From the NCBI GenBank assembly GCA_026770705.1, contig JANJGN010000007.1, positions 168,206,001 to 168,270,000 of the forward strand: a stretch of 64,000 nucleotides of DNA. Direction: 5' to 3'. The DNA is from Isurus oxyrinchus (Eukaryota). Within the stretch, counting starts at the first letter, position 1. Each line of letters opens with the position of its first letter. Made by a program: the position numbers and the translations under genes. This document shows positions 1 to 64,000 of the stretch, one piece after another. A model generated the notes under the pieces. The model saw only the letters and a program-made list of their open reading frames with translations. It was not told the origin of the DNA and did not search any database.

Positions 1-814
1 TCTATGTGCCCAGGAAGGAGGGGTCACATGTGAAATCCTGTCTCCAAATCCCATAGAAATTTCTGAGCTGCCTTTGTACTGCGTGATGAAATGAGCTCTG
101 AATTAATGAGATGTTTTGAATTAGTGAAGTCACAGTTATTGGAGCAGAGGTAGTGTTGTCAGTGACTGCTTTAAATGAAGACGGTTGCAGTTAAAACAAG
201 GTGGCCCACTTACTGTCCAGATCTTCACATCCTTCAGCTGATTAGCAGTACAAACGCAAATAATGACTTGCCTCAATGCCTTTTAACGTGTTTTCATTCC
301 ACCTCGAACCATACCGCGGAGGCCTATTAGGTTCCGTGGGTCAAAACTATGAAAAGCAGCTTACAGAGGAAAGGAGTGGGTGGTGAAAGAAGCAATCAGC
401 TGGTTGTGTCTTTATTAATATGCTTAAGGGTTAAGTTGGGTCTTTTAGTCTTTAATTTCTCTAAGGGTGATGTGTATTTGTAGAGTTTGGCACTTGCCTG
501 CTTTGTTCTCAGGCAATCCGTATACAGCTCCCGCCTGTCATCAAGGATCATTTTTGTTGGCTGCCTCTTTAGACTGACTGCTGCCTGTCCCATTGAACCA
601 AGCAGCCTTTACAATTTCCCAGTGGTTTCGGTGGACATGCAAGAGTTTGCAACCTCAGCATTTTGGGGGGCCAGCTATGTGTGGGGAACTCATTTGACTA
701 TGATCAAACCTTGTTTATTCTGATTTCTTCCAAATATACTAGTTAAAATTTGGTAAAATCTGCCACATTTGCAGCTGTCGGTTCAAAAAAATTGTCCAAG
801 GAGAACAATGCTAC

Positions 815-930
815 TTTCTGACAGAGTGGCTTCCTGAAAGGTGAACCTGCCTTATCTCCCTTCATGTGCTGACAAACCTGCTGTGTGTTCTCAGTATTTT
901 CCATTTTTGTTTCAGAATGCCAGCAGTTTC
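815..930 (+). mobile_element. Heavily decayed PLE terminal-repeat (pLTR) remnant
   Basis: Loosely resembles the pLTR copies at 15944-16052 and 57614-57747 (ttctgaca..gaaaggtgaac..gctgacaaacctgctgtgtgttctcagtattttccatttttgtttcaga). Confidence 0.5.
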
Positions 931-1287
931 CTTTCTCTTTTGATCTTGAGTGTGGTTTATTGTGGATCTAGTCTTAATCTTTATTTTTAAATAGATGTTT
1001 TTATTTTATACTTTTTCAGCAACCGCCCCCACCCCCCCACCCCCAAACACAACCCTTACTCTCCACCCAAGAGTCACTTGCTGTTTCACAGATCTCTTCA
1101 GAATGAGACTGGGGTGATTTGATTGTGCCTTTCTGCATGACAGCAACCAAAGCAACTCTGTATTGGAGGAGGGAAGGAACACCCAGCTTTAATTTTCTCT
1201 TCTCTTCCTGTTTTTCCTCCCCTCTGTAATGATTTTGCTACTTTGATAGGACTACCCATGAATCACTGAACTGACAAACCGATTATT

Positions 1288-1442
1288 TAAGGAGGGATAT
1301 ACTTGCATTGAGGCAGTTCAAAGAAGGTGCATGAGGTTGATTCCTGGGGTGAAGGAGTTGTCTTATAAGATTGAGTAGGTTGGGCCTATACTCACTGGAG
1401 TTTAAAAGAATGAGAGCTGATCTTATTGAAACATAAAATATT
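1288..1442 (+). mobile_element. CR1 LINE 3' region, left half (interrupted by Gypsy)
   Basis: Matches the CR1 at about 27855-28010 (gatatacttgc..ctggagtttaaaagaatgagagctgatcttattgaaac). It continues at about 5618. Confidence 0.8.
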
Positions 1443-1443
1443 T

Positions 1444-1682
1444 TGTCTTGGATTTAGGGTCTGGTTGGGATTTCTTTAGGTTTGCCTATGCTGCCGTAGA
1501 CTGTTATTCATAGAATCCATTCCTGTTTATTTATGGATCTATATACATCTCAGTACTCTACAGGAGGTTGTATTTCTGTTTTCCACCAGATCTCAGTTTC
1601 TTAGTTGTGTGACATTGCATCATAGATACATCAGCAGTTACATTAGTATCAGGTTCTCCTGATGTTAACTCTTTACTCTACA
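1444..1682 (-). repeat. Putative 3' LTR of the Gypsy element (239 bp)
   Basis: On the minus strand it starts TGTAG directly after the purine tract GGGGGAGA (1683-1690) and ends AGACA at 1444. TATATA at 1540-1545 and AATAAA at 1526-1531. No second LTR is available to confirm it. Confidence 0.65.
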
Positions 1683-2068
1683 TCTCCCCCAAAGTCTTTA
1701 TCCCAACTATATACATACTCCTACACAAAGCCTCAGACTTCACAGGGTTAGTCTCTGTGATGCCTTGACTAATCTCTCTGATCTAGTCCCGATTTCATTT
1801 TGAACTGCACTGTCTCATTGTTCATACGAGTGTCCTCCACTGAGTGGTTGTTCCTGGTTCCTTGTCTTCATCCGGATATAAATAATGCATCTGAGATTCC
1901 ATTGGTTTCCTTCCCAATGAATCAAGGCTCTTTAGTTCCTTCTGGCCCGTCTCAATTTTAAAAAATCTCAGCTATGGAGCTCTTTCCATTACAATGCCTT
2001 CTTTCTGTTAATCTCATATCCACACTCTCTCCTCAGGCTGTGCACTTTAAAGTCTCATGCTCTGTGCT

Positions 2069-2880
2069 TCAAGTTGAAAGTACGAGCTTGACTGCGTCAT
2101 TATTGCTGCCATGCTTCTTAACTTTCTCACAATCATCTGAAGTAATATTAGGTTGTGGTGTTTGTTGTACAGCTGGAGTTCTGTTCGCAAGCATTTTCTC
2201 ATCATTAGTTCTGATGGTGAGAAACTCTTTTAGTGGTGAGGTTCTGTGGTTAAGAAGGGCTAAGTTAATATCTTTGTCCTTTTTTGTCGATTCCTTGATT
2301 GGTCGAACTCCTCTTCCTGCTTCTCTATTCGACTGAAGATATCGAGGTGAACTAGTCACATGCATGAAATCATTTTACCGTGCAAAGTTATGGAATAGCT
2401 CATTAGCAAACTGAGGACTGTTGCCTGACATCACAATGTCCAGTATGCCATGTGTCGCAAAGATTCTTCTTAGTGATATAATGACTGCCTCCCCCTGGTA
2501 CTATGCAGTCTACTCACTTCAAACCATCTGGTATAGTAATCAAGGAAGATGATGTAAACTTTGCCTTTGAACTTGAATAAGTCCAGCCCTAGGCTCTTCC
2601 ATGGCCCCATAGGAAAGGTAGATGGTGCAAGTGGTTCACTATCCACTGCATACGTAAGGTGATTTGTGATGCACTCTTCAATGGAGTGACCAATGCCTTG
2701 CCACCAAACTGACTGTTGGGCTCTTGCAGTGCGTTTGCTATTCCCAAATGACCTTTATGGGTTTTCTAAAGAATATCAAGTCAAAGTGTTTTAGGGATGA
2801 CTAGTCTGTCGTTAAAAACTAAATAATCTTCATTGATTGCAAGATATATTCTCTGTTCAAAGTACTGATGAAATATTGGG
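2069..2880 (-). pseudogene. Gypsy integrase remnant
   Basis: ORF 2069-2365 HVTSSPRYLQSNREAGRGVRPIK resembles the integrase core HxTSSPxYPQSNGxAERxVxTxK. Upstream, HKGHLGI..RAQQSVWW resembles the zinc-binding region. Confidence 0.85.
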
Positions 2881-3199
2881 CTGTTAGGAGTTTAATACAG
2901 CCATCCATTCTGGCAATACTCTTATTTTGATGCACTCATCATCCTGCTGGTGTGCTTGCTTAATTTCATGTAATCTCTTCTTGTTGGCTGTTAAATGTTT
3001 GGTAATAAACAAAGTATATGCTTCCACTTCCTCAATAAAATTTAAACCTTCATACTTGATAGCTTCCACTGGTATTCTTGACAATGCACCTGCTGTCGTC
3101 TAGTACTTCCTTTGAACATACTCAGTAAATGAATCATATCTCATAAGTCTCTGTCTAAAATATTGAATTTAAGGTGGCATTTTTTGCAATTTCCTTTAC

Positions 3200-4250
3200 G
3201 TTAAGAAGGGCAATCAAAGATTTGTGGTCAGATTCAATTTTAAATTTTAAACCTTAATCCCATGACATGATCAGAGAACTCCTTGCAGACCCACGTGGCT
3301 GCAAATGCTTCTTTCTCAATGGTTGCACACCTCTTCTCTGTATCCATGATAATAAACGTATAATAAACTGGTGGTTTTTGTCTATTTTTTGAACTTGAAA
3401 CAGCACTGCCCCCAAGCCTGTAAGTGATGCTTTAATTGTTGGTCACTCTTGATCATAGTGCACTAGAATCTCTGGTGAATTTAGGAGGTTTTTGATCTTG
3501 TCAAAAGCATTTTGCTGATCCATGTTCCAGCATCACTGTTGACATTGTCCCAACAGCTGTCTTAATGGCTCGTGGATTTCTGTCAGGTTTGGTAGGAACT
3601 TGCCTTCTTGATTGACCATACCAAGTAATCTTTGTAATTCTGTGATGTTTCTCGGTTGTGGAAACTCTGTAATGACCTTGGTTTTCTGTGGGTCAGCCAT
3701 AATTCCAGAAGCTTGCGTAATGTGCCCTAGGAGTGTTACCATTGCTTTGCAAATTCATATTTGTTGTTTAATGTCAAACCTGCTTCTTATAAGACTTTGA
3801 GGACTGTTCCTACATGGCAGTTATGTTCTTCCTTTGAGCAACCATGTACAAGAATGTCGTCCATATGACACATTACTCCTTCCATGCTTTCTAGGGTCAG
3901 AGATACTGTTCTCTGGATTATCTCAGAGTTTGAAGCAATTCTGAATGGTAACCTGTTAAAACAATAACAACCAAATAGGGTGATAAAAATAGTTAGCAAT
4001 CTGGATTCTTTGTCCAGAGGCAACTGTTGAAAGCTGCTGTTGACATCTAATTTTGTGAAGAGGATACTTTTTGCTAATTTGGTGAGACTTTCATCCACTG
4101 ATGCCAACGGGTGGATCTTGCACTCAACTGACTTGTTAAACTGAGTCAAGCCCATTCTAATTGAACCATTAGACTTTGGTACTGTGACCATTCCAGAACA
4201 CCATCAGTATGGTTACTGGACAGATGATCCCTTGGTGTAATATCTGTTCC
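3200..4250 (-). pseudogene. Gypsy reverse transcriptase / RNase H remnant
   Basis: ORF 3787-4191 has TKLDVNSSFQQ, FNRLPF and CHMDDILVHG. ORF 3533-3742 has LLGHI..GIMADPQK..FPQPRNITELQRLLGMVN (RT thumb). Confidence 0.9.
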
Positions 4251-4739
4251 ATATCACTCATGACTTTGTGTAAGAGTGGATGAGGGACCTTCCTCGCTGT
4301 GAAGAGACATATAGGTTTAGCATCTGCCCTTAGGGTTATGTAATATTCTGTTTTCAGCTTTCCTAAACCTGAAAATAAGTATGGGAATTCATTCTTGAAT
4401 ACATAATGGACTGCTCACCTGCAGTTTCATCACCCTTGTAAATCAGGCTGAACTACAAGCACGCTTTTCTGTTCAGTAATTGTGACTTTGGTTCTTTATC
4501 ACAGAGGTTCCATAATTTCTTTATCCTTGTATCTTAATCTTGCCAAATGCTGGCCTATTACTTTTCATGTAGTCCCTCCTGGATCTTGCAATTGCCTGGA
4601 GGATGGTTGTAATTTGATATTTCTTAGTCATTTCATTTCATCAGAAAATACACAGACACCTTTCTCAGTATCTAACTTGAATTCTGTGTGGTGATGATCA
4701 ATTTCTAATTTGATGTTCCTGTAATTATTTTCTGTTTCG

Positions 4740-5600
4740 TTAAACTTCTCCGAAGAGTGTTATTTGTTCTTTCTGTGGCTCTTCCACTTCTTGGATTTTG
4801 TTTGGTTTAGTTGTTATCTCTTTCTTCCTATGAGCTTTAGGAGTTTTGGATCTGCAGACTATTTTAAAATGTCCTAACTTCCCACAGTTATGGCACTCAG
4901 CTCCCCTGCTGGGTATTCTTCCTGCTTGTGCAGGGAAATTGCACACTGAGAACATCACAAGATGGCGGATAGCATGCTTTCCCCTCATTTTTGAGGGCTT
5001 TTGCTTCATTGGGGTTTCTCTTTTTTGTCCGATATCTTGAATGGTTTCACTTACTTTTCTCCAAGGGACATCACTTTCCCCATGAGCAGCCGTTCTGTTT
5101 AGCTTCCTAAACTTGGTCTGCCGCATTATTTGTACTGACTTTAAGAGAGTTAAATCTTCCCTTATTTGCAAAAGATTTGACAGGGTTTCATCTAAGACCT
5201 CAACCACTATACAATTGCGTATTAATTTATCTCTGAGGATCCCATAGTCGCAATTCTCCGCAAGTCTGTACAGGTCATTTATAAATGAATCCATGGCCTC
5301 AACTGGTTTTTGCCTCCCCAATGATCAAATTTATTTGAATACTGACTTTCGAATCGAATGCCTTATACGAGCTTGAAGCCTCATCGATGCCCTGTCTTGC
5401 AATGTCTTGCTATGGCTCCAACTGTGTTAAGTAAAGTACCAACTTGATCCTTCTGATCCTTCTTATGCAAACTTTAAGCTGTTCTGTATCTGGCAAATTT
5501 CTTTTTCTAATTGTCCCAATGTTGAACCTGTTGCAAGCCTTCAGCGCTTCAGAATGGTTCTGGGAGTGGCAATTTGGACTCCTTGCTTACCTTAGGCTCT
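4740..5600 (-). pseudogene. Gypsy gag remnant with CCHC zinc knuckle
   Basis: ORF 4740-5321 has RQKPVEAMDSFINDLYRLAENCDYG..DKLIRNCIV and CHNCGKLGHFKIVC (Cx2Cx4Hx4C). Confidence 0.88.
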
Positions 5601-5617
5601 GGATCTGTTGCTGTTCA

Positions 5618-5942
5618 GTAGTTGCTGAGGGGATATCTCCACTCGTGGGGAAATCTAGAACCAGGGGACACAGTTTCAAAACAGGGGGCCTCCCATTTAA
5701 ACTGGAAATGAGGAGGAATTTCTTCTTTCATAGGGTTGTTAATCTTTGAAATTCCCTTCCCCAGAGATCAGTGCAGGCTGGACCATTGAATATATTCAAG
5801 GCTTTAGTTAGATTTTTAACCTACAAGGGAATCAAAGGTTAGGGGGGCAGGCAGGAAACTGGAGTTGAAGCCACAATCAGATCAGCACTTTTCTTATTGA
5901 ATGGCAAGCTGGAGGGGCTTGAGGCCTTCTCCTAATTCTTTT
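5618..5942 (+). mobile_element. CR1 LINE 3' end, right half
   Basis: Encodes SRTRGHSFK..EMRRNFF..RVVNL and matches the CR1 3' end at 28030-28370. Confidence 0.85.
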
Positions 5943-7126
5943 GAGTGTCCCAGCACTGGCAGACAAGCTGGGTGAGAGGCAACCTTGGAGATGTTAAGCA
6001 AGCATCTTCGGGTTTTTATATTTTTAAGCAATATAATTTGTGAGGGTGAGTGCAAATCAGACTAAAATAACCTAGAAACTTCCATACAATGGATTTTGTC
6101 AAGGGGAAAGAGTCCATTTGTTTTCTAATGAATGTCAGGATATTTTTGTATGATGCGTTTAACAGGATTTTGAAGTAGGTTTTAAAAAATATATATTAAA
6201 CATATTTTCTAGTGTGTACTTTTCCAAACATAGCCACCTGCATTTCTGTTACTGTTTTATGAGTAACTGTGTACATTGTGCAGTTCACTATTGTCTGCTT
6301 GAGGTTCCAATTAGTATTGTTGATTCCCCCCCCCATTCCTCAAAGTTTAAACATTTCTTTAAAAAAAACTAAAAATCTTGTTGGGTGGTCGGCTCACCAC
6401 TGCTTTTGCTGGCTGGCTGTCATTAGTATCTTTCAGTGTTTTAACTTTTCATTTTCTCCTCCAGACCTTGTGACTTCCCACATCTTCCTTCAACAGAAGC
6501 TCAAGAGATGGACTACAACCAGACCTTCCCCACTGCCTTCCCAATTCACCCAGCAGGAAAACTGACTACTCAATGCCCCTTTTTAGCTTCATGCCCTATA
6601 TTGACTAAGGCAACTTGAAATGGGTACTGGAACTGACATGGCATGAATACTAACGCTATGTTTTCATGATGCTGAGCAGAGTAGCTGTGGGATGAAGAAA
6701 CTGGCTCCCATTCAGTTTGACCTGATTCACCCCTAGGTCCTTTGTTCCTGGTGCCAGAATCATAAAGCCACCGTTGCTGGCATCATGAATCATTGTCCCA
6801 GCTCCAAGTTTCCAGTCCCAATAAACCATAAATTCCACATTTCAAGATATAAATCAAATATCTGATCTCATGGAAGACAACCAGTGGCAATACTTGGTTT
6901 TGGCTTGATCCAATTGAATCAACCAAATTTTGGATTAGTTTCAACATCTGGCCTCAACCTACATCCATGGTTGTACCCAACTGTTTGACAAAATAGCTTT
7001 TTGATGGCTAAGTGGTCGACTTTTAAAAAGTTGTCTTTTGCAATCTGTTATGAATATTTTCATATTTTCACAGAAGAAGCTGATTACAGGAATGTATGGT
7101 TTACACATTTATGCTAGTGACTAGGA

Positions 7127-7686
7127 GGGCAGAAATTTCTCCCTGTTGGAGGTGGGGTGGGTGTGAACCCGAACGGTGCCCCTGGTTGGGGCTGCGCCGC
7201 CATTTTACATGGACGGGCTAATTAAGGCCCGTCCAGCGTGACGCTCGCCCAGAAGTGCCGAGGGAGATTTGTTTAAGTTTTAAACACCTAAATAAAGAAA
7301 TTAAAAACTTTTAAAACATGTCCCCTCATGTGACAGTGTCACATGAGCTGGGACATGTCAGTGAATTTTTTTTTAAAAATTTTCTTGAATTTTTAAACAC
7401 TTCATGATATCTCATCCCGCCTGTGGATGAGGTCCCATGAAAAATGCGAAGGTCGCCTGGGCTCTTCGCCTCCCAACCAACCTTAAGGTTAGATGGGCAA
7501 CTCATTTAATTATTTCAATTAGTTTTTAACAGGCCCTAATAGGCCTTTGACAATTCGGCGAGCGCACAGCCGACTGAAAATCTAAATGACATGTGGTGAC
7601 AGGACACCCGCCCGACATCACCATGCATCACTTTACACGTCGGCGAGCGGGCCCCACCTCTGCTTGCCGACCTGAAAATTCTACCC
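7127..7686 (+). mobile_element. Palindrome-array MITE family A, copy 1 (internally deleted)
   Basis: TIRs gggcagaaatttc / gaaaattctaccc. Shares the ctcatgtgaca-g-tgtcacatgag hairpin and other blocks with four more copies. Orientation is arbitrary. Confidence 0.85.
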
Positions 7687-7714
7687 CAGGTTTTCATTCT
7701 TGGGCCAACTTCAG

Positions 7715-7931
7715 TAACAGAATTTACAGCACAGAAACAGGCCATTCAGCCCCAACAGGTCTACACTGTTGTTCATGCTCCACAGAACCTGTACAAAACA
7801 AATGAGGACGACTTCAATTTTTAACAGAATTTACAGCACAGAAACAGGCCATTCAGCCCCAACAGGTCTACACTGTTGTTCATGCTCCACAGAACCTGTA
7901 CAAAACAAATGAGGACGACTTCAATTTTTAA
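7715..7931. repeat. Perfect 107-bp tandem duplication (includes a CR1 3' tail fragment)
   Basis: 7715-7821 is identical to 7822-7928, with a taa overlap at the junction. Confidence 0.95.
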
Positions 7932-9213
7932 TAAAGCCCCCCCCCCCCCCACATAATCATCCCCTAGAGTTGTGGGACAGAGGCTTGTGTGAGATGTTGC
8001 CTTATTGCAGTGGCCTGTTAGCATGACTGTCCTCATGACTGACATAAATAACAAACTGAAGTCAATCTTCTTTGGGCTATGCAGTTGATTTATGTTTTAC
8101 TTTCCTGTGCTTTGGCTAGTTGGGCTTCCTTGATTTTCTGCCAGTTTCTTGTTATCCGCTAAGCATCAACCACCCCCTCCGACTTGCAGGTAGTGCAGGC
8201 TCCACTGTGTTGTTAACTACGCAAACCATGGGGACAATTTCCAAGCTATAATCTAATCTCAAAATTCAGATTACTGTCACAAAACGCTTGGCTCTAGTGT
8301 TGTAGTTTATGATGAAATTTGATCTGCTTGATAAGATTACTGGTTTGTAATTTTACTCAGTTATCAGTATCATGTATGAAGCACAGAGCACTGAAAATTT
8401 AAAGGAGCACATTTTAGCAGCTCTCCGAGGACAGAAGATGTAAGCAGCTCTAGTTCAAATTCCTGGCAAAACAGATTTACAAAAACAAAACTTTGAGTTG
8501 AGCCAAGTTTTCACTCTTCCTGTTGACCTTGACTCACTTCTTTTAATGGTTTGATTGGCTGGAGTAAATCTGGATCAAATTAAACCCAAATATGCTTAAC
8601 AAAAGCTGGTTCTTTCCTCTTTTCAAAACCTTTCCTACAGACTAAAAGATGCCGTGAAAACCTTTGGACATTTTATGAAAAAAATTATCTTCTTCCTGCA
8701 CCCCCTCTCCTGCGCTGCAAGAGCTTCCTCCTAACTTCTAAGGTGTGAGCATGTAACCTGATTCAGACCACAGTGAGGTTCCTTAAAGTCACATGTGATA
8801 ATTCATCTTTTGAAACTTCCTTTTCATTTTTGTGAAGCAACAGCTTTTCTTTTTCCAATATTCTCAGCTCTTCACATATTACTGTATTTGTGTTTTCAAT
8901 CTAAAAGACCAAAAGAGAAGACTTAACGTTCTAGAGGCCACATAATTATTAGACATGTATTAGACAAATACAAAAGCAAAACAAATAAAATAACTTGCAC
9001 TGGAGCTAAACTCCACCTAAAAATATTCTTTATGTATACTTATAATTAATGCAGTTTTTTGGGAACAACAGCCAACTTGATCTGTTTTAATCCAACATGA
9101 ACAACGGTCGCTCAATCGAACTAAACTTGCGTAATCCAAGACTTTTTCAGCTCAGCAAGAGGTACACTCTTTGCAAGTTGAACTGGAATATGGTATTTTA
9201 ATACATGCTCATA

Positions 9214-10790
9214 CATTAAATCCTCACTTAAAGGGTAGAATTTTTTGCCTGGCGGGCAGGCAGGTCCGACCCAATCTCCGGCGGGCGGGGAGCCGATCCT
9301 CGCCAGAGAAGAAGGCTCTGCCGCCATTTTATGTGGGCGGGCCAATTAAGGCCCGCCCAGCATGACGTCCGGTGGGAAGTGCTATACGCTTCTTGTGCAG
9401 GTGGGGGGGAGTCCCCCAAAAATGAGAGTGCGCTCTTTCGCGCATGTGCACGAAAGAGCGCACATCTCCCTGAGGCTAAGTGCTGCCTCAGGGCGATCGC
9501 TTACAGTTTTAAAAATATTAAAAACTGAAAAAAGAAATTTCCCTAACATGTCCCCCTCATGTGACAATGTCACATGAGGTGGGACATGTTCATAACTAAC
9601 TAATTAAAAATTTTAAAACCCTGCATGAAATCTCATCCCGCCCATGGATGAGGTTTCATGTTTTATCTGTCTGCCGCTGGGGCTCCTGGCCTGCCCGCCA
9701 GCCTTAAGGTTGGACGGGCAGGTACATTTCGTACTTTAATTGATCTGTCAATGGCCTCAATTGGCCATTGACAGGTCGGTGGGCCTGCAGCTGATTTTGC
9801 TGTGCCCCCGCCTTCCTGAAAATTTAAATGGGCCGGGATGATGTCGGGGGTTCCGCCCGAAGTCATCCTGCATCATTTTATGCGTTGGCGAGTGGGCCCC
9901 ACCCCTGCTCGCCAACGGCAAAATTCTGCCCTGAAAATAGCGATTTTAAGTGAAACAACTTTAAGTGAATCATTGTTAAAACTGGAGTTAGGTTCCTTCA
10001 GACATGTCTTACCCAGAAAAACCAATGCACAAGTTAAAATACTGTATCATATGTGACTATGCATTCCCAGCTGGAGTAACTTGCAAAATAAAATAAATCA
10101 CTAATTATAACAGAAATACTGTATAAATTCAAATTAGATAACACTAAATCACTCAAACAAGCCCTGGGCAGCATAGCTTCTGTGTCTCAGCCACAGCACT
10201 CTTGAAACTCAGCTCAACTTTTTGCTTGCTTTCTTTTCCACATTGTTTCTCTCTCTCTCTATTTTCCTACTCAGTGCCTCTCTCACTCCCTCCTTTCCCA
10301 CTCTGTCTCACCACCATCCCCCTCAACCTCACCCCCCCACCCCAGCCCAGGGCAGTAACTCAACAACCTGAGGCTCTGGCCAACTCCCAGTCCGAGTCTG
10401 CACCTGGACCTCTTCCTGACAGTCTGCAGACTGTCCCGGGTCATGGATGGAGCTGGGGAAGGGGGCTGCGGATAGAGCCAAGGGCCCCAATCTGTCCCCT
10501 CCTCACCTACTTTGCCACCTGTTTAGCGGCCAGCAGCTTCCTCTTACTCTCAGATCTGGGACGTCACTCTCTCCCTGCAGCCTCAACCTCTGGTGGCAGT
10601 GGTTCTGGCATGAGAACTTGGTGGCAGCTGGCACCACAGCTTGCAATGAGGCAGAGGGGTTGGGTAGGGGCAGAGTGCAGACGATGTAAGACCGAAATGG
10701 CAATGCAAATCGGAAAAGCAGGCCCTAAAGAATACACAAGGTTAAATTGAAATGTCATGAAGTGGGGTGACTTAAAGTGAGGAATTAAGG
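9214..10790. mobile_element. Old Tc1/mariner-pogo (Tigger-like) non-autonomous element, interrupted by MITE A copy 2
   Basis: Imperfect TIRs cattaaatcctcacttaaa / ttaaagtgaggaattaagg, TA on both flanks (9212-9213, 10791-10792), and subterminal ttaagtgaa repeats. Confidence 0.6.
9233..9931 (+). mobile_element. Palindrome-array MITE family A, copy 2 (most complete)
   Basis: TIRs gggtagaatttt / aaaattctgccc and six internal inverted repeats. Confidence 0.9.
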
Positions 10791-11904
10791 TATGTGTTGG
10801 GTGTGGAATTTCACTATATTGCCAACTGCAAAGTTATTGTTTAATAAACTTGTTAGTGTCATTGATACACTAATGTAATATTAGCATGTATCAGTGAGGC
10901 AAAGCATATTGGTAGTTAGTATTTTTAGGATGTGGACTGCCAACAAAAAAAACCCAAAATTGAATAATATCACCCAATCGGTATAACTGGTAGTGTAACT
11001 GATTACAGTTTTACAACTTACTTCAGTTCACTGTTATCATTTTTTTTTCCCTGGTACTTCACATTTTGCATCAGAAATATGACTGTAGCGCTCGCCAAAT
11101 CTAAGGTGATGGACTTTACCTTGATCTAGGCAGGCTCACTGCCAGGACTTGGTAGTTGATGGCTTGCTTGTCTTTGGCAGCCAGTTAAATCAGCCAAATT
11201 TCCCACGCTGTAGGGAGCTTACTTTCCTTAGTCTCTTTGGCTCTGCTAGAAATTGCTTAACTTTCAGTACAGACCAGATCAGAATCTGGAACCTTCCAGT
11301 TCTATAATGCAGTTGTTAGTAAGATAAGCTTGCTGAGCAATGGCGTGGGTGGAGTTGGGGGGGCAGTGGGTGAGGTGGGTATGGTGTAGAAAACCAAGAA
11401 TTTTATTTTTAATATAAATAGACCGCTCTCAAGTACCTAATTACAAGTTCTGACTTTCCAGTAGAGATGAAAGAAGCCCTAAAATGTAACTTGGGCAAGT
11501 CTGCTTGTTTGCATTGCATTTTAAAATCTTGGACCAGGACATATCCTTGTATCCTGTGTTGTATGCACAGGTTATCATGATTTATTTAAAGGAAATAAAA
11601 GTATTAGTTGTGGTCAATAGATTATGTTATTAAATTAAATTGAATTTGCCTTTATTAGATTAATAAGCAAACAGAAGCATGTTTCGACTTGACACAATAT
11701 ACTGGATTCAGTTTCTGTGTTTGTGCAATCAATCTGGCATTGTATGTTTTTTAGCAGCACTTTCTGCATCAGGCCTGAAAATTCCTCTAGCCCAAAATCT
11801 GGGGCCTGCCTTAACGCAGTAAAAAATTTGGTCCATTTTCTGCTGTAGTACATTATTTTGCCACAAGATGCTGCTAATGCATTTCTAAACCTTATTAATA
11901 GATT

Positions 11905-13670
11905 CATAGAGTAACAGTGGCACAGAAAGAGGCCATTCGGCCCATCGGGTCCATGCTGGCTCTCTGTAGAGGAATTCAGTCAGTCCCATTGCTCCATTCC
12001 ATCCCTGTAGCACTGCAAGTTAATTTCCTTCATGTACCCATCCGATTTCCTTTTGAAAACATTGATTGTCTCCACTTCCACCACCCCCCATAGGCACCAA
12101 GTTCTAAGTCATTACTACTTGCTGTGTAAAAATGCTCTTCCTTATATCACCCTTCATCTCTTGCCCAAAACCTTAAATCTGTGTCCCCTGGTCCTTGTAC
12201 CATCAGATAATGGGAATAGCTTTTCTTTATCTACCTTAACTAAATCTGTCATAGCCTTGTAGACCTCTATTAAATCTTCCCTCAAATTCCTTTGCTTCAA
12301 GGAGAATAATGACAACTTCTCCAACCTAACCTTATAGCTAAAATCCCTCATCCTTGGAATGATTCTCGTAAATCTCATCTGTGCCCTCTCATGGATCCTC
12401 TCATCCTTCCTAAAGTTTGGTGATGCAGTATTCTAGTTGAGGCCTAACCAGAGCTTTATAAAGATTCAGCAAAACTTCCTTGCTTTTGTGTTTAATATCT
12501 CTTATTGATGAAGCCCAAGATCCCATACGCTTTTCTAATTACTCTTTCAATAAATCCTGCAACCTTCAAAGATCTATGCGCATGAACCCCCAGGTTCCTC
12601 TATCCCTGCACATTCTTTAGAACTGTGCCATTAAGTTTATATTTCCTTTTCCCACCCCTTCTTCCAAAATGCATCACCTCACACCTATTTTCATTATAAA
12701 TTTCATCTGCCACTTGTCTGCCTATTCTGCTAGCCTATCTATGTCCTGTTTCATTTGGGTGGTCTCAACTTCACTGTTTGCCACACCTCCAAGTTTGGTA
12801 CTATCAGCAAATTTTGAAATTTTACTCTGAATTCCAATATCCAAGTGATTTAAATGTATCAAAAGACGCAGTGGTCCTAGACCTGACCCTTAAGGAACAC
12901 CACTGTCTACCATACTCCTGTCTGAAAAACAACCATTTACCTAGTTCTTAAGCCAGTCTTTTATCTAAGCTGACACTGACCCTCCTTTTCCATGAGCCTC
13001 AATTTTGTTATTCAGCCTCTTATATGGTACTTTGTCAAATGATTTCTTAAATTCCATTCAACAACATGCACTGCATTTCTTTCATCAACCTTCATTAAAA
13101 AAAATCAATTTGTTTAGTCAAACACAATCTACCTATTACAAATCTGTGCTCCCTATCCCTTAATTAACTAAAACCCTTCCTTTGCCTATTAATTCTTTCT
13201 TTAATTATTGTTTCTAAAACCTTCCCCATCATCGATGTTAAAATGATCAGCCTGTATTTACCAGGAATGTCTCTACTTCCTTTCTTGAACATGGGTGTCA
13301 CATTTTTCACTTCCCAGTCCTCTGGGCACCTCCCCCGTATCTAGGAAAGTTTGGAAATTTATGGCAAGCTCTTCTACTTCTACCCCTATTTCGATTACTA
13401 ATCTGGGATGCTAGCCATCTGGACAGGCGACTTATCTACTCTAAGCATAGTTTGCCTTTCCAGTAGATCGTGCCTATCAATTTTCACCCCATCCATTGAC
13501 TCTATCATCTGCATTTCTACTGATATTTTGTCAGCATTCTTTTCCTTAGTAAACACCAATACAAAGTACTCATTAGGTATTCTAGCCTTGTACTGTGCCT
13601 CTGGACAGATACCATTTCTTTGCCCCTAATAGGTCCCACTCCTCTTCTTACTACCCACTTACTATTTAAT
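11905..13670 (-). mobile_element. CR1 LINE, 5'-truncated and decayed
   Basis: ORF 12154-12378 RFTRIIPRMRDFSYKVRLEKLSLFSL..RTRGHRFKV. FADSTKL (FADD-derived) near 12795-12815. 3' tail at 11905. Confidence 0.9.
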
Positions 13671-14147
13671 TGATGGTAGAGGATTTTTGGGTTCCTTCTG
13701 CTGACGGGAATGATATGGTAACAATAGAGAGTAAGCCTGTGGATTTTTTTTCCTCAGAACCTGGACATTTAATACCAGTCGACCTGGGGACCAAACGCAC
13801 ACCTTTTCATTGTCCTCGTTGCACCCCCTCCCCCACTGCTACCACCCCCAGAAAAGCCATTATCTTTTCCAACTAAGAACTAAATTCAAAATCTACATTA
13901 TGTGTCCAGGGTAGCCTCTAATTTTAATGCTTGTGTATAAGCATGTTATATCATACATTGATTGGAAATTAGATTGCCAATTGACACCACTGTTTCAGAT
14001 AATCAGCTGATTTGTGTCAGCCCATGAGTTGGAGGCGGGGCAAGACTTGCAGCAGGACTCACAGGAGCAATCTATTTTACAACACGCAAATTCTATTAAT
14101 CGGCAAACAGTTTGCTTAAACAACGTACAGTGGCAGACAGTCTACAG

Positions 14148-14457
14148 CAATGCTTTCCAAACATTTTCTCACTGTGACCCCATCTTAATGCTTGAAAATT
14201 AGTGTGACCTCAGAGTGAGAGCAGTGGAGGAGAGAGTTTTTGAGTGGGGTACAGGGGGTTGTTGAGTGGGGAGGGGGTGGGGAGGCACCAATGATTTTGT
14301 CCGTAAGCATTTTGAAGTGTCTGGGCCTCGGAGTTAATAACTGTGCATGTGCATGTAATGGCACCGATCCCAGGACTGTCCTGCCAGAGTCCCCACTTGA
14401 CAGTTCCCATTGTTGCCTTGGGGCTTAGTGTTGCAAACCATGGTTTGGGGTCCCCTG
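14148..14457. mobile_element. hAT/Charlie-type non-autonomous DNA transposon
   Basis: Termini caatgctttccaaac / gtttggggtcccctg. 8-bp flanks gtctacag (14140-14147) and gtctccag (14458-14465) match 7/8 and fit the NTCTAGAN target typical of Charlie elements. Confidence 0.75.
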
Positions 14458-14835
14458 GTCTCCAGGTTGTTGGATATGGATTGGCCTGAATTCTCCTCAG
14501 TAAGATGAAAGCTCTTAATAAAAAGTTTTTTTTTTAGCTTTGTAGTTACAGAGCATCATCTGGGCGGGGAAAAGCCTCAAGAAAGACCTGCGTTATTGTA
14601 ACAATGTTGAGTTAGCACAGCCTGGTGGAGGTATGCCCTCAACTGAGTGCCCTCTCCATTTGTTAATACTGCAACATTCACAGGATTACCTGAAAGCAGG
14701 ATTGTATTCAGTGTTCATTACAGTGCTTGTCAGTAAATTTGACCAATATTGCTATTGATACCAGTGATATGCAAAGAAAATTAGACTACTTTTTAAAGAT
14801 GTTTCCTATACGTTGGTGTTTTATACAGCAGCTTG

Positions 14836-14975
14836 GTCAGCATCTGAAAGAGGATTATGTTCAAGATAAATAAATGAACTGTCCTATGTGAAACTCTAAT
14901 CCATTTTCCTCTTTCGGATGCTGACTTAGCACTTTCCAGCAATCGTTAGCATTCCAGATTACCAGCTTTTGTGTT
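14836..14975. mobile_element. Decayed inverted pLTR remnant
   Basis: 19-bp inverted arms at 14836-14854 and 14907-14925 (18/19 match), followed by pLTR-like ttccagc..ttccagattaccagc. Confidence 0.5.
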
Positions 14976-15943
14976 TTTTTATATATCCTTTCATATCCGG
15001 AACTGATTTGTATAAATACCATGAAACATTTTCTTTAATCAATTTAATTGACAAGTTATGTATAGGGTTGCCAATTGTGATTAAATCTATTCCTGGAGGT
15101 TTCATCACATGACTTTCCCCCATGCTGTAGCCATTTGTCAGCCAACACCTCCATCCTTGTGATGCACTGCCTTCCTACGCCAATTGGAAAGCAAAAAGAC
15201 TCCAGATTGGATGATAATTGACTATAAGCCACATAGTATTTTTTTCCCATTTTCAATACCTTTATATCTTGAGTATTGTTGAAATATTTAGGTAAGTTAA
15301 GAACAGGCAAGCTATCTATCAAACTTCTCTAAATGTGCATTAAACCCAAGATTGTGCCAGTTTTCATTTCCAAACGCATCGATCATGCTAAAGTGAGTCA
15401 CAGTCCCATGATTGAGCGTGTGTTTATGTGAGATGAGATTGAACAGATTGGTAATAGGGTTACTAATTTACGCCATCTCCTACACTGCGCTTGGTCTGAG
15501 GTGCGCAAATTTCTTTCATTGATTTGATCTGTTTATGCCACCATATTTGTTCAATAGATGATCGCACCATAAACAGTACCCGTTTGAAACATGTCCGCAC
15601 CATAAACTCACCTAAGCAGATGCGGTTTGACAACTCAATTAATGATGCCACTAAATAGGCAACAAATCTCTCTGACTATGTACCCTCAGAAAGTGAGGAG
15701 ATTGTCCTTGCGCATGGTTTCAATTTTTGTGTGCCTTCATCTCAAATCAAACAGGAAGAGGTATTTGCTAACTCCTCTACTTCCAACAATCCCTCCACAA
15801 ACCAGCATCCACTGAGGATGCTGAATCTTTGAAAGTGCGTCTAGCTGCTTTTGTGCACGTATATTGCGGATTCCAAATGATCTGTCTGATTTTCACATGC
15901 AACGCGGATGCCTTAAGACCAACCAGGACATACACATAAGTAA

Positions 15944-16052
15944 GTTCTCAAGTTCTGTCGAAGGGTTATTAGGACTCGAAACATCAAGTCTTTTCTTCTC
16001 TGCCGATGCTGCCAGACCTGCTGAGTTTTTCCAGGTAATTCTGTTTTTGTTT
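15944..16052 (+). mobile_element. 109-bp solo pLTR of PLE family 1 with 15-bp TSD
   Basis: Close reverse-complement match to 23211-23315. catacacataagtaa is duplicated at 15929-15943 and 16053-16067. Confidence 0.92.
15951..15989 (+). ncRNA. Degenerate minimal hammerhead ribozyme motif
   Basis: agtt-CTGTCGA-a-gggtt/attag/gactc-GAAAC-ATC-aagt. The core deviates from CUGANGA at one position. Confidence 0.55.
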
Positions 16053-16948
16053 CATACACATAAGTAAACCTGACAAAGGGATGGGAATAATCATCCTTAA
16101 CAAGTGTGACTATATCAACAAAACGCACTCGTTCTTAATAATGGATCCAAATTTTATTCATTGGACCCGCCCCTCAACATGACTGAACAACATTGCTCGA
16201 AAGTAAGCTAAAAAAAAACTCTTGCTGGACTTGTCTAAGAGTAATGAGCTACTGCGTGATATAAATGATAGGGTTCATCTCCACGGCTCACTGCATGCGC
16301 ATATGTTTGAGCAACAGGTGAAGCTAGCTGTTTCAAGTTGCTACAATGCAATAGCGACATGAGTAGTATTTGCCACTAACAGGATGCAGCCATCAAGCCA
16401 AAAAAAATGTTCTGCCTATTGCACAAATGAGTAATGTGGTATATGAATTTCAATGCCAGTGTGAAGTTAGATATATAGGCTGTACATCCCAAAATCTGGT
16501 GGATCATTATCAAATAACATGTCCCTTCCATTGTTTGCAATGGGCAAGGTACAGACTGTACCCAACCAGCCCACGTTTGCAACACTCAAAACATTGATTC
16601 CAGCATTAGATGTGATTCCATGATAGGACATTTGCTAAATCATCCTCACTGTGCTAAAAATTATGCTGACAACCAATTTAAGATTGTCAGTCGGCCTCAC
16701 AGTGTGGCCCATTTGCATGTACTGGAAGCCACATATAGGGCCCTGTTCTTTGCAGACAGAAAGGATATGTACACACATTGCATCTGTTACAGCAAAACAA
16801 AATAAGTGATAGCCATTTGCTGGTTCATTCGTCAGGGCAATGCTTTGATCAATCAGAGTCAAGCTGCCTGGTTTAAAAGTTCAAACAATGCTTGGCTGTT
16901 AACTGTCAGGCACCACTAACTGGTGCATTCTGCATGAAAATGTCTCTA

Positions 16949-17002
16949 CCAATCAGGATCCACTTGCTAACCAATCAGCATTCTTTTCTCATACAGTATA
17001 AA
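16949..17002 (+). promoter_or_regulatory. Putative Pol II promoter in PLE family 2 pLTR
   Basis: CCAATCAG at 16949 and 16971, TATAAA at 16997-17002, about 35 nt upstream of the HHR motif. Confidence 0.55.
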
Positions 17003-17036
17003 GTTGTTCTTTCCCCAGACATTGGTATTCTTGCGA

Positions 17037-17072
17037 TTGTCCTGATGTGTGCAAGATGAAAAGCTTCGACAA
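17037..17072 (+). ncRNA. Minimal type I hammerhead ribozyme motif (one core substitution)
   Basis: Stem I ttgtc/gacaa (5 bp), core CTGATG(T), short stem II gt-gcaag-at, GAAA, palindromic aagctt stem III, NUH triplet TTC at 17065-17067. Same sense as the PLE ORF. Confidence 0.7.
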
Positions 17073-17532
17073 AATGTCTTTTTTCAGCAATACTCGAGTT
17101 CTGTGCTACCAAACAACTATCTTTATATATGGTAAAGTGAAACCATCTTTTTAAATGGCCCTATGAATTTTCTCCAAGATTGCACACATTGCCTTGGAGA
17201 TTGATCTTCAATTCAGGCCAATCCTGATGGATTAGAAACCCTAGTTATGTTGTTTGATTTGTGGATTTTACTTCCTGAACAGTTGTTTCCTGACCTATGG
17301 GGTGATGCACTAATTATGGGACAGGTTATTCTCCAACAACAGTGGCATTGGAAGGAGAGGAAGGAAGAATTCAAAGGACACATCGCGAAAGGTCGGTGAC
17401 CAGAGTAGACCTAATGACAGGAGTTGCCTACACCTCTGTTCTTTGTTAGGACTTGGACCTCAATATTGTCAAACTTCTTACCTCCCTTATTTTTCCCTTC
17501 CTTCATAAAACCTCATGCTTTTAAAAGCTGTA

Positions 17533-18240
17533 ACAACAACTTTAATTTATGTACATTATTAACATAGGGAAGTGGCCTAAAATGCTACAAAGCAAGATAA
17601 TCAGACAAAAATGAACACCACATCACAGAAGGAGCTATCAGGAGAGATGACTTAAAGCTTGTTTACCAAGGTAACCAAGGTTTTACGGAGGGTCTTAAAG
17701 GAGCTGTTGGTTTGAAGATGGAATTCCAGGTGGATGACTGAAGACACAACTGCTAATAATAGGGTGAAGTGAGAGTGACATCAGCAAGAGACCAGACTTG
17801 GGAGAGCTGACAGTGCTTGGCAGGTTGTAAGTCTGGAAGAGGTTACAGAGAAAGGGAGGCTGAAGCCAGGAAGTAATTTTAACAGGAGGAAATGCACAAA
17901 TTCTTGATTTTTTGCATCCCTGTGGCCAGATGAATTCAGTGGTTTTCCTGTTTGTGGGCCTAGGCTCTTTCACCCGGGGAAAAGCAGAGAGGGTTAGAAT
18001 AGAGAAGTGAAAACAGGGTCAAAGGGAAAGCAGCCTCTGAAAGTAGATGGGCAAGAGCAGAGAATGAGACGAGGAGTTCCAGAAGATAGTGACAGTGACA
18101 TGCTAGAATTTAAAAAGCAAGGATAAAGATTTTTACATCAACTCACTGGTGCATGTAGAGACAATGGATCTGAGAGGATGAGGGTTCAGGACTTTGTGCA
18201 GCTGAGCATGTGGACCACTCTGGTTTAAAATGAATTGTGA
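17533..18240 (-). mobile_element. L2-like LINE 3' fragments
   Basis: Similar to 21061-21610 and 60565-60720 (aacaacaactt..atttat tail, ggttttacggagggtcttaaaggag, ggaagaggttacagaga). Confidence 0.65.
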
Positions 18241-18424
18241 CTTGTAGATACAAAAACAAAAATAGCTGGAAAAACTCAGCGACTTGTCTGTTCTTGTAGA
18301 TGTTTGAGGCAGGAAAATTGCCAAGGAAAACTCTCAGAGCAGCTGATTAAGGCACAAGCCAGTGTTTTGGTGCCTGTGTGGAAGAAGTTGGGGTGGAGGT
18401 GACTAATGTTTTGGAAATAATATC

Positions 18425-19760
18425 ATCAACTTGCTTTTATAAGTACTTTTAACATAGGAAAACATCCCAATAGTTAGAAGTGCAATCAGAAAAGGTGTGG
18501 GGCTGGGGGAAAAGATGGACGAAAGCAGCTTCAGGGTGACTGGAAGGTGGTGTCGTAGAAGATGAATTTAGCAGGAGGTGATGTTGATGGGCTGAGGTAT
18601 AGAAGCAGAAACTAAAATGGATGGCTTTAGTTTTGGTGACATTAAACTGAACAAAATGTGGCTTCTCTGCACTTTATGTCATGGCAAGCAGCTAAAAAGT
18701 GTGGCAACAACCTTTGAATTGAGGCAGAAGCTGGAGCTGGGTGTCAACAGTGTACATGTGGAAACTGATCCGTATTTTCAACTTATAACAGCAAGGACTA
18801 GCTTGAAAATGGTATAATTCCTCCAACAGCAACACTGGGGAAAGCAGGGGAAGCAAGATGTACATGCTTACACCTTCCGCAGCTTGTAAAGCAGAAGAGA
18901 TTGTGGAATGAAAGGGAAATGGGATGTGAGAAGAAGGATACCATATGAGCACACCATCATCTTTGATAGTTTCAGCCCTGATGCTGACCCTGGCATCTGT
19001 CAGGGTCGCTCCAATGTTGGTCACCACTGTCTCTTCCATCGGAGTGAGGAGATGCAATTGTGTGAGTCCCCTGCTAGTTTTTTTTGAAATTCATTCACAG
19101 GATGTGGGCTTCGCTGGCTGGGCTAGTTGCCCTTAGTGGTGACTTGCCTTCTTTAACCACTGCAGTCCATGTGGTGTACCCACAGTGCTGTTAGGAAGGG
19201 AGTTCCAGGATTTTGACTCAGTGACAGTGAAGAAATGGCAATATATTTCCAAGTCAGGATGGTGAATGACTCGGAGGGAAACTTCCAGGTGGTGGTGTTC
19301 CTGTCTATCTGCTGCCCTTGTCCTTCTACATGGTAGTGGTCGTGGTAGTTGCATAGTCCTGCCCCTAGTTATGCGTTATCTTGTCCTCCAAGAGAGAGGG
19401 AAGTGAATTAGTAAATGTGATGCTTTGTGTTTGGGTGATGTGGCTATCATGATTGAATAACTAGCGACATGCGCAAACTATGTGGGTATGAGAACTGCAG
19501 CAGTGCTCTGTGAGAATGACATGAAACTATGAATGTTAGGTATGAGCCATGATTGACAGAGATTGTTGATAGATGAATGGAGGGTGCGTGGTGCATAGAC
19601 CAAAGCGTGAGGCTTGTAGTGCAGAAGGTGCATTCATTGATCTTGACCATTCATGTGAAGTCATTGAACTACACTGCATCCAGGTCCTTAGGCAAGACTG
19701 CTTCCATTGACCACCCCCACAGCTATCTGCTCTCTGCTTTAGCACAGTTTGTCTGGAGGG
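18425..19760 (-). mobile_element. Patchwork of old L2-like fragments
   Basis: L2-type tail at about 18425-18490 and purine-rich decayed ORF2-like stretches (gagctgggtgtcaacagtgtacatgtggaa, i.e. an HMYTVDTQL RT-motif remnant on the minus strand). Confidence 0.5.
19080..19345 (-). mobile_element. 3' end of a CR1-group LINE (same family as 43990-44450)
   Basis: Encodes PRPLPCRRTRAA..FFTVTESKSWNSLPNSTV. The reverse complement matches 44170-44440. Confidence 0.8.
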
Positions 19761-21060
19761 CCTTCAGTTTTTCTTTGGATAGAGGACCTCTCTCTCTTGT
19801 CCACCTTCTCCACCAAGGAATTTAGTGTAGTTTCAGTGAATCTTGGACCACGCTTTTAGCCCTGTTGTACCATAATTTAATGTTCTTCTTGCTCATGCTC
19901 TTTTCTGCCACCAGCTCTAACATCTGCTGCAGCCAGAATGAGCCTTTAAGGGATTGCAAGCTGGCTTTATGTAGTGCAGACTTGCTTTAAGTGGTCACAC
20001 AAACTTGGGCCCCCTGCTGAGACCGCAGCCACTCAGCAACATATTCAGCACTAGCTGCACGCAGATATTGTGCAAATCAGCAAGCAGCGCAAAGTTGAAT
20101 GCTGCCTGCATCAGAAGAAATGAGCGCAGATTAATTACGCAATGCGATACCCATGTCCATTTTCAGTCCTGTCCAGTTTCGCAGCCTATTGATGTAATTA
20201 ACATTTCTCTTTCCCTTCCTTCTCTCCCTCTTGTTAGACTTAAGGAATAGAACAAAAACTTTCTCCAAAACCTCTTGTTTCCTGGCTGGGCTGCTTTCAC
20301 TAAGTTTCCATTCCTATTGGAACGAAGACGGGCTTGGCCAGCAAGTCTGTTATAAAGATTTCTGAGTGAGAGACACACCAGACAAGCTCTGCCTCATACT
20401 TCCATTTGCATACTTCGTTTTGGACACTAACTGTTCATTGCAGTGTTTTAAAGTAGTCTGCAGTGAAGCATATCAACATGTCAATACCACTCTAATCTTC
20501 AAATGAAAACAAGGCAAATCCAATTGTCAAAAAAATTATTGCTTCTTAATGCACACCTTCTAAAGTTTAATATGAGTGTCTCTTATCCAATCAGTATCAA
20601 TATCAAAAGTACCTCTTTGGAATCTGTTTCCTCATGCCTGCCTCGTTAATCTTCTTCATGTTAATGTCATTGGTGTCGGCCTTTGTCAGTTTTGAATAAA
20701 CAGAAATAAGCAGGAGGACAATTGATGTGAGCATTAACCTGCTGATGGTGTCTGCCGTAGTAAGATTTAATTTAAAAACTAACAAAGCAAGTATTTTGAA
20801 ATAAAGCCCGTGCTGCAGTATAAATGCTGTCCAATGGCCAATGACAACCGTCTTATGATTCTGGAGTTTTCTGGCTCCTGACAGGTCTATGGAATAAGAC
20901 TGTCCAAAGCTCGTCCCAAACATGGAACTGGTATTCTAAAAAGGGGCTTGCCCAAAAGTAATCATATCTAATCACAAAAGCCAAACTGTTTAATTGAAGT
21001 GATTCCTTAGAAGTAAAAAAAAAGTTATTAGAAGGGAGACGCACATACTTAATAAATCAG

Positions 21061-21610
21061 CAACAACAAGTTGAATTTATAAGGCACCTTTAATGTACAG
21101 TATTAAAATGTTCAAAGATAATTCACAGAGGCATTATAAAGCTATATATGATACTGAGATATTAGGGCAGATGACCAGAAACTTGCTCAAACAGTGGGTT
21201 TTAAAGCGTGTCTTATAGGATGAAAATGAGGTAGACAGGCAGAGATGTTTAGGGGAGAGAATTCCAGAGCTTAGGATCTAGGCAGCTGAAGGCACAAAGG
21301 CACAGTCACCAGTGGTGGTGCAATTAAAATCTGGGATGCTCAAGAGACTGAAATTAGAAGAGGGTTGTGGGGCTGAAGTGGATTCAGATATGTTGGCGGG
21401 GGGAGGTGCCAAGCCATAAAACTGAGTAGGATTTGGTGCGAGTTAGGACATGGGCAGCAAAGTTTGGGATGATCTCAAGTTACAGAGGTGAGAATGTGGA
21501 AGATCGGCCTGGAGAGCATTAGAATAGACAAGTTTGGAGGTAACCATGTGTTTTAACTGCAGAAGAACTGATGCAAAGGCAGAGTTGGGTAATGTTTTGG
21601 AGGTTGAGCT
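21061..21610 (-). mobile_element. L2-like LINE 3' end
   Basis: caacaacaagttgaatttataaggcacctttaatgta tail and the body gaattccagagcttagg..gcagctgaaggcac, repeated elsewhere in the window. Confidence 0.75.
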
Positions 21611-21699
21611 TGAACAGGACATGAGATAGGAAACGAGAAAGATACAAGTTCATGTTGAACTAAGCAGGGAGAAGATTTGGAACTGACACTATTCACAAA

Positions 21700-22240
21700 A
21701 CATAGCATGTCCAAAAGGCTGCAAAGCAGTGATCAGTAAAACTAATGCAATTCCGAGTCATATTGTAAATTAGTAGAATATAAGGATGAGACCATCATAG
21801 CGAAACTGTACATTGCTCTTCTCAAACCAGATCTTGAATGTTGTCCAGTTCTGATCATCAAGACATGACATGTGGGAAACCTGCCGAGAAGGAGAGTTTA
21901 AGCCTTAAGGTCAAAGGCTCGAGCTAAAACTAGAAGTTAGAGAAATTCTGACTATTCAGGCGGTGAAATGAGAAGAATATTTCTAGAGCTATTGCGGATA
22001 CTAAGCGGAATAACAAAGGCAAAGTCTTGACTGCACAACAGTACTTATAACCTAATAAAAAGGTTCAAATGCCCAGAGACACTTATAATAAATGACCAAT
22101 ACCTGTAATAACCTTTCTGGATAGGGAAATGGAGCCTAAAACTGTAGTTATGGGAGAGGCAGTTAGATGATGTGACGGGGGGAGTTGTATTTTTTTTGTT
22201 GAAAGGTGAGCTAGTTGGGGTAGGTGGTCTTGCTCATCTA
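21700..22240 (+). mobile_element. Ancient CR1-like 3' fragment
   Basis: Partial translation VEYKDETIIAKLYIALLKPDLEC resembles the CR1 motif LYxALVRPHLEYC. Confidence 0.55.
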
Positions 22241-23101
22241 GATTTATCAATATGGACTGTGGTTTTTCCCAATTCTTGTAAATAAATAAAATCCACCCTA
22301 CAATTGGTTGGCATTTTGTTATTGTTTGCAGAAGTATCTATGAATCTCTGTTTGCATGCATTGGCATGTTGGCTTGTAAACATGTGTTTTCTAATATACA
22401 CTGTAAAGTTTTATGCAGGCTATTTCTGGTCACAGAAATGTGTTGCCAAATAATTACTCATGACGGTCATAGACTTAGATTGTGTGGGCTGCATGAGAAA
22501 CTTGCTTAAGTGTGATGCATTGTGCATATGGTTTATATCTATTTCCCTGCCAACTGACTTGGTTTGTCTTAAAAGTAAATGACTGAAATCCACAAAGGAT
22601 GTAAATGATGAGAAAGAATTGCAAGCAAATTTGATTAACTGGACAGGTATTGGTCAGATTTCCAGCATCCACAGTATTTTTCTTTTGACTAAGTCTAATG
22701 GTTCAGGCAGAAGGTGATGAGAAAAAAACACCTCCATCTCAGCCATTTTGCTGCCAGAAATATGCTCTTTCAACAATACAAATTATTTGGTTTATAATGT
22801 AGCACTGCTTGTGCAATTGTTACAAAATTGAATTGTGACTTTATTTTCATTTCTGTACAGAACTTTGACAGAGTCGGGCGGAAGTTCCATACAGACAAGT
22901 AATTTGAATCATACAGTGTAGCTTGCAGACCTTTTGCACCACCAACACAAAACTTTTGGGACACAGAAACATTTACTTCCTGAGGTGGGTTTTGGTGTCT
23001 TTAAAGTCACTTGTGACACTTCATTTCCATCAAGAGATTACTTCCAATGATGTACTTCTCATTGTAGGCAATCTGATAATTTAAACGGGCTGTTAATTAT
23101 A

Positions 23102-23200
23102 ATAAAAGCAAAAAAGTACTGAAAATAGTCAGCAGGTCAGATAGCATCTGTGGAGCAAGAAACAGTGTTAAAATTTCAGGCCGAAGACCTTCCTTCAGTG
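23102..23200 (-). mobile_element. Older pLTR fragment with HHR remnant
   Basis: Similar to 57640-57747. The reverse complement reads ctgaagga-aggtcttcggcct-gaaa-ttttaac. Confidence 0.7.
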
Positions 23201-23210
23201 TTAATTGTAG

Positions 23211-25518
23211 AACAAAAACAGAATTACCTGGAAAAACTCAGCAGGTCTGGCAACATCGGCGGAGAAAAAGAGTTGACATTTCGAGTCCTCGAGTCACCAA
23301 CAGAACTAGGTGAATGCAAGGAAAGGGTGAAATATAAGCTGTGTGTTGTGGGGGGTTGGGTGGGGGGAGAGAAGTGGATGGGGGTGGTGTGGTTGTAGGG
23401 ACAAGGAAGCAGTGATTGAAGCAGATCATCAAAAGATCACACAGACAAAAGAACACATAGGTGTTGAAGTTGGTGATATTATCTAAATGAATGTGCTAAT
23501 TAAGAATGGATGGTAGGGCACTCAAGGTGTAACTCTAGTGGGGGTGGGGGGAGCATAAAAGATTTTAAAATATTTGAAAATAATAGAAATAGGTGGGAAA
23601 AGAAAAATCTATATAATTTATTGGAAAAAACAAAAGGAAGGGGGAAGAAACAGAAAGGGGGTGGGGATGGAGGAGGGAGTTCAAGACCTAAAGTTGTTGA
23701 ATTCAGTATTCAGTCCGGAAGGCTGTAAAGTGCCTAGGCGGAAGATGAGGTGCTGTTCCTGCAGTTTGCGTCGGGCTTCACTGGAACAATGCAGCAAGCC
23801 AAGGACAGACATGTGGGCAAGAGCGCAGGGTGGAGTGTTAAAATGGCAAGCGACAGGGAGGTTTGGGTCATTCTTACGGACAGACCGCAGGTGTTCTGCA
23901 AAGTGGTCGCCCAGTTTACATTTGGTCTCTCCATTGTAGAGGAGACCACATTGGGAGCAATGAATACAGTAGACTAAGTTGGGGGAACTGCAAGTGAAAT
24001 GCTGCTTCACTTGAAAGGAGTGTTTGGGCCCTTGGACGGTGAGGAGAGTGGAACTGAAGGGGCAGGTGTTACATCTTTTGTGTGGGCATGGGGAGGTGCC
24101 ATAGGTGGGGGTTGAGGAGTAGGGGGTGATGGAGGAGTGGACCAGGGTGTCCCGGAGGGAACGATCCCTACGGAACGCCGACGGGGGGGGGGGGTGAAGG
24201 GAAGATGTGTTTGGTGGTGGCATCATGCTGGAGTTGGCGGAAATGGCGGAGGATGATCCTTTGAATGCGGAGGCTGGTGGGGTGATAAGTGAGGACAAGG
24301 GGGACCCTATCATGTTTCTGGGAGGGAGGAGAAGGCGTGAGGGCAGATGTGCGGGAGATGGGCCGGACACGGTTGAGGGCCCTGTCAACGACCGTGGGTG
24401 GAAAACCTCGGTTAAGGAAGAAGGAGGACATGTCAGAGGAACTGTTTTTGAAGGTAGCATCATCGGGATGGAGGCGAAGGAACTGAGAGAATGGGATGGA
24501 GTCCTTACAGGAAGCGGGGTGTGAGGAACTGTAGTCAAGGTAGCTGTGGGAGTCGGTAGGCTTGTAATGGATATTGGTGGACAGTTTATCTCCAGATATT
24601 GAGACAGAGAGGTCAAGGAAGGAAAGGGAAGTGTCAGAGATGGACCATGTGAAAATGATGGAGGGGTGGAGATTGGAAGCAAAATTAATAAATTTTTCCA
24701 AGTCCCGACGAGAGCATGAAGCAGCACCGAAGTAATCACCGATGTACCGGAGAAAGAGTTGTGGAAGGGGGCTGGAGTAGGACTGGAAAAAGAATGTTCC
24801 ACGTACCCCATAAAGAGACAGGCATAGCTGGGGCCCATGCCTGTACCCATAGCCACACCTTTTATTTGGAGGAAGTGAGAGGAGTTGAAGAAGAAATTGT
24901 TCAGTGTGAGAACAAGTTCAGCCAGACGGAGGAGAGTAGTGGTGGATGGGGATTGTTCGGGCCTCTGTTCGAGGAAGAAGCTAAGGGCCCTCATACCATC
25001 CTGGTGGGGGATGGAGGTGTAGAGGGATTGGACGTCCATGGTGGAGAGGAAGTGGTTGGGGCCAGGGAACTGGAAATTGTTGATGTGACGTAAGATGTCA
25101 GAGGAATCACGGATATAGGTGGGAAGGGACTGGACAAGGGGAGAGAGAAGGGAGTCAAGATAACGAGAAATGAGTTCCGTGGGGCAGGAGCAAGCTGACA
25201 TGATCGGTCTACCGGGGCAGTTCTGTTTGTGGATTTTGGGTAGAAGGTAGAAGCAGGCCGTCCGAGGTTGGGCGACTATCAGGTTGGAAGCTGTGGGAGG
25301 AAGATCCCCAGAGGAGATGAGGTTAGTGACAGTCCTGGAAACAATGGCTTGATGTTCAGTGGTGGGGTCATGGTCCAGGGGGAGGTAGGAGGAAGTGTCT
25401 GCGAGTTGATGCTCAGCCTCCGCGAGGTAGAGGTCAGTGCGCCTGACAACAACAGCACCACCCTTGTCAGCGGGTTTGATGACAATGTCAGGGTTGGACC
25501 TGAGAGAATGCGTGCCCC
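23211..25518 (-). mobile_element. Penelope-like element family 1 (Neptune-like), 5'-truncated, with 15-bp TSD
   Basis: cagtgttaattgtag at 23196-23210 and 25519-25533. RT, Cys-rich linker, GIY-YIG, pyrimidine-rich 3' UTR and pLTR end are all present. Confidence 0.95.
23681..25518 (-). pseudogene. PLE RT + GIY-YIG endonuclease ORF, inactivated
   Basis: IVIKPADKGG, LLPKIHK, GRPI, MDVQSLYTSIPH, GVAMGTGMGPSYACLFMG. The catalytic motif reads RYIGD in a shifted frame. Also CPHKRCNTC and NLVYCIHCSQCGLLYNGET. Two compensating frameshifts; the correct middle frame is ORF 24168-24701. Confidence 0.92.
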
Positions 25519-25832
25519 CAGTGTTAATTGTAGCTGTGATTGACTTTCTTTTGTGAATCCTACGCTTCTCAAGGTTTGAATGGCATTCATGCTGTGCGTG
25601 GGCCGTTTTTAATTTAGTCATCTGGTATCAACATCAAGCACTTGCAGGTCAAGTGTACCGTGCTTAGATATGTGAAAATTTCTCCTTACTCTGGTCAAAG
25701 TGAGCGTGATCCCCACTTTTAAAAGAACACCCATTCAGTGCACAAGCGTGGCATTGTTCCATTTCCTACATTGGCCATCCCGTGTTGTTCAGGAGATTAA
25801 GGATAATATTAGAATAATAGAAGAGGCTTATA

Positions 25833-26428
25833 GGGCTGCATCTTTTGGTCGGCGAGCGGGGGTGGGGCCTACTCGCCGACACGTAAAATGACGCGTCCCA
25901 ATGTCACCCCACATCATTTACATTTCAGGCCGACGGGCTATTAAGGCCATTAAGAAAGTAATTGAAATCATTAATGGACCTGCCCGTCCAGCCAGGCGGG
26001 CTTCTGAAAAAACATGAAACCTCATCCATGGGCGGGATGAGGTTTCATGAGGGATTTCAACATTTCTGAGTATTTTAAAATAAAAGTTATGGACATGTCC
26101 CAACTCATGTGACAGTGTCACATGAGAGGGGACATGGCAGCGAATTTATTTCTATTGTTCAAACAGCTTTTTACATTTGAGCCTACTCCCTGAGGCAGCG
26201 CAAAAGAGCGCGTTCCCAGCTCAGGGAACCCCCCCCCCCCCACCCAAACATGGAGTGCAAAGCCCTTCCTAGCGCACAGCACGCTGGGTGGACCTTAATT
26301 GGCGCGTCCACATAAAATGGCAGCGCACCCCCGAGTGGGGGCACTGATCAGGAACCTGCCTGCCCACGCCCATGCCCGCACATTCCACCACCCCTCAAAC
26401 AGTGGGGGGCGGGCGGGGAATGTTGCCC
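25833..26428 (-). mobile_element. Palindrome-array MITE family A, copy 3
   Basis: Reverse orientation. Ends gggctgcatctt / gaatgttgccc with ATA on both flanks. Hairpin catgaaacctcatcc-N7-ggatgaggtttcatg is perfect. Confidence 0.88.
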
Positions 26429-26454
26429 ATAATGTTGGAAAAAATAGTAGTAAG

Positions 26455-28375
26455 TCTGAGGATTTGGTGTGTTACAGAAACCAGCAAAGGATTATCAAAA
26501 GTTGATAGAAAGGGGAAAAATTAGAATATGAGAGTAAGCTAGCCAGGAATATAAAAACTGATTGTAAGAATTTTTACCACTGTATAAAAAGGAAGAGAAT
26601 AGCTAAAGTAAATGTTGGTTCCTTAGAAGCAGCGACAGAAGAAATAATCATAGGGAAAGACGAAATGGCAGCAACATTGAATATTTTGTGCCTGTCTTCA
26701 CAGTAGAAGCCACAAGTTTCATACCAGAAACATAGGGTAACCTCAGGGCTAATAAGAGTGAGGAAATTAGGTAATTAATATCAGCAAAGAAAAAATACCA
26801 GAGAAACTCGAGGGGCTAAAATCTGACATATCCCCAGGACCTGATGGCCTACACCCGAGGATTCTAAAAGAGGTAGCTGCAAAGATAGTGGATGTGCTGG
26901 CTATGATTATCCAAAGTTTCCTAATTTCTGGGATGGTCCCAGCAGACTGGAAGTTAGCAAATGTAACACCACTGTGCAGGAAAAGAGGGAGAGGGAAAAC
27001 ATGGAATTACAGGCCAGTAAGTCTGACATCAGTCATTGGGAAAATGCTGGAATCTTTTATTAAGCAAGGCTTAACAATGCACTTAAAGCATAATATGTTT
27101 AGAACAAGTCAACATGGTTTTATGGAAGGGAAGTCTTGTTTGACAAATTTATGAGTTTTTTGAAGATGTAGCTAGTAGGGCAGAAAAAGGGAAACCAGTA
27201 GACATAATATACTTGGATTTCCAAATGGCATGCAATAAGGTGCCACACAAAAGGTTAATTAATATACAAGATAAGGGATCGTGCATTTGAGGGTAATATA
27301 ATAACATGAATAGAGGATTGGTTAATGGACAGGAAGCAGAGAGTAAGGATAAATGGTGCATTTTCAAGTTGACATGTTGTAACTAATGAGTGCCGTAAGG
27401 ATTGATGCTGGGGTCTCAACTATTTACAAGCTGTATTAGTGACTTAGACGAAGATGCAGAGAGTAATATAGCTGGGTTTGCTGACAATACATAGCTAGGT
27501 GTGAATGCAAGCTGTGAGGAAGACACAAAGAAACTGAAAAGAGATATAGACAGGTTAACTGAGTAGGCAACAAGGTGGCAGATGGAGTATAATGTGGGCA
27601 AGTGTGAGGTTGTATGAATAGAAAAGTAGAATATTTTTAAAAGGTGTGAAACTTATATGTGTTAATGTTCAGAGAGACTTGGATGTACTTGTACAAGGAA
27701 CACAAAAAGTTAGCGTACAGAGACAGTTAGCAATTAGGAAAGCAAACAAAATGTTGGTCTTTATTACAAGGGGATTGGAGTACAAGAATAAAGAAGTCTT
27801 GTTACAAATATACAGGATTTTGGAGTACTGTGTGCAATTTTGGTCTCCATGTTCTAGGAAGGAAATACTTGCGTTGTAGTTCGTATAGCAAGGATTCATT
27901 GGATCAGTTTCTGGGATGGTTATCCTTTGATGAGAAGCTGAGTAAATTGGTCTATATTCTCTGGAATTTAGAAGAATGTGAGGTGATCTCATTGAAAGGT
28001 TTAAAATTCTGAGGGGGCTTGACAGGGTAGATACCGAGACGTTCCCACTGGCCGGGGAATCTAGAACAAGGGGGCCACCATTTCAGGATAAGGGGCTGAT
28101 CATTTAGGCCTGAGATGAAAAATTTCTTCACTCAAAGGGTTTTAAATCTTTGGAATTTTCTATCTGAGTGCTGTGGATGTGCCATCATTGAATATATTTA
28201 AGGCTGAGTTAGACACATATTTGGTCCCTCAGAGAATCAAGAGATATGGGAAGTGGGAAGGAAATTGGAGTTGAAGCTCAAGATCAGCCATGGTCTTATT
28301 GAATGGTGGATCAGGCTTGTTCAGGATCAGGATCAGGTATGTCCGAATCTTGCTCCTATTTCTTATGTTATTATG
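26455..28375 (+). mobile_element. CR1 LINE, ORF2 3' half with RT, decayed
   Basis: SPGPDGLHPRILKE, WKLANVTPL, NYRPVSLTSV, QHGFMEGKSCLTNL, FADNT, LEYCVQFWSP. 3' tail cctatttcttatgttattatg. Confidence 0.95.
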
Positions 28376-28844
28376 CTCTTGTGTTATCTTTTTAAAGTGA
28401 GTTGGAAATGCTCAAAATAAAATAGTTATGCTTGGAATTTGATAACTGTTCATAAGGACAGATTGGATTGTGATCCTATCACATTTGTCCCTTCACTTCT
28501 AGTTTCAGCTTCCCGAGCTGGTACAGCTTCATGATAGTGAGCTGGCTGAAAATAAAAGTGGTCCTTCTGTTGACTTTTAGCAGTTCTAACACTAGCATCA
28601 TCATTTTGGCAGCAACGCCTCTTTAACCAAAATGCCTTGAGGGCAACATTATGGTATATTTAGTACTATGCTTTATGTGTAATCAATAACATTTCATTTC
28701 TGTGGAACTCTCTGAATAAAGCTCACATCAAAGTTAAAACCAATTTCTTTCAGTTGGTTCATTACCCCTGACTCCAGCAAGATTTCCTCTTCCCCTCCTC
28801 CTTTTCTGGCTCCTTTCTTTTTGCAAAATAAGACTGAATGATGA

Positions 28845-29060
28845 GGATTAAAGAATTGTGTTTATGTAGCACTTTATCATATCTCTCAAAAGCATTTCAG
28901 TGTATCTGTGATGCAGCGGATTATTTTCAAGTGCAGTGACTGCTGTTATACAAGCAAACGCAGCTACTAGTTTTCACACAGCAAGATCCCACCAATAGTT
29001 GTGAAATACATGGCTGGGGAATGCGTTCATTGTGATATTGGTTGAGAAGCAAATGTTGCA
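28845..29060 (-). mobile_element. Deu-domain SINE 3' fragment
   Basis: Diverged match to 39633-39830. Confidence 0.6.
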
Positions 29061-30523
29061 ATGGGCAGGAATATCTTAATTTTGTAACCACATTGATTTA
29101 TCTCCATGATGTTTCAGAGGTGGGAGCATTGGCAGTCAAACAATCCTTGAGTTTGCATGGTGGATAAAAGTAATTGAACTCATGGTGGGCAGGTTGTTCA
29201 TAGTTTATTGTGTACCATATGCTTTCTGAATGATTTAGGAAAAGGACCCATGTCAAAATTTAATGTTACCAACATTCTTGTTTTATAAAACCATTGTTGA
29301 CACTGTTGTGAAAAATGGTGCTTAATCTATATTTTTTGTCTGGCAGATGCCTAATTTGCAATGTCAGGTTGTTCCATCGGCACCAATATTTCACCCTGGT
29401 CCTATGTAGCTTAAAATGCTTTTCAAATTCAGCCTAACATTGGAAGAACAAAAACACCAACCGTACTCTTGGGTGTACTCCACAGTTCAAGTGAACAGAA
29501 CAGAAAAAAATGTCACCCACCCACCATTACATTCACTGAAATTCTAGTGGAAAAATGCCTATAATGCAACTACATGAATATTTCAAATGCCTGCTATTGT
29601 ATTTTACTGAAATTGTTATGACAACTAAAGCACAGAATAAAACACCACAGATCATATCTTTATCATGCTTGCTCACTTGTAATGTGTAAGTAAAGTGATG
29701 CAGTGCTGTAAGTTTTCAGACTTAACCCTTGCCATATCCAACAGCATTTGGTTAGTTCTCCACATACTACTTAAAGTAGGCTTCTAACACACTTTTTCCA
29801 CATTTGGGTGCACTTAGAATTTTCCAGTATGAAACAAGAAGGTGTATGAATAAAATGGTGCAGGGTAAATGTGAAAGTTAATTTTTCATTTGAACTTGGA
29901 AGACTTGTGATCGGGGTACAAGAATGCATCTGTTTATGTAATGAGGAGAGAGCCTCCTGTGTCACATTCACTCTGAACCATTCTGCAGAGATGGTGCAGA
30001 CTCTTTCAGTGATGTTCTAATGACGAATTGAGTTGGAGTACCCCCCTTTCATCTCGGTGCCTTAGTTTAATGGAACATTATGATGTACTTCACTGTAAGC
30101 CAGCAAGTTAGTAAGTAACTTGGCTGAATATTTACAGAATTACAGAAAGTAGGGGAAAGCAAAGTTTACATGGTCACTCTTGAATGCCATAGGGCTTAAT
30201 GCCTAGCACAGGCCTTAATACTGGATAGTAGTTAATACTATTGAAGAAATTGAGAGGACCCTCCTTAGCTTACAGCATTTGTTGACTTGGAAAAGTGGAT
30301 AGTTAACTTTTTCAGTTTGATATAGCAGTCCTCGAAGAATTAAGCTATTTTGGGTGCTCATGGCAAAATAAAATGATGCAATAAAACAGGATATTTGCTG
30401 ATCAGGAATAGACAGCTCAACAGCACAGCATGTCACCCCTCTATCCAGAGTGAACAGGCCAAGAGTTCCTTCCCAATTCCCACCCTCTGTTTTGGCCTAA
30501 GCTGGGTAGGAAACTGAGATGAT

Positions 30524-30678
30524 GGGTACAATTCTAACCTCAACCTTTGGTAAGGACACTGATAGGATCTGGTGCAATACTGGTTTTACACCCGGCTCGA
30601 TTAAGATCAATGGAGAGTAATATTGGGCCGGTGTAAAACCAATGTTACACCCGACCCTGTGTTAGTTAAAAATATTCT
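30524..30678. repeat. Short fold-back element (probable old hairpin MITE)
   Basis: Imperfect inverted arms of about 38 bp (30564-30602 / 30621-30658) with core tggttttacacc / ggtgtaaaacca. Confidence 0.65.
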
Positions 30679-31874
30679 TCAATGAGCCACTTCTTTCCTT
30701 GTGATGGAAAGTTAAAGAGTAAGTCAGAATCATTACAAAGCTCGCTGCCATTGATTGAAGAATACCTTTGGCCTGATTACCTGTTCGCCACTAGCATCAA
30801 ATCAAGATGTGCATCAGTGGGAACAGACTAGAGATACACAAGAATAACGTACCAAGACAGAGGAGCAAAAGGGATCCTAAGTTGTGCTCTTCATTGGGGA
30901 CCATTCCCCTTTAAGCAGAAAGAAAGTAAGCAAGTGAACATGCTGGCAAGGAATACATCAATGTTTGCAGCACACCCACAACAATCAATGGAATGACAAA
31001 TACAATACAGCCACTGTTGGGAAGTGATACAACTGCCATAATGCAGCTGTGAGAGTGAACAAGCAGACACTCGTGTACAGTATCTAGTAGTCCAGAATAA
31101 ATTTCTTCTTTTTTTTTCATATTTATTCAAACAAGACAAGGGAGTTTATCACATCTTACATTGCACTGTCTCCATGATTCCCAGGGATTTTCATTTTCCT
31201 AATTCCTTTTCCCTGAAGAAAATTTAAAGAGAAATTCTACCCCCAAAGGAGTGTTGAGACTTTTATTTTAAATTCACGGGAAGCAATGACATGGAGTAAG
31301 GATTAACAAAAGTGCAAATGATATGGTGAAGTTTCCATGAATGGCAAAAAAATAGAGGAAGACCTGAATGCGGGTTAGATTGTGGCAGCCAATGAAATTT
31401 CAACGTGAAAGTTCAAATGGCAAAAGAAATGATAAATTCTCTGGCATGCAGCTGTTAAATTTAACAGTCCCAGCCATTTACTGTAGGTTCTTGGGCGGAT
31501 TTATGATGACATATGGAGATGTCAGCTGGTGTAATCCGAGGAAAAATGGGCTGCAAAAAATTGTTTAAATGCACTAACACCACCAGCAGCCACCCCCCCC
31601 CCCCCCCCCCCCAAAAAAAACCATTGAAATACCTGTTGTATTGACTAAGGAGCCTTAGTCTATCACAGTCCTTCATGTCTTGCATTTTAGTTTAAAATGC
31701 AATTTTACAATTAAATTGTCCTACTTAATTGGTTTGAAGTGCTTTTCTAAAGGTATCAAGTAATATTCAGTGTTGCCAATGATAATGATTTTGTTAATTA
31801 TTTCAGTTAAGAATGCAATATGAGCCTCATATAACTATCCCCAGGTACCAAACCCTCTTCTCCCCCAATGCACC

Positions 31875-32185
31875 ACGCAGCAGCCATTGCCTGCACAGCA
31901 AGCTCCCATAAACAGCAATGTGATAGTGACTAAATAATATTATTTAGTGATGTCGATTGGGGAATAAACATTGACCAGGATACCTGGGAGAACTCCCCTA
32001 CTCTTCTTCAAAATAGTGCCATAGGATCTTTAATGCCCACCCAAGAAGGCAAGCACGGCCTTGCTTTAAAATTTTATCTGAGAAACGGCACCTCTGGCAG
32101 TGTAGCACACCTTCAGTACTGCGCAGGAGTGTAGAGCTAAATTTTTGTGCTCCATTCCCGGTGTGAAATTTGAACCCACAACAAA
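31875..32185 (-). mobile_element. Deu-domain SINE (SacSINE1-like)
   Basis: Matches 39760-40030 (ctcttcttcaaaatagtgccataggatcttt; ccttcagtactg) and carries a B-box remnant at about 32165-32178. Confidence 0.82.
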
Positions 32186-33214
32186 CTGTAGCACTCAACA
32201 GTTATTTGGTGGCATTTTATTTTTCTGGAGTGCCTTCTCTGTGCATTGCTTAGCATATAAAACATGGTATTGGTTAGACCATGTTCTCCAATATGTGTGA
32301 TCTCTCATCTTGTGTTACAGTTATAAGGTTTATAAGATTATTATATTTTGGGACTGTGGCTTTAAATTTAGGGTAAGTGAAGGGGTTGTTGACCTACTGT
32401 CAGTCTGCCTGACAGTAAGCCTGGGTGGTTTGATTGTTAGAGACCAAAGGAAGGCTTGGATTATTTTACTGAGAAAAAAGTGCAAGGTATTTATGCTTTG
32501 AGACACTGGCAATGGTTTGAGTTTGCAATGGGTAGACTGAGTCTCCCAAAGTCCCAGAAATATGTTTAGGTGAATGTATTATAGGTATTAGGTTGTAAAT
32601 AGTTGTGCTGTGAACTGCCCATTTACTTTTAAAATGAAAGGTGAGTTGGGATCAAGGATAGCTAATTAGAATTTCAACCTAGATACAAGATTAATGTGTT
32701 TCAATTTGCGATGAGGAAGAGAGCACAGGAAGCCAATTTTGAGATCAGGTTACAGGCTTCCCTACAAATCAGTGAATGTGCAGATAGAAGTTTTTGTTTG
32801 GTCAACAGAATGAAGAGGCTGCTTAGTTTTGTGAGCTACCATAGCTGGGTACCTTAGTTGAAAGGGCACATCCTTCAGCCTTCTAAAGATTCTGGGAGAT
32901 TTATTCTGGCATGACCAGAGGGAAGAAAAATCATTGGAACAGGCTGGACTTGCTGGTGGATGATTTAAGAAACACTCTGAAAACTGAGGAAAGCATCTAG
33001 AGACGGTAGCTCCAAGTTATTGCTTGGCGAAACAGGAATATGGGAGCCCATTGGAAGCTGGGAGTAACTGTGGACTTTTTGCTAAAAGAATTGTAATTCC
33101 ATGGAGATGGATGAGAAGTATAAAAGGGAAATGTCACTTTTTGTAGTTAACGTATAAGCTGAATACAAAAAAGAAAATAGTATTTGGTACAAAGCTTTCT
33201 TTTTGGCCTTTTTA

Positions 33215-33365
33215 AAATTACTTCCTCTTCCACTATGACTTGGGCAGAATCTTCCTTCTTGGTAAAGGCAGATGCAAAGTACTCATTTAGTACCTCAGCC
33301 ATGACCTGCCTCCATGTAACAACCTTGCTGGCATTAAACAGAACAGCACCTGCATATAAAGCCTA
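33215..33365 (-). mobile_element. CR1 internal fragment
   Basis: Similar to 13490-13660 (gcaaagtactcatttagtacctcagcc). Confidence 0.55.
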
Positions 33366-35339
33366 AAATAAACAAAACAATTGTCTCAAGATTATTGGTG
33401 TTAATAAATGCTCTGATAGAAGTGGGTTGTAACTCACTAAGAAGACACAGTTTTACAGGTGTTCTTGGACAAAACTTTGCAAGCACTGTGGATAAGCTAA
33501 ATGCAAATATAGATTCTAATAAGGGTCTATGCAGCATGTGATGTCTCAATTTCAGGTTTTTTTTCCGTCCTCTCTGTGACGTGTTCCTACCCTAGAACTG
33601 CAGCTGGCTAACACAGAAGCATGAACTCTCCAACTAATTATGTCAACAAAATGCTTGTCCATCAGTCATCAGCTTATAAATGGAAACTAAATATTTTTAG
33701 CAATGAACCACGGAATCTGTCGCCATATCAGGTTTCATTTAAAAAATGCTCAGAGACAAAATTTTGGGTCCTTTTCAAGCCAGCAGATGGTATCTGTCGC
33801 AAACCTGAAACAACAGTTGATGGTCTATTTACTCTGAGCACTTTGGGAAAAAAACAGCTTCCAAATGATCCTTGACAACGAAAATGAAAAATCGAAACCT
33901 TGATAATCTGTCTCAGTGTACAGTGCCAGCTACTTTCAACTGCACAACGCAAATGGGGACAAAGTACTGTGCAGTTATCATGATTATCTACCCTGTACAT
34001 TTAAACTGAGGACTGTAATTGGTCTTCTGCAGCCAAATAATTAGTTACAAGCTGGAGTTTCTTTTATTTAAGAGATGGTGTGATAGAGTTGGTACTGTGT
34101 ACCCCAGAAGCACGGATAAGTTGTGCATTTGTGCCATCAAGTCATACCATCACAGAGGCAGTGGAAAGTGTCTGCTGTTGGGGTGCAAAAGCACACTCAT
34201 GCATAATCTATTGTTGGTTTAAAATTGGCATTGGTTTTGATCTGGGAAGGAATCGCCCATTCACAATCTTCACGGTGTTTAGCTTAAAAAGGCAATATCT
34301 AAATAATTTGAACCTAAATATATTATTACTGAGGTCTTCTGTTGGACTTTTGCTGATGCTTTACTGACTGCTCTGAAAAATTTCAATGGGACAAATGTAA
34401 TAAGGCAGAGATTCCATTGGGATGACTCCATTGAGGCCTTACAGCTAATTGGCAGAAACAGTCCGCAGACACCACAACAACAGCTTTCAAAGTTGGATGA
34501 TATGCATGATTGTAGACCTGCTGTAGCACTGTTTGGGGTGGCAGGAGCAAGAAAAGTCATAAAGAGAGCTGCAACCCTGCCAGGCTTTCCCTGGCATTTT
34601 CAGTACTGAACAGGCTTATAGGTGTAAAACTTGCTGGAACCAGCCTGCTCATGTTTATTTTACTGCTTGAACTCTGAGAGTTAAGCATTGTATGCTGCTG
34701 CACTTATCTGTAATTCCACTAAATAATATGCTTACTGAGTTTCAAAGAACTAAAAGAAAACAAGCATTCTGAGAGGAGGGCTCATTTGGTGGGTTTCGTG
34801 GAAGTTTGATTCTCTTTATTCAGCTCCTTGTGTGATAATGAAATGCTCTTGTGGTGACACTTTTCTATAATTAATACTCCCAACAGGATTTCAATAATTT
34901 CTCATTCAACAAAATAAATAGATATGTACACTTACCTTTATTTAAATTGGCAGCAAAGTGAGTGAAATCCTTTCTTTTGTATAATTTCAGCTTATGTACA
35001 GTTTTAGTTTTTTAACCAGCGGTTAGAAGGGGATATGAGAGGAGGAATTGCATCAAATAAGAGCACAACAAAGGATGTGGGGATTGCTTATTGCTGAATT
35101 TGTCAGGATTAAGGAACACTTGTCAGTCATGTTCATGCTGCTGCTTCCTCTCTTGTTGCTGTTTGGTAAAGAACAAAAAGTGTAATATAATAAAACGGGG
35201 AAAAAATTGCTTTGTAACCTTTGGGAGCATCTGTCGGTAGGAAATGAGATAATGAGAAAGCAAGCTAGGGAATACAGCACAATACAGTAGAACATAAATT
35301 GTTAGTCAAGACTTGTTAGAGGTGTTCGTTGCTGAAGTA

Positions 35340-37550
35340 TAAATCACAATTTTCAATGGTGATTATATAGATGCTTAAACCACAATATAACCTGAGTCAC
35401 TTTGAGATGTGTTCATGGAATATATTCAAGATAGTTTTCTAAATCAATATGTTGAGGAATCAACTAGGGGACAGACTATTTTAGATCTAGTATTATACAA
35501 TTAGAAAGCTTTAATTAATAACCTTATTATAAATGATCCTCTGGGGAAGAGTGATCACAATATGATTCAATTTTATGTTGCGCTAAAAAGTGATTTAGTT
35601 CATTCTGAGGCTAAATCTGTAGAAAGCAAAGTACGAGGGTTGAGTTGGTTGAGGTAGATTGGGGATCAAGATTATAAGGTATGAAGATAGATAAAAAATG
35701 ACAAATATTTAAAGAATTAGCTTATGATACGCATCCAATATCCATTCGCTTAAGGAATAAAATCCCCCTGGGAAAAGCGGTCCTACCATGGCTAACAAGA
35801 TAAATTAAAGAAAGTACTGGACTAAAGGAAAAGGCTCTTAATGCTGCCAAAAACGTTGTAGTGAGCCTGAGGATTGGACCAAGAAATTAATAAAGAGAAA
35901 AGAGAACATGAGAGTACATTAGCAAGGGACATAAAAACAGATTGTAAAAATGCAAAGATTAACAAAATTAAGCTTGGACCATTTAACAGTCAACAGGAGA
36001 GATTATAATGGGGATCAATGAGGCTATGGTGAAACGGCACTAGGCGAATTGCTGTTACAAAGAGCCAGCATGGACATGACAGGCTGAATGGCTTCTTCCT
36101 ATGCTATAGCCATTCTATGATTCTATGATAAAGGAATGGCAGAGGTAATAAATATAAACTTTGGGTTGGATTCTCCCATGGGCTTCTGAACCACATGGGG
36201 GTCATAAACCCTCACCCTCTGGCAGTCAGAGCACCTCAGCAATTTTTTGGAAAGCCACCTTCACATTCACCATCCTATTAAGGACAATGGGTGACTGCTC
36301 AATGCTGCAGGTCCAATAAGAGGGACAGGAGCTCTGGAGCTCCAATCTGGAGAGGTATGTGATGCTAAGGCAGGCCAGGGACTGCGAGGGCACCCTCGTT
36401 GGACTGCACAATAGTGAAGAAATAAACAAGATCTTGGCTGGCAGACCCATGGGATTGGAGGGGAAACCTCTCCACTGGATTTGGTACAGCCGTGATTGTG
36501 GCCTTTCATGATCGCAGTCCTGTCAACGTAGCACGAAGCCTTCAGCTCCAATTGTGTCTCAACCTGCCTTTGGGTGTTTGTCTCCATTGAGCTGAGGCCT
36601 CCACATGCAGCAGGATCTGCTCTCTTAGCAGCAAATTGGTGGCAAGGCTGCAAAATCACCCCTTTTTGAAGCCTTAACTGGCGTAATTGACTGTCCGTCT
36701 CTGTGGAGGGGGCAGCCGATCCAATTCCCAACCCTCTCCTGAGAAAATTACCTGGGGATGGGAGTGTGTTGTGTAGCTGTTCTGACATGGCTCGTCCCTT
36801 ATTTCCCTGGCTCCCACACCTCCAAGCCCACCACCACAGGACCAGGAAAATCCAGCCTCTGTTCCTGTCTTCATTGTGGAAAACACAAAAAAACATTATG
36901 GAAATAGTGGGGAACCAAAGTCTAGAGAGAGCGAGGAACTTAGTACTGGATAAGTTAATGGGTCAGACAGCCAACAGATCCCCTGGACCTGATGGCCTAC
37001 ATCCTTGGGTTTTAAAAAAGGCAGCTGCGGATCCACTGGTTTTGATCTTTCAGAACTCCCTAGATTTTAGAATGATTCTAGTGGATTAGAAGGTAGCAAG
37101 CATAGCCCCACTATTCAAGAAAGGAGGGAGAGAGAATACTGAACTTAAGGCCAGTTAACCTGACAACTATGGCGGGAAAAATGCTAAAACCTATTATAAG
37201 GGGAATGGTGGCAAGGTACCTAGAAAATCATAATATTTTTGGGAAGAATCAACATGGATTTATGAAAGGGATCTGTTTTTTGAGTTTGTAGCTAGAGGAC
37301 AGATAAGACACAATCAGTGGATGTAGTGTATTTAGATTTTCAAAAAAGACATTCAAGGTGGCACACGAGTTTGTTACACAAAATTGGGGCTCGTGGAATT
37401 AGAGATAATATATTCCCATAGATTGAGGATTGGTTAGATATTGGACAGATAAATAGATCATTTTCAGGTTGTAAAGCTGTAACTAGTAGAGTACCACAAG
37501 GATCAGCAAACTACAATCTATATCAGTGAGTTAGGACCAAGGTTGATACA
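35340..37550 (+). mobile_element. CR1 LINE ORF2 fragment with nested insertions
   Basis: FLNQYVEESTRGQTILDLVL, PLGKSDHNMI, SPGPDGLHPWVLK, NQHGFMKG. Interrupted by a CR1 3' tail (about 36030-36128) and a TIR element (36163-36858). Confidence 0.88.
36163..36858. mobile_element. MITE with GGGYTGGATT-type TIRs inserted in CR1
   Basis: Ends gggttggattct / aaaatccagcct. CR1 sequence is contiguous across the insert (compare 26660-26712). Confidence 0.7.
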
Positions 37551-38200
37551 CAAGTACAGCATCTCAAAACTGCAGCCAAATACTACTGTGCCTCATGGTC
37601 CTGCAGCTGACCTACAAAGGTCATGGATGTTCATCTAAATGCCAGCAGGAGGATAGTATCAGGGACTTTTAATCCACTGTCATTGAGGGTTGAATATTAT
37701 CTCCTACCTGTCATTTGCTACATCACCACCATGCTCCATGAGTTTGAAAAAGGGATGAGCAGCTCTGATCTTCCCATTCACAAAGATTTGAAAAACCCAT
37801 CAAGAAGGTGCTTGAAATTGCTTTAGCCATTATGTGAAACAGCAGCTAATATTCAAATAGCTGCTATCAACCCACTATCCAGATGTATGGAATCTTCAAC
37901 ACGTGCAGCATAAAGAACCAACACCTCATCACTGACTCAACAGCAGAGACCCCAGGCTTTGAACTCCCTCAGAGAGTGGGCAGCTCTCAACCGAATTTGC
38001 ACAAGTCATGAACAATGTAGCCCCTGCTCCATAATTAGAAGATAAGGGACTACCCAAAGTGCAGCTGTAGCCATGAGTCGCAGACCATGGATCACATGAA
38101 CCTGCTCACTAAGACCTGTTGCAACAATTTCTCCACTCAGCATCTCAGGAGGCCATTGAATGAACAAATTAGACATCCGGTTATGTTTTCCTGTCATATT
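37550..38200 (+). mobile_element. Vingi/Ingi-like (I group) LINE 3' fragment
   Basis: Piecewise translation gives DVHLNASRRIVSGT, LPVICYI, DLPIHKDLKNP, PGFELP..WAALNRICTSH and PKCSCSHESQTMDH (C-terminal zinc-knuckle remnant). Confidence 0.7.
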
Positions 38201-38357
38201 AAAGTAGTACTAGGGGTAATCTTCTGTCCTGTTTCTCACTCTACTACATGATCTCCCTTGTTTTTCTTTGAAATTTTTTATGCTTCCTATATTTTCAGTG
38301 TCTCACCTTTTCTGAAGACAATGCCTTATGCTATGTTTATGTTTATGGTTATGGTTA

Positions 38358-38472
38358 TGGGGGCTGGGGTCAGATGGCAAGGCGGAGTAGAGACCACAAC
38401 CATGATCTTATTGAATGGCAGAGCAGGCTCAAAGGACTGAATAGCCTACCCCTGCTCCTAAGTCCTATGTTG
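38358..38472 (+). mobile_element. CR1 3' tail
   Basis: ccatgatcttattgaatggcagagcaggctcaaaggactgaatagcctacccctgctcctaagtcctatgt. Confidence 0.8.
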
Positions 38473-38689
38473 TGCATCTTGATCTTCATACTGACAATGG
38501 TGTGACTTTCATCCTTTCCCTATATTTTTTCTCTCCCTGATTCTCCCTATATCTATCAAATGCCACTCAGTAGGAGTGACAGTGACTTATTTGGATTTAA
38601 AAATCTGACCTAATTTAATATATGTCACACTTTAAAATGGACGCAGCTCCATATGTTTAAATGGATTCGCAATCTGTCCCACTTGCTGA

Positions 38690-38830
38690 TCATATATCTC
38701 ACTCCTAACCTTTTCCCAGTGTTGACAGCTGCTTGTCCTTTTCCCTCCACGTGTCCTATCCATTTCCATCTCCTGTGAGTTCCTCCTTCTATTGCAGTGT
38801 TAGCTGTTGCTGCTTCTCCAATCACTGTTA
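38690..38830 (-). mobile_element. RTE/RTE-X LINE fragment
   Basis: RRWKWIGHV resembles the RRWxWxGH motif of RTE-clade C-termini. Short match only. Confidence 0.45.
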
Positions 38831-39632
38831 TTTTGCATGGATTTTAAGCATTAATCTTTATTTTAACTGAATCAGAAGTCATAAAGAGCTGCTATAGTTG
38901 ATGTGTTTTGCATTGTCAACACATTAAGTTTCATGTCACAGTTTTCTACAAGTTGTTTGAAATTGTTCCAGACAAAGGGAGATGGACGGCTCAGTTGTTG
39001 GAGCAATCAAGCTGGGGTTTTTGTTTCTCCTAAAATAAAGGGGAAAAAAAAACATATTTGCTTGACAAACATAATGCCAATTTATATTGGTTCTGAGACA
39101 AAGTTTAAAATTTAATTCTGGCATAACGACTCTGATAGTGTAAAAACTCTTGTGGCCTTAGACAAATTGTCTGGGTCTGCTAAATAAAGCTCCAGTGCAA
39201 TATTGAATTTCTGCCACTAGAGACTCTCGTTGAGTGATGGAAATTGCAGCTTTTTGTTTGATGACAGAAAACTGGTTACCCCAACACGACAGCTTATTAC
39301 TAATTTTTCACTGGTCCAACGGATTTACTGATTGAATTTTTTTTCAGCTATTCCCAGAACTCTGTGCATTTCCTTCTAATATATTTTCTTTGTACTCATC
39401 TGTCCCATGTTTGAGAACTTGAGGTCAAGGATAATATAGCCAGATGTAAGGTTTTCTCTACTCCTCTCCAGCAACAAGCCTTGACCCAAATTCCACATGA
39501 CCTTATTGCCCCAGTATTACGTTTCTATTTCTTGCGCCTCTTTGAGTGAGAGTATCAAGGTATTGACAAACCCGAGCCAATATTGTGTTGATGGAGTTTT
39601 TCTGCAAAGAACCCAAAACATTTCATGCAGTT

Positions 39633-40070
39633 GAAAGAAAAGGACTTGCATTTGTATAGCACTTTTCATGACCATCAGGCATCTCAAAATGTTTTACAAA
39701 CAATGAATTGCTTTTGAAATGTAATCACTGTTGTAATGTAGGCATTGCGGCAGACAATTTGCACATAATATGATAATGACTGGATAATCTGTTTTTTGCA
39801 GAGTTGATTGAGGAATGAACATTGGACAGAAACTATGGGACAACTCCCCTGTTCTTCTTCAAAAAAGTGTCATGGGATCTTTTACATCCCCAAGAGCAGG
39901 AAGATAGGCCCTTGATTTAATGTGTCATCTGAAAGACAGCACCTCTGATAGCGCAGTACTCCTTCAGTACTGTACTGGAGTGTCAGCCTTGATTTTTGTG
40001 CCCAAGCCCTGGATGGAAATTGAACACAGAACCTTGTGATTCAGAGGCAAGAATGCTACCAACTGGGCTG
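39633..40070 (-). mobile_element. Near full-length tRNA-headed Deu-domain SINE (SacSINE1-like)
   Basis: Minus strand: A/B-box-like head, cagtactgaaggagtactgc, Deu-like gatcccatgacact, L2-type tail gctatacaaatgcaagtcc plus tttc repeats. Confidence 0.85.
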
Positions 40071-40404
40071 ACAGACAGCAAAAAGATAGAACTTTCAACT
40101 CATTAGCCTGGCCTGAATTCCAAATCCAGATCCTGAGACTGAAAAGATTATGTTCAAACCTGCTGTGCTGCCCACCAGAAACTAGAGACTTTATCATTTC
40201 TTACTATACCGTACATTATACCTCACTAATATTGCATAATTTCTGATGACATATAGGTGAAACAGGTATGGGTTCCCATTGGAAGATTAAAGGTTACAAT
40301 TCCTATAGATTTAGAGCTCTGCTAATTACATTGTTACCAAAGTTGCTAACGATAAAAAAATCGACCAAATCAGACCTGACTAATACATTTTAGTGCAAGC
40401 CTTT

Positions 40405-41170
40405 TCATAGCATGATACAGCACAGGAGGCCATTCAGCCCATCAAGCCTGTCCCAGTTCCTTCAAAGTGCTTTGCAATTACTCCCACTCCCCTGCTGTTT
40501 CCCCATTGTCCTATAATTTCTTTTTTAAAAGTAGAGATCCAATTCCCTTTTGAAAGTTACTATTGAATCTGCTTCCAAGATTCTTTCAGGCAGTTCATTC
40601 AGTTCAGCTCGCTGTGTGAAAAAAAATCTCCCCCTACCTGTTTTGCCAATTATCTTAAATCTGTGTTTTCTGGTTACCAATTCTCCTCCCAGTACGAACC
40701 AATACTCTATATCTTGTCTGTCAAAACATACATCTTCTAGAACACTTCTATCAAATCTCCCCTCTCTGTTTTAAAGAAAACATTCACAGCTTCTGTACAC
40801 TGTCCATAGACTGCAGTTTCTCCGCCTGAGTACCATTCTGGTAAATCTCCTCTGTACCCTTCCCAAGGTCTTGACAGCCTTCTTAAAGCATGGCACTTAA
40901 AATTGGACAGATTATTTCATCCAACATCTAACCTGTGATTTACTAAGGTTTACTATAACTCCCTTGCTTTTCCATTTGAAGCCCCTATTTATGAAGCCAA
41001 GAAGACTGTGTGCTTTTTTTTTTAGCAGATTTGTCAACTTGCTCTGCAACCTTCAAAGAGTTGCATAACAAACCCCTAGGTCTCTGTTGCTGTGTCCCTT
41101 TAAAACGGCACCATTTAGCTTACAAGGCTTCTCTTCATTTTTCCTTCAAAAATGTATCATTTTACACTTC
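40405..41170 (-). mobile_element. CR1 LINE 3' end
   Basis: Collinear with 11905-12690. Confidence 0.85.
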
Positions 41171-42759
41171 TATCTTAATTTTACTAGACTTGATGCAATC
41201 TTTTACATGGATGTCGACACCTGGTAACATTTTTTTTATCTAGAAGTACTATATAACGCCAATACATTAGTAATGTTTTGGACCAGGTTCACTGATGTAC
41301 TTTTTTTGGCAGTGTTTAAAGTGTACCAACCAATTTTGTAATAGAAGTCCAGTAAAATCCAACCAAAACAACCGTCACTTTTTTATAACATTTGCTCTTC
41401 TGTCATGCTTTATTTGTCATACTACCCTGTTGGTTTGTCTATTTATGTTACCTGCCTCTGGTTCAACCTTGCATATATGGTTTCAAAAGTCCTGCCTAGC
41501 TTCTTTTCCTGCCTATTAACCACACCTGCAACCAACTACACCTGCATCCCTCACCAAATAAAGAAGGTGGGGGGGGTGGGGGAAGAGAGAAAAAATGAGC
41601 ACAGCAAGAACTAAAAGGATAAAAAAGGAAACAAAAGAGGACACAGAGAAAAAGAAAGAAAAATAGAGTCAAAACCAGAAAAGAAGAGAGAGAACTAGGA
41701 ACATGTACTATGAGCAAGATGTCTTGCTATAACAACATCTCTGCTTCCTCCCACTTCCCCCCTGCCACCCTACCTCTACCATTCTTTCTGCATAGGCTGC
41801 AAAATCCTACTTACGTTCACACCTGTAACCTCTGATTACTTTCCCCAGTTGATTTCTCTCCACCCCTTCTGCTCTCCCCTCTATTAAAATCGTTACTAAC
41901 ATCAGTGCTAGTATCCCTTGGCTTTTGACAACAAGCTTCCAGTGACTTTGGCTTGATGGGTGATATTGATTATTTAACGATGTAGCAACCAGGTTGGGGC
42001 CTGGCAAGATCAACTTTGAACTTATGGCATGTCGGGCAACAGAAATTTATAATAAAAATAATATGTTATTTTACACTCACCATAGTGGAATTGTTGGTCT
42101 TCTGTTCACAGTTTTTGGGCAGCCAAGTGGGAAATGCAAAATTCCAGGAGGGGGGGAGCCTTTTGTAAACTAATGGATTTTATAGCATGGCCAAATCTGT
42201 AAAAAAAAACAAAGTTGCAAATTTGAAGCCAGATATACAAGATGCACATTTTTTAAAAAGTGCACGAGATGAGGTTTTAGGATTTTACTGGAGTGGGGAA
42301 GCATAGGCTTGTACCACCCTGAAATTAAAATGTCACTTCGGGATTCAACTTGGCCCATTCAAAGAGCCAGTCAGTTTGGTGTAATGAAAATAGAATAGGA
42401 ACGTATGTTTGTTTTCATTTCATTTCACTTCTGAACTCAGCAGGGACCAGTAAGTGTTGCATCTGTTCCCTCTCCTGGTTGTCAGTCCCAACAACACACA
42501 CATGCAGTTATGTTGAAAATTTCATCCAACACTGAGTGCCAGCTGTAATATTTGAATGGCCCTGCACCACAGAAGAAAAGAAAAATCACTGCTATTTATT
42601 TTCTTTTGGAGTAGCTGAAGCCATAAAAAGTGCCTTGGAAGGTCTCTGGCAGCTGAAAGTTTTCTCTTGTTTTACATATTTTTCTGGTTTATCAAAACCT
42701 GCTAACCTCTCTCCGCAACACTCTACCCCCTCCAACCAACCTCACTTTTGTCTCCCTTC

Positions 42760-43335
42760 TTCTGAAGACACTGAATCATGGTGGATATGCTTACATAGGC
42801 ACCAGATGTGCTTCAGTACCTTGCCCAAGTGGCCAGCCTTCACATATGGACCCAGTCAATGAATGTCAAGTGGCTGTTCAACCACAGAGTGCATACCATC
42901 CAAATCTGATCTAATCTTCAGCTGACAACCAAACGCCCAGTGACTAGCAATCAGAAAGAGAAACCAGTTTTTTTAATTCTCTCCGCTCTAACCCAAGACA
43001 CTGAAGTTAATGTGCCATTTCTACCACTGCACTTTGGAAGTCTTGTGGCTCAGTAGGTAGCACCCCAGTCTCTGAGACAGAATTTCCGGGTTCAAGTCCC
43101 ACTCCAGGACTTGTTGGCCACAGAAGGAGCGTTTATGATGCAGTACAAACTGTTGATAATCAACCTGCTAATCTTTTCAACACTCCTCCCACTATTTCCC
43201 AAAAGTGAAAGAAACATGTTTGTTAGAGATACCAAGGAAACCACTGCCCTTATCGAGATAAGTCACCACCAACCAGTGATTGAACCTAGGATCTTCCTAG
43301 CCTGTGATACTCAGTTTCACACCTTTTATCCACTG
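42760..43335 (-). mobile_element. Old SINE-like repeat (family also at about 54730-55010 + and probably 11250-11340 -)
   Basis: gtaccttgcccaagtggcca is a diverged reverse complement of tggttgcttgggtaaagcac at 54952-54971. The head near 43270-43310 resembles 54760-54815. Unclassified. Confidence 0.5.
43045..43113 (+). mobile_element. tRNA-derived head of a Deu-domain SINE
   Basis: gtggctcagtaggtagcac (A box) and gggttcaagtccc (B box), followed by the SINE-specific actccaggacttg. Confidence 0.7.
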
Positions 43336-43989
43336 AACTAGTAACTAGGGAATCCTGTTTCTTTTTAAAAAAACTCTCGCTATATATCTTTTCCACCACA
43401 AATAAATCCTTCCATATATTTAATTTTGTAGTTATAATCTTATTATACACTTCACCTGAGCTATCTATGCCCTCACTGGAACTGCTCAGTTTAGAGTTCA
43501 AATTCTCTTATTCTATATTGATTTCAAGAATTGTGTATGTAAGAGGAGCTAGATCAAGGATGCTACCACAATAATAAACCTACTGTATTGATTGGGGAGG
43601 GTTATAGTTGTGATTGACATTCTTGGAGGTGCTCACTTATGTTTCTGTTATGATTTGAAAAAGCCTGCCAATTAACTGACCTGAGCAGAGTAAGGGTGGT
43701 CAAAGAGGAGCCTACACAATATCTGCATTAACCAGTTTCTAGGGAGTGCTTAACTCAATTTGTATATTGTGACCATATGTGATTTCATCTTTAGGTATTC
43801 AGTATTCCTACAAAAAATTCTAAGGATGGAGAGACTTACATTATCTACTTAATTGCATAATTCACAGAGAATATGGAGTTCAAGTGGCTGAATTAAAAAT
43901 TATAAACAAAATGTAGGTTAGTCAATTTCAAATATCTTTCCAAAGTGTGGAGATGGTGCTCCAGAAAGACTTACTGATTAGTACTGAAC

Positions 43990-44450
43990 TCAGGAAGCTC
44001 GACACAACCCAGGACAAAGCAGCATGCTTGATCGGCAACCATCCATCACCTTAAAACATTCACTCCCTTCACCACTAGCACATTGTAGCAGCAATATGTA
44101 CCATCCATAAAATGCTCTCAGCAACTCACCAAGGCTCCTTTGACAGCACCTTCCAAACGCATGATATCTATCACCTAAAAGGATAAGGGCAGCAGGCACA
44201 TGTGAACTCCACCACTTGCAAGTTCCCCTCCCAGCCACACACCATTCTGATTTGAAACTATCTCACAGTTCTTTCACTGTAGCTGGGTCAAAATCCTAGA
44301 ACTCACTTCCTAACAGCACTGTAGGCTGTTAGATGGACTGCAGTGGTTCAAGAAGGCATCTGATCACCACCTTCTGTAGGGCAATTAGGGATGAGCAACA
44401 AATGCTCACCTTACCAGCAATGGCCACACCCCATGAAAGAACTTTTAAAA
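43990..44450 (+). mobile_element. 3' end of a CR1-group LINE
   Basis: KLDTTQDKAACLIG and HSLHH. Its 3' tail is shared with the SINE at 49916-50316. Confidence 0.8.
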
Positions 44451-44957
44451 AACTTACGCTCTTCAAAGTCAAATAGCTACTGATAGTTACAAATAAAGCT
44501 TGGCCACTTTGGGGAAGTGTGCAAGGGCTGACAGCACCAATGTATCAGTGTGAGGCATTGCCCTCAAGAAGGGGGAGAGGGAGAACATTGGAAAAGGAAA
44601 ACGGAAAAGATATTTGAAGTACTATGAATAATGTTAAAGTAAAAGATAAAGTGTTGTACTTGATATACACGTTTTCTATTACTATCAGGCAGATTAATAA
44701 TTTTAAATAAATGCCAGTATTATGGTGAGTAGAATACTGTCACTTGTGAACCTGGAGAATAAAGTACATTATGAATTCATTTATGTGCTAATGCACAATT
44801 GACTGTCACGTGCACAATATCCAGATTTTGCGACAGGAATATGAGGGAAGGGGAGAAATATACAGCAAGGATGAAAATGACAAATCCAAGTGCAATTTGT
44901 TATCCATCACTGTGGTCAGCAGGCCAGACAAAAAGGATGGCAACAAGTCAGAATAAA

Positions 44958-45661
44958 GGCCCGGAATTTGTGATAAGAATAATGCTAATCATGACTATAA
45001 AGGCAGAAATTTGACAGCAACTTCTGGAATACTCACATATGCAGTTAAATGGGAAAATCCAGAAGTTGCTGTCAGATATTCTGCTCCTCCACAGGGTGCA
45101 CTGTTGCAGTTATTGTTGATAGTCTCAATACTAAAATGACTGTAGAAGCCCGAACTTGCCCATTATTTGTGTACTAATAACAGCTGAAAAGCTTAGGGTG
45201 GTTTAATTAGGAATAAGTGAACATTTAACAGCACAATAAGTGAAAATTATTGCTGAGCAACCTCCCTGACCTTAAAAAATATATATATTTTTTATAAGTG
45301 TGGTGTCTCGTTCCATCAGGAGAAAATTAGTGTTGGAGATCTTTGAAAAATATATTTTCATTACTTTTTCTGGCTGTCTCTTTTCATTCTCTTCCTTAAT
45401 TCCATCTGCACATCTAGTTTTTCTATGCATCATTTGAATCCAATCTATATTTCTTGCTTTATACTTCCTGGTTCAGAATCTGCATGTCTCAGTAAAGAAA
45501 CAACAACCTGATCAGGTCACAAATGTGTTGTAACTAGTGCAATGTTGAAAAAGGTGCTAGTTTAGAGGAAATCTCTGCTGACAAGCCTGTGCTATTCAGC
45601 TGCTATCAGTGAGGTAAATGGCAAGTGCTGATCCTTTGCCACTGAGAGCAAAACCCAGGTC
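44958..45661. mobile_element. Possible old MITE
   Basis: Weak TIR pair ggcccggaatttg / caaaacccaggtc. No clear TSD. Confidence 0.3.
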
Positions 45662-45697
45662 GTTGTTTCCCACCAAAAGGCCATTATTCGTGTCTAG

Positions 45698-46394
45698 AGG
45701 CAGCATTATCTGGCCAGCGAGCGGGGGCGGGGCTTGCTCGCCGATGCATAAAATGACATGGGCTGACTTCAGGCTTGCGTCCCAATGTCACCCTGTGTCA
45801 ATTAGATCCTCAGTTTGGCGGGTGTGCAGCCGACTCAGCTGTGTGCCCGCTGACCTGTCAACGGCCACTTAAAGCCATTAGTGAGGTACTTAAAACACTT
45901 AATGGACATGCCCGTCCAACCTTAAGGTTGGCAGGCAGGCGAAGAGCCCAGGCGGCCTTCAGAAAAAACATGAAACCTCATCCACGGGTGGGATGAGGTT
46001 TCATGAGGGTTTTAAAATCTTAACATGCTCTTCAAATAAAATTATGGACATGCCTCAGCTCAAGTGACAGTGTCACATGAGGGGACATATCAGTAAAATT
46101 TTTTCTATCCTTTAATCTGTTTTTCACATTTGAGCCGATCTCCCTGAGGCAGCACTTAGCCTCAGGGAGATCTATGCGCTCTTTCGTGCGCATGCGTGAA
46201 AGAGCGCACTCCCAGGTCAGGGAATCCCCCAACCCACCTGTACAGAGAGCACAGAACGCTTCTGGTGCACGTCATGCTGGGCGGACCTTAATTGGCCCAC
46301 CCCGAGTAAAATGGTGGCACACCCCGAATGGAGGCGCCGATCAGGAACCCACCCGCTCCCGCACAACCCCCCAATGGGGCGGGAAATGTTGCCC
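45698..46394 (-). mobile_element. Palindrome-array MITE family A, copy 4
   Basis: Ends aggcagcatt / aatgttgccc with flanks TAG / TAC. Perfect 14-bp-arm hairpin gatctccctgaggc-N8-gcctcagggagatc. Confidence 0.9.
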
Positions 46395-46954
46395 TACAGA
46401 TATTATGTGTTGTCTGTCCAAAATATGAACATGTATAAAAGATATGTTAGTTTTTAGTTTTGTTTGCAACTGATTGCAGTTCTGGCAGCCCCTAATAGAA
46501 GAATAATGATCCAAATGCAGCCACTGTTAGTTGTCTTAACTTAAGCCAAAATGCAGGTGGCAGATTTCTAACACACTTATGCTGTAGATATCAGCGTATA
46601 AATTGCCTTTTAAAGCCTCATAAAATCACTCGAAAAATGAGGATCGACTTATACACCAAGTATAAAAGTGAACGGCCAGCATGGGTGTGGATGGTTGCCA
46701 TTTTGAAATGACATTGGCGTCTGATGCAAAGAGTGGGCATGGCTTAAAATCCCACATCCCCACATCTTTGCAACAGAGCCTGTATGAGCAGCTTGATCCA
46801 TTACACCATTATACCATACCGGTAAGTAAAACAAGTATTTGTGAGATGAAAGATTGAGACTGACTAATGCAGGTATAGCATGTCATGGCTGAAGAGGGGG
46901 TCAATTTATATGCTGAGTATATGCAAAAACATGATTTTTGGGGTGGAGAAGTTA

Positions 46955-47105
46955 ATGAATCAGATGGGTTTTTACGACAACCGATGATAGCTGTCATGTT
47001 CACCATTACTGAGGCTAGCTTTCAATTCCAGGTTTTATTAATTGAATTTAAATTCCACCAGCTCCCTTGATGGGATTTGAACCTGGGCCTTGGGATTACT
47101 GGTCC
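46955..47105 (-). mobile_element. Partial copy of the tRNA-derived SINE at 49916
   Basis: Reverse complement of 49940-50115. Confidence 0.85.
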
Positions 47106-48769
47106 ATTTTGGAGTATCACTAAGACTGTATCTCCCCCAATGAATCTTTGTAAATTTCTGAGCATTAAGAAGTGGGGAAAAGTCGGAGAGAACAGAGAGG
47201 TGTGAAAGGGAGAGCACGTTAATTTTAATTTGTGCTCGTATCTCCTTTCATCTGAGTCCAGATTTAGCTCAGAGAATGGTAAAGGAGCAGACCAAAAGAA
47301 ATTTCTATGTAAAATATAAAATGAAACTAGAAATCATAAACTCTTCATTTGCTTCACCATTTAAAAATGCATGGTAGAATTGCAACGTTTAAACCAGACA
47401 AAAATAACAAATGTATTATTTTATGCACTAGTTTTAAAAACGCTATTTCCAGATGTAATAAATTACCACTGCCATTTTTGACCTCACATAAAAACTGGAT
47501 AAGTGGGGAGAATTAATGGTTGGAGGAAAGAAACTATATTTCTGGATCAGGATTGTGCGCAGTAAGAGCAAATGAAAAATGATCAGAATTCGATGCTTGG
47601 ATCAAATATAAGTTTATGTGGAGTTGATTGTAACAAAATTACCTGAGCCATTACTGGCTGCACATATATTGGGACATTGTCAAGAATTTGCTTTGGTCAA
47701 AAGAAAATAGATGTCAATCTGAATAATCGATTGATGGCTTCTGCGGTTTTGAATGTGTTGGAGCTTCCTTCTCATCCCGTTTTCCTGTCGCACTCCCATC
47801 TTTAGCTTTTGCGAAGCTGTGTACTGTTGCTTGCCTGAGAAAGCAGACAGCTTACTCAGATCTCTTTCAGAGCAACTTTGAGTATGATTTCATGCAGAAT
47901 TTATGTTGCTACAGGCATAAGTTCAGAGTGGAAATTGTATATCAAGGCCATAACACCATAGTGAAATCTATATAAACAGAGAAATGAATGAATACAAAAA
48001 TCAAGAACAGGTTTCAAAATGAGGCCCAGAGAATGAGTGTCCAGTATTACATAGTTAAAACTCCCAGGTCAGTCAGTGAAAACTTGCCCTACGTTACAGA
48101 TCTTACCAGGTGAATTCCTTTCTCCCCCCTAGCTTCCCACCAATCCCCTTGTATCTCTCTCTATCATTATTTAAAATGCTGCATCAACGAGGCCAATTAG
48201 AATAATGCAGCTAAGGAGACCAGTTTGATCTCTTATCCATGCAGTTGGTGAGTTGATATCAACAATCATTTTATTTTCACTCCATTCCCATTTTCTGTTT
48301 CCAGCTGGCAGCCAGCCTGTTTAAATGACCAGATTGAGTTTCTATGCTGCTATTGTATTTTCAGGATAACATGATTTTGTTCCGACACTGTTTGATGCAG
48401 TGAGGATTTACAGCAGTGACAGTAAATCGTTTGCTGAATGCTAGCTATCAGGACTGAATTTTTGAAGTGTAGAAAACGGCAGCTTAGAGTGTAAGTCGAT
48501 GCACAGCTCAGATCAACACTAAAGTTGAAAATGCTGAAAATCTAGAGTGAAAAAAATATAAAAATATGTCGGTGGTCGCTCGACATCTGACACAGGAACA
48601 TGGGTAGATTGACTTATTTCTTCTCTTAAAAGCACTTACTGACCTTCTGTGTATTTGTTCGATGAGGATGCATAGTATCCTGAGAATAAACTCTCAAATT
48701 GTCATCTTTTAAAACCAAATTTTTTTCTCTATTTTGATGTTAACTCTCATTCAAGTGCATAAAAGGTTC

Positions 48770-49015
48770 ATGAACATAAGAAATAGGAGCCAGGAGTAGA
48801 CTATTCAGCCCCTCAAGCCTCTCCGCCATTCAATAAGATCATGGCTGATTTCTTGTGTTTCGATTTTCACATTCCCATCTAACCCTGATTACCTTTGCTC
48901 CCCTTGCCTAACAAGAATATATCTACCTCTGCCTTAAAAATATTCAATGACCCCGCCTCCATCACCTTCTGAGGCAGAGAGTTCCAAAGTCGCACAGGTC
49001 TCTGAGAGAAAAAAA
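48770..49015 (-). mobile_element. CR1 3' end
   Basis: gaacataagaaataggagcaggagtag tail, matching 60943-61200. Confidence 0.88.
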
Positions 49016-49488
49016 TGGATGAGAAAGAGGACAAATATTAATTAAGTTAGATGTTTTTGACTTCTCTTCCTTATCAGACATAATGATTGATGCATTTCAT
49101 TCAACGCACTTGTTCAACGGTGAAGGAAAATATATAAAATGTCAGATACTTTTGATTCTGTATTCAAAGGAGGAATTAAGAAATGTTCTGAGATTACCTA
49201 TATTGTTAAATTCTTGCTGTATAACGGCAGCATAAATGTAGGAGGCATAAAGATTTAGGCCTGCACATTAAAACAATGTACATATTCAACATGAAAGAGA
49301 TTCAGTGCATACAAAAGTTTATTTCATTCCTGTATCACCAGCAGTTGATGGTAAAATTTAAAAACAAAAATAAAAGTGTCCTCCCTGTTTGTGAATACAG
49401 TTTGTTTTTTTGCCTCAGTCATCTCATTCTTGTTTTAAGCCTTTTTCTGCTGGCAAGTTGAAAGCACCACCATTGAGCACGTAATTCT

Positions 49489-49514
49489 GAGAGAAAGAGA
49501 GAGAGAGAGAGAGA
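49489..49514. repeat. (GA)n microsatellite
   Basis: Read directly. Confidence 0.9.
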
Positions 49515-49915
49515 CACCTGACATTATTGTAGCCGGAAAATAAAGTAACAAGCGATTAACCTTCCGAGCTCACTTGTTCTAAACCTGGTACTGGCTCATT
49601 TCCTGTTACAACAGGGATGTGGCTGTCTGGTGAAAGACAGGCAGATGAGTAAATGGGAGCACAGCTCTGCAGCAAAGTCAACTCAAAAGACTCTTTATCT
49701 GAGCAATGCAGATAACTGTTGAAAGTCGACTGCTTTGGTGCGTCATTTGACCACGTCCTCTGGTTTTGACACTGAATTTTTGGAGGAAGAAAAGGTATCA
49801 TTATCTAGTGTGGCAGAGATTAAAGCTGCTGCTTTTCTGAACCAGTGCAGTTTTCCCTCACTACTTCGTTTGTTGCTGGTATTATAAAGGGCTATTGGAA
49901 TATTTCATGAAGAGT

Positions 49916-50316
49916 CAGTGGCCTAGTGTTAATGTCACTGGACTAATAACACAGAGACCCAGACTAGTGCTCTGGGGACATGGGTTCAAATCCCGCCATG
50001 GCAGCTGGTGGAATTTGAATTCAATTAATAAAATCTGAAATTGAAAACTTGTCTCAGTAATGGTGACCATGAAACTATCATTGATTGTTGTTAAAAAAAA
50101 AACCATCTGGTTCACTAATATCCTTTAGGGAAGGAAATCAGCCAACCTTACGTTGTCTGGCCTCCACGTGACTCCGGACCTACAGAAATGTGGTTGATTT
50201 TTAACTGCCTTCTGAAATGGCCCAGCAAGTAACTCAGTTCAAGGACAATTAGGGATGGGAAACAAATGCTGGCCTTATCAGCAATATCCACATCCCTTGA
50301 AAGAATGAAGAAAAAA
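49916..50316 (+). mobile_element. Full-length tRNA-derived SINE with LINE-derived tail
   Basis: A box tggcctagtgtt, B box ggttcaaatcc (about 49983-49993), 3' ~65 nt shared with 44378-44441, A-rich end. Confidence 0.88.
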
Positions 50317-52414
50317 CATGTAAATAAATAAATCCCGAGTCGCTCACTGCCAGACAGTCATTCAAAAGGAAAAGTGCCATTCATGTGCATTGTACTTTTT
50401 GCATTATTAGAGGATGGTCATTGCCTTCTTGGGAAAGTTGAGTGAGAGGAAATGCCGAAGATGATCATTACATTTTGTGATGTCCCATGTACAAGTGAAT
50501 GATAATCTGGGCACATATTCTAGATCCATTGCCACATTTCTTATCCATAAACGGGATGTCAGAATAACATATTTACTGAGGTGACAATAGTCCTTTAGCA
50601 GTATGCTCTATACCTGTTTTCTGCCAGGTACTGCAACACCGCTCATGACTTGTAGTAACATCCAGTTACAATAAATAGAAATGGTACACAAGTTCATTGT
50701 TAGAAAGAGAGTGATGACAATTCTGTCCATCAGTGTTTTGATGGGTAACATATTTAGTGCTGCAGTAATGAAAATTAGAGCAAATCCATTCCAGCCATTT
50801 TGTCGATGTAAGTGGGAGCAATGAAGGCTGTGCAATGAAAGAGCACTCTTCATGGTCTTGTTCATATTTTGTACAGCATATTCATTCATTAAGTGCCATT
50901 TAGTTTTAATCTTATTGTCCCAACCCCGTTATTAATCTCCAAACAATAGGCCTTCATTTGGGAGACTTGGACTGTTTCTACAACTGCTATTAATACCTTC
51001 TTTCAGTGGTAGTTGTTGAGTTCAGGAATGAATAGCCCACATGGAACAGGATCATTTCTAATATGTGATGTTCCATTTACCGTTGCTGTGTGCTCTCTAG
51101 TTCTGGTCATTTTGGCGCTCTTTGTTTAAAATTAAGTCCTGTACAGCTACTTGAGCAGATCAGTTTTCCTTTCCCTGTTACAAAACTGAAGAATTCTTTC
51201 CTTTAAGCAATTTCTCTGAAATAAATGCATCCCGGTTGTAAGTTGCTGAATATTGTGACAAGACAATTTTATTCTCTTTATGTTGCAAATATGACAAGTT
51301 AGGCATTTAATTAAATTTGTATATAAATCTTTAGTGTGGTTAAATTAGACAGATATTTGCCTGCAGAAATTTGTACTTCACCTTGTGAAACAGTAAAATT
51401 GGATTGTTTTCACTATGGAACCTGATCTATGAATCATGAATAAAATTCTTTATTTTAGTGTGCATTATTTTCCACACAAAAGAGGAGAGACCAGAAAACA
51501 GCCCTTGCCAGTATATAAAACCACTTTGTTTCTGTGGCCAAGTTATTTTCAGAACTGAATTGTCTCGATCTTACTTGCAAATTCTAATTGCTAAATTTAA
51601 TCCACTTTGCTTTTCCCCCCCCCCTTTTTAAAAGTCTCCCCCTTCTACTGTCTTTTTTTGGGGGTTACCCTGATCCATTGACTCTCAGAATCAGAGAACA
51701 CGTGAGGTGGTGATTTGTTTTGATCCATATTCGTGTCTGCAGTTTGTGACAATCTAGGAACATGGAGAATAATCTGGAGGGCCAAGACTTACCCAAAATT
51801 GGGCCTTGGGCCTCATCAGCATACTGCTTCCAAGCAGCAGATGCCAATTGGCGTCCAGAGACAATGTGCTGGCTCTGCAAGGAATTAAGTCAGCTACTAG
51901 CACCCCTGGCAGTGACCTTCAGGTGAAGCAAGGATTGGGGACAGGAGGCGATTGAGAAGGAACCTGCAGCTGTCTTCAGGGCTAGTATAGTGCAAGGAGG
52001 AACACTTCTGTTCTTCCCAAATCTACATTCAGGTAAAGAATTAAAAAAAAAACTAACTCTTTGGTAGTGGCCTCCATCAGTTTTGTTTTGGACTGTTGTT
52101 TCAGCTGCATGTGGACACGATAAAAGGACTTTGGGCTTCAGGGTAATACAATTTCGGGGAGGGGGCCTCAAAAAAGCACGAGTCTCCTTATTGCATATGG
52201 AAAAGTCCAACCTGTCTGTTTCAGGCCTGGGTCCTGGACGCCTGTAGTGGATCCTTAACCAACATAGCATTTGACATGCTTTCAGTGCGGTATGTGTGTG
52301 CGCATATATATTAGACCCTTAGGTGCCCATTTTATGCCTATCAAACCAGGCATATTGAATTTCTAGGCTGTGTGTTTTGAAGTTATTTTTTGTGCTGATT
52401 TTATAAAGAAAGAC

Positions 52415-52525
52415 TGGAAAGAAAGGCTTGCATTTCTACAGTACCTTTCATAACCTCAGGATGGCCCAAAGCACTTTACATACAATGAAGCGCTTTTGAG
52501 GTGTAGCCACTGTTACATTGTGAGG
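52415..52525 (-). mobile_element. Deu-domain SINE 3' tail
   Basis: Matches 39633-39740. Confidence 0.75.
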
Positions 52526-54729
52526 AAAAGTATTAAAATGTTAACAATGGAGTAGAATAAATCTGTGCACATATTTTGCAGTATGACAGCTGTCATTCTT
52601 TTTTTTGTGTTTTGTATTCTACAAAAACCACAAAATTCTGCAGTGATTGCAACTGTGCTGAAGATACAAACGGAAAATGTGGGGGAAGATGATGAGAAAA
52701 ACCATACTTGCTTCTAAAACAAGCTCTAGTTTATGCTTTCATCATATTATCTATTTTAAACTCTGCTGATGCAAAACAATGTAATTGTGGTGAAATATAC
52801 AGTATTTTATTCTTAGGAAAACTATCTAGCCCCACACTGGACCATTTATTGGTTTAAGACTTTGGTTCATTCATTTTCAGTTTAGAGAAATGTTCTGAAT
52901 TACAGAAACAATTAGCTTTGGTTTTCAGGCCATATGGCAGTATTCTGTTTCAAACAGCTTTGTTTTAATATATAAAGAGTCTCATTTAAAAAATGTGAAA
53001 GAAAAGCTGTGTAACTATACGGATTTAAACTATTAATTTCCTGAATACCAAACGCTAACATTTTCTTTAGAAAGTTGAACTCAAAAAGAGCAAAATGGTG
53101 CAAGTTCTGCTTTTCCAAAATAAAATCTATTTCAAATTGTTATCAAATTTTTTTTACAAAAATGTTAAGCTATTTATGGGCTATCTTTTATTTTATCTAA
53201 ACCAGCATATGGGAAAATAAGATAAATTGCAACCCCGAAAAAATAACTTGCAGGACACCCTCTGTCAGCATTCCAACCACAGAGATGGGCTCTGCAGTAA
53301 ATAGATCCATGTTTCAAAAACACTGATGTCTCTCTAATTAATGGTAATTAATTGTAAGTAAATGGATTTAAATTAACTTAGGAGAAAAGAAAGCTTTCAC
53401 AATGACAAATTATGCTGTATGTAATTGTTTTTTTATTAACATCAAATAATGTAAACTGAAGGACACCAGTCTACTCGAAGAGTTAGTACCTAATGTTCCA
53501 TATCAGATCCGTACAATGTCATAACTGAATACAGATTAGGCAGTGTCCTTTTATGTAGGTTGAACTGGAGAGAGCCAGGCACTGCTGCTTGCCAAGTATA
53601 TTATCTTAGTGAAGCCCGTTGCCTCCTCTCCCAGTTTACAAAGGCAGTGCCCACAAAATGCTGTGAACCAAGTGAGCAGAAGCATCTGGGACGTGCAGCA
53701 TTGTTATCCCCTTCTTATTTAAAAAAAAATTGAATGCAGAAGAAAAGAGGCTAGGGCTGAGAGTGTGCAAAATTATGACTTCCATTCGGAAAATTTCCTC
53801 TTCAGCATCTCGATGTAGTGGTTTTCTCAAGTTTGCAGTGATTGGAGAAAATGTCTTGTATTCCTAAAGAAGCTACGATCAGCCTTCCTTAATTGCCTGG
53901 GCTATGCCACATCCACACCGAGTCTGTTTAACTATTCAAAAGGATTTGGGCTTATCATGGTTTGGTGTTTCTGTTGTGAGTGAATGCACTACCTGTGTGT
54001 GTGTGCTTCCCCCCCAACACCCACCCACACTCTCTTCCAGTGAGAGCACTAAGCAACCCAACAATAAATCTAGGAGGCTGACAGTGCGCTAGCCTGGTGC
54101 TCCTTTGCCCTCAATTTCAGTTAGATGGGCCATTGCAAACTCATTACAAACTGTTTGTTCTGTGACTTTGACTCTTGTTCTGATGAACAAGAGAGAGAGA
54201 GAGAGAAGCTAAGGACAGCAAGAAGCTTATTGCCAAAAGGGGAAGTTGACAGGAGTGGGGTGGGGAAAAAGGCCAGTTATTATCATTTAGTAACTTTTAA
54301 TAAAACATACAACAGGGCACCAAAAAAAACCTGATGAAAACAACTCATGATGGTGAGAGGCTCCTTTGATTCTGTAATCGTCTGGCCTTGCTGCTCGGAT
54401 ACATTATACCCACGTTGCGTTAATTTGCACATAGAGTTCAACTGATTCAGCAAAATCAGCTAATTTGATACAGGTATTATCATCATTTCTGAATTTCAAA
54501 AGTAAATGTTAAAGGTTTCACTCCCAAGCCATGTGGTTTAATGCATTCCATGATTATGATTATTTTATAACTTTTGGCCAAAAACATTTAGCCCTCTTCA
54601 GCTCTGCATTAATTAGTGTAGAAGAAAAAAGCTCTTTTTTTATAATTTTACTTATTTTGCAAATATTTCATGGAAGCACAAAATTGTTTGTTATTTTTGT
54701 AGTAAATTATATTAAGAGCAATTTTCCAA

Positions 54730-55010
54730 AAGCTCAGTGCATATATCCACTGAACAACTGTACAGACCAGAGGGGTCCTGAGTTTAATTCGTGGTCTGTA
54801 ATATGTTCGCTGATTTCAGTCAAGGTGTCGGTAGGGTCACTGCAACTGGCCCTAAGAGTGCAAGTGTATGGATAGGATTAGGTACGGCTGCATTGCTGCC
54901 GATGATTGAATGATGTGCCAGCACTTGACCATCAGGCTTCCATGGGAGCACTGGTTGCTTGGGTAAAGCACCAAAGGGCAAATGATTCCAATGGAACAAA
55001 ACCCCTTGCC
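54730..55010 (+). mobile_element. Old SINE-like repeat
   Basis: Related to 42760-43335. Degenerate tRNA-like head gtacagaccagaggggtcctgagtttaattc. Confidence 0.5.
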
Positions 55011-55571
55011 TGTACGAATTCATCTATGGTCGGTCGAGGGAGAGAGCGAAAAATTTGCCAGGCCAAGATAGTGTGTAGAAAAACAGATGTTTTTTCGTGC
55101 TGCTTCCACAGTATCTATGAATTTCTAAACCATTTCAGTGCTGAGGAGGTTAATGAAAGCTTCAAGCCCAAAATGCAGTCCTGACTCCTGACTGGAGATT
55201 CAACATCTGAAAATGAATTTGTTACACTATTGATGGAACAGTTGGGTTTTCCAAAAGTCACTCTATAGCCTCAACACGCTGATGATATGGAAATGAAACA
55301 AGTTCAAGTCATCATGGAAGTTATTTGTATCTAAATGTTTACTAACAATAGGGTTAACACACAAGACTGTCATGAGCAACTTCTGCTGGAACCTGTCACC
55401 TTAATGAATACTCAGTGCTGTAGGTAATTGACACTGAGACTTTGTTATATCTGACAGTACATTCAAACATCAAATAATAGGAGTTTGTGACTGTAAACCA
55501 CAGTGCATTAAGGAAATTTTATCTTTTAAATGTTTTAGTATAGAGACAATTATGCACTCAACAAACGCCAT

Positions 55572-56162
55572 GGGCTGGATTTTTCCCTCCTCTACCAGCA
55601 GGTTTGAAGACAGGGGTCTCATAAAATCCAGCAAGTGGCCTCCCCGCAGCCAATTAATGGCCATTTAAGGGCCTTATCCCATCCCTGCCTCTATTTCACA
55701 CGTGGCAGCGGCAGGCCCACGCCATGTGGGAAGCCCAGCAGCTTTAATTGCACAGGCTGGCATTGGGCAGATGGTGAGGGGGAAACCTCCTTTACGCATC
55801 AGATCACACTTCCCCCTTTATCCCACCCCCTAGCCTCTCAAACCCGCTCCCCCACCCATTTCAACCCCCTTGCCAGAGCCTGCCAACCTGACCCTGGCAA
55901 AATCCTCCCCACTTACCTTGGTGTCCAGCTGAAATGATGGGACTGCCTGTAGTCCCAGCACGTGGCCGCCATTCCCGTCTGGCACAGCTGTGATTGACTG
56001 GCAGTCGTCTGAGGCAGAATTTCCTGTCCCTGAGGGGCAGAAATCCTGCCTCCAGCCTATTAACAGCCAATTGACCATTAAATGACAGTGCAGCAGCTAT
56101 TCTTCCCCCTTGACTTTTTAGCCAGGGAGTGGGGACCACAATGCCCTGTAAAAATCCGCCCC
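55572..56162. mobile_element. MITE family B (PIF/Harbinger-like), CAT TSD
   Basis: TIRs gggctggattttt / aaaaatccgcccc, CAT at 55569-55571 and 56163-56165, internal hairpin at 56011-56052. Confidence 0.8.
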
Positions 56163-56281
56163 CATGGCTCTCTTCCAGAAACATCCGTTTTCACAGAATC
56201 ACAAAATGTTATAGGAGGATATTCACCATCATGCCTATGCCAGCTCTTTGAATTAATCCCACTCCCCTGCTCTCTCCCCAC

Positions 56282-56889
56282 GGGGAGAATTTTCTCCCCG
56301 TCGGGCAGGCCGGTTAGGAGCAGGCGCGGATGGGTGTGTGCTGCCATTCTACGTGGGCGGGCCAATTAAGGCCCACCCAGCGTGATGTACACTTGGAAGC
56401 GCTTAGCGTTACCTGTACGGGCGGGGGGGAGGAGGGAGAGTCGGGACCTGCGCTCTATCGTGCACGCGTGCGGAAGAGCATGGAAACCTCCCTGAGGCAG
56501 CTCTGTTCCTCAAGGAGATTAAGTTCAGTTCAAAAGATTTTTAAAATAAAATAAAATTATTCGGACATGTCCCCTCATGTGACAGTGACATGAGCTGGGA
56601 CTTGTTAATGGATTTTAATAAAAAAATTTGATTTCATTTATAAACCCTTCATGAAACCTCATCCCTCTCGTGGATGAGGTTTCAAGAAAAATCTGAAGGC
56701 CGGCTGGGCTCTTTGCCCTGGCAATCACTTCAGTTAGGTAACTAATGGCCTTAACAGGCCTTTGACAGTTCGGCGGGCGCGCAGCCAACTCTGGTTCGCG
56801 CCAGGCGTACTGAAGATCAGAACAATGTGCAGTGACATCGGAGTACCAACCCGTTCCCACCCCCACATGCCAAACGGAAGATTCTGGCT
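56282..56889 (+). mobile_element. Palindrome-array MITE family A, copy 5
   Basis: Ends ggggagaatttt / aagattctggct with flanks CAC / CAT. Same internal hairpin series. Confidence 0.88.
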
Positions 56890-56896
56890 CATATTT

Positions 56897-56926
56897 TATA
56901 TATATATATGTATATATATATATATA
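56897..56926. repeat. (TA)n microsatellite
   Basis: Read directly. Confidence 0.9.
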
Positions 56927-57613
56927 ATGTTTTCTTTGCAAGTACAGATTTAATTCACTTTTGAAAGTTACCATTGCATTTGCTTCCACCATCTTTTCAG
57001 ACTGCGCATTCCAAATTATCATAACTTCCTGCGTAAAAAAAAGTTATCCTCACCTTTTTTTGCCAGTTACCTTAACTCAATCTGTCTCCACTAGTTGCAA
57101 CCTTCCTGCTAGTGGAAACAGTTTTCATTGTCTACTCTACAGAAAACCCTCATAATTTTGAGTACCTGTTTTATTACATGGATGAATTAATTGATATTTT
57201 AATTTTTTGTTTGCTAAAGACTAGTAAAGTTGACAGGAAGACTGATTCATTTTTGACCCTCTTTAGAATCTGTAGTCTGATTTCACCAGTATTATTGTAG
57301 TGCTTTTAAATTAGAACTATTCTTTCTAAAAGCTAAAATAATATGATCTAATGTCACTCATGCAGCTTTACAGATGGATACAAGCTCACTCACTGTCCAA
57401 CCCTTTCCCCACTCAGTTTGCGTTACAGTCACCTCTGGGTCAGAGCTTGATCATTCAAGCCTCACAGCAGAACTTTAAGCACACTATCAAGTTTGGCGAT
57501 TCCGCCTATGAACGAGGAGTGCTACCCTTTCATCTTTCAGGTGAAATGTTAAGCCATGTCTCTATCTGCCTGTTCAGGTGCCATGTCCTTCTCCAAAGAA
57601 CACAATTCTTGTG

Positions 57614-57747
57614 CAAAAGCGAAATACTGGAGACACCGGAAATCTGAAATAAAATCAGAAAATGCTGGAAATATTCAGCAAGGCTGGCAGCGTCTGTGAA
57701 GAGAGAAACCGAGTTGACGCTTCAGGTCGATGACCTTTCGTCAGAAC
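57614..57747 (-). mobile_element. Solo pLTR insertion (about 134 bp)
   Basis: pLTR body aaatgctggaaatattcagca..ggcagcgtctgtgaagagagaaacc, with a degenerate duplicated flank acaattct..tgtg. Confidence 0.8.
57711..57747 (-). ncRNA. Minimal hammerhead ribozyme motif (best-preserved core)
   Basis: Reverse complement: gtt-CTGACGA-a-aggtc/atc/gacct-GAAG-C-GTC-aac. CUGANGA is intact, stem II is a perfect 5 bp, the triplet is GUC, and GAAA has become GAAG. Confidence 0.72.
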
Positions 57748-59023
57748 AATTCTACCTGTGTTCTAGCCAACATTCTCCCTTCAACCACAGCATCAGAACA
57801 AGGATTATTCACCTCGAGGCTGTTTGTGTGATTTTCCTGAGTGTTTTGGGACGCATGTGAGAGACCTGATGAGCCGTGACATGAATGAAAGCTCTTTCTT
57901 TACTCTGCAATGTTTCTTAACTGTCAGCCATTTCGAAGTAGGGAGGAAGCAGAGTGAGATGTGAGGCAGAGGTGGGAGGGAAATTAGAACATGAGTCATT
58001 CCGGAGATATATCTGACCATCATCTGAGACGAGGTTCAGAGTGTCTTTGAGGACCCTGTCATTGGATGTCTGCTCTCTGGCTCATAATTAGCAAATGAAC
58101 TGAGCTCCATTGAAATATGTTTTTATAAGCACTATGGGGATTATTTAGGAGATGGGAGATGACACACAGGTTATTATATTAAATTGCCATTGTTTGTTTA
58201 ATGTTTCATATTTTTCCATTTCAAGAGAAATTGTAGATTAAAAGAAAAGTAAGGGTGAGGGGAGAAAATAAAAAGGATGGGGAAAAAATCTGTCCCTTAA
58301 AGATTATCACCAGTTTCCCATTTTTAAAAAAATCAGCCCATTTCCAGAGACTAACCTTCAACAGCTTCCTTTTATTTTTCAGTGCATTTTTAAACAAAAA
58401 TATTAAAAGATATTATTGCTGCCAACATCATAAGGGAGAACAGCTCGGATGAGTTACTGAAGCACGTAGTGTGAGAGAGCTGCATTAATATAAATAGAGC
58501 TACAATCATTAAGCAGGGGTGCTTCAGTGATTGTGTCACGCCAACTGTACATGTTAATTCCGCTCCTTCGCACTGTTGAGCTCAGTAACTCCTCCAAGTC
58601 AATTCCCCTGATATCATCTATACTCCCTATTTAACCCCGCCTATACAAAATGTTGAACTGACTGAATCGGGTATGAAGACATATAAAATAATTTTAAAGT
58701 TAACGAGACTTCTTTGTAACTGATTTTTTTTAATGGGTGCTAATTTTACGTTTCCATATGCAAAATAGTTCACTGTAAGCTCAAGGCTTCTCTTGCAAAA
58801 TAGGTTCTCTCAGTGATTCTCCCTTTGAAAATTGGTGGCCCATGTTATATACAGATGGGCTATGACGGCCAGACTTCCTGTTGTAAATAGGTCCTGGTAG
58901 TGAATTTTCTGCTTAAGATCGATGTTGATCTGCAAATCTCACTTTGCGAAACAGTTCTTGAAGGTTGAGCTGCTACGTTTCAGTCAGTCTTGGCCTGTAT
59001 GGGGGTCAAGCATTCAAAACCTG

Positions 59024-59243
59024 CCGTGTGCAAACTTGCACTGGGTGGAAGGTTCTGGCCCATGTTTCCTTTGCAAGTACAGATTTAATTCACTTTTGAA
59101 AGTTACCATTGAATTTGCTTCCGTCATCCTTTCAGACTGTGCATTCCCAATCATCATAACTTTGTGCGTAAATTCAATTTATCAAGTCGGTCATTCACAC
59201 AAACACTCTACTGCCACGGATTGGACCGTGTGCAAACTTGCAC
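59024..59243 (+). repeat. Insertion bounded by an 18-bp direct repeat, containing a copy of about 56876-57036
   Basis: ccgtgtgcaaacttgcac at 59024-59041 and 59226-59243. Confidence 0.85.
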
Positions 59244-59363
59244 AGGCATGAACGCAAAACGGATCAACTTGTGCATTTGCCAATTTCTTTTAAGTGAATA
59301 CTGGACTTCTCCTCTGCAGTTTTCCACCACGTAAATTACAAAATGGCCACTCATCAAAACTAT

Positions 59364-59533
59364 ATAAAAGCAAAATACTGCAGGTGCTGGAAATCTGAAA
59401 TAAAAACAGGAAATGCTGGAAAAACTCAGCAGCGCTGAAGAAGAGTCATACGGACCCAAAACGTTAACTCTGTTTCTCTCTCCACAGAGGCTGCCAGACC
59501 GGTTGAGTTTTTCCAGCATTTTCTGTTTTTACC
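59364..59533. mobile_element. Inverted (two-orientation) pLTR insertion with 10-bp TSD and HHR remnant
   Basis: tcaaaactat at 59354-59363 and 59534-59543. Arms aaatgctggaaaaactca / tgagtttttccagcattt. CTGAAGA-a-gagtc/atacg/gaccc-AAAAC-GTT at about 59435-59465. Confidence 0.85.
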
Positions 59534-60424
59534 TCAAAACTATTTGGTTGATATTGAGTCTCTTTAATATTAATTTTCACCCTACTTAACATGATGAAAA
59601 TTAAACAGCAACGGTAAAATTAGATGAAACCCTGTGAGCAGTTTGAGTTAATATTTTTAATTCACTTACTTTGTTTCTAGATTTCAATAGGTTTTGCCTA
59701 TAATTACGAGTAGAACCTTAGTCCACACCACTAAGTGGATTAGCATGGATTGAAAACAGCTCTGTAGCTGTTTAACAAAAGGGACTTGGTGCATTTTTAT
59801 CTACGCCTGGAGTTCTTAATCATTGTTTCTAAAGTTTTATTTTTAAAGGGCTGAGTGTTGAGATACATCTCAGCCCTTCCAGTCGGGTATGGGTGTATTC
59901 AGTTTGTTTTGAAGCATGCTGCAAGAGGGCACTTTAATTTTACTGTTGGAATGATTTTTTTTTTCTGGAATATCACCAAGTCCTAATCATTTAGTTTCTC
60001 TCTGGAGTGATATATTCTTAGTAACAAATGCAGAGCTTGAGCTGTTTGGCGCCCAAAATAGTTGTCAAGAAAAAAAATCTGTTGGCATAGAGAATGCCCG
60101 CCAGCAAAACTGAAGTGTGTTCTGTACAACAATGTGGTTTACTGGTGGCAAACAATTTGTGTTGGAATTTTTTTTGCCTTTTAATGATAGGGTCAGGGAG
60201 GAAAACCATTTCTGTGGAAAATCTGACTGCAGCAAAGTATGCCGATTGTAAGTAAGAATTAATTTTCACCCTGCTGCTGTGCAATATACCGTGGACTCAT
60301 TACGCATTGAATGTTATTAGAGGTCAATACAACAACAACTTTGTTTTTGTTCCAACTAAATCTAAAATGCTGAAAACGTTTGGCTGAGGCAACATTTGAC
60401 AAATCAGCAGGTTTTTTTCCCCTT

Positions 60425-60722
60425 CATTTAGCATTTATTCAGCACCTTTAACATTGCAAAAAAAAACAAAGCTCGTGACCAGGTGTTGAAGAAGGAGTGA
60501 TTTGTTGGGTGACTAAAGCTTCTTTTCAGAAGGGGAAAAAGGAGAAGTGGAGGGGCTTAGAATGACAACAATTTGAATTTATATAACATCTTTAATGTAG
60601 TAAAATATCCTGAGGCACTTCACAGGAGCATTAACAAATAAAATTTGATGCTGAATCACATAAGGAGATATTAGGGCAGGTGACCTAAAGCTTGGGGTAC
60701 AGGGAGATTGCAGAAGGGAAAG
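60425..60722 (-). mobile_element. Two L2-like 3' tail fragments
   Basis: Match 21061-21200 (atttatataacatctttaatgtagtaaaa..gagatattagggcaggtgacc). Confidence 0.75.
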
Positions 60723-60879
60723 AAAAATTTCTTTGTCAAAGATTTGTTTTATAAGAAGACAGAGATCGCGGCAAAAATAAAATGAAATGAAATGTTTTGT
60801 GTTGTTGTGTGCATGACTGGGTAGGGAGAACATTCAGCACATTCTGCTCTCCCTTCTGTTTTAACCTTGGACAACTACA

Positions 60880-61685
60880 GAAAGAAAGACTTGCATTGAT
60901 ATGGTGTCTTTTAGGGCCTTGGGATGTCCCAAAGCACTTTACATAAGAACTTAAGAAATAGGAGCAGGTTAGGCCATTCGGCTCCTCATGCCTGCTCTGC
61001 CTTTCAATAAGATCATGGCTGATTTGTTTGTGGCTTTAACTCTACATCCTTGCTTGTCCTCCATAAACCTTGAGTCCCTTCTCAGTCAAAAACCTATCTA
61101 ACTGAGCCTTGAATATTTTCAGTGATCTGGCTTTCACAGCTTGCTGGAGGAGAGAATTCCACAGACGAACATCCCTCCAAGAGAAGAAATTCCTCCTCAT
61201 CTCTGTCTTACATGGGAGACCCCTTACCTTTAAACTGTGCCCCCTATTGCCCCCACAAGGAGAAACACTCTCAGCATCGATCAAACCACCTCAGAATCTT
61301 ATATGTTTCACTAAGATCACCTCTCGTTCTTCTAAACTCCAATGAGTATAGAAACAACTTGCTCAACCGTTCCTCATAAGGCAAAGCCCTAATCCTTGGA
61401 ATCAGCCTAGTGAACCTCTTTGAACTGCTTCCAACGCAAGTATATCCCTTCTTAAGAGTTTATGATTTACTGATATAGTAAGGAGACCAAAACTGTATGC
61501 GGTACTCCAGGTGTGATGCCATTCACAGCCAGCAATGTACTTTTGAAGTTTAGTCTCTGTTAGAATGTGGAAAGCACGGCAGCCAATTAGCAAGGTTTCA
61601 CAAACAGCAATTGTCCTGCTGATCTGTTTTAGTCATGTTGGTTGCGGGATCAGTATTGACCAGGACACTGGGGAACATTTGCCTG
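60880..61685 (-). mobile_element. Deu-domain SINE 3' half split by a CR1 insertion
   Basis: 60880-60943 and 61524-61685 join into a sequence collinear with 39633-39850. Confidence 0.75.
60943..61515 (-). mobile_element. CR1 3' end
   Basis: ORF 61042-61284 RGHSLKVRGLPCKTEMRRNFFS..WNSL, with the taagaaataggagcagg tail. Confidence 0.9.
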
Positions 61686-62498
61686 CAGCCTAGTTCCGAA
61701 GATCCAGTTTTTGGTTTTATTCAACATGAGTACCACAAAGACAGAGACACTTGATAGTTTAGGCCATCGCCTTTGCTTCAGATTTGCAGTGTTCCACATT
61801 TAATGTTCAGTATAGCAGTTGTACAGATAGCATTTGATAGAAATACTGTTTTGAAAGTCATTAGGGTAATTCTACTTTCGGGTTTAAAATCTTCGATCAA
61901 ATAGCACTCAGAGATCTTACTGCTCTGATAAGTGGATTCCCCTTCCTGCTCTCTGAATATACATTACTATTCCTTCTTATAAAACTGCAAAAATATGTTT
62001 TTCACTACATCACAAATATTATAAATAGAATTTAAGAAATGTACAGTGCTTCAAATCAGTTATCCCAAACTATCCTCAGTTTGCATTCCTCAAGACATTT
62101 AGAAGTCAATACCTTGCAGAGTTTATAATTTACTGATGTAGTATTTAGTAGTTACATTCTGCAGTGCTTTGCTGTATTGTTTTCTGGTGTTTAAGGATAT
62201 TTTCCACACAGAGCAATTCTGGTTCCATGTTTTTCAAAACCTTTGAGATGCCTGCCAGTATGTATGTTCATCTATGCAGTGAGCTGTGCTTCTGAAATGT
62301 TTAATCCACTAATTAATCATTTTCTAAGCTTTGGAAAAAAGTATTGTGTCCAAGTGGTAAATTCAAACCACTATGTGCAATGCCACAATGATTTTGTAAA
62401 TTTCTGCTCCTTCATTCCACTTCCAAAAAGATTTTTCTTTTGCCAGTTACAGAGCTGACCAGGATTCAGGGCTACTGTTCACTATTTGTTAGGAGGTA

Positions 62499-62552
62499 TT
62501 ATGTATGTGTGTATCGTGTGTGTGTGTATGTGTGCTTATGTGTATGTGTATA
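62499..62552. repeat. Imperfect (TG/TA)n microsatellite
   Basis: Read directly. Confidence 0.8.
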
Positions 62553-63269
62553 CTACAAAAAGTGCATTACACAGGGGCTACGTGATCTGCTATTGCTGAA
62601 TATATATGTTAAGTATCTTTTATCTTTGGGTCTTTATGTTAATATCTGCCCAATTACTCCAATGTTCTGCTTATCCTCTTGTATATGTTGACAGTTTCCA
62701 GCTTATTGAATTTTAGGCTTTTATTTCCTCCTCCTCCACCTTCATCTTCAACATTTCCACAACAGGGCCATATGGAGCACATCCTCAACACCTTCTGATA
62801 TTGGTGACAAGCATCTCTTTCTGCCATCTGCAATTAGAACACATTAGAATGAACAGTCCAGCCCGCTTCTGTAATTAAAATGATCATTATGTGAGTTAGA
62901 TGACAATAGGATAATAGAACAAGATGCTCTGAGTCTAATAATTCAAAAATTTATAGTAATTACTAAATTCAGAGGTGTATTTTTGTAATTTATTGTATGT
63001 GACATTTAATTAAGAATAAGTTTGGAGCCCTTACCTAATAATTCACAGCAAAGGTTTTTTTTCAACTGAGAGCTACTTTTCTTAAGGTGACTTGGTTTTT
63101 ATGAATGTATTTAGCAATTCTTTTCATTTGAGGAGTGGAACGAGACACAAAAGCTGTTTTTGACAAGGCTTAATGCATAAGTGATGAAGTGATTTACATT
63201 AATGTGTTGTTGCAAACAAATAGCCTTTATTACTCTTTAAGCTGTTTTCCCTTCCTCTCCCTTTACTTA

Positions 63270-63472
63270 GTAAGAGCTGGGCAAGTCCTGGCCAATATTT
63301 AACCCTCAACCCCCACCTAAAACAGATGATTATTTCATTGCTATTTGTGGGAGCTTTCTATGTGCAAATTGCCTGCCATGCTTCCTACAGCACAACAGTA
63401 ACTACATTTAATAAATACTTAATTTATTGAATTTGTATAAAATAATATTTAACTGCAGATTCTTTCTTTTCA
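63270..63472 (+). mobile_element. Deu-domain SINE 3' half
   Basis: gtcctggccaatatttaaccctcaacc..tgtgcaaattg..tgcagattctttcttt. Confidence 0.75.
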
Positions 63473-64000
63473 TTTTTAGTAACCCGCAGCTGGTGTCCTC
63501 TAAAGTCTTAACTGATCTGTAACTGGTCCTTGGGTGTACTTAAGTGCAGCTCAGGGCTGAGCCCTCTTTTAGTTTTAATTTGTCCTCACTATCAGATCTC
63601 TGTTTAGCTCCTCCGCATAATAGCATCCCTGAGATTATGGGAGGGTGGCAATTAGCATCAGAAGCCTTTCAAAATGAGCCTTTATTTCCATGATTTTATT
63701 TTTCTCAAGCTCATCCGAAATGGTTAAGAACATAAATTTAATAAAAGATGATATTGAAACGCTCCAGAAGCAAGGAAGCTGGAGTACAATATTGTAGCTT
63801 TGAATGTTGCTTTCAAGTGTCTCTTTACTATTAGCTATCTATGTTGTTTTGTGGATGCTGTAAACATTTGAAAATCCAGTCCTTTGAAACAGAAATTACT
63901 GACTGTCTGAAAAATGACCCCTCCTGCCATCACGCGCCACTCCAAACCCCCATCATTGACTTCTGATACGACCTGATTTACAGTGAAAGCATGAAACCAT

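Follow-up and report, generated by a model that had tools for sequence, protein, structure and literature searches.

Five copies of a non-coding element of 560-699 bp were found by BLAST and an alignment profile in the window (the whole 64-kb stretch of DNA that was analysed), and the interior of the element is a chain of palindromes, some of which are better conserved than the TIRs at its ends. Judged from the literature, the class of the element is ordinary and the unusual feature is that the interior is better conserved than the ends. From the sequences, we give roughly even credence to a model in which a Harbinger-like transposase and a Myb/SANT partner would move the element, the core palindromes being putative protein sites selected through the mobility of master copies.

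The positions of the five copies in the initial annotation were borne out (Table 1), and a profile of the five copies revealed no sixth copy in the window; nor were extra copies found near the GCCAATTAA-like matches at 43667 and 53889. The five copies are 66-74% identical to one another (blastn) and no ORF of at least 55 aa overlapping any of them had a Pfam match. As previously noted, A/B or E are deleted in some copies: copy 1 lacks A and the left arm of B, copy 3 the right arm of A and the left arms of B and E, and copy 5 the whole of E. The internal deletions show a microhomology of 0-2 nt (scripted measure). A tRNA-derived SINE identity was rejected since no tRNA was called, and a bacterial, plasmid or phage origin since palindrome D gave 0 matches in genome contigs and none in plasmids or phages. 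A very high genomic copy number is plausible from this one window, the 95% interval being 1.6-11.7 copies per 64 kb. In the grey reef shark, where all DNA transposons together account for 1.58%, Tourist/Harbinger types are the most frequent of them (PMC12498223). The present family alone makes up 4.9% of the window, so that either this window is unusually rich in such elements or their annotation is incomplete.

Table 1. Coordinates of the palindromes, spacers and TIRs of copy 2 and of the five copies of the element.
Feature	Positions	Strand	Remarks
P0	9335-9358		GGCC-N6-GGCC core; in 5/5 copies; centre AATTAA in 5/5
A	9428-9463		CpG-rich; both arms in 3/5 copies
B	9464-9497		13-bp arms; 8-nt centre in 3/3 complete copies; centre of copy 5 differs at 7/8 positions
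AT-rich spacer 1	9498-9545		45-48 nt, 68-85% A+T across copies
C	9546-9589		outer and inner arms; 1-nt variable centre; in 5/5 copies
AT-rich spacer 2	9590-9623		34 nt in copy 2; 42-44 nt in the others
D	9624-9660		15-bp arms; 7-nt centre in 5/5
E	9692-9720		complete in 3/5 copies
F	9745-9774		perfect only in copy 2; elsewhere GGCC-N6-GGCC core
F2	9778-9812		CpG-decayed; 32/51 cells symmetric
G	9826-9878		23-bp arms; 55/78 cells symmetric
H	9884-9916		subterminal; 34/40 cells symmetric in four copies
Left TIR, copy 2	9233-9244	+	about 12-13 bp, starts GGG
Right TIR, copy 2	9920-9931	+	GGG-ended
Copy 1	7127-7686	+	560 bp; without A and B-left; flanks GGA/CAG, no TSD
Copy 2	9233-9931	+	699 bp, near full-length, non-coding; flanks AAA/TGA, no TSD
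Copy 3	25833-26428	-	596 bp; second TIR type; exact ATA/ATA TSD; inside CR1 ORF2 remnant
Copy 4	45698-46394	-	697 bp, near full-length; second TIR type; flanks TAG/TAC
Copy 5	56282-56889	+	608 bp; without E, G-right and H-left; flanks CAC/CAT

Palindromes A to F were all present in copy 2, in the order first described, but the chain of six proposed at that time had missed four others (P0, F2, G and H), giving at least ten palindromes in a near-continuous chain broken mainly by the two AT-rich spacers. C and D were kept in all five copies, in agreement with the earlier description. F is symmetric at 12/12 positions in copy 2 and at 9/12, 4/9, 5/12 and 6/12 in the others. A further presumed palindrome between D and E was discarded on account of its asymmetric arms. 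Inverted repeats with arms of at least 8 numbered 7, 4, 5, 4 and 2 in copies 2, 1, 5, 4 and 3 (one repeat each in copies 1 and 2 being AT-rich spacer), numbers that were attained by 0, 0, 0, 1 and 9 of 100 shuffles, respectively; shuffle means were 0.45-0.78 (0.73 for copy 2), and the window outside the copies holds about 0.9 inverted repeats per 650 bp.

Whether the stems are better conserved than the spacers could be decided from the pairwise identities, and they are: the arms are identical at 1290/1506 cells (86%) and the spacers, which look more divergent than they are owing to poly-A slippage, CpG decay and misalignment, at 796/1345 (59%), with the TIRs between them (173/240, 72%) and the left and right subtermini at 62% and 67%. 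The arms were first defined on copy 2 and the comparison comprises five copies; with copy 2 left out, the arms were still 84% identical compared to 60% for the spacers. None of 703 circular shifts of the labels matched the stem excess, which persisted in GC, AT and non-CpG columns taken separately (66% identity for non-stem and 87% for stem columns in the non-CpG set). The excess is greatest in the centre, where the inner arms of C (208/212, 98%) and the arms of D (278/300, 93%) exceed the TIRs, followed by B (132/145) and the outer arms of C (151/171); P0 (146/180, 81%), A (113/150, 75%) and F (160/228) are lower. The core formed by B, C and D departs from its symmetric consensus at 16/418 sites (3.8%), while non-palindromic non-CpG sites depart from consensus at 266/1276 (21%). 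The arms of C and D hold no CpG, and CpG cells elsewhere have changed at 27%. When the 16/418 core departures are compared to those of the terminal GGG and TSD bases (5/54, P 0.08), the core is kept slightly better, which would hint at protection after insertion. Over the ten pairs of copies, arm identity is flat (83-90%) whereas spacer identity ranges from 51 to 72%, the top value being that of the pair with a common TIR type. This is the pattern expected if masters had diverged in their spacers and not in their core, the copies then decaying by a few percent.

Both ends of all five copies carry GGG-ended TIRs of about 12-13 bp, the 3' end of copy 5 being degenerate. The single TIR of about 12 bp in the initial annotation, GGGYAGAATTTT, fits copies 1 and 2 and, loosely, copy 5, but the TIRs of copies 3 and 4 are of another type. 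Copies 3 and 4 also define the commonest shared split among non-stem columns (12 columns; next 9), and together these likenesses indicate that more than one master lineage has been sampled. The 3-bp TSD had been proposed from the flanks ATA/ATA, TAG/TAC and CAC/CAT, only the first of which is an exact repeat; the flanks of copies 1 and 2, left aside at that time, mismatch, so that an exact 3-bp flank repeat is found in one copy out of five (copy 3). Across the five copies 8/15 flank positions match, which is above chance (P 0.02) but below the yield of intact TSDs at 86% identity (P 0.002). Empty sites nevertheless uphold the duplication. At copy 3, 6 nt are present where the CR1 homologue P0141 (stingray), the one homologue spanning both flanks among the alignments listed (19 named were tried), expects one codon, hence exactly 3 nt extra; copy 5 interrupts a repeat, and the empty paralogue of this repeat at 40470-40661 carries a single CAT at the insertion point. 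Copies 1 and 2 have no paralogue for such a comparison and the TSD thus rests on copies 3 and 5; a shift of the left boundary by 1-2 nt could provide TSDs for copies 1 and 2, a possibility that is post hoc and was left uncounted. These results support a non-autonomous TIR element with a 3-bp target duplication.

Several features of individual insertions were observed at these boundaries. The left TIR of copy 5 now belongs to a local palindrome that reaches into the flank (56276-56305, 13 matched pairs), which suggests perfecting by template switch after insertion, and a TA microsatellite (56890-56928) that is missing from the empty paralogue has expanded right after the right TSD of the same copy. 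On either side of copy 2 lie the halves of a short inverted pair (9225-9232 and 9942-9951), and these flanks may resemble a small pogo-like element; a target deletion at insertion could be the cause of its missing TSD.

Regarding the class of the element, a non-autonomous PIF/Harbinger-like (PHIS) element is the most likely. Given its GGG ends and 3-bp TSD, the element is likely mobilised by a PHIS-type transposase; this part of the initial assignment stands, but membership is likely at most since no TWA duplication and no transposase were found in the window. The TWA consensus is seen in 0/5 copies and is also missing from the neighbouring TIR element at 55572-56162. As for NuwaI, the termini are GGG but CWG is duplicated in 0/5 copies, one single flank reading CAG. 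Membership in Spy, which has no TSD and an AAA|TTT target, failed as copies 3 and 5 are duplicated and AAA|TTT flanks are found in 0 copies. Kolobok/T2 elements target TTAA, and Tc1/mariner-Stowaway elements target TA; both were rejected, since a scan of duplication lengths 2-10 found TA/TA or TTAA/TTAA in 0 copies. An autonomous partner with the same TIRs, encoding a DDE transposase and a Myb/SANT protein, had been anticipated, and no transposase or Myb gene was found among the 372 ORFs of at least 55 aa in the window (Pfam). Such a pair is established for the superfamily (PMC2836001, PMC9179366, PMC9392472, PMC13668399), in which the Harbinger ORF1/Myb-like protein binds element ends (PMC2836001, PMC9179366); besides the TWA target of PIF/Harbinger and the CWG target of NuwaI, the table of PMC4482050 also has NNN targets.

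Two further sequences of the window have comparable ends. The element at 55572-56162 (591 bp), 120 bp from copy 5, has GGG-ended TIRs of 13 bp, exact CAT/CAT flanks and an unrelated interior with a P0-like GCCAATTAA motif and an inverted pair of TIR-like motifs near 56012-56051; it is not palindrome-rich (48/100 shuffles). A GC-rich sequence of 696 bp at 36163-36858 has similar TIR-like ends (11/14 matching), flanks TTT/CTG and no coding signal, and is possibly a third, older family; its candidacy as a transposase remnant was rejected (no Pfam match, Atlas scores below 0.8).

In the model to which we give even credence, a Harbinger-like transposase would act in trans on the non-coding element, which would be excised and then reinserted, and the central palindromes would be double-stranded sites for dimeric proteins that aid transposition. 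Candidate binders are the Myb/SANT partner of the element or host dimeric factors, and the bound protein would most likely help the two ends to meet or keep the element accessible to the transposase. Masters that retain the core dyads would move more often. Selection would thus act on the mobility of masters and not on each inserted copy, and the five copies would derive from several master lineages in which spacers, and even TIRs, drifted while B, C and D remained unchanged.

The geometry of the palindromes bears on this model. P0, B, C, D and F have centres of constant length (6, 8, 1, 7 and 6 nt, respectively), which in all of them but P0 differ in sequence between copies, and the distance from C to D is 8.1, 7.1, 8.0, 7.9 and 7.9 helical turns in copies 1 to 5, copy 2 having lost about one turn relative to the eight or so of the others. 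Centres that are constrained in length but free in sequence, and a C-to-D distance close to a whole number of turns, are suggestive of dyad protein sites. From D to H, centre-to-centre distances are equal in every copy retaining the interval: copies 2 and 4 differ there at 73 sites with 0 gaps, where 4.3 are expected from the non-CpG differences, and copies 2, 4 and 5 show 0 small gaps among them despite 45-56 non-CpG differences (P 0.005-0.014). These P values use 62 gaps per 656 mismatches in 11 other repeat pairs, and the signal is regional, in a region picked post hoc; when copies 2 and 4 are compared from end to end, they show 10 small gaps for 12 expected, no clear deficit. Against protein sites stand the loss of part or all of A, B, E, F2, G and H from some copies, be it before or after insertion, and the case of mPing, whose internal effects do not depend on a specific sequence (PMC9921582).

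The same palindromes also fold strongly. The folding of copy 2 has a z-score of -13 for DNA and of -15 for RNA, each from 20 shuffles, nearly the whole element being a hairpin chain, and the palindromes could thus work at the DNA level as cruciforms or single-strand hairpins, promoting amplification through fork stalling or gap-repair templating, for instance, or else as structured RNA. The perfection of F in copy 2 only and the outer stems, with 6 symmetric changes in 256 non-CpG cells for 1.5-2.6 expected, are in line with such structures. On inspection, however, one of the six changes was of CpG type and two lay at stem edges, and the 3 that remain are not above expectation. Moreover, the core shows 0 compensatory changes in 209 pair-cells although the adjoining DNA has diverged by about 21%, and its rigid centre lengths are needless for hairpins. 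Over the seven first-defined stems, 4 pairs have changed on both sides, a number equalled in 172/500 shuffles, the power of covariation being low with five sequences. No Rfam family was obtained at threshold, the 7 weak matches all being far under gathering scores. The lack of covariation and of an Rfam family disfavours a structural or RNA role for the core, and we regard such a role as unlikely. Among the functions first offered, dimeric protein sites therefore fit best, conserved arms without compensatory change and fixed centres being better explained by them than by hairpins or small-RNA precursors; for the core, the evidence speaks against the other two functions, namely cruciform or single-stranded DNA signals and a source of structured or small RNA.

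The conservation of the core could also have a purely mutational origin. The palindromes would then be functionless fold-back or template-switch by-products of one ancestor, seemingly conserved as they are CpG-free and non-repetitive amid hypermutable spacers. The arms of C and D are indeed devoid of CpG, the spacers consist of A/T runs, the identity of a stem goes with its CpG content, from A and P0 up to the inner arms of C, and many palindromes have been deleted in some copies. The stem excess is nevertheless found in non-CpG columns, in GC and AT columns alike, and the TIRs have split into two types whereas C and D have not. In addition, unbiased arm-to-arm correction would have fixed many symmetric changes, and the core has none. 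We judge this neutral origin improbable, to about the same degree as a structural role. Still less probable, in our opinion, is that selection in the host has preserved the core palindromes of inserted copies as transcription-factor sites, so that the family would have spread regulatory elements. The palindrome arms may resemble known motifs, those of C E-box sites and those of A NRF1 or E2F-type sites. Plant MITEs have amplified transcription-factor motifs (PMC5950925), but palindrome A misfits the plant E2F motif tabulated there. The lower departure of the core compared to terminal and TSD bases that must be intact would also fit. Such selection would, however, have to act on 5/5 copies in 64 kb, two of them within dead repeats, and the window yielded no host gene; the 3.8% non-CpG departure beside 27% at CpG is moreover compatible with ordinary decay. 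The CpG-to-non-CpG mutation rate ratio used is the mammalian value.

A more specific form of the protein-site model is an enhanceosome-like cassette, in which about ten different, spacing-constrained dyads with a CpG-free core would outlast changes of the TIRs, and hence of transposase specificity, since host dimeric proteins would license transposition. We put this forward only tentatively, and consider it doubtful.

Among known systems, Tourist-like MITEs and other non-autonomous PIF/Harbinger elements (mPing, Harbinger3N_DR, Harbinger-1M_cIno) are alike in their short TIRs starting with G, their 3-bp TSD, their non-coding interior and their multiple copies (PMC4482050, PMC9179366, PMC13668399). 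By contrast, the TSDs are here ATA, CAT and TAG/TAC instead of TWA, and the element, at about 700 bp, is larger than the 100-500 bp described for MITEs (PMC2836001). The termini of the C. inopinata family are described as conserved, whereas in the present element conservation is higher at the centre than in the TIRs. NuwaI elements, which have TIRs of 12-61 bp usually starting with GGG, animal hosts, a 3-bp TSD and a Myb/SANT partner, are also alike, but the duplications found here meet neither the CWG target of NuwaI nor the C|TNA|G target of NuwaII (PMC4482050). A term search of supplement 1 of PMC4482050 returned no cartilaginous-fish family, Callorhinchus appearing only in its genome list.

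Internal sequences modulate how readily mPing, Ost35, Spm and Sleeping Beauty transpose (PMC9921582). The TnpA sites of Spm, the direct repeats of Sleeping Beauty and the sequences of Stowaway Ost35 are, like the palindromes in our model, mobility-raising sequences located inward of the TIRs, and those of Spm and Sleeping Beauty act via protein binding (PMC9921582). They differ in being repeated or dispersed motifs near the ends (PMC9921582), whereas the present element has about ten mutually different long dyads distributed over its whole length, of which the best kept lie 300-430 bp from the 5' end. The effects of the mPing interior were judged to be independent of its exact sequence (PMC9921582). 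Fold-back MITEs and palindromic MER elements yielding miRNA-like hairpins share the strong predicted folding, but, as described, form one end-to-end hairpin; here the palindromes are serial and local, with a core devoid of covariation and without Rfam match. No description of the family or of its architecture was found in the literature searched, to which most subscription papers did not belong; PMC5753468 and PMC9004415 offer nothing closer, and the palindrome motifs gave seven matches, seemingly single occurrences in unrelated papers.

The window (41% GC, CpG o/e 0.29) contains remnants of Penelope, CR1 and LTR retrotransposons. A Penelope-type retroelement with long open frames and RT and GIY-YIG-type homologues (23681-25627, minus strand) lies about 200 bp from copy 3; among the 120 matches listed for its ORF, the highest identities are to Chiloscyllium punctatum (71%, 68%) and the best E-value is to newt (45%). 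For the CR1 piece, identity is 60-65% with entries from Callorhinchus and Hypanus and 44-56% with those of birds and reptiles. The host suggested by these mobile elements, as distinct from a host gene, is a cartilaginous fish and probably a shark. The remains of a broken LTR retrotransposon, matching RT and RNase H, occupy about 2070-5330 (minus strand), and the search for a transposase or Myb gene among the ORFs gave matches to RT or RNase H only, at 3243-3431, 3790-4203 and 26771-27151. Two long ORFs near 34.3 kb had no PDB match. Adjoining copy 1, a 107-bp LINE-tail-like unit is perfectly duplicated in tandem (7715-7931), which is either a recent duplication or an assembly artefact. The sequence at 43040-43110, which we take by eye to resemble the head of a tRNA-derived SINE, contains no tRNA called by ARAGORN.

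How non-autonomous elements attain huge copy numbers is only partly understood, and internal determinants have been mapped in a few plant MITEs. Harbinger was reported absent from the elephant shark, and its presence in other cartilaginous fishes was raised as a question (PMC9179366), on which the present MITE family bears. If the family were already catalogued and its pattern mutational, it would merely be an ordinary shark repeat. If the protein-site model is true, a vertebrate family with interior dyads above its TIRs in conservation would be a clean and testable case of sequence-specific internal cis-elements and, should the enhanceosome-like cassette be real, it would be a portable transposition enhancer, with very many copies of its sites scattered through shark genomes.

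Follow-up and report, generated by a model that had tools for sequence, protein, structure and literature searches.

A recurrent 5′ boundary beside the hammerhead ribozyme in short Penelope-like element insertions of a shark genome

The 64,000-nucleotide stretch of Isurus oxyrinchus DNA considered here (the window) has the composition of animal DNA (GC 40.8%, CpG observed/expected 0.29) and contains several short insertions of Penelope-like elements (PLEs) that begin beside the core of a hammerhead ribozyme. The role of the hammerhead in EN+ PLEs is stated as unclear in the accessible text of PMC8557442, and the question raised by this locus is what places the 5′ ends of such copies there: the ribozyme's own cut, a stop met by RT, the end of an RNA template, or ordinary truncation. 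The boundary pattern is real, albeit seen in a small sample and in known elements. It is read here, with a confidence just short of even, as the 5′ end of an RNA that would lie at stem I, RT being primed internally at the tail and running off the template.

Copies were collected with blastn and with an nhmmer profile made from seven window copies, which gave nine 5′ ends at eight sites, E and G being without TSDs (Table 1). Copies A to E are themselves in the profile, the best hit in the reversed window was no better than E 1.3, and four weak nhmmer hits were inspected, judged unconvincing and excluded from the nine ends; copies shorter than about 30 nt escape detection. Offsets are numbered from the C of CUGA, and the null model for TSDs consisted of 400 random flank pairs. 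Both searches confirmed homologous copies at the places where the initial annotation had seen the hammerhead layout recur (15951, about 23165-23197, about 59435 and about 816), and where it had listed three TSD-like flanks (15 bp, 10 bp and one degenerate), B has an exact 15-bp TSD, D an exact 10-bp TSD, C an 11-bp TSD with one mismatch and A an 8-bp exact repeat. The 3′ ends of the copies fall into two classes, one including and one lacking a tail of about 34 nt, the PLE tail being defined in the available parts of PMC11167929 and PMC8557442. In the head-to-head insertion D, the two arms are identical at 29 of 32 positions where they overlap, and the tail is present on one arm only. Discounting an 8-bp tandem duplication at the junction of copy B would move its offset to about -3.

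Table 1. Positions of the insertions and motifs in the window, and 5′ ends of invertebrate PLE copies used for comparison (fractions refer to random flank pairs)
Feature	Coordinates	Strand	5′ end relative to CUGA	Flanking repeats and remarks
Copy A, solo pLTR 3′ module, hammerhead to tail, 130 nt	57616..57745	-	-1, to -3 with microhomology	8-bp exact repeat, 57746-57753 and 57602-57609, 10/400; longer allowing a 3-nt gap
Minimal type I hammerhead motif of copy A	57713..57747	-		C of CUGA at 57744; predicted cut 57716/57715
Optional PLE tail of copy A, about 32-34 nt	57616..57647	-		blastn and nhmmer
Copy B, tail-less, 109 nt	15944..16052	+	-11	15-bp exact TSD, 15929-15943 and 16053-16067, 1/400
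Copy C, tail-less, 95 nt	23104..23198	-	0 (exactly at CUGA)	11-bp TSD with one mismatch, 23199-23209 and 23091-23101, 2/400
Arm D+ of head-to-head insertion, tail-less	59435..59531	+	0, possibly -5	
Arm D-, with tail	59366..59432	-	about +65	counterexample
Whole D unit	59364-59533			10-bp exact TSD, 0/400
Copy E, old and decayed, tail remnant	816..940	+	homology from about -2	no TSD
Copy F, 43 nt	18250..18292	-	about +60	counterexample; 9-bp TSD, 1/400
Piece G, tail only	22654..22687	+	about +100	counterexample; no TSD
Long 5′-truncated PLE	23211..25518	-	-2215	15-bp TSD, 25519-25533 and 23196-23210, 0/400; overlaps left TSD of copy C
L015, sense (5′) arm			-3 to -6	at edge
L034, 5′ pLTR			-9	at edge; 20 nt from contig start
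L015, inverted arm			+9	elsewhere
L017			-46	elsewhere
L052			-125	elsewhere
L068			-173	elsewhere
L007			-202	elsewhere
L025			about -1130	elsewhere

Copy B is inserted into another decayed PLE. The site that copy B occupies in this second family, at about 15600-17130 (+), is the KPDKG motif; the family carries a pLTR and a decayed hammerhead of its own, the latter at 17042 with the palindromic sequence GAAAAGCUUC, and no further copy of it was found in the window. Other elements of the window include decayed LTR-retrotransposon remnants at about 1960-5330 (-), in which a gag zinc knuckle, RT and integrase-like frames were recognized by eye, a perfect 107-bp tandem duplication at 7715-7931 that is either recent or an assembly artefact, and an imperfect inverted repeat at 44998-45091 with weak mir-194 matches on both strands, far under the gathering score.

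On sequence grounds, the short copies are the 3′ end of a PLE pLTR and belong to the family of the 2.3-kb RT/GIY-YIG element, here called the long copy. Its ORF is frameshifted and broken, with a DKG motif, an RT, a CX4CxxC linker and a GIY-YIG-like end (stop at 23681-23683), and its pLTR occupies 470 nt (23211-23680), of which the last 81 nt are 91% identical to copy B. In the 648-aa frame at the long copy, the first 36 codons are flank. The best named relatives of the long ORF are bamboo-shark proteins (66-70% identity), and the long copy aligns with relatives from the RT through the C-terminus. A domain search with the window ORF returned RVT_1 only (E 0.002, below the cut-off) and no GIY-YIG hit; in a relative, P0005, GIY-YIG is above the cut-off and RVT_1 below it. 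Between RT and EN, the linker reads CPHKRCNTC, and a CX2-5CxxC linker in this position is a Neptune-clade feature according to the accessible text of PMC8557442. Judged by such features, the anatomy of the long copy is that of a Neptune-type PLE, and the ORF relatives, the pLTR 3′ end, the optional tail, the inverted arm and the TSDs are those of an EN+ Penelope-like element.

Pairwise identity among the short copies is 60-77%. Copy B is 81% (global) or 91% (local) identical to the long copy and 60-74% identical to the other short copies, none of which has a long partner in the window; the low identities, together with the grouping of B with the long copy, indicate that the boundary occurs in at least two lineages. 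The long copy and copy C are adjacent, separate insertions, each with its own TSDs. Both were inserted at the same target, the 15-bp TSD of the long copy containing the left TSD of C and C's first three bases, which suggests a reused endonuclease hot spot.

Both the nature of the pLTR and the layout of a minimal type I hammerhead, as first proposed for the locus, were borne out, the minus strand from 57747 to 57713 reading gtt-CUGACGA-a-aggtc/atc/gacct-GAAG-C-GUC-aac as claimed. An intact CUGANGA/GAAA/NUH core is found in none of the six motif-covering window copies. Copy A has GAAG for GAAA (A15.1 replaced by G) and an A-U first pair in stem II, copy B has CUGUCGA and AUC, copy C has CUGAAGG and GAAAU-UUU, arm D+ is without G12, the core of copy E is decayed, and the decayed hammerhead of the long copy (C at 23303) has CUGUUGG and a damaged stem II. 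A6 is present in four of the six and A9 in three, and U at core position 6 is common to B and the long copy. This CUGU for CUGA (15955-15961 and 23297-23303) is possibly a subfamily variant rather than decay. Among the loose-end consensuses of whole-genome contigs, intact GAAAC-GUC and GAAAC-GUU occur in the family, the consensuses stopping short of CUGANGA.

Stem positions are paired in 90% of 170 cells, against 25-35% when the stems are slid, across five window and 12 invertebrate motifs, a test that is partly circular since 12 of the 17 rows were picked by a descriptor requiring stems. A scan with covariance models, as suggested at the outset, gave no Rfam hammerhead match at E≤5 in the window or at E≤10 in 57600-57800. 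The strong matches of a second model, R1, were its five training copies only, with two weak ones (E 0.006 and 0.009), and it missed copy E and the motif at 17042. Free-energy folding did not single out the motif (z -1.9 to +0.4 over seven folds), and in the minimum-energy fold of copy A CUGAC is paired with GUCAA and the active core is not formed.

Five of the nine 5′ ends in the window (A, B, C, D+ and E) lie at -11 to 0 of CUGA, four of these (A, C, D+ and E) within -2 to 0, and the remaining four (F, D-, G and the long copy) lie away from the core. The cleavage site, predicted at +29 in A and at +31 in B and D+, coincides with none of the nine ends. The initial annotation had placed the starts 2-11 nt upstream of the core, the actual offsets being 0 to -11; its statement that the short copies start at the ribozyme describes the first five ends and omitted the other four.

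The chance of such clustering was estimated with an exponential truncation model with a 30-nt detection floor, tail offsets and means of 30-1000 nt. Under this model, finding five of the nine ends inside the landmark, a window of 13 nt, has p≤5e-5; for a window of the same width placed anywhere no closer than 60 nt to the 3′ end, the value is p≤0.0028. An unrestricted scan for five of nine ends in any 13 nt gave p 0.20 (mean 40 nt) and 0.045 (mean 70 nt), these values being high because steep truncation clusters the shortest copies. All of these p values are guides, not proofs, as no one exponential fits 34-nt and 2.3-kb copies alike. The boundary is common to copies with a tail (A, E) and without one (B, C, D+) and is therefore set by position and not by cDNA length, and TSDs or an inverted arm adjoin it in A, B, C and D, so that it is not just the limit of homology detection. 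A common 5′ boundary of this kind is unlikely under simple truncation.

Beyond the window, contigs from four of 24 runs (two DNA and two guessed to be RNA) were mapped on 23091-24290, with about half of each DNA run and at most two samples covered. The family is very abundant, with 142,800 and 100,394 contig records from the two DNA runs. The alignments stopped at 23265-23266, a lesion private to the long copy and short of the boundary. Immediately 3′ of the core, the depth (2.6e6 and 2.2e6) did not exceed that of the upstream pLTR and ORF (mostly 1-7e6), and in the long-copy subfamily there is no sign of a large short-copy excess by contig depth, which is a poor measure. In the guessed-RNA runs the depth of the pLTR tip was far above that of the ORF; this lead was rejected, the measure being poor, the sample single and the long loose flanks pointing to copies that lie inside host transcripts. 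Both DNA runs also contain a low-depth head-to-tail joint from 23211 to 23465/23471, corresponding to a 255-261-bp pLTR unit, which may mark a small array of retrozyme type, or a partial tandem, at another place in the genome.

Among metagenome loci with related ORFs, sense hammerheads were found by a strict descriptor in 22 of the best 80 of 449, and by a relaxed descriptor, applied to 11 chosen loci, in two more. Two of eight invertebrate partner 5′ ends inside contigs are at the edge (Table 1), in a set chosen for long copies from the best 80 of 449; L008, L011, L021, L028, L036, L037, L039 and L072 were excluded from this count because of contig edges or homology limits. Both pLTRs of one invertebrate PLE (L068:1676 and L068:5100) carry a hammerhead with the U3-A8 core variant, a form described in the available part of PMC4209133. 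In L072, a PLE ORF is followed at 5031-5687 by units of about 246 bp in tandem, which include a type I hammerhead at 5301 and look like a non-LTR retrozyme. Motif pattern scans gave no matches in viral and metagenome contigs, viral contigs contained no protein relative, and nine GTDB matches, barely longer than a 21-mer (best E 1e-4), were taken as chance.

The preferred reading, in which the boundary is an RNA 5′ end, is built on the observed anatomy, TSDs, offsets and two 3′ ends, from which we infer the RNA end and its cause. The window copies would be dead-on-arrival insertions of a Neptune-like PLE, whose protein would nick A/T-rich DNA and prime RT internally at one of two tail sites. 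The priming site would lie at the pLTR-ORF junction, close to the 5′ end of the ordinary transcript, so that the default product would be a short run-off cDNA ending where the RNA begins. That RNA end would coincide with the 5′ strand of stem I in the hammerhead (-5 to 0), either as the start site of an internal promoter or as the point to which a 5′-to-3′ exonuclease would trim the RNA, up to a protein-bound, uncleaved ribozyme. The free 3′ end of the cDNA may then anneal to the target by microhomology (A, B) or may fold back to give head-to-head arms (D, L015); antisense self-priming has been proposed for head-to-head units in the accessible text of PMC3846280.

For the anole element PAc, the available portions of PMC11167929 describe internal initiation, two RT start sites and a requirement for 172 nt of ORF, and the occurrence of window copies with and without the tail matches the two start sites. 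According to the same portions, PAc hammerhead mutants still insert, cleavage being dispensable for insertion in vitro; cleavage requires protein, uncleaved RNA is the main substrate, and RNA-seq reads neither begin nor end at the cut site. An initiator-like YYANWYY at -4 in the long copy counts for the start-site option. Across 21 motifs, YYANWYY was found in three (p 0.47) and BBCABW in four (p 0.32), while TCAKT at -10 to -3 was found in four against a background of 3% (p 0.003), this being one of three patterns tried on families that are not independent. In D. virilis the start site precedes helix I by about 120 nt, a distance made up of 46 nt and a 75-nt intron (accessible text of PMC2377424 and PMC4209133), which counts against a start site at the ribozyme edge. 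Of the eight uncensored invertebrate ends, the six that lie off the edge count against the RNA-5′-end reading as such, and the L015 sense arm and the 5′ pLTR of L034 count for it.

Two further sources of such an end were considered. A splice acceptor at the boundary (the long copy has a pyrimidine tract and AG at -4/-3) is a minor lead only: most of the 16 listed invertebrate motifs are, by eye, without AG at the boundary, the pLTR is in any case rich in pyrimidines, and RT would continue into exon 1. The D. virilis intron ends at helix I, as given in the available text of PMC2377424 and PMC4209133. Cutting by a type III or trans fold at a point upstream of CUGA was rejected by inspection, as the stem I hairpin lacks room at 0 to -2. 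A more specific version of the RNA-end reading, and a doubtful one, is that the minimal hammerhead of PLEs is mainly uncut and serves as a protein-bound 5′ boundary that halts 5′-to-3′ decay and defines a small RNP template, from hammerhead to tail, the run-off cDNA of which would be the commonest insertion.

It is unlikely that the boundary is instead a stop or processing point defined by the RNP, with an RNA that extends upstream and an RT that stalls, or an endonuclease that resolves the product, just past the core. This spot would be held by a protein subunit or by cDNA snap-back, and the reading is a modified form of the initial idea of arrest. The PAc hammerhead is protein-assisted and its protein is a predicted dimer nicking both strands (PMC11167929, available portions), and fold-backs with a microhomology of 3 nt at -5 or -6 are one way to read the D and L015 junctions. 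Arrest at the ribozyme fold, as originally suggested, fits poorly: RT travels 3′ to 5′ and would meet the fold first at about +35, so that a plain structural stop would leave ends on the wrong side and not past the whole core, and no fold would be left after the 3′ strands had been copied. The long copy, moreover, passed the site and extended for 2.2 kb.

One or several SINE-like non-autonomous masters, full length from hammerhead to tail and mobilised in trans by the PLE protein, form a rather unlikely source. None of the six ends outside the long-copy subfamily (A, C, D+, D-, E and G) reaches upstream of the core, in line with what a fixed master would give, the 3′-tip contig depth is about five times that of the ORF (18e6 against about 3e6) with sister-subfamily loose ends, and non-autonomous PLE derivatives have been published (PMC8557442; bioRxiv 2026.07.22.740005; accessible texts). 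However, copy B belongs with the long copy, apart from the other short copies, and the identities among the short copies imply several lineages. For PAc, sequence lying downstream of the priming site is needed by the protein, and the solo copies are without it; no tRNA-, 5S- or 7SL-derived head was found in an Rfam search at copy A, the unit beginning with the hammerhead. The SINE-like small RNA envisaged in the initial annotation is weakened in its single-master form, B being nearest to the long copy, and survives in the part that is the best reading, a discrete RNA 5′ end.

Chance and ascertainment, meaning ordinary heavy 5′ truncation in which the conserved ribozyme is the easiest homology to see, would make an improbable account of the boundary. 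The small number of ends, the post hoc pattern and the p values of the unrestricted scan leave room for it, as do the undetectability of very short copies and the mostly scattered invertebrate ends, but the probabilities at the landmark and in windows away from the 3′ end, with tail offsets included, speak against it, and the boundary is fixed by TSDs in three copies and by the inverted arm in a fourth. Retrozyme units defined by cleavage, that is, hammerhead-cut monomers that are circularised and reinserted, are very improbable: the intact GAAAC-GUC and GAAAC-GUU in the family's loose-end consensuses and the few head-to-tail joints of the pLTR unit would suit them, but a type I cut about 30 nt downstream of CUGA gives a product without the core that the window copies keep, none of the nine ends shows the expected start at +29 to +31, the three arrays that TRF found in the window include none of this unit, and minimal motifs were inactive as monomers (PMC4209133, available part).

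The window copies are members of the class of EN+ Neptune-type 5′-truncated or solo-pLTR insertions (PMC8557442, PMC3846280, PMC11167929), whose truncation is frequent and variable in the accessible texts, where no favoured 5′ boundary at stem I is named. They follow the layout of the metazoan minimal type I hammerheads of PMC4209133 (available part), with CUGANGA, one unpaired base, stem II, GAAA, a loop-less palindromic stem III and a short stem I, and differ from them by core lesions in all six window copies. Such hammerheads were described there as mostly single and genome-scattered and were ascribed to truncated PLEs (Cervera and De la Pena 2014, PMC4209133). Non-LTR retrozymes, which also exist as monomers, are likewise short, non-coding and pLTR-related, with a type I hammerhead and larger TSDs (PMC7229834; bioRxiv 2026.07.22.740005; accessible texts), whereas the window copies are without tandem units, measure 95-130 nt against about 170-400, have a minimal rather than a canonical motif, and end off the cut site. 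Minimal hammerheads and solo truncated PLE copies are already known, and the parts seen here are ordinary and decayed. A literature search of texts rather than figures, with few subscription papers, found no description of such a boundary at stem I.

In LTR retroelements, priming near the 5′ end of the RNA gives minus-strand strong-stop DNA, a short run-off cDNA with a fixed end. The window copies may, by analogy, work like strong-stop run-off products, although here the product would be target-primed and genome-fixed, with no tRNA primer and no true LTR.

If insertions do cluster at stem I's front edge rather than where the ribozyme cuts, shark assemblies would read out the in vivo end of the template. 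Such clustering, if true, would argue for uncleaved RNA in transposition and would tie the ribozyme to the definition of the RNA 5′ end, and the boundary bears on the origin of pLTRs and of solo 'retrozyme monomers'. Were the hammerhead indeed a boundary element, genomic copies would form a fossil map of the RNA end across animals, and the conservation of a nearly inactive ribozyme would be explained.
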